Made by a program: the position numbers and the translations under genes | The notes under the pieces: model-generated | Databases searched by the model: none | What the model saw: only the letters and a program-made list of their open reading frames with translations | Told to the model about the DNA's origin: nothing | Assembly: GCA_964016885.1 (NCBI GenBank) | Contig: OZ024741.1 | Coordinates: 176,390,001 to 176,454,000 of the forward strand | Reading direction: 5' to 3' | Length of the DNA stretch: 64,000 nt | Source: Eledone cirrhosa | Lineage: Eukaryota | Part shown: one piece after another, positions 1-64,000 of the stretch | How positions within the stretch are numbered: the first letter of the stretch is position 1 | How the letters are laid out: each line of letters opens with the position of its first letter

Positions 1-520
1 TCTTTTTGAAAACAATAAGTGCTAAGTTGAGGAGTACAGGTGTGATAGAAGGATACCACCCTTCGATGCCGAATTGTTAGTTCGGTGAAATCCTTCGGTC
101 ACCCTGTCAGAGTTCACCCAAAGAGGGAACTTCAAATATTTTCCCACCTGTGGTAAAATGCTATATATGCAACCGAAAGTGGTAATATCCGATCATAACC
201 AGCAAGTGAATCCAAACCAGCCCTATCAAGTCTAGCAAGTATTGCCCATATACCTAAAATCAATCTGATCTACCACATATAAAAGAAGCCAGACAAAACG
301 TAAAAATAAAACAAGCTGATAACTGCTACTGTTACGACAAACGCATTAAGACTGAACACGCCATGTTTTGGGTTTCTCTCTATATAAATATATATCAAGT
401 TCTCATATATATATATATCCTTTATATATATGTATAAATATATATATATATATATTTATGTGTGTGTCTGTATGTGTGTTTGTGTGTGTGTATATATATA
501 TATATATATACATTTTTTTT

Positions 521-995
521 TAATACTTTGGGAGGTTCATGGTGCTAATTAAAATACACGCGCCTGTTAGTTTTCATTTCAATTTATTATAAATTTCTGG
601 TTGGTTCGTTAACCAGATGGTTGTTTATATATTGTCAAAGCTCTTTCGTCACACGTTCTGTGCCCTTCTTAGTGACTCACTTTTTATTTTGCGTCTCGCC
701 TTTGTGCTGTCCTACACAAAAACACACAATGGTGTAGGACAGAAAAAAGGAGACACAGAAAATATAAACCCAGTCATTGAGGAGGTCACAGATTGTGTGA
801 CGAAAGAGCTTTGAAAATACATTAACAACCATCCCGTTATCGAACCAAACAACCAACCGGAAATTTATAATAAATTGTAATGAAAACAACAGGTGCGTGC
901 GTTTTTATTGGCATCATGAATCTCCCAAAGTATATCGTTATCTGTTTCAGCACACGTTTTCAGATAGAAAATCTTGCAAAACAAATTCAAAAACG

Positions 996-998
<3 letters not shown>
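521..998 (+). mobile_element. Old fold-back PLE 3'-end relic (same family as 14187-15417 and 32395-34205)
   Basis: Left arm (tactttgggagg...) is the diverged reverse complement of the right arm. The right arm alone carries the family tail (tgtttcagcacacg...caaattcaaaaacgaa) before (TA)n. Decayed HHR at about 772-812. Confidence 0.75.
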
Positions 999-1057
<59 letters not shown>

Positions 1058-1601
1058 CCACTGCCTTCTTCATAGGTTAGTATTAATATTTCCAATATAG
1101 ATTGCCCTATTATTATTTCATTAAATTACATCAGCAGCTGTCATTTATGTCATTTCTTTCTAAAATACAATGAGTGGTGATGGTGAGCTATCATTACGCT
1201 ACTTTAACTCAAATATTCCATTGTTTATTTCTGTTTTGGTTTTGTATACATCGGAATATTTTGCATTTTCATAAATATTAAATTATTGAAGCTACTATTG
1301 TAAAAGTGTTGATATTCATTGATTTATTTTAAATCTTATATTTAAAAAATATTTTTGTATCATTTTTGTAGTTATATAGGTATACATTTTCGTTCAGATA
1401 TAAAATTTTGTTTTTGTTTTGGCCGTCTATTAAAGAGTTCTAGTCTATTTACAAAGAATTTATATAATAAACATTTCATTTCTTGCAGCCATAAAAAACG
1501 ATATTTAAAAAACGATTTTTAATATCATATTTCCTATGATATTAAATTAAAAAAAGATATATCTACAGACATATATACATACATACATGCATATGTATAT
1601 A

Positions 1602-1636
<35 letters not shown>

Positions 1637-1920
1637 TGCCGATTGTTAGAATTTTTCCTGAAGTCGTCATCGATATTGATTTTTCTTCCATCATTCATGA
1701 ACATCATGTTAAATGTAAGAACCCCATAGTTTCTCCAAGATATCCATTATTTTTCTATTCATGTGTGTTTATGTTTATGTGTATGTGAATGTGCATTTTA
1801 CACACGCGTGTGGGTGTTTTTGTGGGCGACTGCGTCTATTGATGTGTGAAAAATATTTGAATGAGTATCTAATGGTTGCATGTTTATAGAGGTTGTATAT
1901 GAACCAGTTTGTGTGCGTAC

Positions 1921-1987
<67 letters not shown>

Positions 1988-2010
1988 CCTCTCTCTTTCT
2001 TCCCCCCCCC

Positions 2011-2060
<50 letters not shown>

Positions 2061-2062
<2 letters not shown>

Positions 2063-3951
2063 TACCCTCTCTGAAGCCGTTCTGGTTGTCGCTGAGCCTC
2101 TTCTCCATCTCAGGCTGGATCCTGTTAAGAATCATCCTGTTGAGGGTCTTTGCTACAAGTGACGTCAGTGAGATACCCCGGTAGTTGTTGGTGTTAGAGA
2201 GATTTCCCTTCTTTGGCACTGGGAAGATGTTACTGATCCTCCACTGATTCGGGGCAACTCCTTTCTCCAGTGCCCGGTTACAGAACCCCAGGATGATATC
2301 ATAAAAATCACACCTCTTCATCACCTCTGATGCCACTCCATCTTCTCCATGAGCCCTTCCCTCCTTGATCCTCTTCTTGGCTCTCTGAAGCTCCTCTCTG
2401 GTGAAGGGCTCTGTCTCAATATCCAGTTCCTCAAACAGCCGCCTGATCTCCCCAGTGCTCTGCGCTGTGGAGGGTGATTCTCCAAGTAGGGTCCTAAAAT
2501 GGTCTAGCCATTTCCTCTTCCTTTCCTCGGCCCCGTTCCCTGGATCTGACTCGAACACCGTCTCTTCCTCCCTGGGATCTCATTGATGATCATCCAGCTC
2601 TCCTTACATCCAGATCTGTCAACTGCTCTCTCCATACTTCTGATCTTCTCTAGCAGTGCCTCCTCTCTGGCCTCAGTGTAAGCGGTACAGAGTTGTTCCC
2701 TCATCACCTCCACAGTCTCCATCCTCTCCTCCGTAGGATCAGCATGGAATTGGTCCTTGGCAGCTTTAAGGTGTTCTCTGGCTGCACACATATCCTGATG
2801 CCGAGGAGGATATTAGAGGGAGCTAGAGCAAAGTGCCTTCCTGCGGTCATGGTTTTCATTGACTTTAGGAAGGCATTTGATTCTGTGGACCGTCACTGCC
2901 TGATGAAGATCTTACAGGCTTATGGAATCCCCAAGAAGATAGTGGACCTGATATCACTGCTCTACACCAACACCAAAGCCCAAATCATTACACCTGATGG
3001 GATGACAGAGTTCTTTCAGATACTGGCTGGAGTGCTCCAGGGAGATACGTTGGCCCCCTAACTTTTTATCATCGTAGTGGACTATTGTATGCGCCTTGCA
3101 CTGGAGAAACACAAGGACTCTGGCTTTACTGTAGCACCGGCTCAGAGCAGGAGAGTTAAGGCGAAAAAGGTATCAGATGCTGAATTTGCCGACGACATAG
3201 TTTTGGTGACAAATACAGTGAAGGAGGCAGAGGATTTGATGCAAGAGGTTGAGACTGTGTCGATGAGTGTGGGGCTGAGAATGAATGAGACTAAAACAAA
3301 CTATCTGGTAGAGAATGTTGAGAAGCCGGAGGGGATCGCTAATGTAGCGGGAAGCCGCTAGAATTGGTTGAGGGCTTCCTGTATTTGGGAGCAAAGATTG
3401 GGAATACAGAGAATGATGTGGTTGAGAGGAAGAGCAAAGCCTGGGCGGCGTGCCACAGCTTGAGATCAGTGTGGAAGTCGGACCTTCGTAAATACCTAAA
3501 GATCCGGCTCTTCATTGCTGTAGTGGAGTCTGTGCTGCTGTACGGGTCCGAGACTTGGACACTGACCAAGAAACTCACTCAGATGGTGGATGGGTGCTAC
3601 ACGAGAATGCTGAGGATGGCTCTGAACATTAATCAGTATACACGGAGGATGAAAAACTCAAAGTTGTATGGGAGCCTCCCAAAAGTCAGCTCAAAAGTGA
3701 CACAGAGGAGACTGAGGTTAGCTGGACATGCTCACCGACATCCAGAGTTGACATTGCACTCAGTGCTCCTGTGGGAGCCCTACATGGACACACTGGAAGT
3801 GGAAGACCAAGGTTAACGTATGTTGATGCCCTAAGGACAGACACTGGTCTGTTGGAGACGCAGGACATGGCAGCGATAATGAGGGACAGAGACCGCTGGA
3901 GAGAACTCGTCCATGGATCTCGGGAATTTTACCCGCCTTAGATAGATAGAT
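2061..3951 (+). mobile_element. RTE-like non-LTR retrotransposon, 5'-truncated with 5' inversion; pseudogenised ORF2
   Basis: Minus part 2061-2790 encodes the pre-RT region (W..HF..LL, PVPKKGNLSNTNNYRGISLTS, NQNGFREGR). Plus part from about 2789 continues with FIDFRKAFDSV, GVLQGDTLAP, FADDIVL, YLG, LLYGSETW, LRLAGH. It has stops and frameshifts and a (TAGA)n 3' tail. Confidence 0.9.
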
Positions 3952-4222
3952 ATATTGTAGTGTTGCTAATGTGAAGCATTGTGATATATGTAGTAAACGA
4001 CCGATACATAAAAAAAAACCCGGTACACTGCAGTAGAAAATTACGAAGGCCAAATGACAAATAAAACAAAACAAAACAAAATAATGTTTTACCAGTGTAT
4101 TTTAGCATGATATATCAGGACCCTGACCCCGCTTTTCAAAGTTTTCAGAGATTTCGTCCTTAACGCTTTGCAAAACACATGCGCCTGTGCGGGACTAATA
4201 AAGATGGTTACTGTAATGATCC

Positions 4223-4286
<64 letters not shown>

Positions 4287-4289
4287 TAT

Positions 4290-4691
4290 CCGGGAGAGAT
4301 GACCCCTTAGCGTTTGTCAAGGCAGAATTTTAGGAGAAGGAAAACTCTAATATAACACCTGCAGTCCTGCTGGTATCCAATGATGTTGACGTGTTCTTCG
4401 TTTTGGTAAATATCATCTTGGTTAAGAGAGTGGGACTGGCTTTGTGCAGTGCCTTTGCTCACTATAAAAGCTTCACGACACAGGCATTGCTTTCTATCTG
4501 GAGATCTCTCTAGACTTATCGTCACATGGTACCATGGACCCAGCACTATGTGTCAATCATTGTCACAAGTGTACCAGAGTTTTCAAGTCGCAGGCTGGAC
4601 TAAAAAGTCACACTCGTTCAGCGCATCGGTAGGTTGTCTCCTACATGGATATAAAGTAGTGGCCGTACTCGAAAACGAGTTGGCAGCCACC
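4290..4691. repeat. Dispersed ~400-bp non-coding repeat, copy 1
   Basis: Near-identical to 46646-47056. Both copies end at ttggcagccacc followed by (AT)n. Contains ggagaaggaaaactct, reminiscent of RTE-type 5' UTRs. Confidence 0.8.
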
Positions 4692-5529
4692 ATATATATA
4701 TAAATATATATATGTATATAAGTATAAATGGACATTAAAGTAGTTGTGTTGATATGGATTGATTCATTTATTACACACTGTAGATTCTTACAAATGCATG
4801 ATGCGTTACCTAACATGTCTATAAAATCCATATAATTACATAATCTATTTTCCACTGAACGTATGGGAAAATTATATTAAACGCGCCTAAACCCATTCTC
4901 ATATAGAAATTAACACACACATAGCTACTTACATATCCTGTAGCGCGCACACACGTATGACTCTCCGTGCACCACTCTTTTCAAATTGCAGCATACACAT
5001 ATACATACATGTTAATTTGTACTCGCCACCAGGCATATAAGTGCACATTAGGTTATGTATATCGACCAGTGTAAATCGGAATTGACCATCTCAGAATTGT
5101 AAGATGTTAATGGGATTACCAATGTTATGTATCCTTTATATATTTACTCAAAGTTTTATGCAAGACCTGAGAAGCGTTACTTGAATTTGGAGATTAAGGC
5201 AAACCCGCGTCTGTGTTTGAGGGGCCTTTGCCCAGCATGAGAAGTTGTCTTGGCCCAATGTTGTGGTTCATAGTGTACGTCATATTTCCTTTTATCGACC
5301 TGTACCTTTGGTCTATTTATTTAAAATTATTATTGTTAATGCCGTCAATTGACCGGCTACTAGTTCAGAAATTTACGTGATGGTAGGAGACGAAATTCAA
5401 ATATTTCCGCTCCTGCAATAACCACTAAGCCAACGTATCTCAAACACAAATAAACAAGTGAGTGAAAAAGCGGATATTAGAGGAAATCAGTCTCCAATTG
5501 CTGTACAAGAGAATGGTAGCATTAGGCTC

Positions 5530-6600
5530 CATTTTCCAGGGCAGCCAGAGACAATGTGGTTAATTGTTTCTTCCTGACCGCCATATATTCTGCAATGAGT
5601 ATTTTCTGTTTCATAATGTATTTTCGGTGCCTTCTTGTTGGAAGGCTTTGCTTTTGAGCTGCAATTAGAAATCTTTCTGTCTCGGCTTCTAGAACAGTGA
5701 TTGTTAACCAGCTTTGTGAATTTTTCTTCCTCAATTCTCTTTGTCGAGTATTGGTGAAACAGGATATTTTCTTGCCATCGTTTTAACATTGCATTCAAGA
5801 GATCTGCTTTGAATTTAGATTTTTTTTGCGTTTTCTTTGTACAAATTCTGATTTCGTCTATGTTTCCTTTTCCCTTATTATTATCGGTCAAATCAGCTTC
5901 TGCTTTGAATTTGTTGGCTTTCTTGAAGACAGAAAACAATTCACTGTTTTATTCATGCTCTGTGGCTGTTTGTAAAATTTTTCCTTTATTCTTCATTAGA
6001 TATTTTTGCATTCTTATAGTGGGTAGTTTTCTAGATGCATAAGTCTCCTCCCACACCGAGTTTCTTGTAGGTATAATTTCTTACATCTACTTTTAGGTGG
6101 TGCGATCCAAACGCAGCGTATATGTACTTGTGTCTGTCTAGTCACGCTAGTGGTTTTAGTATCTAAATCAGAATATTAAAATTATAGCTAATTTCTGGGA
6201 TTGCTAATTTCTGGGATATTAATTACTACCTTATTCTGATGGATTTAGTTCATTCTTAAGTAGCAATTTCATCCGTTTATGGTATATTCTTACTCCTTTC
6301 TTTCACCTGCGTGTGTTGAACCATATCTAATTTATTGATACTTAAGTATTTGTATGTCTGTATTTAAACTAATTCTCGTATCTCAGTTTCTTTATCTAGC
6401 ATCATATTAGTATTTTGCACTCGTTTTCCTCTTTTCATGTTTGCATGGGCATATTTTTCTAGTCCAATGTTAAGGTCTGTTTTTTTGTGAAACCAAATTC
6501 TGTTTGTAGCAGTGTTTCAAGTCATCTCGTTTAGTATCTGAAATAATGGTGTCAATCCCAAACAGGAGAGGAGTAGTGAAAGGGAGTCCCCTTGAAATAT
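5530..6600 (-). pseudogene. Degenerate R4/Dong-like non-LTR retrotransposon fragment
   Basis: Minus strand gives IFQGDSLS (about 6580-6600), ETERFLIAAQKQSL and CRIYGGQEETINHIVSGCP. Confidence 0.75.
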
Positions 6601-7182
6601 TTATATTTCAATTGGGATAGATCCTGTTTAAAAAGAAATCCAGCATACATTTATATCTGCAATGGTTATAATAATAATTAGTATTGTGTTATTTCGGTTG
6701 TTCTGTGTCTCTGTCGCCGTGTTCAGACCATGAACCTAGGGCAATAGAAGTTTTCATTGTAGAGAGAGCGCATATAAGTATGTGTATTGCTCATATTAGC
6801 CCAATCTTCTGTAACTCATATTTGTTATTTTGCAGGATAGGATGCGAAGATGCACGTCTGATAATTTGAGAATTAATCCTACTGATCTTATTATCACAAG
6901 AATTTGTGGTCACCCTCACATGCGGTATATCGCTATGTTTATCTCTTTCTACTTTGCCAGTTTTCCATTGTTTTTACAAATGTATTCTTGTCAGCTGGTA
7001 CAGCAATATTTATCATGCTACATGTCCTATCTGTTTTCTTTATGATGATGTCTACTCTGTTGGCAGTAATTTCATTGTTACTTATCACATACGTATTCTA
7101 CTGAATGGATGTGTTGCCATTTTCCACCATTGTTTTTATTTGATATTTATACAAGTTTGGCAGTAATGAGTGTTCCCATTAC

Positions 7183-7560
7183 TCATATTTGGGAATGCGG
7201 TTTTGCCAGCTCTGGGCATCCAGATATAAAATGATCTATTGTTTCTTCATATATATTGCATATTCCGTATAGGAGGCTAGTTACATCTTTCACTATTCTG
7301 TGTCTATGGGCCCGACCGTTTAGAGATCGGTCTTGTGCAGCGACTATATGTCCCACACTCTTTGTTTGTAGGCCGGCAAACCTGATCCAAGCCAGAGAAC
7401 CATGCTGATCAATATCATTGTCAGAAAGGCGCTCGGAGAATCTCCCATCTAGTGGTTTTGCCATCTATTCAGGCTTCATTTCCTTTGTTTGAAGATTCTT
7501 TGCTTTGATCTTCACAATTTTCGCTACATGTGCAGCATTCTAGTATTGATCTTGTTCTAT
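7183..7560 (-). pseudogene. Second R4/Dong-like fragment (zinc-knuckle region)
   Basis: SLAW...AAQDRSL...CNIYEETIDHFISGCPELAK. Confidence 0.75.
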
Positions 7561-7672
7561 ATTCAAATTCTTTCTAAATTTGCTTGCTGTTTAGATGTTG
7601 ATTTGTTGTTACTAATTATTATAAATGTTATTGTTGATGGTGTTATTATTGTCATTATTATTAATAATAATA

Positions 7673-7870
7673 TGGGCGGTTGATTGGCAGTACTGGCAGA
7701 GGGTCGGACGACATTCTTTCCAGCATAGAGTTACGTCAATTTACGGTCTGAGTTCAAATCCCGCCGAGGGTAACTTTGCTTTTCATCTAACGGGGTAGAT
7801 AAAATAAAGTACCAGTAATGCATTGGGATGATTGCTGGCTTAGGGCCAAACGTAGAACAATTATTATTAA
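7673..7870 (+). mobile_element. tRNA-derived SINE (octopus-type)
   Basis: A-box-like TGGCAGTACTGG, B-box GTTCAAATCC, body gataaaataaagtaccagt, (ATT)n tail. Confidence 0.8.
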
Positions 7871-8295
7871 TAATGGTTTCTTATATAGGCACAAGGCCAG
7901 CAATTTTGGGGGAAGGGGAAGACGATTACATCGAACCCAGTGCGTGATTGGTAGTTTATTTTCTTGACCCCGTGATGATGAAAGGGAAAGTTAACCTCGG
8001 AGGGATTTGAAATCAGATCATAAAGGTCCGTAACTCTATGCTGCAAAGCATGGCGTCCGACCCTCTACCGATACTGCCAATCCACCGCCCTCACAATTAT
8101 TAGCAATAATAAGAATTGTTTCTACTATAGGCACAAGGCCAGTAATTACCCAGTGCATTACTGGTACTTTATTTTATCGACCCCGTAAGGATGAAAGGCT
8201 AAGGTAACCTCGGCGGGATTTGAACTCAGAATGGCAAGGGTCGTGACTCCATGCGTCAAAGCATGGATCCGACCCTCTACCGATACTGCCAATCT
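7871..8295 (-). mobile_element. Two tandem SINE copies
   Basis: Reverse complements of the same SINE (ggtactttattttatcgaccccgtaaggatgaaaggc...gatttgaactcag...tactgccaatc) at about 7871-8092 and 8115-8295. Confidence 0.8.
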
Positions 8296-8374
8296 AATGG
8301 CATCATTTATTGGCCACAAGAACCAAAATATAGGGGACAATACAAAGGCAGAGACAGTGCGAGTTATCTCTCTC

Positions 8375-8426
<52 letters not shown>

Positions 8427-8489
8427 TTAGTTATACTATTTATGGTTATGTAAACACAAAACCTTAAGCAGTTGTAAGTATTTTACACA

Positions 8490-8694
8490 CACCCTAAATA
8501 GTTTCTACTATTGGCACAAGGCCAGAAATTACCCAGTACATTACTGGTACTTTATTTTATCGACCCCGTAAGGATGAAAGGCAAAGTTAACCTCGGCGGG
8601 ATTTGAACTCAGAATAGCAAGGGCCGTAACTCTATGCATCAAAGCATGGCGTCCGACCCTCTACCGATACTGCCAATCCACCACCCTAAATAGT
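8490..8694 (-). mobile_element. SINE with target-site duplication
   Basis: Full SINE body flanked by the direct repeat caccctaaatagt. Confidence 0.8.
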
Positions 8695-8721
8695 GGTAGG
8701 CAGTAATGTATTATATATATA

Positions 8722-8753
<32 letters not shown>

Positions 8754-8840
8754 CGTAGGTCCCGGGTTGAGTCGGGGATAACCACAGTAAGTAAGGTACT
8801 CAATACATGGCAGAGTAAATTTTTTTTATTTTATAGAAGG

Positions 8841-8891
8841 AGCTTCTACAGGACTAGTACTGTTTCATTCAGATGAAATCTTCAGGAAGCT
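8841..8891 (-). ncRNA. Type I hammerhead ribozyme
   Basis: AGCUUC-CUGAAGA-[UUUC AUCU GAAU]-GAAACAG UACUAGUC CUGUA-GAAGCU: 6-bp stem I, 4-bp stem III with palindromic ACUAGU in the loop. Confidence 0.8.
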
Positions 8892-9476
8892 GGGTGTCAT
8901 ATTAAGTTCTGGTATTTATACATTTAGGTAGTGGTAAGGGAGGGGTGGTGGAGGGGGGGGGGGTATTTAGATACATAGGACCACTTCATGGCACAGGCCT
9001 TTTTTTCTTTGGGGAGTGGTCAATTAGCCAGAGTGCTTTTAGAAAGAAATAAAAAAGTAAATAAATAAATAAATGAATAAATAAATAAACACTCTGGCCA
9101 CCTGTGGCTTGTATGTTAACTTGACCACTCACCCCAGTCTGTGCCATGATTCGGTCTTGTTAAATGTTTAATTTCTATTACCAACCCACCTAAAAAATTT
9201 CCCTACTATATATTTGTTGAATTACTTTTTTTTATTTATTTATTTTTTATTTATTTTATTTATTTATTCATTTATCTATTTATTTATTAATTAATTTATT
9301 TATTTACTTATCTATTTATTTCAAAAAGCACTCTGGCTAATTGACGACTCCCCCCCCCAAAAAAAAACGGCCTTTGCCATGAAGTGGTCCTATGTATCTA
9401 AATACCCCCCCCCAATCCACCACCCCTCCCTTGCCACTACCTAAATGTATAAATACCAGAACTTAATATGACACCC

Positions 9477-9527
9477 AGCTTCCTGAAGATTTCATCTGAA
9501 TGAAACAGTACCAGTCCTGTAGAAGCT
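9477..9527 (+). ncRNA. Type I hammerhead ribozyme
   Basis: agcttc CTGAAGA tttcatctgaat GAAA cag taccagtc ctg TA gaagct. Confidence 0.8.
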
Positions 9528-9537
9528 CCTTCTATAA

Positions 9538-9589
<52 letters not shown>

Positions 9590-9861
9590 CGGCGATGAAT
9601 TAGTTTTGCGAGGTTTTTTATATGAAATCGTGTGTCGAAACAGATATTGTTATATTTGGGGAGGGTCATATTTGCGTAATATTGCCAGAATTAATAACAG
9701 AACACACTCACTGTTTGGTTGGTTTTCGCTTCTCGCTGTCTTTTATATATATATATCTGCGATCTAACTTACTCGGTCCTCAATGTTGCCATTGACTGAC
9801 CGGTGGTCAAAAATAAAATAATACAGATACAATATAGACAAACACATATATATATAGTTTA

Positions 9862-9899
9862 CATAAATCTTTCGTTGCACATCTGCAACATCGTCAGTG
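9862..9899 (-). ncRNA. Minimal hammerhead-like motif in pLTR
   Basis: CUGACGA-U-GUUGCA GAUG UGCAAC-GAAA GAUU UA; stem I weak. Confidence 0.6.
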
Positions 9900-10153
9900 G
9901 TGTTATATTCATTGTTCCTCCTGTTGTGTTGTATGTCTACGCCATTTTTTTTGTTCAGTCCGTCTATATATTTATTTATTTGTTTGCTTGTTTGTTTATC
10001 TTATTTTATTTTGTCTTCTTTGCGCATGCGTTTGCGTGTGTGATGTGTGACTAGTGTGTATAGTGTTGTGTCTGCTGGGTGACTAGTGTGTGTTTATGTG
10101 CTTGTGTATGTATTTATTTATCTTATTTTATTTAATTTAATTTACTTATTTAT

Positions 10154-12112
10154 TTATACTTCTCTTAGGTCAGTGTTGTTTGTTTGGGTGTTGTTGTTGT
10201 TCCACTCATTCTTTCTGTTTAGCTTTGGTCTTCTAATTTCTATTTCACTGGCCTCTCTGATTTGCCTATCTGCTGGGTCATTCCTATGTTTAGATATTAT
10301 TCTAATTTCTATGTTGTCTATGTTACCGTCATGATGTTGTCTAGCATGTTCGTATAGTACTGACCCGTTTTTTCGTCCTTTTAGTTCCCCCCAGTGTTGG
10401 TCTATCCTTTCACCTATGCTACGAGCTGTCTCACCTATGTATGTTGTTGTCGTGTTTCTACAAGTACCCTCTGTACATCTTATGCTATAGACTACGTTTC
10501 TAGTTTTACAGTTTATCCGGGGGTTCACCTTACATATGATACATTTCCTATTGGTACAGTGGGTTTTCTTAAAAGGGTAGGTTTTGCTGATCAGGGATTT
10601 TATGGTGGTTCCTGGCTTTTCTACCACCTTTATTTTTAAGTGGGTCTTTCTCAGGGCCTTTCTACACTGGTTAGCTAATTTCCCTCCAGGGGTGGCGTCC
10701 ACAAACATGACACTCTGATATCTCTGGTTGTCGTACCATGATGTGGCCTTCCCTATCTTATGTCTAGCCCTATCTAAGCTATTCCATGATTTGCTCCTGT
10801 ATAGTGGGCAAATTCCTTTCATGTCCAGTTCTATGAGGGTCTTATACTTTTCCATGGCTCCTTCGTATACTCTGACTCTGTCTCTTTGGTTGTAGCCAGA
10901 GAACTGCATGCGGTTGATGAAGTGTTGGATGTGTCCTTCCATTTCTGTTGGGTTGCACATGCTGGACACATTCTTCATCACTCGTACCAAATCTGCGATC
11001 AGAATATTAAACTTAGCACTACTGGACATTGCTGAGTTTTTGAGTATCAGGTATTTGGAGGCCATGGGTTTAGCATAGTGTGAGTGGAGAATTTGGGCTC
11101 TCTCGTCTATAGTGTTAATCCAGAGTTCTGTGTCTAATACAGGTAGTCTATTGTTAGGGTGTTTGGAAGGGAAGTCTATAGTTACAGTTATACTCTGGTG
11201 TATGGAATTAGCTATCTGCTGGATGCTTTCCATCGTGCTACGTTCTAAATCAAACTTGTTAGTGCTCTCTAGTGGGGGTGTTCTTATAACTATATTGATA
11301 TCGTCTACATAACGAGAGTACATGATGAGGTCTATGGAGCTTTCATTAAGGAGATCTTTAAGTCTCCTTTCCCACCATACCATGAAAAGGTTGGCAACAT
11401 CGCCAGCTATGCTGACGCCGATGGCTGCTCCCTCATTTTGGGTGTAGATTTTCTCATTGAACTTAAATATGTGGCCCTTTAGGGTAGTTTTGATACTAGC
11501 CCCTATTGCATGTGCGACCATTTTTCTTACCTGATCAGTGTTTTGGGGGGTCCGTATAGCTTTGGTCCACCCAATCCACCTTCCTATGGGAGTCTTTTTA
11601 GCCATTGAGGTTATGGTGGGGGGTCTACCTCTTATAGGTCTACTAGGGCAGAAACATCTAAGGTCATGGCTGTCTAGGTAGTCAGTGTCGTAGGTAAGTC
11701 TAAGTAGGAGGCCCAGTTCGTCTGTGTCGACGTCGCAGAACTCCACCTCACTCTCAATGATCATCTCCACACATCTTTTCACAGCAAAATCAATGTTAAT
11801 GGATGGGTACAGTGACACCACATCCATGCTGCCTATTATGCAGTTGGATAGGCTCCTGTTTTTGTTGCACTCACTGATTCTGCTGAGGAGGTCCTCTGTA
11901 CTTTCACATACATCTGGGGACATCTTGATTATGGGGCGTATAACCATTGAGAGGAAGTAGGAGATCCTGTAGTTGCTAGCTATATTAGCTCCGCATACAG
12001 GTCTTGTTGGTGGTCCTGTTGTCGGGTCGTCGACTGTCTTGTGGTCTTTGCCGGGCCCATACAAGGGTGGTATGCCATTGTTAGACGCCTGGAAGTTGTT
12101 GGCAGTGCGTCT
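10154..12112 (-). CDS. PLE polyprotein, 5'-truncated (RT + Zn-finger linker + GIY-YIG endonuclease)
   Basis: PPLYG..KDHK, TRPV, motif A SMDVVSLYPSI, motif B GAAIGVSIAG, RYVDD, LPVLD, CxxxxCxxC, VVYSIRC..YIGET; open frame of about 650 codons. The annotated ATG at 12145 lies in the inverted arm. Confidence 0.95.
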   Translation of the reverse strand, partial: RRTANNFQASNNGIPPLYGPGKDHKTVDDPTTGPPTRPVCGANIASNYRISYFLSMVIRPIIKMSPDVCESTEDLLSRISECNKNRSLSNCIIGSMDVVSLYPSINIDFAVKRCVEMIIESEVEFCDVDTDELGLLLRLTYDTDYLDSHDLRCFCPSRPIRGRPPTITSMAKKTPIGRWIGWTKAIRTPQNTDQVRKMVAHAIGASIKTTLKGHIFKFNEKIYTQNEGAAIGVSIAGDVANLFMVWWERRLKDLLNESSIDLIMYSRYVDDINIVIRTPPLESTNKFDLERSTMESIQQIANSIHQSITVTIDFPSKHPNNRLPVLDTELWINTIDERAQILHSHYAKPMASKYLILKNSAMSSSAKFNILIADLVRVMKNVSSMCNPTEMEGHIQHFINRMQFSGYNQRDRVRVYEGAMEKYKTLIELDMKGICPLYRSKSWNSLDRARHKIGKATSWYDNQRYQSVMFVDATPGGKLANQCRKALRKTHLKIKVVEKPGTTIKSLISKTYPFKKTHCTNRKCIICKVNPRINCKTRNVVYSIRCTEGTCRNTTTTYIGETARSIGERIDQHWGELKGRKNGSVLYEHARQHHDGNIDNIEIRIISKHRNDPADRQIREASEIEIRRPKLNRKNEWNNNNTQTNNTDLREV

Positions 12113-13501
12113 AACACTGATCAGGTAAGAAAAATGGTCGCACATGCAATAGGGGCTAGTATCAAAACTACCCTAAAGGGCCACATATTTAAGTTCAATG
12201 AGAAAATCTACACCCAAAATGAGGGAGCAGCCATCGGCGTCAGCATAGCTGGCGATGTTGCCAACCTTTTCATGGTATGGTGGGAAAGGAGACTTAAAGA
12301 TCTCCTTAATGAAAGCTCCATAGACCTCATCATGTACTCTCGTTATGTAGACGATATCAATATAGTTATAAGAACACCCCCACTAGAGAGCACTAACAAG
12401 TTTGATTTAGAACGTAGCACGATGGAAAGCATCCAGCAGATAGCTAATTCCATACACCAGAGTATAACTGTAACTATAGACTTCCCTTCCAAACACCCTA
12501 ACAATAGACTACCTGTATTAGACACAGAACTCTGGATTAACACTATAGACGAGAGAGCCCAAATTCTCCACTCACACTATGCTAAACCCATGGCCTCCAA
12601 ATACCTGATACTCAAAAACTCAGCAATGTCCAGTAGTGCTAAGTTTAATATTCTGATCGGAGATTTGGTACGAGTGATGAAGAATGTGTCCAGCATGTGC
12701 GACCCAACAGAAATGGAAGGACACATCCAACACTTCATCAACCGCATGCAGTTCTCTGGCTACAACCAAAGAGACAGAGTCAGAGTATACGAAGGAGCCA
12801 TGGAAAAGTATAAGACCCTCATAGAACTGGACATGAAAGGAATTTGCCCACTATACAGGAGCAAATCATGGAATAGCTTAGATAGGGCTAGACATAAGAT
12901 AGGGAAGGCCACATCATGGTACGACAACCAGAGATATCAGAGTGTCATGTTTGTGGACGCCACCCCTGGAGGGAAATTAGCTAACCAGTGTAGAAAGGCC
13001 CTGAGAAAGACCCACTTAAAAATAAAGGTGGTAGAAAAGCCAGGAACCACCATAAAATCCCTGATCAGCAAAACCTACCCTTTTAAGAAAACCCACTGTA
13101 CCAATAGGAAATGTATCATATGTAAGGTGAACCCCCGGATAAACTGTAAAACTAGAAACGTAGTCTATAGCATAAGATGTACAGAGGGTACTTGTAGAAA
13201 CACGACAACAACATACATAGGTGAGACAGCTCGTAGCATAGGTGAAAGGATAGACCAACACTGGGGGGAACTAAAAGGACGAAAAAACGGGTCAGTACTA
13301 TACGAACATGCTAGACAACATCATGACGGTAACATAGACAACATAGAAATTAGAATAATATCTAAACATAGGAATGACCCAGCAGATAGGCAAATCAGAG
13401 AGGCCAGTGAAATAGAAATTAGAAGACCAAAGCTAAACAGAAAGAATGAGTGGAACAACAACAACACCCAAACAAACAACACTGACCTAAGAGAAGTATA
13501 A
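12113..13501 (+). CDS. Inverted second copy of the PLE ORF (RT motif B to GIY-YIG)
   Basis: Identical protein except IAD/IGD and CNP/CDP; begins at NTDQVRKMVAHAIG. Confidence 0.9.
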   Translation, partial: NTDQVRKMVAHAIGASIKTTLKGHIFKFNEKIYTQNEGAAIGVSIAGDVANLFMVWWERRLKDLLNESSIDLIMYSRYVDDINIVIRTPPLESTNKFDLERSTMESIQQIANSIHQSITVTIDFPSKHPNNRLPVLDTELWINTIDERAQILHSHYAKPMASKYLILKNSAMSSSAKFNILIGDLVRVMKNVSSMCDPTEMEGHIQHFINRMQFSGYNQRDRVRVYEGAMEKYKTLIELDMKGICPLYRSKSWNSLDRARHKIGKATSWYDNQRYQSVMFVDATPGGKLANQCRKALRKTHLKIKVVEKPGTTIKSLISKTYPFKKTHCTNRKCIICKVNPRINCKTRNVVYSIRCTEGTCRNTTTTYIGETARSIGERIDQHWGELKGRKNGSVLYEHARQHHDGNIDNIEIRIISKHRNDPADRQIREASEIEIRRPKLNRKNEWNNNNTQTNNTDLREV

Positions 13502-13755
13502 ATAAATAAGTAAATTAAATTAAATAAAATAAGATAAATAAATACATACACAAGCACATAAACACACACTAGTCACCCAGCAGACACAACACTATACACA
13601 CTAGTCACACATCACACACGCAAACGCATGCGCAAAGAAGACAAAATAAAATAAGATAAACAAACAAGCAAACAAATAAATAAATATATAGACGGACTGA
13701 ACAAAAAAAATGGCGTAGACATACAACACAACAGGAGGAACAATGAATATAACAC

Positions 13756-13793
13756 CACTGACGATGTTGCAGATGTGCAACGAAAGATTTATG
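13756..13793 (+). ncRNA. Minimal hammerhead-like motif in pLTR
   Basis: CTGACGA t gttgca gatg tgcaac GAAA gatt TA; mirror of 9862-9899. Confidence 0.6.
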
Positions 13794-14003
13794 TAAACTA
13801 TATATATATGTGTTTGTCTATATTGTATCTGTATTATTTTATTTTTGACCACCGGTCAGTCAATGGCAACATTGAGGACCGAGTAAGTTAGATCGCAGAT
13901 ATATATATATAAAAGACAGCGAGAAGCGAAAACCAACCAAACAGTGAGTGTGTTCTGTTATTAATTCTGGCAATATTACGCAAATATGACCCTCCCCAAA
14001 TAT

Positions 14004-14060
<57 letters not shown>

Positions 14061-14100
14061 TATATATATACATATAATTATATAATTATATATATATATA

Positions 14101-14189
<89 letters not shown>

Positions 14190-14400
14190 GTTTCTGAATT
14201 TGTTTAGCAAGATTCTTTATCTGAAATCGTGTGTTGAAACCGATATTGTTATACTTTGGGAGGGTCATGTTGCCAATAAGAAACACACGCACCACCTGCT
14301 TTCACTTCAATTTATTATATATTTATAAATTTACAAATTTACAAATTTATAAATTTCTGGTTGGTTGGTTGGTTCCACAACCAGATATTTGTTTATATAT

Positions 14401-14445
14401 AGTCATAGTCCTTTCGTCACACACTATGTGACCTCTTCAGTGACT
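14401..14445 (-). ncRNA. Minimal type I hammerhead ribozyme
   Basis: AGUCA-CUGAAGA-G-GUCACA UAGUG UGUGAC-GAAA GGAC UA-UGACU: perfect 5-bp stem I, 6-bp stem II. Confidence 0.8.
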
Positions 14446-15220
14446 GGGTATTCCTTTCTTTGTTTCTGTGCCTTTCCTTTCTTCTGTCCTACGCCATTTT
14501 GTTTCTGTGTGTGTGTTGTGTGCTCAGTTTGCGCATGCGCCACATCCGGGTGTCTGTGTGTGTTTATGTTCATTTATCTATTTGTTTATTTATTTATTTA
14601 CATGTTATTGGTTGGTTGTTTGTTCTCTGTGTGTGTGTTTTCATTTTGTCCTTAATTGTAAGTTGTGATGTTGCTGTTCCACTCATATTTTCCATTTAAT
14701 TTTGGTTGTAATTCTTTTATGTTTATTGCCTCTGTAATTTGTCTAAACATTGCATCTTTTCTGTGTGTAGATTCTATTTTTATTTCTATGTTCTCTAATT
14801 TACCCTTGTGTTCTATCTTAGCATGTTGGTAGAGTACAGATGATTCTTTATTATCTTGAAGGTCTCGCCAGTGTTCATTTATCCGTTCCTACGATAAATG
14901 ATGCAATGTTTAGACAAATTACAGAGGCAATAAACATAAAAGAATTACAACCAAAATTAAATAGAAAATATGAGTGGAACAGCAACATCACAACTTACAA
15001 TTAAGGACAAAATGAAAACACACACACACATAGAACAAACAACCAACCAATAACATGTAAATAAATAAATAAATAAATAAACAAATAGATAAATGAACAT
15101 AAACACACACAGACACCCGGATGTGGCGCATGCGCAAACTGAGCACACAACACACACACAGAAACAAAATGGCGTAGGACAGAAGAAAGGAAAGGCACAG
15201 AAACAAAGAAAGGAATCCCC

Positions 15221-15265
15221 AGTTACTGAAGAGGTCACAGAGTGTGTGACGAAAGGACTATGACT
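15221..15265 (+). ncRNA. Minimal type I hammerhead ribozyme
   Basis: agtta CTGAAGA g gtcaca gagtg tgtgac GAAA ggac TA tgact. Confidence 0.75.
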
Positions 15266-15414
15266 ATATATAAACAACTATCTGGTTGTGGAACCAACCA
15301 ACCAGAAATTTATAAATTTGTAAATTTGTAAATTTATAAATATATAATAAATTGAAGTGAACCAACTGGTGCGTGTGTTTCTTATTGGCAACACGACCCT
15401 CCCAAAGTATAACA

Positions 15415-15499
<85 letters not shown>

Positions 15500-15502
15500 T
15501 AT

Positions 15503-16142
15503 AATGTAAGTATGTATGTATACGTACATACATATATGTATACAGACGTACATTAGCATGTATATATATACATACAGGCACACATATATATATGCACGTA
15601 TCAGTTTACCGAACATTTATTATAATGCTCGGTTTGTTCGTTTGTAAACAAACAAACAGCCTGAATTACGCCGTACAGTGTTTAGGCAACCACGTCACCT
15701 TTTTGTTCAACACATTTATCGTTTTCGGTGCGCCTGGCCGACTGAACTCACTCGATATGCAAATTAGGCTGCTCAGCCTTTAATTTTCATAAGGAAAGTA
15801 TATACTTTCGGACGTTCAACCATCTGGCAGAAAGGTATACGGTGCTGACGATAGCTAATAAGCTTGAAACTAGTACATCGTTCCTGTGTCAGTGTTGAAC
15901 AAAAAGGTGACGTGGTTGCCTAAACACTGTACGGCGTAATTCAGGCTGTTTGTTTGTTTACAAACGAACAAACCGAGCATTATAATAAATGTTCGGTAAA
16001 CTGATACGTGCATATATATATGTGTGCCTGTATGTATATATATACATGCTATTGTACGTCTGTATACATATATGTATGTACGTATACATACATACTTACA
16101 TTTAAGTAAGTGCCGTACTAAGAGTGAGAAATGACATTTCGT
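15503..16142 (+). mobile_element. Non-coding HHR element family A (retrozyme-like): one ~430-nt unit plus inverted 5' copy
   Basis: Unit 15713-16142; 15503-15712 is the reverse complement of 15893-16102; homologous to 29739-30423 and 43708-44318. Confidence 0.85.
15840..15880 (+). ncRNA. Minimal type I hammerhead ribozyme (family A)
   Basis: cggtg CTGACGA t agct aata agct t GAAA ctag TA catcg; stem III is the palindrome ACUAGU. Confidence 0.85.
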
Positions 16143-16802
16143 AATAACAGAGATAGTTTAAAGCTAAACTCTGACTGGTAACCATCTCACTCAACAAACA
16201 TTAGGTTATATTAAAATATAAACCCAATAAAAGTGTTTGGGGTGCTAACAATATGTATAATGTGGAAAAACCAGTTGTATTATTATATGAGATATAATTA
16301 AAGTTAAAGTATATCTCTCTTTCCAAACAATTGTTTCATTATAAGTTTTCTACAAGTTTGGGAGAATGTTTCCAGTTTATGTAGAAGCCTAATATATATT
16401 CATGTAAGAATATATTTAGGTGGGCACTTATAAATCGTCACTGGAAGCCCATTAAACATTGATATAAGAAAACAATTTCTTACCGCTGTCAAAAATCATG
16501 TCTGTAAAGTTGGTCTCTCTCACCTCGAATGACCGCTAAATTTGAAATTCCAGCAGTTTTTGACTGAGGAAGTATCATAGCCATACGAAGCGGGAAGGGG
16601 AGACAACCCCCGAAATGAGGAAAAAAAATAATAATATACACGCGGGGTAATTAGTTTTTTTGAAAACATTATATATCCAACGTGTTTAAGAACTCAATTG
16701 AAAATAAAAAAATAAATATATGCTTGTATAAATTACACACGCATATAGATATTTTCTTAGGCTAAATCAGAAGTTGTACCCGAATAAGAACCGCTTATAT
16801 AT

Positions 16803-16986
16803 AGGAACATGTTCAAGACCCCGAATGCAGAGCTCAAGCAGTTTCGACGATAATTTTTGGACGTCGAAACGGCTTGAGCTCTGCCGTCGGGGTCTTTAAC
16901 ATTTTCCTCTTACCCACTCTACTACCCTAAGTATTGAATACTCTGGTGCGTTATGGTCCAACTGGCTCCTTACCACACTTCCTTCG

Positions 16987-16987
<1 letters not shown>
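16803..16987 (+). mobile_element. Short fold-back of family D (hammerhead 3' half + tail)
   Basis: Hairpin centred at about 16855; contains GAAACGGC ttgagctct GCCGTC ggggtc; ~80-nt tail ending in (TA)n. Confidence 0.75.
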
Positions 16988-17069
<82 letters not shown>

Positions 17070-17232
17070 AAATTGAGGTTGGTAATGGCACATGGAATAT
17101 ATAAGAGACAGAATACTTTTTTGTGAAAAAACATAATTTTATAAGGTAAGGAAATAATAAAGGGTACAAATCAACATTTTAAGTAAGGGCCTGAAATTTA
17201 CACCTACACCACGTAAACCAAACTTCCCCGAA

Positions 17233-19380
17233 ATGAAGGATGACATCATGGAATACTGCCGAAAGCTGCGACTAACGGAATTCTTCCACAACGACACCAA
17301 CACTGAAGACGAATCACTGGTTAGAAATAAAAGCAATTTCTGCCCACAAAAGGGAAGAAATAAAGCACTGGACACGGACTGCGAACACATCACCAACTTT
17401 CCCTATGAAACAATTACAAATAAACACACGAAATCAAACCTATCTACACACGAATGGGAAGAATTATTCACACTTAGAAACAACCCTGAGATAACTATCA
17501 AAGAAGCCGATAAAGGCAGTACTGTTGTGATTATGAATACGGACTACTATAGGACCCTCGCACTTAACATTTTAGAAAACAACACATACTATGAAAAAAC
17601 AGAAAACTACAAACACACCAAAACAATGGGGAACCTTTTGACCTTACTGAATAAATACCGCAACAGCTTAACCACAAAAGAGTTTAACTATATAAGCCAC
17701 TTCAAATGCAATACAAGCTCTTTTTACGGCTTACCGAAACTTCACAAATGTAAACCCATAAACGATGCATGTGACACCTCAACCAACAATTACATTGAAC
17801 TAACACCACCAGAAGACCTAAAACTCAGGCCAATTATAGCAGGCCCTACATGTGAAACCCACAGACTTAGCAACTTTCTGGACATCCTACTGAAACCCTT
17901 TCTACAACATATACAGAGCTACATACGAGATGACCTTGACATGCTGAAACACCTCCCTAAAACAGTAAGTGCAAATACAATTCTTGTCTCCTTTGACGTA
18001 ATAAACCTCTACACAAACATACCTCACAACTATGGAATAACAGCAGTCCAATACTGGCTTAACACACACCCATCAGAAATACCGACACGCATCAACACAG
18101 ATTTTATCACTGACGGACTCCGCTTTATCCTACAAAATAACTACTTCACATTCAATGGTTCAACATACAGACAAGTATCAGGTACGGCAATGGGCACGAA
18201 AGTAGCACCCACATATGCCAACCTAGTCATGGGATTCCATGAACAACAAATATACAGTCAGTCCCTTCTCTTATTTGGAGACTCTTTCCACACACACCTC
18301 AAAGCCAATTGGAAAAGATATCTAGACGACTGCTTTATCCTATGGCAAGAAGACATTAACTCACTTACTACGTTTAAAAACATGATAAACAACATAGATA
18401 ATAACATACAATTCACAATGGAATCCAATCCTAAGGAATTAGCCTTCTTGGATATTCTCATCTCTGTAATAGACGGGAAATTAGATACAGATATATTCTA
18501 TAAACCCACAGATTCCAAGCAATACCTCTTTTTCACATCAAGTCACCCAAAACATACAAAACTTAACATTCCTTACAATTTGGCCAAACGTATATGTACC
18601 ATAGTATCAGATCCACCTAAACGGGAGCAAAGACTAAAGGAACTAAAAGACACCCTTATCTTAAGAGCCTTTCCACTTGAAATAATCAACAATGGAATAG
18701 ACAGGGCAAAACACCTAAATCCCCATCAACTTAACAATCCAAAACAGAAAACCACACTCAACACCCTGCCATATGTATCCACTTTCAACCCCAGAAATAC
18801 CGAAATGTTTGATCACCTACACAAAAACCTCCCCATCCTACTTAAAGATGTAAAAATGAAGTCTATTCTTGAAACACACAAGATCCTTAAAAGTAAAAGA
18901 CAACCCAAATCACTTAAACGCATTCTCACTGGACCAAATATGCCCAAACCAATCCTCAACCCTACAGTTACCAAATGTGGTAGAACAAACTGTGGAACGT
19001 GCCTCTACCTCACTGAAGGACAAACATTTACATTCAAAGATGGCCAAACATTTACAGTAAAAAACAATTTCACCTGCAACTCGGAGAACTTGATTTACGC
19101 AATAACTTGCGGTGGGTGCAAACACAACTACATAGGACAGACGGGCACCTCATTACGCAAAAGAATGACCATCCACCGCCAACAAATCCGGGACGCTAAC
19201 ACAAGAAAAATCCCCTTGAGCAGCCATATTGCGAACTGCGCAGGAATGACACTACCCAACTTTAAAATCTTCCCCTTCTACAAGTGCTCAGATTCGTTCA
19301 CACAACAACAAAGAATAAACAAAGAAAATCTATTCCTTAACAAATTTAAACCAAAACTAAACGGGTTATCACCCCAATAG
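17233..19380 (+). CDS. PLE RT-GIY-YIG polyprotein (715 aa, uninterrupted)
   Basis: ADKG, FYGLPKLHK, LRPII, SFDVINLYTNIP, GTAMGTKVAP, RYLDD, FLD, CGRTNCGTC, LIYAITC..YIGQT. The frame is open upstream to 17167 and includes LSKGLKFTPTP. Confidence 0.95.
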   Translation: MKDDIMEYCRKLRLTEFFHNDTNTEDESLVRNKSNFCPQKGRNKALDTDCEHITNFPYETITNKHTKSNLSTHEWEELFTLRNNPEITIKEADKGSTVVIMNTDYYRTLALNILENNTYYEKTENYKHTKTMGNLLTLLNKYRNSLTTKEFNYISHFKCNTSSFYGLPKLHKCKPINDACDTSTNNYIELTPPEDLKLRPIIAGPTCETHRLSNFLDILLKPFLQHIQSYIRDDLDMLKHLPKTVSANTILVSFDVINLYTNIPHNYGITAVQYWLNTHPSEIPTRINTDFITDGLRFILQNNYFTFNGSTYRQVSGTAMGTKVAPTYANLVMGFHEQQIYSQSLLLFGDSFHTHLKANWKRYLDDCFILWQEDINSLTTFKNMINNIDNNIQFTMESNPKELAFLDILISVIDGKLDTDIFYKPTDSKQYLFFTSSHPKHTKLNIPYNLAKRICTIVSDPPKREQRLKELKDTLILRAFPLEIINNGIDRAKHLNPHQLNNPKQKTTLNTLPYVSTFNPRNTEMFDHLHKNLPILLKDVKMKSILETHKILKSKRQPKSLKRILTGPNMPKPILNPTVTKCGRTNCGTCLYLTEGQTFTFKDGQTFTVKNNFTCNSENLIYAITCGGCKHNYIGQTGTSLRKRMTIHRQQIRDANTRKIPLSSHIANCAGMTLPNFKIFPFYKCSDSFTQQQRINKENLFLNKFKPKLNGLSPQ

Positions 19381-19599
19381 AATTGTCATAAAATATAAAC
19401 ACACATACGCACGGAATCACTACTATTAAAGACCAGAGACCAATTCTGTAGAATCAGGTTTATTCATTGACAGACCATGCCTTTGTGTGACCAACACATC
19501 CATGTTAAACCCTGCACGTGCACACACGTATATCTATATATATATGCGCACACAGAATTATTTTAATTTCACTGCCCCAACTTCTTATATTATGGAAAA

Positions 19600-20256
<657 letters not shown>

Positions 20257-20488
20257 ATTGCTTCCACCCCCTCACTGACCAGCAGCTGGCTATTGCTAAA
20301 TCTGACCTTTATAAAATAACCCACACCCCAAATAACTTCTCATTCACTACCAGAAAGGGACACAGCAGTCAACCTGTTGTTGCTACCTAGATGAAAACTG
20401 CTATGAAATCCCACAATGAATTTTATACTTGAATTTTCAAGTCTCAAATTTTAACTCTTCGTATTATTAATTTTTCTTAATATTAATC

Positions 20489-20536
20489 AACATTTGAAAA
20501 GATGGCTTTTGCAGACCCATCGAAACCGGTCATTTT
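20489..20536 (+). ncRNA. Minimal hammerhead, U3-A8 core variant
   Basis: aacat TTGAAAA gatgg cttttgcagac ccatc GAAA ccgg TC atttt; palindromic ACCGGU stem III. Confidence 0.7.
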
Positions 20537-20676
20537 TTATACCCTTTATTATTTCCTTACCTTATAAAATTATGTTTTTTCACAAAAAAGTATTCTGTCT
20601 CTTATATATTCCATGTGCCATTACCAACCTCAATTTTCTCTATAACCTTCGTTTTGTGTAGAAAATTACACTTTTC

Positions 20677-20712
<36 letters not shown>

Positions 20713-21142
20713 ATCAACGTGTAAACTATTATAAATAACAATAACAAAATAGCAATAAAATGTTAAATAAATTACATTCGCCAATAGTTTTTTTATAGAA
20801 GTGTTAAGCCTTTATCTAAAATTAAAAACATCAAGCTGATATATAAATCTTTGGGAACATTTGAAATGTAATCGTCCTAACAAAGATGACTATAACATCA
20901 ATCGACCACTGCAAATCATAGCTGAAAAATAAAATCATACTCTAACAATTCATAAATAAAGTGGAAGTTTGCAATTCGATCGTAAATCATAACATCTTCT
21001 AAAATACAGCTTCGGGTATCCCTTGAACTTTTAACATAATGGTTAATGCACTCTAAGTGATGCAGAGTTGGATTTCTCCCGTATGCGACCCCCCAATTGT
21101 TCTGTCTACATCGCTACTTTAACCGATTTATAAATATTATTC

Positions 21143-21364
21143 ATAATGGTTTCTGATTTAGGCACAAAGCCAACAATTTTAAGGGAGGGGAAAGTCGATT
21201 GATTCAACACCAGTGCATTACTGGTGCTTCATTTTATCGATCCCGTAAGGATGAAAGGCAATGTTAAGCTCGGCGGGATTTGAACACGGATCGCAAATGG
21301 CCATAACTCTATGCTGCAAAGCATATTGTCCGACGCTCTACCGATTCCGCCAATCCACCGCCCT
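21143..21364 (-). mobile_element. SINE copy
   Basis: Same SINE consensus. Confidence 0.8.
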
Positions 21365-22163
21365 TATAAACATTATTCCTAATGATAGACAATTAATATA
21401 CACATTTTCGTTGGGACGACTACATTTCAAATTTTTCCTATGCTACTACGTCAACCGAGCAGTCACACTTCAGTTACAGCCTTAAAATCTTATAAAATAT
21501 ATTTTTGCATCTTCACTCTAAAGCAATTTTATTTCACGTTTAAAGAATTTAAACGATAAATTGTATTAAATAGAAACAACATGTGGGTGATAGAGAGAAG
21601 GTCGGTAGGAAAATAAAAAAGCAAAACTAAATAAACAACACAGGCAATACAAAAAGCGATCTCTAGGAAACACGAACAGCAGCATTTGCATGAGAATGTT
21701 TAAAGCTAAACACAATGGAATCAACTACAACAATTTTATCAGGATATATGCTGAAATATGATAGTCATTTAATTTCATTTCCTAATACAATTTTATTAGA
21801 ATTGTACGAGAATAGAAAAGGACATTTACTTGAATTTATTGTCTTTTAATATTATGATTATTATTATGCACTTTAATCTTTTATTTTAATTTTCTCTATT
21901 AGAATTTTGTTTTTGTAAATAATTATGAAAAAATTATTAACAACCAAACATACTATGGTATTTGAGCAAATATGTGACATGCAATTTTAGAGATTTGGAG
22001 AGAGTGAGGGAGAGAAAGAGAAAGAAAGATAAAGGAATGCAGAGAACCATTCAGAAAGGACGTGTCAGTGTAAATGCATATGCTCCTATGAGTGTGCATG
22101 TGTGTGAAAGGGAGAGAGAGAGGGAGAGAGAGAGAGAGAACCATCGCAAATAGACAGTACACA

Positions 22164-22204
<41 letters not shown>

Positions 22205-22354
22205 CATGTGTAGAGGAGGGCTTCTTATTACGAAGTCTGCGTGTGGTCTACCAGAGAACTTTATTTGCTGATCTGAAGTCAGATTCCAGCTTAACCCTTG
22301 TTTTAACTTTGGACGCCTTTACTGTCTTTACTGAAATTCTTCGTGGTTGTTTGT

Positions 22355-22745
22355 ATAGCAAGTGCAAGAAGTGTCTTTGGGGTAACGTTACTCGATAGAG
22401 TGTGTAGCTCAGAGATCAGAGAGTCACTCCGAGTAGAGCCGCTACTTCTACGAATTCAGAGACCACAACCCCGATAATATGGGCATGTGGTTAGAATGTC
22501 TCAGAAAATAATTGTTTCTACTTTTTGGCACAACGCTAGCAATTACCCAGTGCATTACTGGTACTTTATTTTATCGACCCCTAAGAATGAAAGGCAAAGT
22601 TAATCTCGGCGAGATTTGAAATCAGAATGGCAAGGGCCGTAACTCTATGCGTCAAAGCATGCCGCCCGACCATCTACCGATACTGCCAATCCACCGCCAT
22701 TCTCAGAAAATAATGGTTGGACAAATTTTACGGTCAAACATTGTA
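22355..22745 (+). pseudogene. RTE-like ORF2 C-terminal fragment interrupted by a minus-strand SINE (about 22513-22700)
   Basis: RVCSSEIRESLRVEPLLLRIQ...YGHVVRM; the SINE is flanked by TSD ctcagaaaataat. Confidence 0.65.
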
Positions 22746-22914
22746 CTTCATCAGTTCTATGTGGTCCATGTTAAATCATGGCATTTTCTTAGCTATGCCG
22801 ATAGCAAATGCGTTGCTGTTGTCGCAGGCCGTGTCGTTGTTCTCGTTGTTGTTATTGCTCTAGAAGAAGAAGAAGAAGAAGAAGAAGAAGATATATATAT
22901 ATATATCACAACGC

Positions 22915-23220
22915 CACCAATTTGAAGGGACGGGGAAAGTAGATTAAATCAACCCTAGTACTGATTGGTGCTTTATTTTATCGACCCCATAAGGATGAAA
23001 GGCAAAGCTAACCTCGACGGGATTTGAAATCAGCACGTAAAGGGCCGTAACACTAGGCCACAAATCATGTTGTCCGACGCTCTACCGATATTGCCAATCC
23101 ATCGCCCTAGCAATGATAATAATAATAAAGATTTCTAATATAGGCACAAGGCCAGCAATTTTTATTTTGGCGGGCGGGGGGGGGTCGATTAAATTGACTT
23201 CAGTGCATTACTGATACTGT
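22915..23220 (-). mobile_element. SINE copy plus partial SINE
   Basis: Same consensus at about 22915-23108; partial copy at 23128-23220. Confidence 0.7.
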
Positions 23221-23984
23221 ATTAGTAGATAATAATAGCAACAACGATGATAATGCTGTTGGTGCTGGTGGTGGCGATGATGAGGATAATGATGAGGATG
23301 ATGATGATGATGATGAATTTAAGAAAAAGATTCATATATACAATCTAGATTTTTTTCTGCATAATTGTTGAGGCTTAAAGAATAAAAGGAAATGTGTCTA
23401 ACCTTATTGTTGATGATGGTATTTTGGTTGTTATTTCTTTTGTTGTTGTTAATCATGGTTGTCATTGTGATGGTGGCATTGTTGTTGCTGTTGCATTGCT
23501 TTTCAGATTTCAAAAGGAATAATTTAGCGTCTAATAGATTCTATCTTAACACTCCATTGAAAATTACTGAAGGTTTATTGAATCTTAATTTTTTAAAGTT
23601 GTCTTAATATGTTGCTTGCTGATTCGTTTCAAATTGTGGCTTTGACGAAAACGTGAGAATATGAACAAAAAAAAAAACAACAACAAAAATTAACAAATAA
23701 CAAAAAACAACACCATAAAACACATAAGTAAATGAATAAATGAATAAATATGAATGCGTACGACAATTCCGTGAAGCCTTTGAATTTGAAATTTGTGTGT
23801 GGGTTTAATATATTATAATCTAACACTAATTGAAAAATACTGCTAATCTACAAAAGTCATTTTTTCCGGATATTTCGACGAGCCTATGTACTAAAATGAG
23901 ATCAAGTAGCTTGAATCTGTGAGGGAATTTGATAAATAAGATAGCTTTTGAAGAAATGAATTGGCTTAGATACTTGAGAGACAT

Positions 23985-24360
23985 TGGACAAGTGAGTAGG
24001 ATATTACAAATGTGAGGGGTTGGACTAGTGAGGAGGGATTGAAGTAATGGAAGAGTTTGGATAATTAAAGGAATTTGTCTGGTGAAGATGGATTTGACTA
24101 GTGAGGGGGATTGGACAGGTGAGAGGGAATATACTAATGAGAGGATTGTACTAGTGAGGAGGTTTGGACTAGTGGAGATGGATGGCACTAGTGAGAGTGA
24201 TTGGACAAGTGAGACGGAATATACTAATGAGAGGGATGTACTAGTGAGGAGGTACTGAACTAGTGAGAAGGTTTAGAGATGTGATGCGGAGTGGACTAGT
24301 GAGCAGGCTTGGAGTAGTGGAGATGGATGGCACTAGTGAGAGTGATTGCGCTAGTGGGGT
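23985..24360. repeat. Degenerate minisatellite (CTAGTGAG-core units)
   Basis: Recurrent ggactagtgaggagg / ctagtggagatggatggcactagtgagagtgattg blocks. Confidence 0.75.
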
Positions 24361-25037
24361 GTGTGTGATAAAATAAGAGTTCTGGAAGAAATGAGTGGAG
24401 GTGGACGATAAATAGAGAGAGATGACAGACAGCTGAGAGACAGATGTGTGAGAGATGAGAGACAGCTGATGTGAGACAGATATGAGAGAGAAAAATGGGT
24501 GGGATTTTGTACAGAGGAGGTATACAATAATCATGTGACTTAATCAGTGTGAAGTAGAACATTTAAGCTGCTAAATGTGTCTAACTTACAAACACACATA
24601 CATTCATTTTTAAATATATATATATCATATGCACAAAACTTTGCAACTATCAAATACCTTAAGCCAGTGTTAATGCCCTATGGCTAAAAACGATATCCCC
24701 CTTTTTTTCTTTTTTTTTAAACGCCACTCGACAAAATAGCCCCTCTACCTCCTTCCCACCCTACCCCTACCCCTTCTCAACCTGAAACACCTCTTACCTA
24801 TCTGCATTTTCTGCTTGTAGAGCAGTTTTTATGTGCCTGCGTATATGCGTATATTTATAAGTACATGTTTGTATGTATGTGTATGAGTGGCCGTTCGTTT
24901 GTATGCATATCGTTGTATATATGTGCGTTCATATGTCTCTGCATATGTGCATGTATGTGTATGTTTGTGTGTGTATATATATATGTGTGTGTATGTGTGT
25001 ATATATATATATATATGTGTGTATATATGTGTATATA

Positions 25038-25068
<31 letters not shown>

Positions 25069-26440
25069 GATAAAGAACACAAGAGCGTCTACAACATCAA
25101 AAGATTTGTATTGGCTTACAATGTTTCTTCCTTACGTAACCGTAGGGTTCGCCAGAGCTATAAAAGGGGTTTGATTGGTGTTATGGACTCTACCAACCAA
25201 ACATTCAAGAACAAAGAGTAAAGAGAGTAAAGAGCAAAAACAGGGGACGATAAGTCTAATTTTGGTGCGGGAGGGTGGGGTGTGGGTCCTTGTTTACTAG
25301 CTGTGATCATATTCATTCCCGGGAGTCGAGTGGTTAGTTGAGCCATAGATGGGGTGGCGTCGATAGTAGGGTGCAGAGGGTGTGCAGAGGCTACACACAC
25401 ACGAAGGGCATACAATATATATATATAACGGAGGAGAAAGTACATGAGGTAATTAGAAATGGAAAAAGAGTAATAATAATAATCTATAATTAATAATGTA
25501 TAATAAGGCATGGGGAAGATTACACTATAATAAGGTATAAAAGTAAGAATAAGGTAAAATATAAAGGAGGCTAAAAGTGAAAATAAGAATAAAGATAAAA
25601 ATATATATATAAAAAAATATATATAGAGAATATATAAAGAAATATAAGCAAGTATTAGAAAGGGAAAAACACAATGTAAAAAAAACAATTTTTTCAAATA
25701 AAAATATTATAAATATGGGGGGAGAAAACGGGATAGAGAAATATAATCAAATGTGATTAGTTGAGAGAATATAAGATGATAATAGTTATGTCAAGTTTAT
25801 ACATCTTAATAATAAATAATCTGTATATCATAGTTACACATCCTTCAATTCACTTGCAGGTTCAACCCACGTGGCATAGTCCATTGTTCATCTGTGCGGT
25901 CATGTGCGTTTGTTTTTGACACCACAGCAGATGCACAAGTTCGTAAATTCCAATGCAGATAGAAATCTATTTTTGCTCACCCAGACATTGACGGAGGATC
26001 CAATATTCTTAGTTCAATATGTGTGTGGTGTTATTTTGGTCGCACAAATCAATCACTTGGTTCAATATTATGGAGTATGGTTTTCTGGTCTTCGTAACAG
26101 TATCAGTGGTTATATATCTCGAAATCACAAGGATCACAGTACTCCGGTTTGGTGTGATTATCGGTCATCCAACTATGTTGTCAGTGGTTGGATTCAATTC
26201 TATTGCTCAGAACGTAGAACTTTGGTGTTGATTGAACATTAACGAGGCAGAGTGAGATCGCATCTGTGGTACAAAACGGTACGCAAGGAAATTCTTCGTC
26301 TTCGTTTCATCCGGGTCTAGCAGTCACGTGCAAGAACCGCTACGTAGTAATTGTGAGGGTAATCGGTCAAGATAGTAACTGACCGAAAATTCACCTAGGA
26401 ATTCAGACAGGCATGACAGGTACATTTAGGTCAACAGTTT
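25069..26440 (-). mobile_element. Highly degenerate putative PLE 3' remnant
   Basis: Minus-strand ...TMPRGLN near 25860 resembles a PLE ORF end; hammerhead-like motif at 25114-25158; ends at (TA)n. Confidence 0.35.
25114..25158 (-). ncRNA. Degenerate hammerhead motif
   Basis: GCU-CUGGCGA-A CCCUACG GUUA CGUAAGG AA-GAAAC AUU GUA-AGC; A6 is changed to G. Confidence 0.5.
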
Positions 26441-27249
26441 CTTAATGTGTACGTGTGTCCGATACACACAGACACATATTTATATGTATTTCAACTCAAA
26501 AAATTCAATTGATTCGCTTATTGATATTATATCTCTGTTGCTCCGATGTGCATGTTGTGGTGTTCTGGTCGTGTTTACCATTCACTGTGTTTTTCCATTA
26601 CCTTGGAATGTAATGTTTTGGTCATCAATAGTCCGGCAAGCGCATTCCTCTCTTATATTGTGGAGAATGGTGTTCTGGTCCTCAGTAAACATTTGGGTCA
26701 TCAGGAGGGGCGGTGGTTCTCAGTTTCAACTGCGACAATACATATGTGTTACTCTACATATCGTGCTCCTCTCAAAGAAGAGTATTATAGGAGGAATTCA
26801 TGCCAAACACCACATATAGGGAAGACTTCTACAGAAAAAATATACATACATACACACATATATACATATCATACACACACATATACACATATACACATAC
26901 ATATATATATATACATATCACATATACACATACGCACAATATAATACACATGTATACAATATACATATATATATATATACAATATACATGTATACAATAC
27001 ACATACACATGCATGCACACACGTACACACACATATATACATATGCGTGTGTGTGTGTGTGTGAGAGAAAAGGAGAATACACACTCACACACACACACAC
27101 ACATACACACACGCACACAAACACAAACCTTGTAGGGGACTGTTCCACCCTTAGGCTACCTATCTATCTGGATTATGGGTTGGGGGGGAGCTATAGTCAA
27201 GGAGGGGTATGTCTAGGTGGGGGTTGCGTAATATATGTTACGTCTATGT

Positions 27250-28643
27250 GCTAGGTTTAAAATAGAAGAAGGAACTCAGGATTTTGTGTTGGCAAGAGGA
27301 GAACATTTCCGATTTCCTGTTAAGCACGTTCAGTTTAGAATGTATTATGGCATGGCATTCCAGCAAACACAGGTCACAACTCCCGCTTTTCGGTTGGTAT
27401 GGCGTGGATCTAGTAAGCTTCTTACAAAAGAGTTTGTATGGGGTACTATTATTTTTTAAAAAGGAGATGTATCCCGCCAGTGAGGTGGCATTCTTATGTC
27501 TATCGTGGCTAAATGTGTACATATGCGCGTTAAATCTAGTTTTAAATGTATTGGACGTTGATCCTATATATGTTTTGGTAGAGTTGTGTGTGGTTACGTC
27601 ACATGCATATACGATGTTTTTCATAAGGCAAGCCCCCCTTAGGGGACAATTACTATCCGCCTACAATTACAACTGCGGGTTCGATCAGTTAGCGTACCTC
27701 CCGAACTTTGGTTACTAGCATTATCACTAGGTGCCTCTATATCATTAGATGGCTCAGTGATGCTATTATGTTGACCATTTTCCAGTGTAGTCGGTTGCTG
27801 GTGGTTAACTGCCATTTTAATTGCTTCAAAACCTTCCCTAGTTTTCCTAATGTTCGTGCGTGATAGGTGTTATGCGAGGTTAGGTGTGGTCGAATAGGAT
27901 AATTTAATCACGTTTTTGTTAATTATGTTGCGATATCTATTGCCTGGTGGGAAGTTTTTTTCTAATGATGAGAAGAATACTCTGGGGAGGTTAGTGAGGA
28001 CCTCAGAGTTAAAAGGTGGGTTAAAATACGTGTTTTTCCTTCTTCTATTTGTCTTATCTGTGGGGTGAGTCTCGTTACTGTGCGTACTATTTTGTAGGGT
28101 TCCGTTATTAACGTTAGTGGCGTTGTCTGTTTTGCTTAAGCCCGGATGGTTTATATTCATGGCATGATCATTTGCTGTTTTAGAGTCGTGGTGAGGGTCT
28201 CTAGTATTGTATCTACGTGGTTTACATTTAGCTGGGTTACCGCCATTAGGGTTCTTACTATTATTCTTGCCTCTAAGTTGGTTAGGCTTTGGGGCCATAC
28301 TATGTGTGATTATGTTGGTAGGTTTCACACTCATGGTTTGGAAGTCCTTATGTATATATGATAATCTATTCCCGTAACCAGATTCTGCTAGGGCTTTGTC
28401 ATAATACTCTGCATTGGAGTTGAAGATACTCTAATTACAGGACAGTCTGCTAATTCTATTAGAGTCTCCCCTGGGAATAGCGTTTAGGACTGATTTGGGA
28501 TGGTTGGAGCTGGCGTTTACATATGTTAGTCTATCATTAGGTTTATGGTAGGGTGCAAATATTTTAGTTTCTAGGTCAATGGTGGCGTCTAGGAAGTTTA
28601 CTGTTTTGTCATTTGCATCTATGGTAATACTTAGATTAAAGCT
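27250..28643 (-). pseudogene. 5'-truncated PLE of a third lineage (FNPPF-type linker), with stops and frameshift
   Basis: [77 protein letters not shown]. Confidence 0.9.
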
Positions 28644-28841
28644 AAATATATATATGTATATATGTGTATATATGTGTATATGTGTGTGTATATGTATGTG
28701 TGTGTATGTGTATATATATATGTATATATATATATATATGTATATGTATGTATATGTGTGTATATGTGTGTATGTATATATATATATATGTATGTGTATG
28801 TATATATATTTGTGTGTATGTATGTGTGTATGTATGTGTGT

Positions 28842-28882
<41 letters not shown>

Positions 28883-28948
28883 AGTGTGTATATATATATG
28901 TGTGTATATGTATATATATGTGTATATATCTGTATATGTGTGTATATG

Positions 28949-29034
<86 letters not shown>

Positions 29035-29083
29035 GTATGTGTGTGTATGTATGTATGTGTATATGTGTGTATGTGTGTGTGTG

Positions 29084-29142
<59 letters not shown>

Positions 29143-29144
<2 letters not shown>

Positions 29145-29501
29145 CGACGATGAATTAGTTTAGCGAGGTTTTTTATATGAAATCGTGTGTCGAAACAGAT
29201 ATTGTTATACTTGGGGAGGGTCATATTTGCGTAATATTGCCAGAATTAATAACAAATGTAACATAATAACATTATGTAATAACATTATGTAAATTATCTA
29301 AACTATATATATGTGTTTGTGTCTATATTGTATCTGTATTATTTTTGACCGTCGGTCAGTCAATGGCAACATTGAGGACCGAGTAAGTTAGATCGCAGAT
29401 ATAAAAGACAGCGAGAAGCGAAAACCAACCAAACAGTGAGTGTGTTCTATTATTAATTCTGGCAATATTACGAAAATATGATCCTCCCCAAGTATAACAA
29501 T
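29143..29501 (-). mobile_element. Miniature fold-back of the 9589-14011 PLE family
   Basis: Tail gcgacgatgaattagttt... plus about 110 nt, then an inverted pLTR ending at aagtataacaata-(TA)n. Confidence 0.85.
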
Positions 29502-29639
29502 ATATATATATATATATATATATTTATGTGTATGTGTATATGTGTATACAATATATATATATATATATATGTGTGTATGTATATATGTATATGTGTGTAT
29601 ATATGTATATATATGTATATGTATGTGTATATGCATTTG

Positions 29640-29718
<79 letters not shown>

Positions 29719-29738
29719 ACGTATATATATATATATAT

Positions 29739-30423
29739 GTAAATGGAAAAAATTAAACGAAATTTCATTTCTCACTCTTAGTACAGCTGTTACTTAAATA
29801 TAAGTATGTATACGTACATACATATATGTATACAGACGTACAGTAGTATGTATACATATATATATATACATACATGCACACATATATATATATATGTACG
29901 TATGGATTCACAGAACATTCATTATAATGCTCGGTGTATTTGTAAACAAACATCCTGAATTAAGTCGTACAGTGTCTAGCAACCATCGTTGCTCATTTGT
30001 TCAATACTGACAAAGGAACGCTGTACTAGTTTCAAGCTTATTAGCTATCGTCAGCAACGTATACCTTCCTGCCAGAAGATTGAACGTCTGAAAGTATATA
30101 CTTTCCTTATGCATATAAACGGCTGAGCAGCCTAATCTGCATATCGAGTGAGTTAATCGGCCGGGATACCGAAAACGATAAACGGAAAAAATGAAACGAC
30201 ATTTCATTTCTCACTCTTAGTACGGCTGTTAATTAAATATAAGTCTGTATACGTACATACATATATGTAGACAGACGTACAGTAGTATGTATACATATAT
30301 ATACATATATGCACACATATATATATATATATGTACGTATGGATTCACCGAACATTTATTATAATGCGCGGTGTGTTTGTAAACAAACATCCCGAATTAT
30401 GCCGTATCGTGTCTAGCAACCAT
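29739..30423 (-). mobile_element. Family A HHR element, ~1.55 tandem units (period about 440 nt)
   Basis: Direct repeat aaa(t/c)ggaaaaa...atttcatttctcactcttagtac at 29741 and about 30180. Confidence 0.85.
30019..30059 (-). ncRNA. Minimal type I hammerhead ribozyme (family A)
   Basis: CGUUG-CUGACGA-UAGCU AAUA AGCUU-GAAA CUAG UA-CAGCG. Confidence 0.85.
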
Positions 30424-30439
30424 TTCGTGTAATTTCGTG

Positions 30440-31110
30440 TAACCAAATCAAAATATAGGCATGTGGTAATCCTCGTTTTTGCCATTCAATTGTGTACATG
30501 TCACATATGACTGGTCCAAAAACTTCACCTTTTTTAGGAAATACGTCAGCTTTATGACTTTAAGTCTGAACATATCATGGCGATACTTGGGTTGTTGAAA
30601 GGTGCAACTCTTGAAATATCAATCAATTTCTCTGTAGAATAATCATGTTTAGGATCATAGTTGAAAGGTCATCTTTTCTAAGTCGTCTTGAAAGGTGCAA
30701 CTCTTTTGTCAAACGTATTGAGCTTATTTTGATTAAGACGCTTACGCATTTCCTCTGAGGATTGGCGAAGTCTTTCAGCAACTGTTTGCTCTTGGTTTGT
30801 TCTTCGTCTACCCTCTATTGTCACATTGGCAATTCTGGCAGCTTGTATTTGTGTTGCCTAAATTAAACGTTTTTCTCTTTCCTTGTGTTACTCTTGGCTC
30901 CTTTGGATTGCATTTTATTCACGTAATTCTTCTGATAGTTTTTCCTTTGCTTCTTGTGACTCATTGGCCCTGTGTGCAGCAGCTTTCCTCCAGTCATTTT
31001 CATGCCTTTTCTGCCGTTGTTCAGGGGTCTCTACTGACTTTGCTCTGGCTACATGTACTCGTCTTTGCTTCACTCTTCACTGTGGAATACTGATCATCTA
31101 CATCTATCCG
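30440..31110 (-). pseudogene. Internally deleted Helitron RepHel fragment
   Basis: N-terminal ETPEQRQKR-type repeats, F.YDP..DYS, and Rep motif 2 YTIEWQKRGLPHAYILIW. Confidence 0.8.
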
Positions 31111-32149
31111 TCTCCCCTTGTAGAGAGTGGGAACATATATCTCGGTAATATTTTGAAAATTAAAATGAGGATCAAATAGAAAAATGAGTGAATGTTACGT
31201 GAGTATCTTCACACGAGTGATTGAAATAAATGACGATTGTGGAACGCCACACACACACGTACACACACACACACGCACGCATATACGCATGCAGATACAC
31301 TCACTTACACACACTCACACATGTTGATAGTTTATACTTTCTGTGGAACGCCACACATCAACATTAACTCACTTTTATTACAGCCATATATATGTCAACA
31401 ATCTACCTAGCTCTTCACATCTCTCTAGGAACCATCAACATTTCTTTCCTTTGTTCTTTTCCCATAAATCTTGTATAGTACATTAGATTATCTATGTTAA
31501 AAGTTGCACGGGCAGTGTGTTACCTGACACGAAATATACTTCTCTAATTGTAGCCATTCGCATTTCTTCTAATGAGCTACAAACGAAATCTATTGCCTAT
31601 TTTCAGATTTGCTTACCACCATTTTAACTTGCACAACGAATTACTGTACGCATGCCTGTATATGTGTATATATTTTTTTAGTTCAAACGTTATGTATCTA
31701 GTATATTTACCAATATAAACATCCATGATGTATTTGTGTATGGACATAATTTAATATATAATCATGATTCGCCCATTTGATTCCACTTTATCCCGAATCT
31801 CTCTGATGATATGCAGAATGTAACTACGCACTGCAAGATCGTGGCTAAAGTAATAATCTTGATTTCTTAAGTGATTGCATAACTGTATTAAAACTCGTAC
31901 CATGTTCAATGATGCATCTGGTATCGAAATATCTATGTTATATAACTCCATGGACCCTGTCTAGCACAACTAATTGGTAAGTTGTCTCTTCCCTTTTCGT
32001 TATGCATATCCACTTTATATAACCGTAAATTAGCCTACGCAAAACTGATACTTCAATTTTCTGTGTGAATGTATGCATATGAAAAGTTTGCCAAATGAAC
32101 TAATATTTTCCGTTGACCACAATACGTTGAATCAACGGTTCTAATAAAT

Positions 32150-32260
32150 AAACATTTGAGGATATCTTTGACGCCACTGAAAGAAGAAACATTTGAAATT
32201 TCCGGATCAAAGAGACTCTTCTTATCAACAGGTGCAAGCCTAGTGTTAACAACATATCCA
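32150..32260 (+). pseudogene. Possible decayed GIY-YIG C-terminus
   Basis: ...FRIKETLLINRCKPSVN resembles the L.IKEAL.I...P.LN end of PLE endonucleases. Confidence 0.3.
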
Positions 32261-32363
32261 AACAAAATACAGCCAACATGATATTGCGAAAGGTCAGCAT
32301 TTTTAATCTTACCCATAATGGTGATTCAAACAGCAAACGATACCTTGTTAGAACTGGACGCAG

Positions 32364-32394
<31 letters not shown>

Positions 32395-32397
<3 letters not shown>

Positions 32398-34198
32398 CGT
32401 TTCTGAATTTGTTTAGCAAGATTCTTTGTCTGAAATCGTGTGTTGAAACCGATGACCTGAAGAAAATGATTGCACATGCGGTAGGGGCCAGGATAAAACT
32501 AACCCTTAAGGAACATATGTTCAAATTTAATGGAAAAACATATGCCCAAGAGGAAGGAGCAGACATTGGTGTTAGCATTGCAGGCGACATAGCTAACTTA
32601 TTCATGGTATGGTGGGACAGTAGACTTAAACTTAAGCTTAAAGAACAATTAGAAGACCCCTTAACCCTGATAATGTACTCCCGCTACGTTGATGATATAA
32701 ACATCGTAGTTAAGACACCCCCACTAGAGAACAGTCAGGAACTAGAGAAAAACACAATGGAAAGCATCCAGCAAATAGCTAACTCCATCCAACAGAGCAT
32801 TAGAGTTACTATAGACTACCCAAGTAAACACCCCAACCATCGATTACCTGTACTAGACACAGAGCTCTGGTTAGATACCATTAATAACAAAAAACAAATC
32901 CTCCATTCCCATTATGCCAAACCCATGACTTCCAAACATCTGATCCACCGAAACTCGGCCGTTTCGGACCATACCAAAATCAACATTTTGATTTAGGATT
33001 TGGTACGGGTGAGGAGAAACGTGTCCCGCATGTGCAACCCCGAAGAACTAGAGAGACACATACAACACTTCATCCACCGTATGCAGTTCTCTGGCTACAA
33101 TCAGAGAGATAAAATCAGAGTATATAGAGGAGCCAGAACCAAATGGGAAAAAATGGTAAATAATGACATAAATGGGACCTGCCCCTTGTATAGGAGCACA
33201 TTTTGGAATAGAATAGAAAGAACTAGGAACAAGGCTAATAGAATAAACTCATGGTATGATAGCAATAAATACCAGAGTGTAATGTTCATCGATACAACCC
33301 CTAGAGGTGAATTAGCTTACAAATTTAGAAGGGCCCTAAATAAACATAAACTCAATATTAAGATAGTAGAAAAACCAGGTACCTCCGTAAAAACACTTAT
33401 TAGCAAGACATACCCTTTTCAAAGACCCTCAGGTATAGATAAGAAATGTATAACCTGTAAAATAAGCCCCATATTAACTGTAAAACTAGAAAAGTCGTGT
33501 ATAGCATGAGATGTACTGAAGGACAATGTAGAGACAAAAATATAGTGTACATAGGTGAGACAGCTCGTAATGTAGGGGAACGGATAAATGAACACTGGCG
33601 AGACCTTCAAGATAGTAAAGAATCATCTCTAATCTACCAACATGCTAAAATAGAACACAAGGGTAAATTAGAGAACATAGAAATAAAAATAGAATCTACA
33701 CACAGAAAAGACGCAATGTTTAGACAAATTACAGAGGCAATAAACATAAAAGAATTACAACCAAAATTAAATAGAAAATATGAGTGGAACAGCAACATCA
33801 CAACTTACAATTAAGGACAACATGAAAACACACACACACATAGAACAAACAACCAACCAGTAACATGTAAATAAACAAATAAATAAATCAACGTAAACAC
33901 ACACAGACACCCGGATGTGGCGCATGCGCAGACTGAGCACACAACACACACACAGAAACAAAATGGCGTAGGACAGAACAAAGGAGAGGCACAGAAACAA
34001 AGAAAGGAATCCCCAGTCACTGAAGAGGTCACATAGTGTGTGACGAAAGAACTATGACAATATATAAACAACTATCTGGTTGTGGAACCAACCAACCAAC
34101 CAGAAATTCCTAAATTTAAAAATTTAATTGATAATAAATTCAAGTGAAAGCAACTGGTGCGTGTGTTTCTTATTGGCAACATGACCCTCCTAAAGTAT

Positions 34199-34205
<7 letters not shown>
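32395..34205 (+). mobile_element. PLE sister subfamily: inverted tail only + 1.75-kb arm; pseudogenised RT/GIY-YIG
   Basis: 32395-32452 is the inverted tail; then DDLKKMIAHAVG...RYVDD...YIGETARN; stop at about 32994, frameshift near 33480; ends at aagtataacaata-(TA)n. Confidence 0.92.
34015..34058 (+). ncRNA. Minimal type I hammerhead ribozyme
   Basis: agtca CTGAAGA g gtcaca tagtg tgtgac GAAA gaac TA tgac. Confidence 0.75.
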
Positions 34206-34237
<32 letters not shown>

Positions 34238-34917
34238 ATAGACGGTTTTAGCTGTCCTTTTATTATCTAATTTCATTACACATATTTCAAAGATCCAAGG
34301 GTGGTTATATAGTAACCCCCTAGCATATTTTCATCAGATGGATTCCTATCCATTGATATGTTAGTGGTTTAATGTGGTATTAACATAGTTGTCCAGTACC
34401 CTTATGAATAGTTTTGCTATCAGAGCAGTTCTATTTGGAGTGATTTCTAAAACTTTCCGCAGAATATATAGTTAACGCTTCCATAAATAGTATAATATAG
34501 ACGATGAATAAATTAATAAACCATACATAAATACATAGCTACACTGTAACCTAATCATCCAAGCTAGGATAGAATTATAAGTACGTAGAAGTCAAGTAAT
34601 TAAAAAAAATAATAATAATGCTTTCAAATCATTCTGAGAAATAAATGATCCCTCTGGTAATTTGATACCACAGCTTTCTTACAGTCATTATTGCCAGCGA
34701 CAGTACTGTCTCTTACTCCAAATAGAACTGATATGATAGCAAAATTATTTATATGAGTACTGGACCACGTTAAACCTGTGTCACATCAATGGATAGGAAA
34801 ATACATCTCACTCAATCGGATGAAAACCAGCTAGAGGGTTATTATATAAACACTCTTGCATTTTTGAAATACGTATAATGGAATTAGTTAATAAAAAGAT
34901 ATACGAATAAACAGTCT
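34238..34917. mobile_element. Old fold-back element (diverged ~200-bp inverted arms)
   Basis: ttcctatccattgat/atcaatggataggaa, gtccagtac/gtactggac and cagttctatttggag/ctccaaatagaactg pair across a spacer. Confidence 0.6.
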
Positions 34918-35125
34918 CTCCTATTTAATATAATAAAACTACCATTGATACCTTACAGAAAAAATCCCAAGGAATACAAATTGTTGAGTGCTTTAACTCC
35001 GTTTCAGAAAAATCCGATTATTAGATCAACCAACTTTCATCAACTGAATAATATATGCAATACAGAAATAACAAAGTAGAACGGAAAATTATATCAGATT
35101 TACAATTGTTAAAGTAGGAAACGTG

Positions 35126-35160
35126 ACTTAACATTTCGGACGCTAGTCTTTCATCAGAAA
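35126..35160 (-). ncRNA. Orphan decayed hammerhead motif
   Basis: CUGAUGA-A-AGAC UAGC GUCC-GAAA UGU UA; weak stem I. Confidence 0.4.
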
Positions 35161-35296
35161 ATAGTATAAGAAATTAAATCAGAAATAGAAAAACAGATGT
35201 CTCTCTCTATCTTTCTCCCTGCTACCTCTCTCTGTCTCTCTCTGTCTCTCTATCACTCTCTCTCTCTCTCTCTGTCTCTCTCACTCACTCACTCAC

Positions 35297-35347
<51 letters not shown>

Positions 35348-35782
35348 ATATGTATATATATATACAGAGACAGAGAGAGAGAGATATGTTAGTGGTTACG
35401 AAATACTAATACTCCAGGTTGCATTTGAAAAATGTTCGAGTGTATGCTTAAGAGTATATTTGTATATGCTCTCTTGTATGAATACACATGTCTATATAGA
35501 CATTCACACGCATCCAGAGGTATAAAAGTGTGGGTGGGTGCATGTACCTATATGTCTGTACTAAGGGATTCGCCTAAGCTTCAAAGCCCCCAAGCTATTG
35601 CTGTGAAGATATATATCACATTCTACTTTTCTCTAGTCTAAACAATAACGTTTCCAAACACCCACTTTACTTTTCTTTTAAAATAACACCCACCTCCTTT
35701 TATGTCTGCCTTATAATTAGATTTGGGAGCCTCTGTTAAATATATTTATGCACTTGTGCGTACATACATATATAAATACACC

Positions 35783-36080
35783 TGTATGGATGTGTGTGTG
35801 TGTGTCTATGGGTGTAGGTGTGAGTGTATGTACAAGTCAACCAACATAAGTCTTTTTATTTGTAAACTTTCTAGGTATTTGACTCTAACCATTATTTTCA
35901 GTATTACCACCCCACATAAATTCCTCAATTTGTATGTGTAGATGTGTGTGTGTGTCTGTGGGGATGGGTGTGAGTGTATGTGCAAGTCAACCAACTTAAG
36001 TCTTTTTATATGTAAACTTTCTAGTATTTGACTCTAATCATAATTTTCAGTAGTACCACCTCACATACATTCCTCAAATT
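35783..36080. repeat. Tandem duplication, unit about 155 bp
   Basis: tgtgagtgtatgt..aagtcaaccaac..aagtctttt...ttttcagta.taccacc..cata.attcctcaa occurs twice. Confidence 0.85.
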
Positions 36081-36170
36081 AAGAATGACCTGTAGTATTG
36101 AATTTCATACTATAAACCTCAATTGAATATATATCTGACCAGGAATGCTTTTTGTGAAAATCAGTCATAT

Positions 36171-36232
36171 TGTCATTCTATTCCGTTTACCAATATATAA
36201 CAACTTGTGTGTTACACCTATATTCTATTAAC
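36171..36232 (+). mobile_element. Tiny 3'-terminal fragment of the adjacent Neptune-like family, tail-to-tail across (TA)n
   Basis: Reverse complement of 36305-36370. Confidence 0.75.
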
Positions 36233-36254
36233 TATATATATATATACATATACT

Positions 36255-36308
<54 letters not shown>

Positions 36309-36464
36309 AAATAATAGAGGTGTAACACACAAGTTATTATATATTGGTAAACGGAATAGAAAATGCTGACAAATTGTTCACAGTTGAAAAATGGTTTAAT
36401 TAGGAATAAAAGAGTATTAGTGATTGTATGGGTTAGTATTCAGTTGTGGTTTTAAGTTTTTAAG

Positions 36465-36503
36465 TTTTTACCGGTTGCGCATTTCTAAATGCTTTTCAAA
36501 TAT
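36465..36503 (-). ncRNA. Hammerhead-like motif, U3-A8 core with GCAA replacing GAAA
   Basis: UUGAAAA-GCAUUU AG AAAUGC-GCAA CCGG UA. Confidence 0.55.
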
Positions 36504-36828
36504 AATTTTGAGATAGAGTGTCCGTGTTGTTTGCTCTGATCTGATTAGTTTTGGGAATTCTTCCTGTTTTTATGTTAAACAAGTGGCTCCAGCGTTACTT
36601 TGGTGTTGCAAAAATGCTTGTGGTCAAAACAATTTTGATTGGTCGGTAGAGGTTATGTGAATGTTACAAGTTGATTTTTCGCCAAGACTGTTTTTATGTT
36701 AAAAAAGTGGCTCCAGCAAAAATTCTTGGTCAAAACAATTTTGATTGGTCGGTAGAGGTCATGTGGATAAAAAATTGGTTTTGCGTCGAGATTGAGAAAT
36801 GACTCTTTCACAACAAATATGTGTGTGT

Positions 36829-36886
<58 letters not shown>

Positions 36887-37053
36887 CAGAGTAATTCGAT
36901 GGTCAGTAAGTATGTGTCTGAAAGCAATGGGGGGTATTTTAGCATGTCAAAAGATATTTTTCAACTTTTGTCTTATACGGAGAAGTGCGTGTGTGTGTGT
37001 GTGTGTGTATAAGTCTCTTTGTATGTTGATGTACGCGTGTGTATGTGTTTGTG

Positions 37054-37087
<34 letters not shown>

Positions 37088-37409
37088 GGTGGACCAGTAT
37101 GTTTTTTCCCCCTTGTAAAATGGTGTACATTATTCGATTTTTTCAGTAAAATCGGTTCTCTTAATAGAACATAAAAAATCTTAACAATAAAAGGTGTGAA
37201 ATGATATTCACTATATATATATACACATACATATATTCACTACATATATATATATATACATATATACATACATATATATGCACATATATTTTTTTGTATT
37301 GCACCATAGAGCATGTGTGTTTACGTGTGTCATTGTGTTTATATGTGGGTAGAGATGTGTGCTGATGTAGGTATGTATGTTGACGTATGTATGTTGTGGG
37401 TTCGTCTTA

Positions 37410-39630
37410 GGGAGAAGTGTTTAGACGGGGTCCGTATTTGTTAATGAAGTAAGATTCCTTGCTGATGCGCTAGGTGTGGGTGGCATTATCTTTACATTTG
37501 TAGAGGGGAAAGATTCTGAAGTTGGGATGATTTTGGGCGGCACAGGTATCAATGTTTTCACTCAGTCGTATTTTCTTGTATTCCCGTATTTTAATTTGGG
37601 ATCTATAGACAGTCATGCGTTGGCGGAGGCAGTTTTTGGCCTGGCCTATGTATTGTTCTCGACAACCTGAACAAGTTAATACATATATTAGATTTTCCGA
37701 TGCACATGTGAAATTGTGTTTTACTATAAAACGTTGTCCATCTTTGAAATAGAATTCCGAACCCTCTATTAGGTTGATGCAAATGCCACAGTTGGGTCTA
37801 TCGCATTTTTTTACAGTGGGTTTCGTTGTTGTGGTTGGCAGTACTTTGGCATGTGTTAAGATGTTTTTCATTGACTTGGATTGTCTTTTGCTCTTTATGA
37901 TATCGTGTGTTCGTAGAATTTGGTTCATTCTATGTTCTGGAGGAAGGTGTCAAAGGCCTCATTGTTGAGGGGGTTGTGTGTGGAGATGTATGGAAGAGAT
38001 TTTAGTTTTGGTTGATTTACTTTAGGGTGTCTAAGGTCCTGGGTACTGAGTTTTAGGGCACGTTGGATTTCATTGTCAATTAGTGATGCAGGGTAGTCCC
38101 TGCCTATGAGTGTGTCCTTTAGTTCTTGTAGCCGTAAGTAGCAGATGTTTTTATTGGAGACTATAGTACAGATTCTCTTGGCTAAGTTGTAGGGAATATT
38201 AATTTTAACGTGTCTAGGGTGGCAAGAGTTGAAGGGGAGATATTGCTTGGAGTCTGTGGACTTGTAGTATATGTCTGTTTCTATTTTTTTGTTATGGATC
38301 TTAATGAGGATGTCGAGGAAGGGGAGTTGTTGATGGCTGTATTCCATCGTGAAGTTAATATTTGTGTTGAGCCCATTTATAAGGGTGTGAAATTCTTTAA
38401 GTTTTTCGATGTTTTCGTGCCAAAGGATGAAGCAGTCATCTAGATATCGCTTCCAGTTCCTTTCAATGTGTAAGTGGAGAGTGTTTCCAAATTTGTTTAG
38501 GACTTTAGTGTAGAGGGTGATTTCCAGGTATCCCATGACTAGGTTGGCATAAGTAGGGGCTGTTTTCGTTCCCATAGCGGTCCGAGATTTCTGCCTGTAG
38601 GGTTTGTTATTGAAAACGAAGTAATTGTTCTCCAAGATAAATTTGAGTCCCTCTATCACGAATTCTTTTTTGATGCGTTGTGGGAGTTCATTGTGGAAAT
38701 TATCCAGCCAGAATTGGATAGCTTCTATTCCTAGGTTGTGGGGGATGTTGGAGTATAAGTTGACTACATCGAACGTCACTAGTAGGGTTTGTTCAGAAAG
38801 TGGCATATTAGGGAGGTGATTGAGCATATCTAGGTCGTCCCTTATATAGCTTTTGATGTGCTTGAGGAAGGGTTTGAGAAGGGTATCAATGAAGTTGCTA
38901 AGACGGTGCGTTTCGCAAGCGGGGCCTGCTATTATAGGTCTTAATTTGAGATCATTGGGTGAGGGGACATTGATGACTATATCTGTGGCTTCCTTGCATG
39001 CCTTACTGATTGATTCGCTTTTATGTACTTTAGGGATACCGTAGAAAAGGCTGGATTTACTTGTGAAGTCTGTGATGAAGCTGGATTCCTTGTTAGTGAG
39101 TCCTTCTTTGTATTGGTTGATTAGAGTTTTTAGGTTTCTCATAATTTTCTGTTGATTGTAGTGTTCAGCCTTTTCGTAGTATGTTTCGTTTTCCAAAGTG
39201 GAGAGCGCTAAGTTGATATAGAATTATGTCTCCATTAGGACTACTGTACTCCCTTTATCAGCCTCTTTAATTGTAATGGTTATGTCGGTTTTTAATCTAT
39301 TTAATTCTTCCCATTCTTTCTTGTTGAGGTTTGGCTTGTGTTTTTGTCTGTGCATGTGTTGGTAAGGGAAGTTTGTGATGTGTTCACAGAATTCGTCCAG
39401 GATTTTATTTCTACCTTTTGAAGGGGTGTAATTGCTTCTATTTCTGGCTAATGATTCATCCTCATATGGTCGAATAGCTGTTCACTAAGTCGTAACTTTC
39501 TACAGAAGTCTGTGATGTCTTCCTTCATTTCATAGTAGTTAGGACGTAGTGGGGTCGGTGTGAATTTAAGACCTTTGGAGAGTAAGTTGATAAGGTTGGG
39601 TGTTGGTTCTGCACTTGTAAGATTGATCAT
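37410..39630 (-). pseudogene. PLE RT-GIY-YIG ORF broken by frameshifts and stops
   Basis: LSKGLKFTPTP, FYGIPKVHK, LRPII, FDVVNLYSNIP, AMGTKTAP, RYLDD, CDRPNCGIC, LIYVLTC..YIGQ; paralogue of 17233-19380. Confidence 0.92.
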
Positions 39631-40227
39631 TTTTAGTACTATCGGTTTCTCCTCCCTGTCTTGTGTTATTTTGTTTGCCTGTATCTGTGTGCTGTGTCTA
39701 AAAAATGGTTGGGGTAGACCTTATCAACTTACTCTCCAAAGGTCTTAAATTCACACCGACCCCACTACGTCCTAACTACTATGAAATGAAGGAAGACATC
39801 ACAGACTTCTGTAGAAAGTTACGACTTAGTGAACAACTATTCGACCAGTACAATGAGAATAAATCATTAGCCAGAAATAGAAGCAATTACACCCCTTCAA
39901 AAGGTAGAAATAAAATCCTGGACGAATTCTGTGAACACATCACAAACTTCCCTTACCAACACTTGCACAGACAAAAACACAAGCCAAACCTCAACAAGAA
40001 AGAATGGGAAGAATTCTGGAGCCACTTTTTTACATAAAAACAGTCTTGGCGCAAAATCAACTTTTTACATTCACATGACCTCTACCGACCAATCAAAATT
40101 GTTTTGACCACAAGCATTTTTGCAACACAAAAATAACGCTGGAGCCACTTTTTTAACATAAAAACAGGTAGAATTCCCAAAACTAATCAGATCAGAGCAA
40201 ACAGCACGGACACTCTATCTCAAAATT

Positions 40228-40266
40228 ATTTTTGAAAAGCATTTAGAAATGCGCAACCGGTAAAAA
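40228..40266 (+). ncRNA. Hammerhead-like motif, U3-A8 core with GCAA replacing GAAA
   Basis: ttt TTGAAAA gcattt ag aaatgc GCAA ccgg TA aaaa. Confidence 0.55.
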
Positions 40267-40383
40267 CTTAAAAACTTAAAACAACAACTGAATACTATCC
40301 CATACAATCACTAATACTCTTTTATTCCTAATTAAACCATTTTTCAACTGTGAACAATTTGTCAGCATTTTCTATTCCGTTTA

Positions 40384-40433
<50 letters not shown>

Positions 40434-40463
40434 CACACACACACATATATATATATATATAGA

Positions 40464-40665
40464 TAACGAAGGAAATGTGGTAAGGAACCAGGTGGACCAT
40501 AACGCACCAAAGTACTCAATACTTAAGGTAGTAGAGTGGGTAATAGGAACGAGTAGGTCCCCGACGGCTGAGCTGAAGCCGTTTCGACGGCTAATTCTGG
40601 ACTAATTCTAGTCCAGAATTAGCCGTCGAAACGGCTTGAGCTCAGCCGTCGAGGTCCTACTCGTT

Positions 40666-40670
<5 letters not shown>
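40464..40670 (-). mobile_element. Short fold-back of family D
   Basis: Tail 40464-40542, then a hairpin centred at about 40605 (ctggacta att ctagtccag) with GAAACGGC..GCCGTC on both arms. Confidence 0.8.
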
Positions 40671-40721
<51 letters not shown>

Positions 40722-40937
40722 TACGTTCCTATATATATATATATATATATAGTTATACGTAGACTACACCAACTCCAGCCAGAACAACTTCAACTAAATA
40801 AATACGCCTTTAGCCTCGACGTTGTCTCCCTCTACACTACAGTCCCCGCTCATCCAGCTGTCGATTTATTGACGGACTGCGTGGCCGCAGAGGACATCTA
40901 AGGCTACGGCCTCCACCCGACATACATACACCAGCTT

Positions 40938-42011
40938 TTGTCCTTCACAGTAGACAACACGTACTTCATCTTCCACACATACATACAGACAACAGGGTTA
41001 CCCATGGGATCCAGCCTATCGGGCCTGCTGGTCATCACCTACATGAACCAGCTAGAATGCCGAGCCCTCAACCCCTGCCATTCTCATATCTTCTTCACCC
41101 GATATGTAGATGACATACTCATCCTTACATCATCCCGTGAGGAAGCAGATAAAATATACACAACATTCCCCAGCATGGACGCCAGTATAAAGTTCAGCAT
41201 GGAACACCCCGATGACCGCGGATCCCTATCCCTACTGGACTTCCGACTCATGGTAACAGAGGAAGGCAACATCCACAGCTGCTTCTATAAAAAAGCCGCC
41301 AGCAGGGACCTGTTCGTACATTTCAGATCGGCCCTCCCACTCCGTGCCAAGGTCGGATACATAAGGAACGAACTCGCACGTATCCGGAACAAATGCACCG
41401 ACGCTAGAGACCAGGACACACACACCACACATTTCCTGGAAGTACTCAAACTGAACGGATACACGACATCCACCACAAACCGTGCCAGAAAGAACAGAGG
41501 ACACCACATCCGAGGCACGAACACTTGCTTCCTGAAGCTCCCACACTTCAGTGAAGAAACAACAACAGCCATCCACAGAGCTATCAGACGAGAGGGACTA
41601 GATATCCAACTGGCCCACTCGCGTCCTTCTCTACGCGGACAGCTAACCAAAAGATACTCCACCAGACATGACAACTGCTGCAGACTAGCCAACTGCCCCA
41701 TCAACGACACAGACTCATGCCACCAGGCTTACGTCGTATACAGACTAGAGTGTGACAAATGCAACAACTTCTACGTAGGTAGCACCACCAGACCACTCCA
41801 CCTAAGAATAAAAGAACACCTCAATACTAACGCTTCCTCATTTAAGAAACATCTAGTTAAATGCAAAAACACCGACAAAACCATAACAGTTAGGATAGAA
41901 ACTAAGGAAAGAAACCTCGGCAATCTTAGAATTAAGGAAGCACTAATTATAGATAAAACACAACCACCAATCAATAATGGACTAGAACTCAACACCCAAT
42001 TTATAACCTGA
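40938..42011 (+). CDS. PLE RT (motif B onward)-GIY-YIG, partial
   Basis: 357-aa open frame with RYVDD and GIY-YIG motifs. Confidence 0.85.
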   Translation: MSFTVDNTYFIFHTYIQTTGLPMGSSLSGLLVITYMNQLECRALNPCHSHIFFTRYVDDILILTSSREEADKIYTTFPSMDASIKFSMEHPDDRGSLSLLDFRLMVTEEGNIHSCFYKKAASRDLFVHFRSALPLRAKVGYIRNELARIRNKCTDARDQDTHTTHFLEVLKLNGYTTSTTNRARKNRGHHIRGTNTCFLKLPHFSEETTTAIHRAIRREGLDIQLAHSRPSLRGQLTKRYSTRHDNCCRLANCPINDTDSCHQAYVVYRLECDKCNNFYVGSTTRPLHLRIKEHLNTNASSFKKHLVKCKNTDKTITVRIETKERNLGNLRIKEALIIDKTQPPINNGLELNTQFIT

Positions 42012-42390
42012 TAGAGCTTCTAGCCCCATATTTACACCCCCATACACACGCACGCACACACACACACACGCTTACACCTCCACTTATTCTCTCTCACACA
42101 TACACACACAAAACCAGTTCTAACTCCAGATAACACCTATCCCCCACATTTACGAATAGACATATCTTCTCACATTCACACACACTCACATACTTACACC
42201 TTCATGCATTCTCCCACACACTTAAACAGGCATGTATAAAAAACAACCCCCCCCCCTTTTAAAGGGAGACTACTCTTTATCCACCTAATTTTAACTCTTT
42301 GACATTAGAGATAGAACAGATACTCTATACCATTTCCTGTCAGCATGACTTGGCAAGCTATTTAGAACACTGGTTTGAGAGCTTTACTTC

Positions 42391-42425
42391 CCTCTGAAGA
42401 AGAGATATTATCTCGAAAATTAAGG
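42391..42425 (+). ncRNA. Minimal type I hammerhead ribozyme
   Basis: cct CTGAAGA a gagata t tatctc GAAA at TA agg; palindromic AAUU stem III. Confidence 0.75.
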
Positions 42426-42542
42426 ACATTTAAATAAATCTAAGGTAAAAGACTAATTGTCAACAATATCTTTTGCATTTGCATTCTTTATTCTATGTCC
42501 ATACCTGCATTGTTTTGGCTTTATTATACATATACAAACGTT

Positions 42543-42577
<35 letters not shown>

Positions 42578-43707
42578 TTGTTCATATGATATCATTGCGT
42601 CTCATACTTTTCAGGATATCCGACTCTATGATACTGAAGTTCAACACCAATATATTTATTCGTTTCATGAATCGCTTCTCCGGTCTTTTTTTCATTTTTC
42701 TTTTTTATAATCATTGTTATATAAAATCCCCTTGCAACACTCCGCAGAGGAATTCCTGTACATTAGTTGAAATTGATGAGGCATTTACATGTCCTAATAG
42801 CCTTGCGTTTCATTGGAACATACATAATAATTTAGTAACAACATAAATTGCATCATGAAGCAAATACTACATAAATTAGTCGGTATTAAGAAATCCAAAC
42901 ATGGTTAGTTGAAGATGTCTCAGGAAACGTGTAATGCTTTTAAAATTGAAATAAATTCTTATCATGACTACGATTCGCCTTGTGAATATCTATTATTGCA
43001 GGGTTGGCAAACGCCTTGCCAGAAGTATGATACCCATAATACTATTGAGTAATCTTTAGTCCCATTTTAATACCCTATCACTGTTTCACTTAAAAGCCTA
43101 TATATACACATAGTTGATTACATCAATAACATACATGAGAAAGATTGAATGAATAATTGTGTGTATAGTGGATGAGCCACTATACAAACATATGTCCAAC
43201 CACACATGCGCCAGCGTGTGTGTTTGAACGCGCACGTAAGTCGATAACAATTATAAAACCTTACATAAAAATGACCTCAAGTATTGATATGATTGACTAA
43301 TTTCCTTGATGGCTGTATTCAAGTTAGGAACTGGAGCCTTTACACACTACAGCTGCAGCTGTAGGGACATCTCATCGAAATCTGGTGTTATATCAGCTAC
43401 AGGTGGTGCATGCAGAAGTTAGAATTGTTTTACGTTTCTACGATTCGCTTAAGTATTTCGTTCTCGCTGTGCACATTTTGTTACCTTGCCTTAGTTAATA
43501 ATGCAAAGTTTGCAAACGCATGCAAAGTTTGTTCTTTATACAGGGTGTCCCCCAAACGTCCGTTCACCATTCTAATAAATATTGACCCTACAGGTGATCA
43601 AACCGTACATACATTTTTGGGATACCCTGTATATATATATATTTCATACATCATTACCCACGTGGGATATATTAACTATCCTTATTTTCGTATATATATA
43701 TGTATAT

Positions 43708-44318
43708 ATGGAAAAAATGAAATTTCATTTCTCACTCTTAGTACGGCTGATACTTAAATGTAAGTATGTATACGTACATACATATATGTATACAGACGTA
43801 CAGTAGTATGTATATACATACATACAAGCACATATATATATATGTACGTATGGGTTTACCGAACAATTATTATAATGTTCGGTTTGTTTGTAAACAAACA
43901 GCCCGAATTATTAGCCGTACAGTGTTCGGCAACCATCGATGGCCTTTTGTTGAACAGTGAGAAAGGAACGATGAACTAGTTTCTAGCTTATTAGCTGTCA
44001 TCAGCACTGTATACCTTCCTGTCAGTTGATTGAACGTTTGAAAGTGTACACTTTCCTGATGCATATTAACGGCTGAGCTGCCTAATTTGCATATTGAGTG
44101 AGTTAGTCGGCCGGGCGTGCCGAAAACGATAAATGGAAAAAATGAAATTTCATTTCTCACTCTTAGTAAGGCTGATACTTAAATATAAGTATGTATACGT
44201 ACATACATATATGTATACAGACGTACAGTAGTATGTATATATATATACATACAACGATGGTTGCCGAACACTGTACGGCTAATAATGCGGGCTGTTTGTT
44301 TACAAACAAACGGAGCAT
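43708..44318 (-). mobile_element. Family A HHR element, partial tandem (period about 425 nt) with short inverted piece
   Basis: atggaaaaaatgaaatttcatttctcactcttagta at 43708 and 44133; 44255-44318 is inverted relative to about 43870-43938. Confidence 0.85.
43969..44009 (-). ncRNA. Minimal hammerhead (family A)
   Basis: CAGUG-CUGAUGA-CAGCU AAUA AGCUA-GAAA CUAG UU-CAUCG. Confidence 0.7.
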
Positions 44319-44320
44319 TA

Positions 44321-44652
44321 GGAAGGGAGATAAGCTGACAGATCTGTTTCATACAGTTGGTGCTCATCAGACCCTAGTACTCGCCGACCTCTGCCGAAAA
44401 TTATAGAGGCTGGATTCTTATAGAATTCCAGTAATAATAAGCAGCTGAATATACAGAGCGATTGCCGGTCCAGCAAAAATAAAAAATTAGGATTGGTGCT
44501 CTGAAATAGTGATGTATACATGAATGTATGTATATTATATTTGGTAATATAGTGTATGTTTAATTAAAAACATTTTGAAGACCTTGCGCTATTGTCTTAA
44601 AGTAGTGACTATGTCACTTCTTTTTTCAGCAAAGGAAGGGAGATAAGCTGAC
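44321..44652 (-). mobile_element. Non-coding HHR element family B, ~313-nt unit
   Basis: Direct repeat ggaagggagataagctgac at 44321 and 44634; homologous to 51675-51976. Confidence 0.75.
44332..44375 (-). ncRNA. Minimal type I hammerhead ribozyme (family B)
   Basis: AGGGU-CUGAUGA-GCAC CAACU GUAU-GAAA CAGAUCUG UC-AGCUU; stem III is the perfect palindrome ACAGAUCUGU. Confidence 0.7.
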
Positions 44653-44660
44653 ATATATAT

Positions 44661-44697
<37 letters not shown>

Positions 44698-44698
44698 C

Positions 44699-44915
44699 AG
44701 GTAAATATCACTGTGAGTGCTAAGTACCCGTAGCGATATATAGTGTGTCTATAAAATAATTGGTGTTCAATGGTACTAATTTGAGATACCGGAACTATAC
44801 CAATTAAGAAAAGCAGTCAATATATATCTCTATGAGTACTTACTACTCAGAGAGATATTTACCTCATTTTAGGAATTCTCCTATCTATGTAGAGAGAAAA
44901 TTCGTTGCTGCCTAC
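44699..44915 (+). mobile_element. Old fold-back with one-sided tail beside (TA)n
   Basis: aggtaaatatc..gagt..taagtac..tag.gatatata pairs with tatatatc.cta..gtactta..actc..gatatttacct. Confidence 0.55.
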
Positions 44916-45410
44916 AGCTATTTTTCTTTAGCAGAATGCCATTAACGCGTCTGTAATATTTCCCGCTTTTTCTAGTGGCCAGTTCATGTGTGGGTCATTC
45001 TAACGGCCTCACTCACACTAGCTGGTAGTTGGCAAATTATTTGCAGACGGTGGGACTGCTTCCTACTGTATGGAAATAGCTATCTGATGAACTTTACTTT
45101 TCCGTTAGAAATTCTCTGAATCTCTAACCTTTTGTGTAGCGAAACTGCCGGTAATAGCATTATGAACGGGTAAATATTTAAATTATTTTTTTTATTTTTT
45201 TAAAAGAATTGTTTGTTTATTCTGCTTTTCTTAATGTATATATATATATGTATATAAAACACGTTGAGTGCTTCTAATCTGTTGTAAATTAAGTTTGTTG
45301 AATAATCAACAAACCTAATAACTCAGTGGTTTATATATATATATGTATATATATATATGTATATATGAAAAGAAAATTTCGCTGTAAATGGCTGAATACA
45401 ATAAATTTAA

Positions 45411-46008
45411 TCTGAGTTTTTCGAATATTAATAATTGTTTCTACTTTAGACACAAGGCCAGCAAATACCCAGTGCATTACTGGTACTTTATTTTATCTAC
45501 CCCGTAAGGATGAAAGGCAAAGTCAACCTCGGCGGGATTTGAACTCAGATCGTAAAGGGACGTAACTATGCTGGAAAGCATGGCGTCCGACCCTCTACCA
45601 ATACTGCCAATCCACCGCCCTTATAATTTCTACTTTAGGCACAAGGCCAGCAATTACCCAGTGCATTACTGGTACTTTATTTTATCGACCCCGTAAGGAT
45701 GAAGGGCAAAGTCAACCTCGGCCGGATTCGAACTCAAATCCTAAAGGGACGTAACTATGCTGGAAAGCATGGCGTACGACCCTCTACCGATACTGCCAAA
45801 CCACCGCCCTTTTCGAATATTAATAATAACATTCGATTCGTTTGCAATTATGCAAACAAGCTTCAATTTTATAGAAAGAACACTTCATTCTTGCTCTTAT
45901 GTTGGCATGCGAACATAAGAGCAAGAGTGACACGGCTATAAAATTGAGGCTTGATTGCATAATTGCAAACGAATCGAATGTTATTATTAACATTCGAAAA
46001 ACTCAGAT
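45411..46008. repeat. ~200-bp palindrome whose left arm is interrupted by the SINE dimer
   Basis: Hairpin centred at about 45907; outer arm tctgagtttttcgaa pairs with ttcgaaaaactcaga. Confidence 0.7.
45418..45827 (-). mobile_element. SINE dimer within one 18-bp target-site duplication
   Basis: Two head-to-tail SINEs flanked by ttttcgaatattaataat (45418-45435 and 45810-45827). Confidence 0.8.
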
Positions 46009-46045
46009 TGCATTTATTATATATTTATATATATATATATATATA

Positions 46046-46234
46046 TCGTTTCTGAATTTGTTTAGCAAGATTCTTTATCTGAAAACGTGTGTTCAAACCG
46101 ATATTGTTATACTTTGGGAAGGTCAAGTTGCCAATAAGACACACACGCACCATACGCTTTCACTCCAATTTATTATAATTTGGAGTGAAACAACTGGTGC
46201 GTGTGTTTCCTATTGGCAAGATGACCCTCCCAAA

Positions 46235-46237
<3 letters not shown>
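46046..46237 (-). mobile_element. Miniature PLE fold-back (tail + ~60-bp hairpin arms)
   Basis: Tail tcgtttctgaatttg..., hairpin centred on ccaatttattataatttgg, ends at ctcccaaag-(GA/TA). Confidence 0.85.
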
Positions 46238-46276
<39 letters not shown>

Positions 46277-46277
<1 letters not shown>

Positions 46278-46426
46278 TTTATCCCGGATTCAATCGGGGG
46301 TAACCACAGTAAATAAGGTACTCAATACATACAAGAGTATAAATATTTAACATAGGTATATTTGTAAAAAGAACAAGAATGACTTTACAAATATACCTAA
46401 CTGTACCAAGAATTTCACACATTTTA

Positions 46427-46430
<4 letters not shown>
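46277..46430 (-). mobile_element. 3' fragment related to the family C tail
   Basis: cccgg.tt.a.tcgggg.taaccacagtaa.taaggtactcaatacat matches 8760-8810. Confidence 0.6.
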
Positions 46431-46470
<40 letters not shown>

Positions 46471-46474
<4 letters not shown>

Positions 46475-46555
46475 CCGACTCTACTACCCTAAGTATTGTG
46501 TACTCTGGTGCGTTATGGTCCATCTGGTCTGGTTCCTTACCAATCTTCTTTGTTA
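46471..46555 (+). mobile_element. Family D tail only
   Basis: attacc.actctactaccctaagtattg.gtactctggtgcgttatggtcca between TA arrays. Confidence 0.7.
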
Positions 46556-46569
46556 TATATATGACTTTG

Positions 46570-47054
46570 GACATCCTGCAGGACTAAAAACAAAACCTGT
46601 CAAAGGGCAAAGGAGCTCTTAAGAGTCAATGGCCATCCAAAATCACCGGGAGAGATGACCCCTTAGCCTTTGTCAAGGCAGAATTCTAGGAGAAGGAAAA
46701 CTCTGATATAACACCTGCAACCCTGATGGTATCCAATGATGTTGACTTGTTCTTCTTTTTGGTAAATATCATCTTGGTTAAGAGAGTGGGACTGGCTTTG
46801 TGCAGTGCCTTTGCTCACTATAAAAGCTTCACGGCACAGGCATTGCTTTGTATCTGGAGATCTCTCTGCACTTGTCATTACATGGTACCATGGGCCCAGC
46901 ACTATGTGTCAATAATTGTCACAAGTGTAGTGTTTGTACCAGAGTTTTCAAGTTGCTGGCTGGACTAAAAAGTCACACTCGTTCAGCGTATCGGTAGGGG
47001 TTCTCCTACATGGATATAAAGTAGTGGCCGTACTCGAAAACGAGTTGGCAGCCA

Positions 47055-47056
<2 letters not shown>
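46570..47056. repeat. Dispersed ~400-bp repeat, copy 2
   Basis: Matches 4290-4691 from 46646. Confidence 0.8.
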
Positions 47057-47126
<70 letters not shown>

Positions 47127-47129
<3 letters not shown>

Positions 47130-47330
47130 TGGTTACACAACAGTTAGTTCACCATACCGAGAACAATTGTTTCACCTAGTGGATCCTCACCTCGTAATGA
47201 GATCCGCTGAGGTGAAACAATTTGTCTCGGTATGGTGAACTAACAGTTGTGTAACCACTTCTACCTAACTCTCGTCACATGGACTGAGTGCTCTACCACT
47301 AGGGATATTATCTTCCAGTGTTCTACCACT
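47127..47330 (+). mobile_element. Short fold-back with tail (family E) containing a hammerhead 3' half
   Basis: Arms 47127-47190 and 47198-47260; GAAACAA(T)TTGTC with palindromic ACAAUUGU; tail 47261-47330; (TA)n flanks. Confidence 0.65.
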
Positions 47331-48879
47331 ATATATATATATATATCAGAGATAGAGAGGAAGAAGTCATATTATTTGAAAGTAAGCTATGGCGCCACTT
47401 TTTATTTCATTTATGCAGTTAGTCACAAAAACGCTTAATATGCATTCGAAAGAGGACATGTAGAATAGGCTTTATAGATATCTATTTATACACACATATA
47501 TATACGTATATATAAAAGGATATATTGAAATATCCAGACAAACATTCAAGCACACATGCACACACAGACACACAAATACTCACACACACAGATATACACA
47601 AACATACGCACACGAACGCACGCGCGCGCACACATACTCACTCACACACACATACACACACAAACACACACACACACATATATATATATATGTATATACA
47701 CATATTTATGGTTGGATGCTTGTATTATCATTTATATGATAATAGTGGAAATCGAAAAATATTTGCATGCTAGAAGTGTCGGTAATTTCAGGTCTTTATA
47801 ATGATATATATATCAACAATATTCATTGTTTAAACGGAAATGTCCAGTATGTTTGCAGGATTGAAACCTGAAATTATTCGAGCGATAGCGAAAAAATTGC
47901 CAGGATGGAAAGAAATTAATGGAAATGATTTGAGCAATATAATCGCTATGAGCAATATGGTATGTATGAATTGTTACAGGAAGAAATTCACTGAAGTGCT
48001 TTAAAATATCCCAAGATTATAGATATGAAGCAACGCCTACATCACTAACAATACTATTATAGAATATAATATTCTGTAATATTATGCTGAGTGCTGTTAT
48101 TATCCTTACTGTATACTTAATGTTTGCGAGGTTCTACGCTTTAACCAAGGAAAGTAATTTGTTTGACATTTTAGTTTCACTTTCATTTTCAGTATTCGTT
48201 TTGATGATCCAGACAATTTCTGAATGCAAGATCAAGAGGTAGAAGCCTAATCACTTGCTGGAATTGCTCTCTGCACCACCTCTCCCGCTGTATCTCCCTC
48301 TTCCTACATAGGAAGACATAAATAGAGAAAAAGAAGAGAGATGGAGAAAACCTGAGATCATGAATGAAAGATGAAGAATATAATAATGACATGGAGGGAG
48401 ACAAATGTGAGGCCATAGAGAGTGAGTGAATGATGTAATATCAAACTAGCACGTGTAGTCCTTCATGTTTGACAAATTTAACTATATTATTACGGTATCT
48501 GAAAAATTCAAATTATCATCTGAACTTCTCCAGGTTGTTTTTATTGATCTGTTTGTCATTTAATGGTGCCATTTTAAATGTAACTGATGCTGTCATTGTC
48601 GTTATTAGAGATGAATAGTTCTAGGCACATCTTTAGTATATTTTAACATAAAAGTGAGCTGACAAAACAAAGTGCTTGATATGAAATTGTACCTAAATCA
48701 TTAACGGGAGTAGTTATATTTTGTAATGAATATTGAGCTTTGAAATATGACGACTGCACTTTAAATATAGTAGCCAACTTGAACAGTCACGGTATCTTGG
48801 TTATATATGTGATCAAAGGAATGTCCATAGAACGAGTCGTACTGAAATCTACAAAATTTAGAAGATATTTAGCAAATCT

Positions 48880-49040
48880 ACCGGTCACCCTTGCGACCTC
48901 AGGCGTGTTTGAATCCTGGACAACTGACCACATCCATAAAATTGAATTAATAGCAGCCCGCCCGAGGAAGGAGCCCTGCAAGGTGTGGTGGCTGGTGGAG
49001 CGGGTGTCGCTGGCCATTGTCCGCGGAAATGTCTTTGCCG
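48880..49040 (+). pseudogene. CRE-like non-LTR restriction-like endonuclease C-terminus remnant
   Basis: WLVERVSLAIVRGN resembles the L.QR.S.AI.RGN terminus. Confidence 0.55.
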
Positions 49041-49761
49041 GGACGCAGCCGAAAAACTACTCTGACCTAGGCTGTGAGTCTGTCACCCTCTTCTCTCTCC
49101 CCTTTCATTATTCCTGTGTCAAGTAGTTCTTGCTCTCCCACTTTCTTTCATCTAATTTATGGCATTTAAAGACCTTTCCAATGCTGTATGTTTATATAGC
49201 TCTACTATGAAATAGTTAAAACAATAAATAAGTATAATGTCATTGCGAATACAGCGGCGATATTAAAGTAAGATAATCAAGAAACAAAACGTTATTGCAT
49301 TCAGTTAATATTCCTATAGTCCAAGAATTTGTTGTAAAAGATAACGTTTAACCCAACATCAAAGCCTCAGAATGGATATAATGAAAAATGAAAACGTCAT
49401 GAACATATTTAAAATACTGAAATAACTCATCGTCTTCTTGAAATATTAATCTAAGAAATACAGTTCGTTACTCTCTAATATAAATCTTTGAAAGAGAAAA
49501 GGAGGCAACGTTGCAGTGTCATGGTTATGTCGGATAGAAAGCTTGGCGGCATTTGCTCCAGCTCTCTGCGCTCTGATTTTAAACGCTACCGAGGTCAACT
49601 CTACCGTATTAAATAAATAAAGTAACACAAGATTACTGTGGTTGATTCTTCCACTGTCTGTCTCCCTGAATGTCTGTCTGTCTGTTTCCCACTCTGACTG
49701 AGGTCGCAGAACGCTAAACGTGCAACAAAAGGTCTTTAAAGACTACATTACATTACGAACT

Positions 49762-50365
49762 AATAATTGTTTCTACTTTTGGCACAAGGCCAGCAATTTA
49801 CCAGTACATTACTGGTACTTTATTTTATCGACCCCGTAAGGATGAAAGGCAAAGTTAACCTCGGAGGGATTTGATCTCAGATCATAAAGGGACGTTACTC
49901 TATGCTTCAAAGCATGGTGTCCCACCCTCTACCGATACTGCTAATCCCCCAATGGTTTCTGATTTAGGATCAAGGCCAACAATTTTTGGGGGAGGGGGAA
50001 GTCAATTAAATCGACCCCAGTGAGTAACCGGTATTTTATTTCATCGACCCCGTGAGGATGAAAGGCAAAGCTAATCTCGGCGGGATTTACACTGAGAACG
50101 TAAATTGCCTTTGCTCTATGCCGCAAAGTATGTTGCCTGACGCCGAAACGATACTGCTAGTCGATCACCTAATAACGATAATTGTTTCTACATTTGGCTC
50201 AAGGCCATCAATCACCCAGTACATTACTGGTACTTTATTTTATCGACCCCGTAAGGATGAAAGGCAAAGTTAATCTCGGCGGGATTTAAACTCAGACCGT
50301 AAAGGGACGTAACAATGCTGGAAAGCATGGCGTCCGACCCTCTACCAATACTGCCAATCCACCTA
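49762..50365 (-). mobile_element. Three head-to-tail SINE copies
   Basis: Units at about 49762-49950, 49951-50170 and 50175-50365. Confidence 0.85.
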
Positions 50366-50539
50366 ATAACGATAATAAAACCGAAGTATAAATCAACTAG
50401 TTCGTGTGTTTTTATTAAGATTAACCTCCCCAAATATATTAGGTTCACGCTTGGGAAGAAGTATATGAGAATTTCAAAATAACGAAAATACGTCATTCTT
50501 CAGAAAGTAGCAGTAGATCGGAGAAAGAGGGAGATGGTA

Positions 50540-50588
<49 letters not shown>

Positions 50589-50590
<2 letters not shown>

Positions 50591-51612
50591 GGAACAAATA
50601 AGACCCCGACGGCTGAGCTCAAGCCGTTTCGACGGCTAATTCTGTACTGAATGAAAATTTATTCTGGTATTTAAATAGCCGAACATATCAAGGGGTAATT
50701 CCATATATGGTCAAAGAGAGTGTCACCAGGATTGGTCACATCACAAGTTAGTAGTAAATCTGTGATGGCAAGTTAGTGGGAGAAGGGGTAGCTAAACCTG
50801 CCGGTAGGAGAAAATGGGAGAGGGGGTGGGGTAGACCCATTCATGTGTTGGTAGTGCCGGCTACAGCTGAGTGTGAGGTCAAGGAGGATACTGGGGAGGG
50901 GGGGGGAGGTCGAAACGGTAAGTAGAACAATGAAAGGTAAAACTATAAAAGGTGCTGAGAGAGAAAAAAAAATAAAAATAAAAATAAGCAAGATCTGGTT
51001 ACTAAGACTTAAGTCTCTCGCTATTGCTAGGCTAAAGAAATACATAAATAAATAAATAGCTTATTTGCTTATTTATTTATTTATGTATTTCTTTAGCCTA
51101 GCAATAGCGAGAGACTTAGTAACGAGATTTTGCTTTTTTTTTTTTTTTTTTTTTTCTCTCTCAGCACCTTTTATAGTTTTACCTTTCATTGTTCTACTTA
51201 CCGTTTCGACCTCCTCCCCCTCCCCCTCCCCAGTATCCTCCTTGACCTCACACTAAGCTGTAGCCGGCACTACCAACACATGAATGGGTCTACTCCACCC
51301 CCTCTCCCTTTTTCTCCTACCGGCAGGTTTAGCTACCCCTTCCCCCACTAACTTGCCATCACAGATTTACTACTAACTTGTGATGTGACCAATCCTGGTG
51401 ACACTCTCTTTGACCATATATGGAATTACCCCTTGATAAGTTCGGCTATTTAAATACCAGAATAAATTTTCATTCAGTACAGAATTAGCCGTCGAAACGG
51501 CTTGAGCTCAGCCGTCGGGGTCTTATTTGTTCCTATTACCCACTCTACTACCCTAAGTATTGAGTACTTTGGTGCGTTATGGTCCACCTGGTTCCTTACC
51601 ACATTTCATTCG

Positions 51613-51614
<2 letters not shown>
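50589..51614 (+). mobile_element. Family D non-coding fold-back, ~470-bp arms plus ~80-nt tail
   Basis: 50589-51060 is the reverse complement of about 51068-51534; tail to 51614; (TA)n flanks. Confidence 0.9.
51428..51521 (+). ncRNA. Type I hammerhead, U3-A8 core, long loop II
   Basis: acccc TTGATAA g tt cggcta [~37 nt] tagccg t c GAAA cggc ttgagctca gccg TC ggggt. Confidence 0.65.
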
Positions 51615-51674
<60 letters not shown>

Positions 51675-51677
<3 letters not shown>

Positions 51678-51976
51678 TGTATATATAGTGTATTTTGCAA
51701 TACACTGTATGCTTAATTAAAAGCATTTCGAAGACCTTATGCTATTGTTTTAGAGTAGTGACAGTCTCACTTACTTTAAATTTTCAGCAAATAGGGGAGA
51801 TAAAGCCGACAGAGCTATGTTTCGTACTGATTGGTACCTATCAAAGCCAAGTACTCCTCCTGTTTGCTGAAAATCATGAATGTTTGATTCTTATAGAATT
51901 TCAGTTCCTGATTATTACTAGAAATTCTATAAGAATCAAACATTCATGATTTTCAGCAAACGGCTTTATCTCCCCT
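51675..51976 (-). mobile_element. Family B copy with 5' fold-back and decayed HHR (about 51801-51850)
   Basis: Homologous to 44321-44652; GGCU-UUGAUAG-GUAC CAAUCA GUAC-GAAA..UGUC-GGCU; hairpin 51862-51961. Confidence 0.7.
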
Positions 51977-52217
51977 GAAATACCAGTGTCTTGGAATTTA
52001 GCCCCCGCTTGCCCTCTTCCATCCACTGAATATTTTTGTATAAGTTCCCTGGGTCCGCGCATCGCCAGGTATCTTAGCTGAGAATGATTCCCTAATGACG
52101 AAAAGGCTTCTCCATGATCTCCATTTGGAGACTATGTATATTCCCTTTCAGAAACTAATTAGTTGGAGTGAAATTTAATTAAGTAAGCTAATTACTATAA
52201 TTTTCTTATTTTACGTT

Positions 52218-52270
<53 letters not shown>

Positions 52271-52277
<7 letters not shown>

Positions 52278-52368
52278 ATACTTTGGGAGGGTCATGTTGC
52301 CAATAACAATATCGGTTTCAACGCACGTTTTCAGATTAAGAATCTTGCTAAACAAATTCAGAAACGAA
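52271..52368 (+). mobile_element. Minimal PLE footprint: ~35-nt inverted arm + tail
   Basis: tattgttatactttgggagggtcatgttgccaat joined to aacaatatcggtttcaac...ttcagaaacgaa; TA flanks. Confidence 0.8.
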
Positions 52369-53027
52369 ATATATATATATATATATATAATTTGAAGATA
52401 CGTAGCGGGCTGTGTCGTTACTGTAAAGAAAGTGAAAGATAATAATATGAACGTAAGCAAGAGAAGAAACCCTTCATCAGCTGTTAACTGCGATCATCGA
52501 TGTTTCGGCGCTTAAGACAGGATATCGAAATCGATCAGCAGCGCGACCAAGGCCTTTTGTCGATCAAATGGCCACGTGGGAAAGAAAAGAAAAATACATA
52601 TATATATATTCTAATTTTGTTAATTTTACTTGCATCAAACTACATTCTATACGAATCCTACTGACCTGATATAAAATTCTTTACCATGCATTACTTCTGT
52701 GATATTGAAATTTATTGCTTTCCATCTTAACCACACCGGTCTCCTGCCCATTCAACATAGCCCAATTAAAGGCATATATAACGAACACGAGACATATGTC
52801 AACAGTTTGCATAGGGGTACCCATGTACACTCGCATATCTGAAGAAGTCTTGATTAAGAATCGGTATACAATCGCCTGCTCAAACCGGAGGTGTTCGATA
52901 AAAAAAAAACAATTGTAATAGGCAACAAAGTCTCACAAAAAGCTGAAATTCTTATCATCACTTTATATATAATATATATAAATATATATATTATATATCT
53001 ATACACCCCCCCCCCCCACACACACAC

Positions 53028-53300
53028 ACGATGATTTATTATCTCCTCATTACGTTTATTGAGTAGTGACGCGCGTTTTGCCTTGATCAGCTCAAGGTTC
53101 GATCTCTATCTATGTAGCGCCACTCTGGAATCAAAGGTTCGTCAGACCACTGCCCTGGTAATGACAGAATGAAACTGTAGGGCTTAGAAAGACCTACAAC
53201 GATTTACATTCATATATCTATACAGATCGAACCTTGAGCTGAGCAATAGCAAAACGAGCGTCACTACTGAATAAACGTAATGAAGACATAACAAATCGTC
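53028..53300. mobile_element. Fold-back / MITE-like element with ~80-bp inverted arms
   Basis: tcattacgtttatt.agtagtgacgc..cagctcaaggttcgatct pairs with agatcgaaccttgagctg..gcgtcactact.aataaacgtaatga. Confidence 0.65.
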
Positions 53301-53344
53301 CTTGTATTATTATGATAACATTATTACATTATGATAACCTCCCT

Positions 53345-53540
53345 TGGTGGATTAGCGCTTGATTGGCAGTATCGCTAGAGGGCCGGACGCCATTCTTTGA
53401 CGCATAGATTTACAGCCTTTACCATTGTGACTTCAAATGCCGCCTAGGTTAACTTTACCTTACGGGGTCGATAAAATAAAGTACCAGCAATGCACTGGCT
53501 AATTGTTGGCCTTGTGCCCAAAGTAGAAACAATTATTATA
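53345..53540 (+). mobile_element. SINE copy
   Basis: gattggcagtatcg...ggggtcgataaaataaagtaccag...aaagtagaaacaattatta. Confidence 0.8.
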
Positions 53541-53634
53541 ACACCCTGCTTAGTTCTACACCTCTTTACAGATTGGAATCTACCCATCGAGTACTCACGT
53601 GGGTGAACCTACAGTAACTGTACGTTACGGTCCC

Positions 53635-53694
<60 letters not shown>

Positions 53695-53788
53695 TATCTA
53701 TATATATATATGTATACGTATATATATATACATATATATATATATATACATACATAGATAAATATCTATATATATATACAAAGATCGG

Positions 53789-53844
<56 letters not shown>

Positions 53845-54181
53845 TAATAAAAATAATGAATAAAAACAAAGAAACAGTTCCTTATATTAACAAATTCATC
53901 ATTTTACGATCGTTTCTAGGATATATATGTGTGTGTTGGTATGTATATCATATAGATCTATGTAAACATTTTACAAACTATCAAAGGGAATATACATACC
54001 TACACATATATATGCTGTCTTAAGAAATAATATACATATATATACATATACATATATATATAAATGTAAATACATATATATATACATATATATATATACA
54101 TATATATACATATACATATATATATAAATATATATATATGTATATATATACACACACACACACATATCTTATCTTATCTTA

Positions 54182-57100
54182 TCTTATATATAAAGTGAAG
54201 TTGGGTGTTGTTTTTCTGTTTGGTGTCCCGAACTTGCAGGCTACACCATTCATCCGATTTTCATGACACTTGACACATATATAAAGCTCGCCCCGTAGAT
54301 CGGAATAGGCTACTTGAAATCGGGCCCCCAGAAGCCAAAAAAATCGATATTTTCAAAAATCGTCCGATTTCGGTGAAACTCGACGCAAGTCTGTATTTCA
54401 ATCCGGGGATGAACGTGGGCTACATTACATTTTCGAAAAATTGATAATTGGATCACCAGAGGCAAACATTTATATTTACGAAATTTGTCCGATTTTGATA
54501 CGGGGATCTACATGGGGTACTTGAAATTTTCAAAGAATCGATAATCGGACTCCCAGAGGCAAAATTCCGACAACCGAAAAACGCCATTCTTCTTGCTACC
54601 ATTTGTCGCGACTCCCGCCATGCAAAAAACGTTCAATCTCTCAGGATTATCCACCGTATGTCTCTTTAAATTAACGCTCACCATATTCAGCAAACCTTTT
54701 ATGCCGATTGTTCCATTTCTTATATAAGGACTATGAAGACTATACCGCCGCGCATCATCCTGTTATGCGCCCAGTCTTCTCAAGCGATCATCGAGCCTAC
54801 ATGCGCTCTCTTCATTTCCGTGGTCCCTTCCCTGCACGCCTTCGTCCAACTGCATGGTCATGCCTCACCATACCGCATTACTGCCCTATCGGCCACCATC
54901 CCCTTGTCAGCCCTTTCTTTTGGCTGCCCGCCGTGCTCCTTCAAGCCTGCAATGCCTAACCAAGCCGCATCCCTGCCACCATCAAGTCCTGCCCTCTCCC
55001 TTCCCTGCACGCCGTCGTCCCACTGCATCGTCATGCCTCACCATGCCGTATCCATGCTCTGTCAGCCGCCATGCCCTCCCCTGCCCTCTCCCTTACCCGC
55101 ACGCCTTGGTCCTTCACGAGTGCCATGGCTCACCATGCGGAATCCCTGCAACCGCCAATCCTGGCCATCTCCCTTGCCTGCACGCCGTCGACCCACTGCA
55201 TCGTTATGCCTCACCATGCCGCATTCATGATCTGTCAGCCGCCATCCACCCCTCAGCCTTTTATTTTGCCTGCCGTGCTCCTTCAAGTCTGCCATGCCTA
55301 ACCAAGCCGCATCCCTGCCACCGTCAACCCCTGCCCTCTCCCTTGCCCGCCCGCCTTGGTCCCTCACGACTGCCATGGCTCATCATGCGGCATTCCTGCC
55401 TTGTCAGCAACTTGCTCAAATGTCATTAGCATGGTTTATTCCTGCGCCGCACAGAACCGCCCATTATCACAGACCAAAGACAGCACCGAACATGAAGACG
55501 ATCCTGTGTAAGTCTTTTTACATTCATTTTGACCATATTTAACAAAATTAAACAAAAATTCATCCCTTTCTCCTCCAAAGCCTACCGATCATCTATGGCC
55601 GATAAACATCCTGCCTTGCACCCGGTTTTCTCAAACAATCATCGTGCCTCCCGGTGCTCTCTATATTCCCAAGGTGCACCTCAATTGGCATGCGGCATCC
55701 GCGCCCTGTCATCCGCCATGCACCCTGCCCTTTCGTCATGCCTCATCATGTTGCATCCCTGCCCTGTCAGCCGCCATCCACTCCCCGACCCTTTCCACTG
55801 CCTAGGAATGGCAGTCTTGAGGGACTAAGTCGCATCCCTGCCACCGTCAACCCCTGTCCTCTCCGTTCCCAGCACGCCGTCGTCCCACTGCATCGTCATG
55901 CATCATCATGCGGCATCAATGTTCTGTCAGCCGCCATCCCCTACTCGGCTCTTTGTTTTGCCTCCCCGCAGTGCTCCTTCAAGACTGCCATCGCTCACCA
56001 TGCGATATCTTTGCCACCGTCAACGCCTGCCCTCTTTCTTGACTGCTGGCTGTCGTCCCACTGCATCGTCATGCCTCAGGAGGCCGCATCCATGCACTGT
56101 CAGCAACCATCCCCTCCTCGGCCCCTTATTTTGCCTGACCGCCGTGCTCCTTCAAGACTCCCATGGCTATATATGCCGCATCAATTCCTTGCCACCCGCT
56201 TAAACGTCATCAGCATGGCCTATTGTTGCCCCATTTGACCACCGATTTTCGCAGGCTAAACACAATACCAACGTGCACGATAGTCCATGGTAAATCTTTT
56301 TAATTACATGTTCTTCATGCTAAGCAAAGGATGAATAGCAACTCTTTCATTTCTCCTGACATGCCTTTCTGTCAATTATGACCGAGAAGCATCCTGTGTC
56401 GCATCGCGTCTTCTCAAGCGATCAGCGTGCTTTCCACTGTCATCACAATTGACTCACAACACCGCATCTATTCCCTGCGACGCCCCTAAACATCATCAGC
56501 ATGGCTTATTTTTCTGCCGCATTTAACCGGCCCTCATTCAATATTGACACAACAGTCCGTCAGGTTTTTCGGCACATGTTGCTCCGATAGGATATCAACA
56601 TGATTTTCACTTAATTCGTAAGTGTTCAGTCTTCCGTATGCTTTTTATTTTTTATTGATACAACACCGACTACAATCATCTAACTTCCCTTTGTAGGCTA
56701 GACGCGAATCACAAGGAAACCAATACTCTGATATACAACCCCACCACATTATTTGGTCTACCTAGATTGCAATGGCTATATCCTTTGCTTTTGTAAGGTT
56801 GTACATTTGACAATGTCGCAAAACATTATTCCACTTGATTCTTATTTCAGCTATGAATTGGGCAGTGCCTTAAAATCTCGGTTTATTTGCGTGCAATTTT
56901 TTGGTATCTTATGAATGGAGAATCGAAAACCCTTTTTCTCATAACCTGATACATGCGTTACACATGCTCCATTGATGTTTGTGGACTATTTTTTCAAAAT
57001 ACCAATATCACAGATTAGAGCACAAAAAGAAACGTTGTTCTTCATTTATTTCGGTTAAAGCATCCTGCTGGAATTTAGCCCAGACCCGTTTAAATCCAGC

Positions 57101-57832
57101 GCCTTATTACCCCGAGTGTAACCGGGTACACCATCTAGAAAGACAAATGGAAACATTGTTTCTTCGGTCCGATTTGACGAAAGTCGATTTAGTTCCACAA
57201 CTAATTAACAAACCATACTTGAAGACACGTTGAGGCTGTTACAAATGGCAATAACCCTAGACACAATTTTGATCAACTTTTTTTCATCTATAGCAAATTT
57301 ATCGGGACAGGTTTTTAGCTACTCAAATCTACTTCAGAGGTCACGCATTCATGTAAAAAATCAATAAAACTGAAGCGGGGGTTCGACTTTGCGCAAAAAA
57401 CAAGGCAAAGTTGCACATGGGAAAATATTTTACAGGCACGTCCGATTTTCTTTAAAACTGTCGCAAAAGACTCGCCATTATGCCGCGGTTCAGATAAAGT
57501 CCCTTTTATTTCTTCTTCTGCACATGTAAGCGCGAAAATTGTAAAAAAATAAACAACTGTGAAAAAATCGACTTTTTCACTCTGCTTTAAAAATCAACTG
57601 AAAATTCAATTTCAAATGAATTTGACTTCCATCAGTCGTGCAAAGAACAATTTCAACGATACACTGTGATCCTACAATGGATCCATTATTTATGCTCAAT
57701 TACACACCTGCGTCTACTAACCTCTGTTCGAAGGTTTTTGCACCTGAGATGCGCGGGAAGTAACTTTCACACATTTTAACAACAGAGTAATGGTCGACTT
57801 TACAGCCGGGCAACGCCGGGTACTTCTGCTAG
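54182..57832 (+). mobile_element. Non-autonomous Helitron (~3.65 kb)
   Basis: 5' A|TCTTATATATAAA preceded by (ATCTT)n; subterminal GC hairpin ccgggcaacgccgg about 10 nt before CTAG|T; no TSD. Confidence 0.8.
54740..56520. repeat. GC-rich hierarchical minisatellite inside the Helitron
   Basis: Units of about 80-90 bp (ccgtgctccttcaag / ccgtcgtcccactgcatcgtcatgcc) nested in about 800-850-bp higher-order repeats starting near 54750, 55600 and 56385. Confidence 0.85.
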
Positions 57833-57943
<111 letters not shown>

Positions 57944-58763
57944 GTCGTGCCTTTGCTTTTCCATCTACCGAATTCTACTTACAAATCATTGACCACTACA
58001 TATAACAAGACTGATCCTGTCATTAAGTGGTTGCGAAGTGAACACATTAGCCACACAGCCGTATTTGGACTGATGGATATTTTCCCATAAAGAAAATGAC
58101 GATGTAAATATATCATACGATATTTCATTTATATCACAGGCAATATAATTTCATGATGATTTACAAAACGGTTATTTCATGTCTACTGAGAATGGTGAAA
58201 TGCATCAGTATATTTCAGGAGATAGTAGAGTATATAGATCATTTTAGAGGATTCGCGCATTATGTATGTCTACTGTGCATATTAATGTACTGGCACATCA
58301 AACATGGAAAAGGCTTTTCTTTTTTCACTGTAAATATACATTCGTATACACGCGCACACACACGCAAACACGCACACGCAAACACGCGCACACACACACA
58401 CACACACACAAACATATATACATACATAATGTATATATATATATATATAAATACACACATACACACACACACATATATATATACATACACATATAAATAT
58501 AATATCCATATTTCTTTTAGCGGTGACGATCATTGATCTGTAGCCATGATAGAACACTACCTTAATGGTATTTAGTCTATTATTCCTGAACTAGTATACA
58601 TTTCAGTCTGATATTATTTTATATATTTCCAGTTATTGAATGTCTAACTTACCTTTGGCAATAAATGAATGTATCTCTAGAAAGTGGTTTAAATGGTATA
58701 TGCAAACCCATATTCAGGAATCTGCTCGTATGCATACACACACAGACACACTCACACACACAG

Positions 58764-58889
<126 letters not shown>

Positions 58890-59439
58890 TAGTTTGTTCG
58901 TAAATGTGTCTTTGAGTGTGTGTATGTACGTATACGTGGGCATGTATAAAAGTAATTATATATGGACATATAGAGGCAAACATATAAGTGCTGATTTAGT
59001 TGTTTCAGAACCTGACGTTATGCGGTAAAAATCAAACGTTATGAGCGTGGGGTCAAAACATACATTCATATCGCCTTGCATATGCAAAATTCATAATTCA
59101 ATGAAAAATCATGTTTTAATTGGCTTATCGAATGAACTGCAGAAAGATACATATGCGGCCAGATTAAGTTATGAAATATAATATTACATTTTTCCTGACT
59201 AAAAATGAATAATAATTCACTAAAAATAAAACTTATTGTCATATTTATCAAATATATACTTCATATTCAAGATATATGCATATGATAGCAGTTTTCTCAT
59301 ACAGCCCAGCATGGAGAAATGAATGCTAAAATGGGGACATCAAAAATGGAAAGAAAAGAAACCATAGTCTGTGCTGATGAAGAACAAGCACTAATAACTA
59401 ACGATATCAACCATAGAGTAAACCACGAAAGTACTAAGT

Positions 59440-60100
59440 GTAGAATTTGTGGCCTGAATTGAGAAACGGTATGATATAATACCAGTTAATGCACAGCACT
59501 AGCTCAGAAAGAATATAAGAAACGTCACGACAACATAGCAAGTATTGTCCATTGGGTACTTTGAGAAAAGCATGCACGTGACAGAGCAGCAAGTTGTGTG
59601 AAAATAAACCCGAAGGCGTTATAGAAAATGATGAAGCAAAGATTCGGTTGGACTTTGGGATACACAGTGACCAAGGGATTGAGCACAGGTGACCAGATAT
59701 TGTACTAATTGAGAAAGAAAACAAAGTGTTGAGTCATAGATATAATCTGCTCAGCTGATAACTAAGCATGCGATAAAAAGGAAAATATCTTGATTGATAT
59801 GAGCTTGGGAGATTAAGCAGTTCTGGTCATTGAAAAAAGGTGATGGTAATAGCAATAATAGTTGGAAGCTTGGGAACAGTGAGTAAAGATCTTGAGAAGT
59901 ACATCAAACAAATAAAGATTGCAATACGGAAGCAACACTTACAAAAAGCAGCACTGCTTGGAACAGCTCGAATACTCAGGAGGGTACTCGAAAGATAAGG
60001 GTTGTTACGTCAGTTCACTTGTAGTAAACAGCTAACACTGTAATACATCTACAGCATTAGAAGCTGAACGAAGAATTAATAATAATAATAATAATAGAAA
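59440..60100 (+). pseudogene. R4/Dong-like non-LTR 3' end (RLE domain) with (TAA)n tail
   Basis: LAQKEYKKRHDNIASIVHW, KPEGVIENDEAKI, PDIV, LQKAALLGTARILRRVL. Confidence 0.85.
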
Positions 60101-60279
60101 TATTAATAATTGTTTTGATAATGATAATGATTTACTTCAGCGGGTTTACATTTAAAAAAAAACGAACAGAAACCATTTGGACGACCCAGCCCCAAAATAT
60201 AGTGTGTAGTGTGTGTGTCGGTGTGTGGGTTTGCGTGTAAAGAAAGGTCATAATAAAAGAATTTAATAATTGGAATAAC

Positions 60280-62150
60280 GCAATAGGGAGATTTTGAAGG
60301 GCTGCTCAGAGAAACAAAAGGCTTGAAATCTTGGCCGCCCTTATAACTAGTGCAGATGTCCTGTCCCAGTTGGTCTCCTCCAATCGACAGGCGCACACTC
60401 AAAGTGGGCAGGCACGTCCACTCGAGCGATGCTCACCTCTCACCCACCTTTCAAGAAATTGGACGGAATATAGCAATTTTCTTTTCTACCCTGATTTTCC
60501 TCTTCAAGTAAAACGTGAAATGGTAAATCCGGACTTTAACAGAGAGGAAAGTGCTTGACTTTAACACTTTCAGACGTGCCCACGAAACAACCTCTTCTTT
60601 CAGCATGGCCACGAGAGAGATATAAACAGCCTAGGCTTCCTGGTGAAAGAAATGCAGTGAAGCATTCTTATCAGTGGATGCAGCTGATCGCTGGATTCTT
60701 CCGACCAGTAACAGCAAGTGTTTGATATAAAAACACAAGTCAGCATTGCTAAGACACTGGACAAAGTGTATGCAGAACGATTTCGTCTTTCTGTACGCAT
60801 CTCGGACCCGCTCGGTTGACGGTTCTCCCATGTCTATAATGGTTACCCCGAACTGGCAATTCTCCCTGGTAGCACTGTAAGGCCAGGGAATTTTGGAAAT
60901 TATCTATGGGTCTGAAAAGTGTGACTATTTGATTTTCATCGATGCCCCGTTTTTATCAGCCACTAACCCTATCTAGAATTCTGAAGTGGGTATTTCACCG
61001 ATCGTACTGCCCGATTGGTAGAGGGTACAGTGAGCGCTTCAAGATATGTCAGTTTCTTATCGTTCCCTTTCGGTTTCCGCGTAACTGAAGACTGTATCCC
61101 ATTGAAGGAAATGAGCTGGGGAAACACGTGACTAGTGAACCGCAACCACATTTCTTCATCGTTAAGGAAAGATGGGGCTGTCGTAGCCTCAGGGCATGAT
61201 GACGCTTCACCAGCCATGGCATTCCAATTGCTACTCACAAAAGATGTTGACTGCAGATGGAGCGCTTTCATTCTACAAGAAGTGAAATAGTAAACGTTCA
61301 TGTTTAGTGAAAAGGGGCTTAGAAGAAGGCAAGCTGATCAGCCAGTAGTAGATGATGTACACATCGTGTGCATTACTCTTCTCTGCCCAAGCGTTCAGGG
61401 ACAGCTTCCTCCGACCAATTTCTAGGTGAGCGTGGCCAGCCTGATCGTCAGCTCATCTCAGTTTTTGACCATCTTGATGTCTAGGCCAAACCAGTCCCCG
61501 AGGAATTTAACCGGACAGTCTGTCCATCACTTATTGGATGGCATCGACCTGCCTCTTTGAGCTGCAGGCCGACTGACTTTTCCTGGTTAATATTCGTCCA
61601 TGGTATTCCCTCAGAGCAATGCCGATCAATTCATAGTGTTTGGTGCTCGACATTACTACGGTGACGTAGTGGACATATGCTGACACGTATATCCCATGTC
61701 CTAGTAAATACGTGATGCCCCTCAACATCTTCAATTTTTGTATTAGTGACTCGAAATACAATGCATACAACAAGGACGAGCGAGCGCATGAGGTTGAACC
61801 GTTCCGAGAGGTGACCGTTCACTTCAATCACAGAGCAGATATCAATCTGCATACCAGTGACCTATCCTCTGAGAACGGACCCAAAACCGGCTGGTTAGAG
61901 GACCGCCGCCCTATACTGACGGTTGTACCTAGCTACCCTCACTATGATGTATCGCATAAAGTGGAGATTGTTGCGGATACATCTCTTCGAAATGGTTCAA
62001 GTCTGCCCCTCCCTAACCAGATTAGCGACGACATGCACCAAAACGTCTCTAACAGCAAGGCTAACACTTTGCATTTAGTATAGATGGGTCTAAAATTATG
62101 AATATAATTCCTTTTGTTTGTATGCCTTCTCAGCAGTGCCACCGCTCCCC
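60280..62150 (-). pseudogene. Degenerate L1/Tx1-clade ORF2 remnant
   Basis: LLYAL..ESLIQKL, VSAYVHYVTV (decayed SAYADDVTV), WTDCPVKFLGDWFG, RKLSL. Confidence 0.7.
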
Positions 62151-62479
62151 GAGAAAGTGATTTTTCAGCACCCTCTCAAATACCTTAATGATATGAGAGA
62201 CGAATGAGATCGGATGTTAATTCACTGCAAAGGAGTTGTTTCCTGTCATATATGTTCACACACACACACACACAAACACATACACACACACATACACACA
62301 CACACACGTATATAGGTATGTGTGTATACATACATATAAAAAGAGCGAAAGAGAAGGAGAATCAAAAAAGGATTTTCCTTCATTCTGAATGTTTTCTGCT
62401 TAAGATGAATCGCGTATATAAAATATGTTTGTTTGATATCAGTCTTTCAGAATTTATCAAATAATGTATATATGTTTAT

Positions 62480-63990
62480 TTATACTCTTTACCAAATACC
62501 ACCCTATGCTCTGCAATTTGGCACAATCTCTGAACTGGTGATTTATAGCTATCGATTTGTCAATAACTTCTAATATTTTGGTTTGACGTCTATATAGTAT
62601 ACAATTTTCCTGGTCTTTGACATCTATCCTTTAACCCATCCCTTTATTTATGAAACATGGTGGATGTTTTAGCGTATTTAGTCAGTGGAAGTCAGTGTGC
62701 ATGAACCTTTTCCGGACCAAATGTCTGGGATTTGACCCGAATGTTTGAAAACAGATTTGTAGTAGTTACACATACTCAAATGAAAGGGTTTATTACAATC
62801 TTTCATAAAGTTATAGTGACTAAACTCAGGATTTTGTTATTTTGGTTATTCAATTTGCTAACATTGACATAATTATTAAATCATAGGATATCTCCTACGG
62901 CTCTCTAAACTTCGTAGTTCCAATTACGCTGATATCATCTTTGTGTTTCATCCTTTTGAAGTCGATTAGGAAATTATTCACGCAGTTCTACTGGGACCAG
63001 TTGAAGAGTCGACCGGGCGTGAGTAATATCATGCAACAACATGGACATATACAACACTTAGCCAAAGCAAAGTACATACTGCTTAGTCATTGTGAGAGAT
63101 GACTGTAGTTTTAGTTGCCTGAATATATCATATGAATTCATGAAGAATACACTTGTTGCCTATTTTATGTATAGAGATTTCCAACTTGTAATCAACTTTT
63201 AAGTGTGCTAACATTGATATCTAATGCTTGAAAGTTACGCTTTGTTTATCAACCTATGATGCATAATTGCTTCAATATCAAATATCTTTATTGATTTCGT
63301 ATGAACATTGAAGTGATATCATAATGCGAACAAAATGGCAGATTTGTCATTAAATTGAATTTAGTTTTATTACCTTTTCCAATCCTACTTGGGTTGATGA
63401 TGTTGTTCATTCGTCTATTCCATAGTTGATAAAGGTATGTACCGGTAATGTAGTGGATTAAATATAGTTGAAGCACTGTCTTGCCTAGAAATTGGCTAAA
63501 CAATTAAACGTTGCACAATAACACAATGATCTGCTTATTCGTGTGGCGCATTAATATTATATTACTTAATGTTTCAATTTCAACAGATGTCCAGGGTATT
63601 TGTGGTAGATCCATTAAATTTAGACATTAAATATAATGATATCTTTATAAACGGTATTACATATAACCAATGCTCCATAAAGTTTATTAAAAATTTCCTT
63701 GTTCAATATAGTGGCTGATAGATTTTAGAGCTCTTGGATCAACAATAATAGTAAATCCCAATGCTACCCGCTGTTCTAATGGATAGTTATAGATTATAAT
63801 ATATAGTAAATTATATGTAATGTTGCTGTTTTCCTTTCTCTGGGAATATCTTTCTTATTGGATTCAGAGGAAATATATTCTCACAAGTGTGAATGTCAAC
63901 AAACTGGTCCATCCATCCAATCCCAGTTATGCCTTATTACAAAAGATAAGTGGTGGCAAACGAGATGGGGTGCACAAAGAGCAATATTAA
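62480..63990 (-). pseudogene. Possible highly decayed LINE RT remnant
   Basis: Only scattered motif-like stretches (GLDG, P.E.K.A.I). Confidence 0.25.
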
Positions 63991-64000
63991 ATGGTGTGCA

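What the first reader, a model, noticed from the sequence alone, without database searches (positions are those of the whole stretch)
44321..44652. Family B: ~313-nt unit whose integrated 5' end coincides with the ribozyme cleavage site
Seen: on the minus strand the copy starts at (U)GUC-AGCUUAUCUCCCUUCC directly after (TA)n and runs 313 nt to a full HHR ending in the same GUC-AGCUUAUCUCCCUUCC, i.e. one cleavage-site-to-cleavage-site monomer. In the second copy (51675-51976) the inverted arm jumps to C-GGCTTTATCTCCCCT, again exactly at the predicted scissile bond. Inference: the template was an HHR-processed monomer, and retention of GUC 5' of the cut hints at a re-ligated circular RNA.
Basis: partly seen in the sequence, partly recalled or inferred. 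Interest (0 to 1): 0.8.

Follow-up and report, generated by a model that had tools for sequence, protein, structure and literature searches.

The report
Ribozyme repeat copied across its cut
This is one damaged copy of a family of thousands of short repeats carrying a predicted self-cutting RNA; they were likely pasted in by a Penelope-type jumping-gene enzyme, and because most copies run straight across the predicted cut rather than starting at it, the template was probably a closed RNA ring or an uncut tandem transcript.

Summary
The letters are as reported, but this is not a cut-to-cut monomer. The copy is 4 + 313 + 16 nt, its hammerhead has broken helices, and its 3' end is atypical.

It belongs to a non-coding, roughly 318-nt family with over 3,000 exact end matches. 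The family's type I hammerhead shows compensatory changes, including C3-G8 to U3-A8.

In 382 sampled arms, 3' ends sit at two sites 138 and 168 nt after the cut, usually in (AT)n. 5' ends are scattered: 12 lie within 5 nt of the nearest cut (9.2 expected), and 275 cross it. 276 arms are in head-to-head pairs, and 116 of 125 pairs use one start site each. This is the Penelope "tail" signature.

Successive laps and partner arms are equally related, and 132 arms exceed one unit. That fits a monomer read more than once, but not exclusively. Seven insertions have both arms starting at the cut, a rare linear route.

Verdict: a new member of the known animal non-LTR retrozymes, likely moved by Penelope enzymes. 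The scan noted a cut-site start bias on other DNA before (e1-9822609).

The parts
44653..44695 (.). (AT)n array abutting the 5' end of copy 1
44650..44653 (-). 3-4 nt (TGTC) upstream of the first predicted cut; the T also fits the flank
44337..44649 (-). one full 313-nt unit of family B, from the base after one predicted cut to C17 of the next; 36% G+C
44332..44375 (-). type I hammerhead: core CUGAUGA 44370-44364, helix II 44363-44351, GAAA 44350-44347, palindromic helix III 44347-44338, C17 44337; G.G in helix I and C.A in helix II in this copy
44321..44336 (-). first 16 nt of the next unit; non-canonical 3' end (family norm 138 or 168 nt)
44252..44320 (+). inverted arm of a different hammerhead repeat (family A) joined tail-to-tail to copy 1; likely a later deletion between two neighbouring insertions, or a template switch
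51614..51687 (.). (TA)n array at the 3' end of copy 2
51675..51905 (-). copy 2 main arm (U3-A8 subfamily): 3' end at the 138-nt site, runs across the cut (C17 at 51808), 5' end near unit position 221
51901..51961 (+). copy 2 inverted (head-to-head) arm, unit positions about 206-262
51962..51977 (+). unit positions 1-16 after an internal deletion that removes the ribozyme; carries the same G at +1 as the main arm

Best explanation
The 313-nt stretch is a damaged copy of a non-coding hammerhead repeat whose insertions end at two fixed sites in (AT)n and begin at scattered places, and it was likely pasted by a borrowed Penelope-type reverse transcriptase/endonuclease reading a template that likely runs on across the predicted cut, probably a ring-closed monomer. 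Steps: (1) Inferred: a locus with two hammerheads is transcribed. The palindromic helix III would pair two copies, both would cut, and the monomer would be closed, either ligated or held shut by its own long stem. (2) Seen as a pattern, enzyme inferred: both ends of a break in (AT)n prime cDNA, one 138 and one 168 nt downstream of the cut. (3) Inferred: both cDNAs copy the same unit sequence backwards across the junction for any length, often more than one lap. (4) Seen as a pattern: the two arms meet head-to-head, usually over a few shared bases, or one arm alone joins the flank. (5) Inferred: rarely the RNA is still linear, both cDNAs run off at the cut and join by the 4-nt palindrome there.
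For: Two 3' ends 30 nt apart: 200 and 182 of 420 arms, 38 other; 311 of 382 are followed by AT repeats; 276 of 382 are head-to-head. 116 of 125 pairs have one of each end (p 8e-25), in all four samples including the one not anchored at an end (30 of 33). This matches the two RT start sites, AT-rich nicking and extension of both strands shown in vitro for an anole Penelope-like element (PMC11167929), and the 30-40-bp tail at one end (PMC8557442). Continuity across the cut: 275 of 382 cross the nearest cut with no peak there; 132 of 382 exceed one unit. Same template: last lap, previous lap and partner arm differ at 324, 317 and 331 of 6041 sites. Rare variants are shared by all three at 16 of 5078 sites vs 2 of 62506 in random trios, with no excess of last-lap-only sharing (7 vs 5 and 12). 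The partner is the top match in 15 of 53 pairs, median rank 4 among about 200. Ribozyme kept by compensatory change: 3-8 pair C-G 130, U-A 140, other 6 of 276. Seven independent-looking both-arms-at-cut insertions.
Against: No RNA data bear on a ring. Equal lap distances also fit transcripts of a few young masters with identical units, or gene conversion between neighbouring arms. A covalent ring gives no reason for the higher stop rate just inside the second cut: 0.50 per 20 nt vs 0.22 before and 0.12 after. That excess is weaker in the second sample (p 0.03 and 0.06), absent in single arms (p 0.54), and 25 of 36 best-scoring U3-A8 copies that reach this zone pass it. The rise in stop rate after one lap fits a smooth Weibull curve equally well. 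Only 10 of 382 arms span two whole ribozymes. In the anole element, uncut RNA was the dominant substrate in vitro. No autonomous partner with a homologous end was found. The symmetric class has a control: 4 symmetric junctions at the 12-nt helix III palindrome, and the exact pattern for the other main subfamily gave 0.
Confidence: 0.55

Rival explanations
1. Same enzyme and same two start sites, but the template is a linear, uncut tandem transcript from a few young multi-unit master loci or arrays; the ribozyme cuts rarely or acts at another stage.
For: Fits the crossing of the cut and the two ends equally well. Uncut RNA was the dominant substrate for the anole element. Copies of a subfamily are close to one another (median 7.8% apart vs 5.4-5.9% within an insertion), as few masters would give. 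Arms of over three units exist. Minimal Penelope hammerheads cut poorly in vitro (PMC4209133).
Against: Linear copying can only shorten arrays and cannot homogenise laps, yet laps stay concordant across subfamilies whose arms match other subfamilies' copies at only about 75-87%, and show no last-lap-only variants. No long array appeared in the listings seen, but these cover only part of the genome.
Confidence: 0.28
2. The template is a linear 1.5-unit RNA whose 5' end lies at the upstream cut, made either by cutting only that site (the downstream one shielded by the bound protein) or by an internal promoter starting there.
For: 5'-end density is fairly flat to about -324 and then drops; the step model beats Weibull in the pooled set (log-likelihood -2134 vs -2147). 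25 of 39 arms that reach -289 stop by -328.
Against: Not reproduced as a step in the second sample (-828.0 vs -827.1). 14 of 382 arms pass it, as do most best-scoring copies. There is no sharp peak at that cut (6 vs 7.8). A long stem near the cut offers shared sequence to the partner arm and can create a hot zone. It does not explain homogeneous laps.
Confidence: 0.12
3. One reading: the usual template is a cut-to-cut linear monomer, so integrated 5' ends mark the cut.
For: Seven both-arms-at-cut insertions, one more in another subfamily, and two copies with (AT)n at or next to +1.
Against: 275 of 382 arms cross the nearest cut; 12 vs 9.2 expected within 5 nt. Among 16 hits of a junction pattern, the true 5' junctions lay mostly at +4 to +8, where the unit shares bases with (TA)n.
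Confidence: 0.05

Closest known systems
Metazoan non-LTR retrozymes (Cervera and de la Pena 2020, PMC7229834; Li et al. 2026, 10.64898/2026.07.22.740005)
   Same: Unit of 150-450 bp, low G+C, type I hammerhead, no protein, thousands of copies, proposed ring-RNA template and proposed Penelope partner.
   Different: Here most copies are partial tandems of 0.3-1.5 units in head-to-head pairs, not dimer-to-multimer arrays. The link to Penelope comes from the insertion footprint, not from homology to a pseudo-LTR. Cutting and ring RNA are untested.
EN+ Penelope-like elements: Poseidon of Anolis carolinensis (PMC11167929), Penelope of Drosophila virilis (PMC2377424), structures summarised in PMC8557442
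   Same: Two RT start sites about 30 nt apart downstream of a hammerhead cut, AT-rich targets, variable 5' truncation, partial tandems, an inverted 5'-truncated neighbour, tail at one end only.
   Different: Family B has no RT or GIY-YIG frame, and no autonomous element with a homologous end was found.
Penelope-associated hammerheads with palindromic helix III and the U3-A8 core variant (PMC4209133)
   Same: Palindromic helix III suggesting dimeric action; the same U3-A8 covariation was reported in Schistosoma mansoni.
   Different: Family B has a 3-4-bp helix II with a short CAA-rich loop and a long extended helix I, closer to canonical animal type I motifs than to the large-helix-II minimal form.
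L1 twin priming (recalled; seen only in the search listing)
   Same: Two primers from one break give an inverted, head-to-head insertion.
   Different: Here both arms start at fixed sites and cover the same part of the unit, instead of splitting one RNA between them.

Membership tests
non-LTR retrozyme | short (150-450 bp) low-GC non-coding unit | tested here: met
   313-324 nt, 34-36% G+C, longest ATG frame 34 aa in a three-unit arm
non-LTR retrozyme | type I hammerhead in each unit | tested here: met
   core and three helices with compensatory changes; 141 of 276 motif hits intact by a strict rule. Rfam gave no hit at gathering score in the window and only two sub-threshold HH9 hits in 8 loci
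non-LTR retrozyme | tandem arrangement with two or more complete ribozymes | tested here: inconclusive
   met by 10 of 382 sampled arms, up to three ribozymes in one arm; not met by either copy in the window
non-LTR retrozyme | self-cleavage in vitro | not testable with these tools
   needs a transcription assay
non-LTR retrozyme | expression as circular RNA | not testable with these tools
   no RNA run was available to lay
non-LTR retrozyme | target-site duplication longer than 4 bp when present | not tested
   ends lie in (AT)n, where duplications cannot be read
Penelope-like element (autonomous) | RT plus GIY-YIG frame | tested here: not met
   none in the unit; such frames lie elsewhere in the window and are not homologous to it
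Penelope-mobilised non-autonomous element | 30-40-bp tail at one end, from two RT start sites | tested here: met
   ends at 138 and 168 nt; 116 of 125 pairs mixed
Penelope-mobilised non-autonomous element | partial tandem with inverted 5'-truncated neighbour | tested here: met
   276 of 382 arms head-to-head; 132 longer than a unit
Penelope-mobilised non-autonomous element | microsatellite target bias | tested here: met
   311 of 382 3' ends followed by AT repeats; three of the four samples were anchored on end plus AT, so this share is inflated
Penelope-mobilised non-autonomous element | homologous pseudo-LTR in an autonomous partner | tested here: inconclusive
   none in the window or in 406 loci. 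Two chimeras with a C-rich RT-GIY-YIG family were found; in 29 other copies of one of them the first 900 nt downstream of the frame were not homologous

The most novel reading that the evidence does not exclude
A Penelope enzyme pair primes at two fixed sites on one ribozyme-cut monomer that is closed as a ring, often only nick-closed by its own stem. The genomic copies would be a fossil record of the ring intermediate proposed, but never shown, for Penelope-like elements.
Probability: 0.25. Interest if true: 0.7.

Novelty: new member of a known kind. Interest (0 to 1): 0.42.

Why it matters
The class is known, and both the ring template and the Penelope partner were proposed in print. What this family adds is a countable footprint: strict use of one start site per end, equally related laps and partner arms, and a map of 5' ends against the cut. 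How pseudo-LTRs are regenerated was called unexplained in 2008 (PMC2377424), and hammerhead function in these elements was called unclear in 2021 (PMC8557442). A 318-nt, protein-free family with thousands of copies makes ring versus linear template directly testable. It also shows that one copy starting near a cut is not evidence of cleavage.

Tried and rejected
Expression: no RNA holder listed; this is no evidence either way. Laying three coded contig runs on copy 1 gave only short pieces; none spans the stretch or bridges its junctions, so the assembly there is not independently checked.

A first peak of 5' ends at unit positions 70-90 was an (AT)n artefact and was filtered out. Apparent 5' ends at -4 were partly due to a single diverged reference and were corrected with many references.

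A hard wall at the second cut, seen in the first sample, weakened in the second sample and in best-scoring copies; it is kept only as a soft effect. A step in stop rate after one lap could not be told from a smooth curve. A class keeping exactly TGTC was not upheld: most such pattern hits were point changes or small deletions. Deletions ending at the cut are not enriched. Arm lengths in a pair are uncorrelated (rho -0.15, p 0.12).

The search for an autonomous partner failed. An initiator-like promoter at the cut was considered from recalled consensus only and not tested. Fold of the 313-nt unit: z -3.2; the 86-nt ribozyme region of copy 1 folds no better than shuffles (z -0.08). Earlier scan notes: none by sequence or in this genome.

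Full report
Numbering. Position +1 is the first base after the predicted hammerhead cut (after C17). An 'arm' is one collinear stretch of the repeat on one strand. c1 is the cut nearest an arm's 3' end; c2 is the next one upstream, at about -317.

1. Observation. The repeated 19-mer lies at 44652-44634 and 44339-44321 on the minus strand, period 313, beside an (AT)n array at 44653-44695. The copy is TGTC (44653-44650), a 313-nt unit (44649-44337) and 16 more bases (44336-44321). It then meets an inverted arm of another hammerhead repeat, family A (44252-44320). Its ribozyme has a G.G in helix I and a C.A in helix II and fails my helix scan. Copy 2 is a head-to-head pair: a minus arm from about 51905 to 51675 crossing the cut (C17 at 51808), and a plus arm 51901-51961 that jumps to +1 at 51962 and ends at +16. 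Both arms carry G instead of A at +1.

2. The family. The genome is 3.0 Gb. Exact patterns gave 946 hits for an inner 26-mer, 1,175 for the 168-nt end plus AT, and 833 and 1,079 for the 138-nt end of two subfamilies; reversed controls gave 0. Units are 313-324 nt, 34-36% G+C, with no frame over 34 aa in the three-unit arm tested. Among 276 distinct motif hits the 3-8 pair is C-G 130, U-A 140, other 6; the second helix II pair is U-A 126 and C-G 123; helix III is a perfect palindrome in 136. On 47 chosen copies, 89.9% of cells pair, 50 cells show double-sided change (0 of 500 shuffles), and slid controls pair at 10-41%. These counts are of related copies and reflect a handful of events. Rfam found nothing at gathering score in the window and two weak HH9 hits in 8 loci.

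3. Sampling. Loci were the first listed hits of four patterns, in coordinate order on contig C1, not a random draw. One search gave 30 loci plus 58 regions. One search gave 30 plus 60. Searches gave 30 plus 20 each. Hits already held were skipped, and the last four were not fetched. Ends were mapped against 26 natural copies, ignoring self-matches. I dropped arms under 45 nt, short simple-repeat or under-86% matches, arms mostly covered by a stronger opposite arm, duplicates and arms cut by a locus edge at the 3' end. That left 420 arms in 244 loci; 38 with other 3' ends were set aside, leaving 382. Mapping is uncertain by a few bases. Best-scoring BLAST loci were kept apart, except in the lap and deletion comparisons.

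4. Ends. 3' ends fall at about +138 (200 arms) or +168 (182); 311 of 382 are followed by AT repeats, a share inflated by the anchors; 276 have a head-to-head partner. In 116 of 125 pairs with two regular ends, one arm has each end (p 8e-25), including 30 of 33 in the unanchored sample. 5' ends are spread fairly evenly, about 10-28 per 20 nt, from +110 to -328. Within 5 nt of c1 there are 12 (9.2 expected); of c2, 6 (7.8). 275 arms cross c1, 132 exceed one unit and 14 pass c2. The stop rate per 20 nt is 0.22 before, 0.50 in the 36 nt up to c2 and 0.12 after (p 5e-4 and 1e-5). The second sample alone gives p 0.03 and 0.06, single arms show no excess, and 25 of 36 best-scoring U3-A8 copies pass the zone. 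A long stem joining +9..+27 to about +250..+270 gives the partner arm shared sequence there. I treat this as a soft, uncertain boundary.

5. Events at the cut. Internal deletions of 8 nt or more: 57 in 457 arms, scattered, 2 touching the cut, so the jump in copy 2 is not a pattern. Both arms starting at the cut: 3 of 125 pairs (0.35 by shuffling, p 0.002). A genome-wide pattern for the U3-A8 subfamily found 8 places, one of them a simple repeat. The other 7 each have one 138-type and one 168-type arm; six have both arms at +1 and one at +1/+3; five stop both arms at c1; their flanks share only dispersed repeats. Two of the 7 were already in my sample. The exact pattern for the other main subfamily found 0. 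A control at the 12-nt helix III palindrome found 4. So symmetric joins favour palindromes generally, and 7 at a 4-nt palindrome is modest support for rare run-off from a cut RNA.

6. One template. In 64 comparisons the last lap, previous lap and partner arm differ at 324, 317 and 331 of 6041 sites. In 54 trios, rare letters (10% or less elsewhere) are shared by all three at 16 of 5078 sites against 2 of 62506 in random trios; pair-only sharing is 7, 5 and 12. The 16 come from 10 trios, 8 of them from two. Partners are each other's top match in 15 of 53 pairs, median rank 4. This is what repeated reading of one unit predicts. Young masters with identical units, or later gene conversion, could also give it.

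7. Mechanism. Shown in sequence: two ends, their pairing, the target, scattered 5' ends, continuity across the cut, lap equality, ribozyme covariation. Inferred: the enzyme, cutting in cells and the ring. I put Penelope-type mobilisation at about 0.9. For the template I give ring or nick-closed monomer 0.55, linear uncut tandem 0.28, 1.5-unit RNA starting at c2 0.12, and cut-to-cut linear monomer as the rule 0.05. Copy 1's 3' end is most simply a later deletion between neighbouring A and B insertions: besides the window copy itself, 8 of the other 393 loci have an A match within 60 nt of a B arm. A template switch is possible.

8. Partner. The window holds several RT and GIY-YIG frames, none homologous to family B. 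Two fetched loci join a regular B 3' end to the inside of C-rich RT-GIY-YIG elements on the same strand (L024, L302; 69% alike). In 29 other copies of the L024 family the first 900 nt downstream of the frame are unrelated to B; five show a different, minimal hammerhead there. This is a lead only.

9. Literature seen. PMC11167929: parts 1-2 of 4 (abstract, main text, start of methods). 10.64898/2026.07.22.740005: parts 1-3 of 5 (through the discussion). PMC7229834: part 2 of 6, passages and the discussion. PMC4209133: parts 1-2 of 4. PMC8557442 and PMC2377424: passages. Supplements were not seen and may hold end maps or relatives of this family. The ring template giving more-than-unit copies was proposed in PMC4209133 and PMC7229834; the Penelope origin of animal retrozymes in the 2026 preprint. 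Searches listed no paper that counts 5' ends against the cut or the pairing of start sites. I saw only listings for the papers not named here, and the library lacks most subscription journals.

10. Verdict. The element is real and of a known kind. The highlighted coincidence is chance-level; the useful result is the family-wide footprint. Interest 0.42.

Noticed in passing
window 43710-44320 (-), 29740-30423 (-), 15510-16140 (+): Family A: a second non-coding hammerhead repeat, unit about 430 nt, palindromic helix III, partial tandems and inverted arms in AT repeats; matched in 38 of 394 fetched loci.
   Followed up: partly
window 10154-12172 (-) with 11951-13501 (+): Head-to-head pair of an RT-GIY-YIG element; the two arms end about 60 nt apart before (AT)n, the same one-sided tail; minimal hammerhead in the 3' region.
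   Followed up: partly
window 17161-19380 (+), 27244-29100 (-), 32352-33800 (+), 37470-39223 (-), 40902-42011 (+): Further Penelope-like RT and GIY-YIG frames of several kinds, one open for 739 aa.
   Followed up: partly
window 8885 (-) and 9483 (+): A third hammerhead-like repeat in head-to-head arrangement, with its 3' end in (AT)n at 9542.
   Followed up: no
L024:1795-2322 and L302:1788-2686: Family B 3' ends joined over about 3 shared bases to the inside of C-rich RT-GIY-YIG elements, same strand: possible template switches onto a partner mRNA.
   Followed up: partly
L119:1500-1590: A small tail-to-tail palindrome of unit positions about 6-42 with (AT)n on both 5' ends, the reverse of the usual arrangement.
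   Followed up: no
L426, L428, L434, L435 (three on contig C18): Near-identical copies of a C-rich Penelope-like element with the same downstream flank, suggesting a larger duplicated segment or array.
   Followed up: no
window 45438-45811: A 189-nt two-copy repeat whose motif resembles an octopus short interspersed element (recalled, not tested).
   Followed up: no
window 1977-3816: Fragments of a LINE-type reverse transcriptase in head-to-head arrangement (type recalled from motifs).
   Followed up: no
window 44321 and 51977: Both window copies have an arm ending at unit position +16; no such excess among the other non-canonical 3' ends listed, so probably chance.
   Followed up: partly
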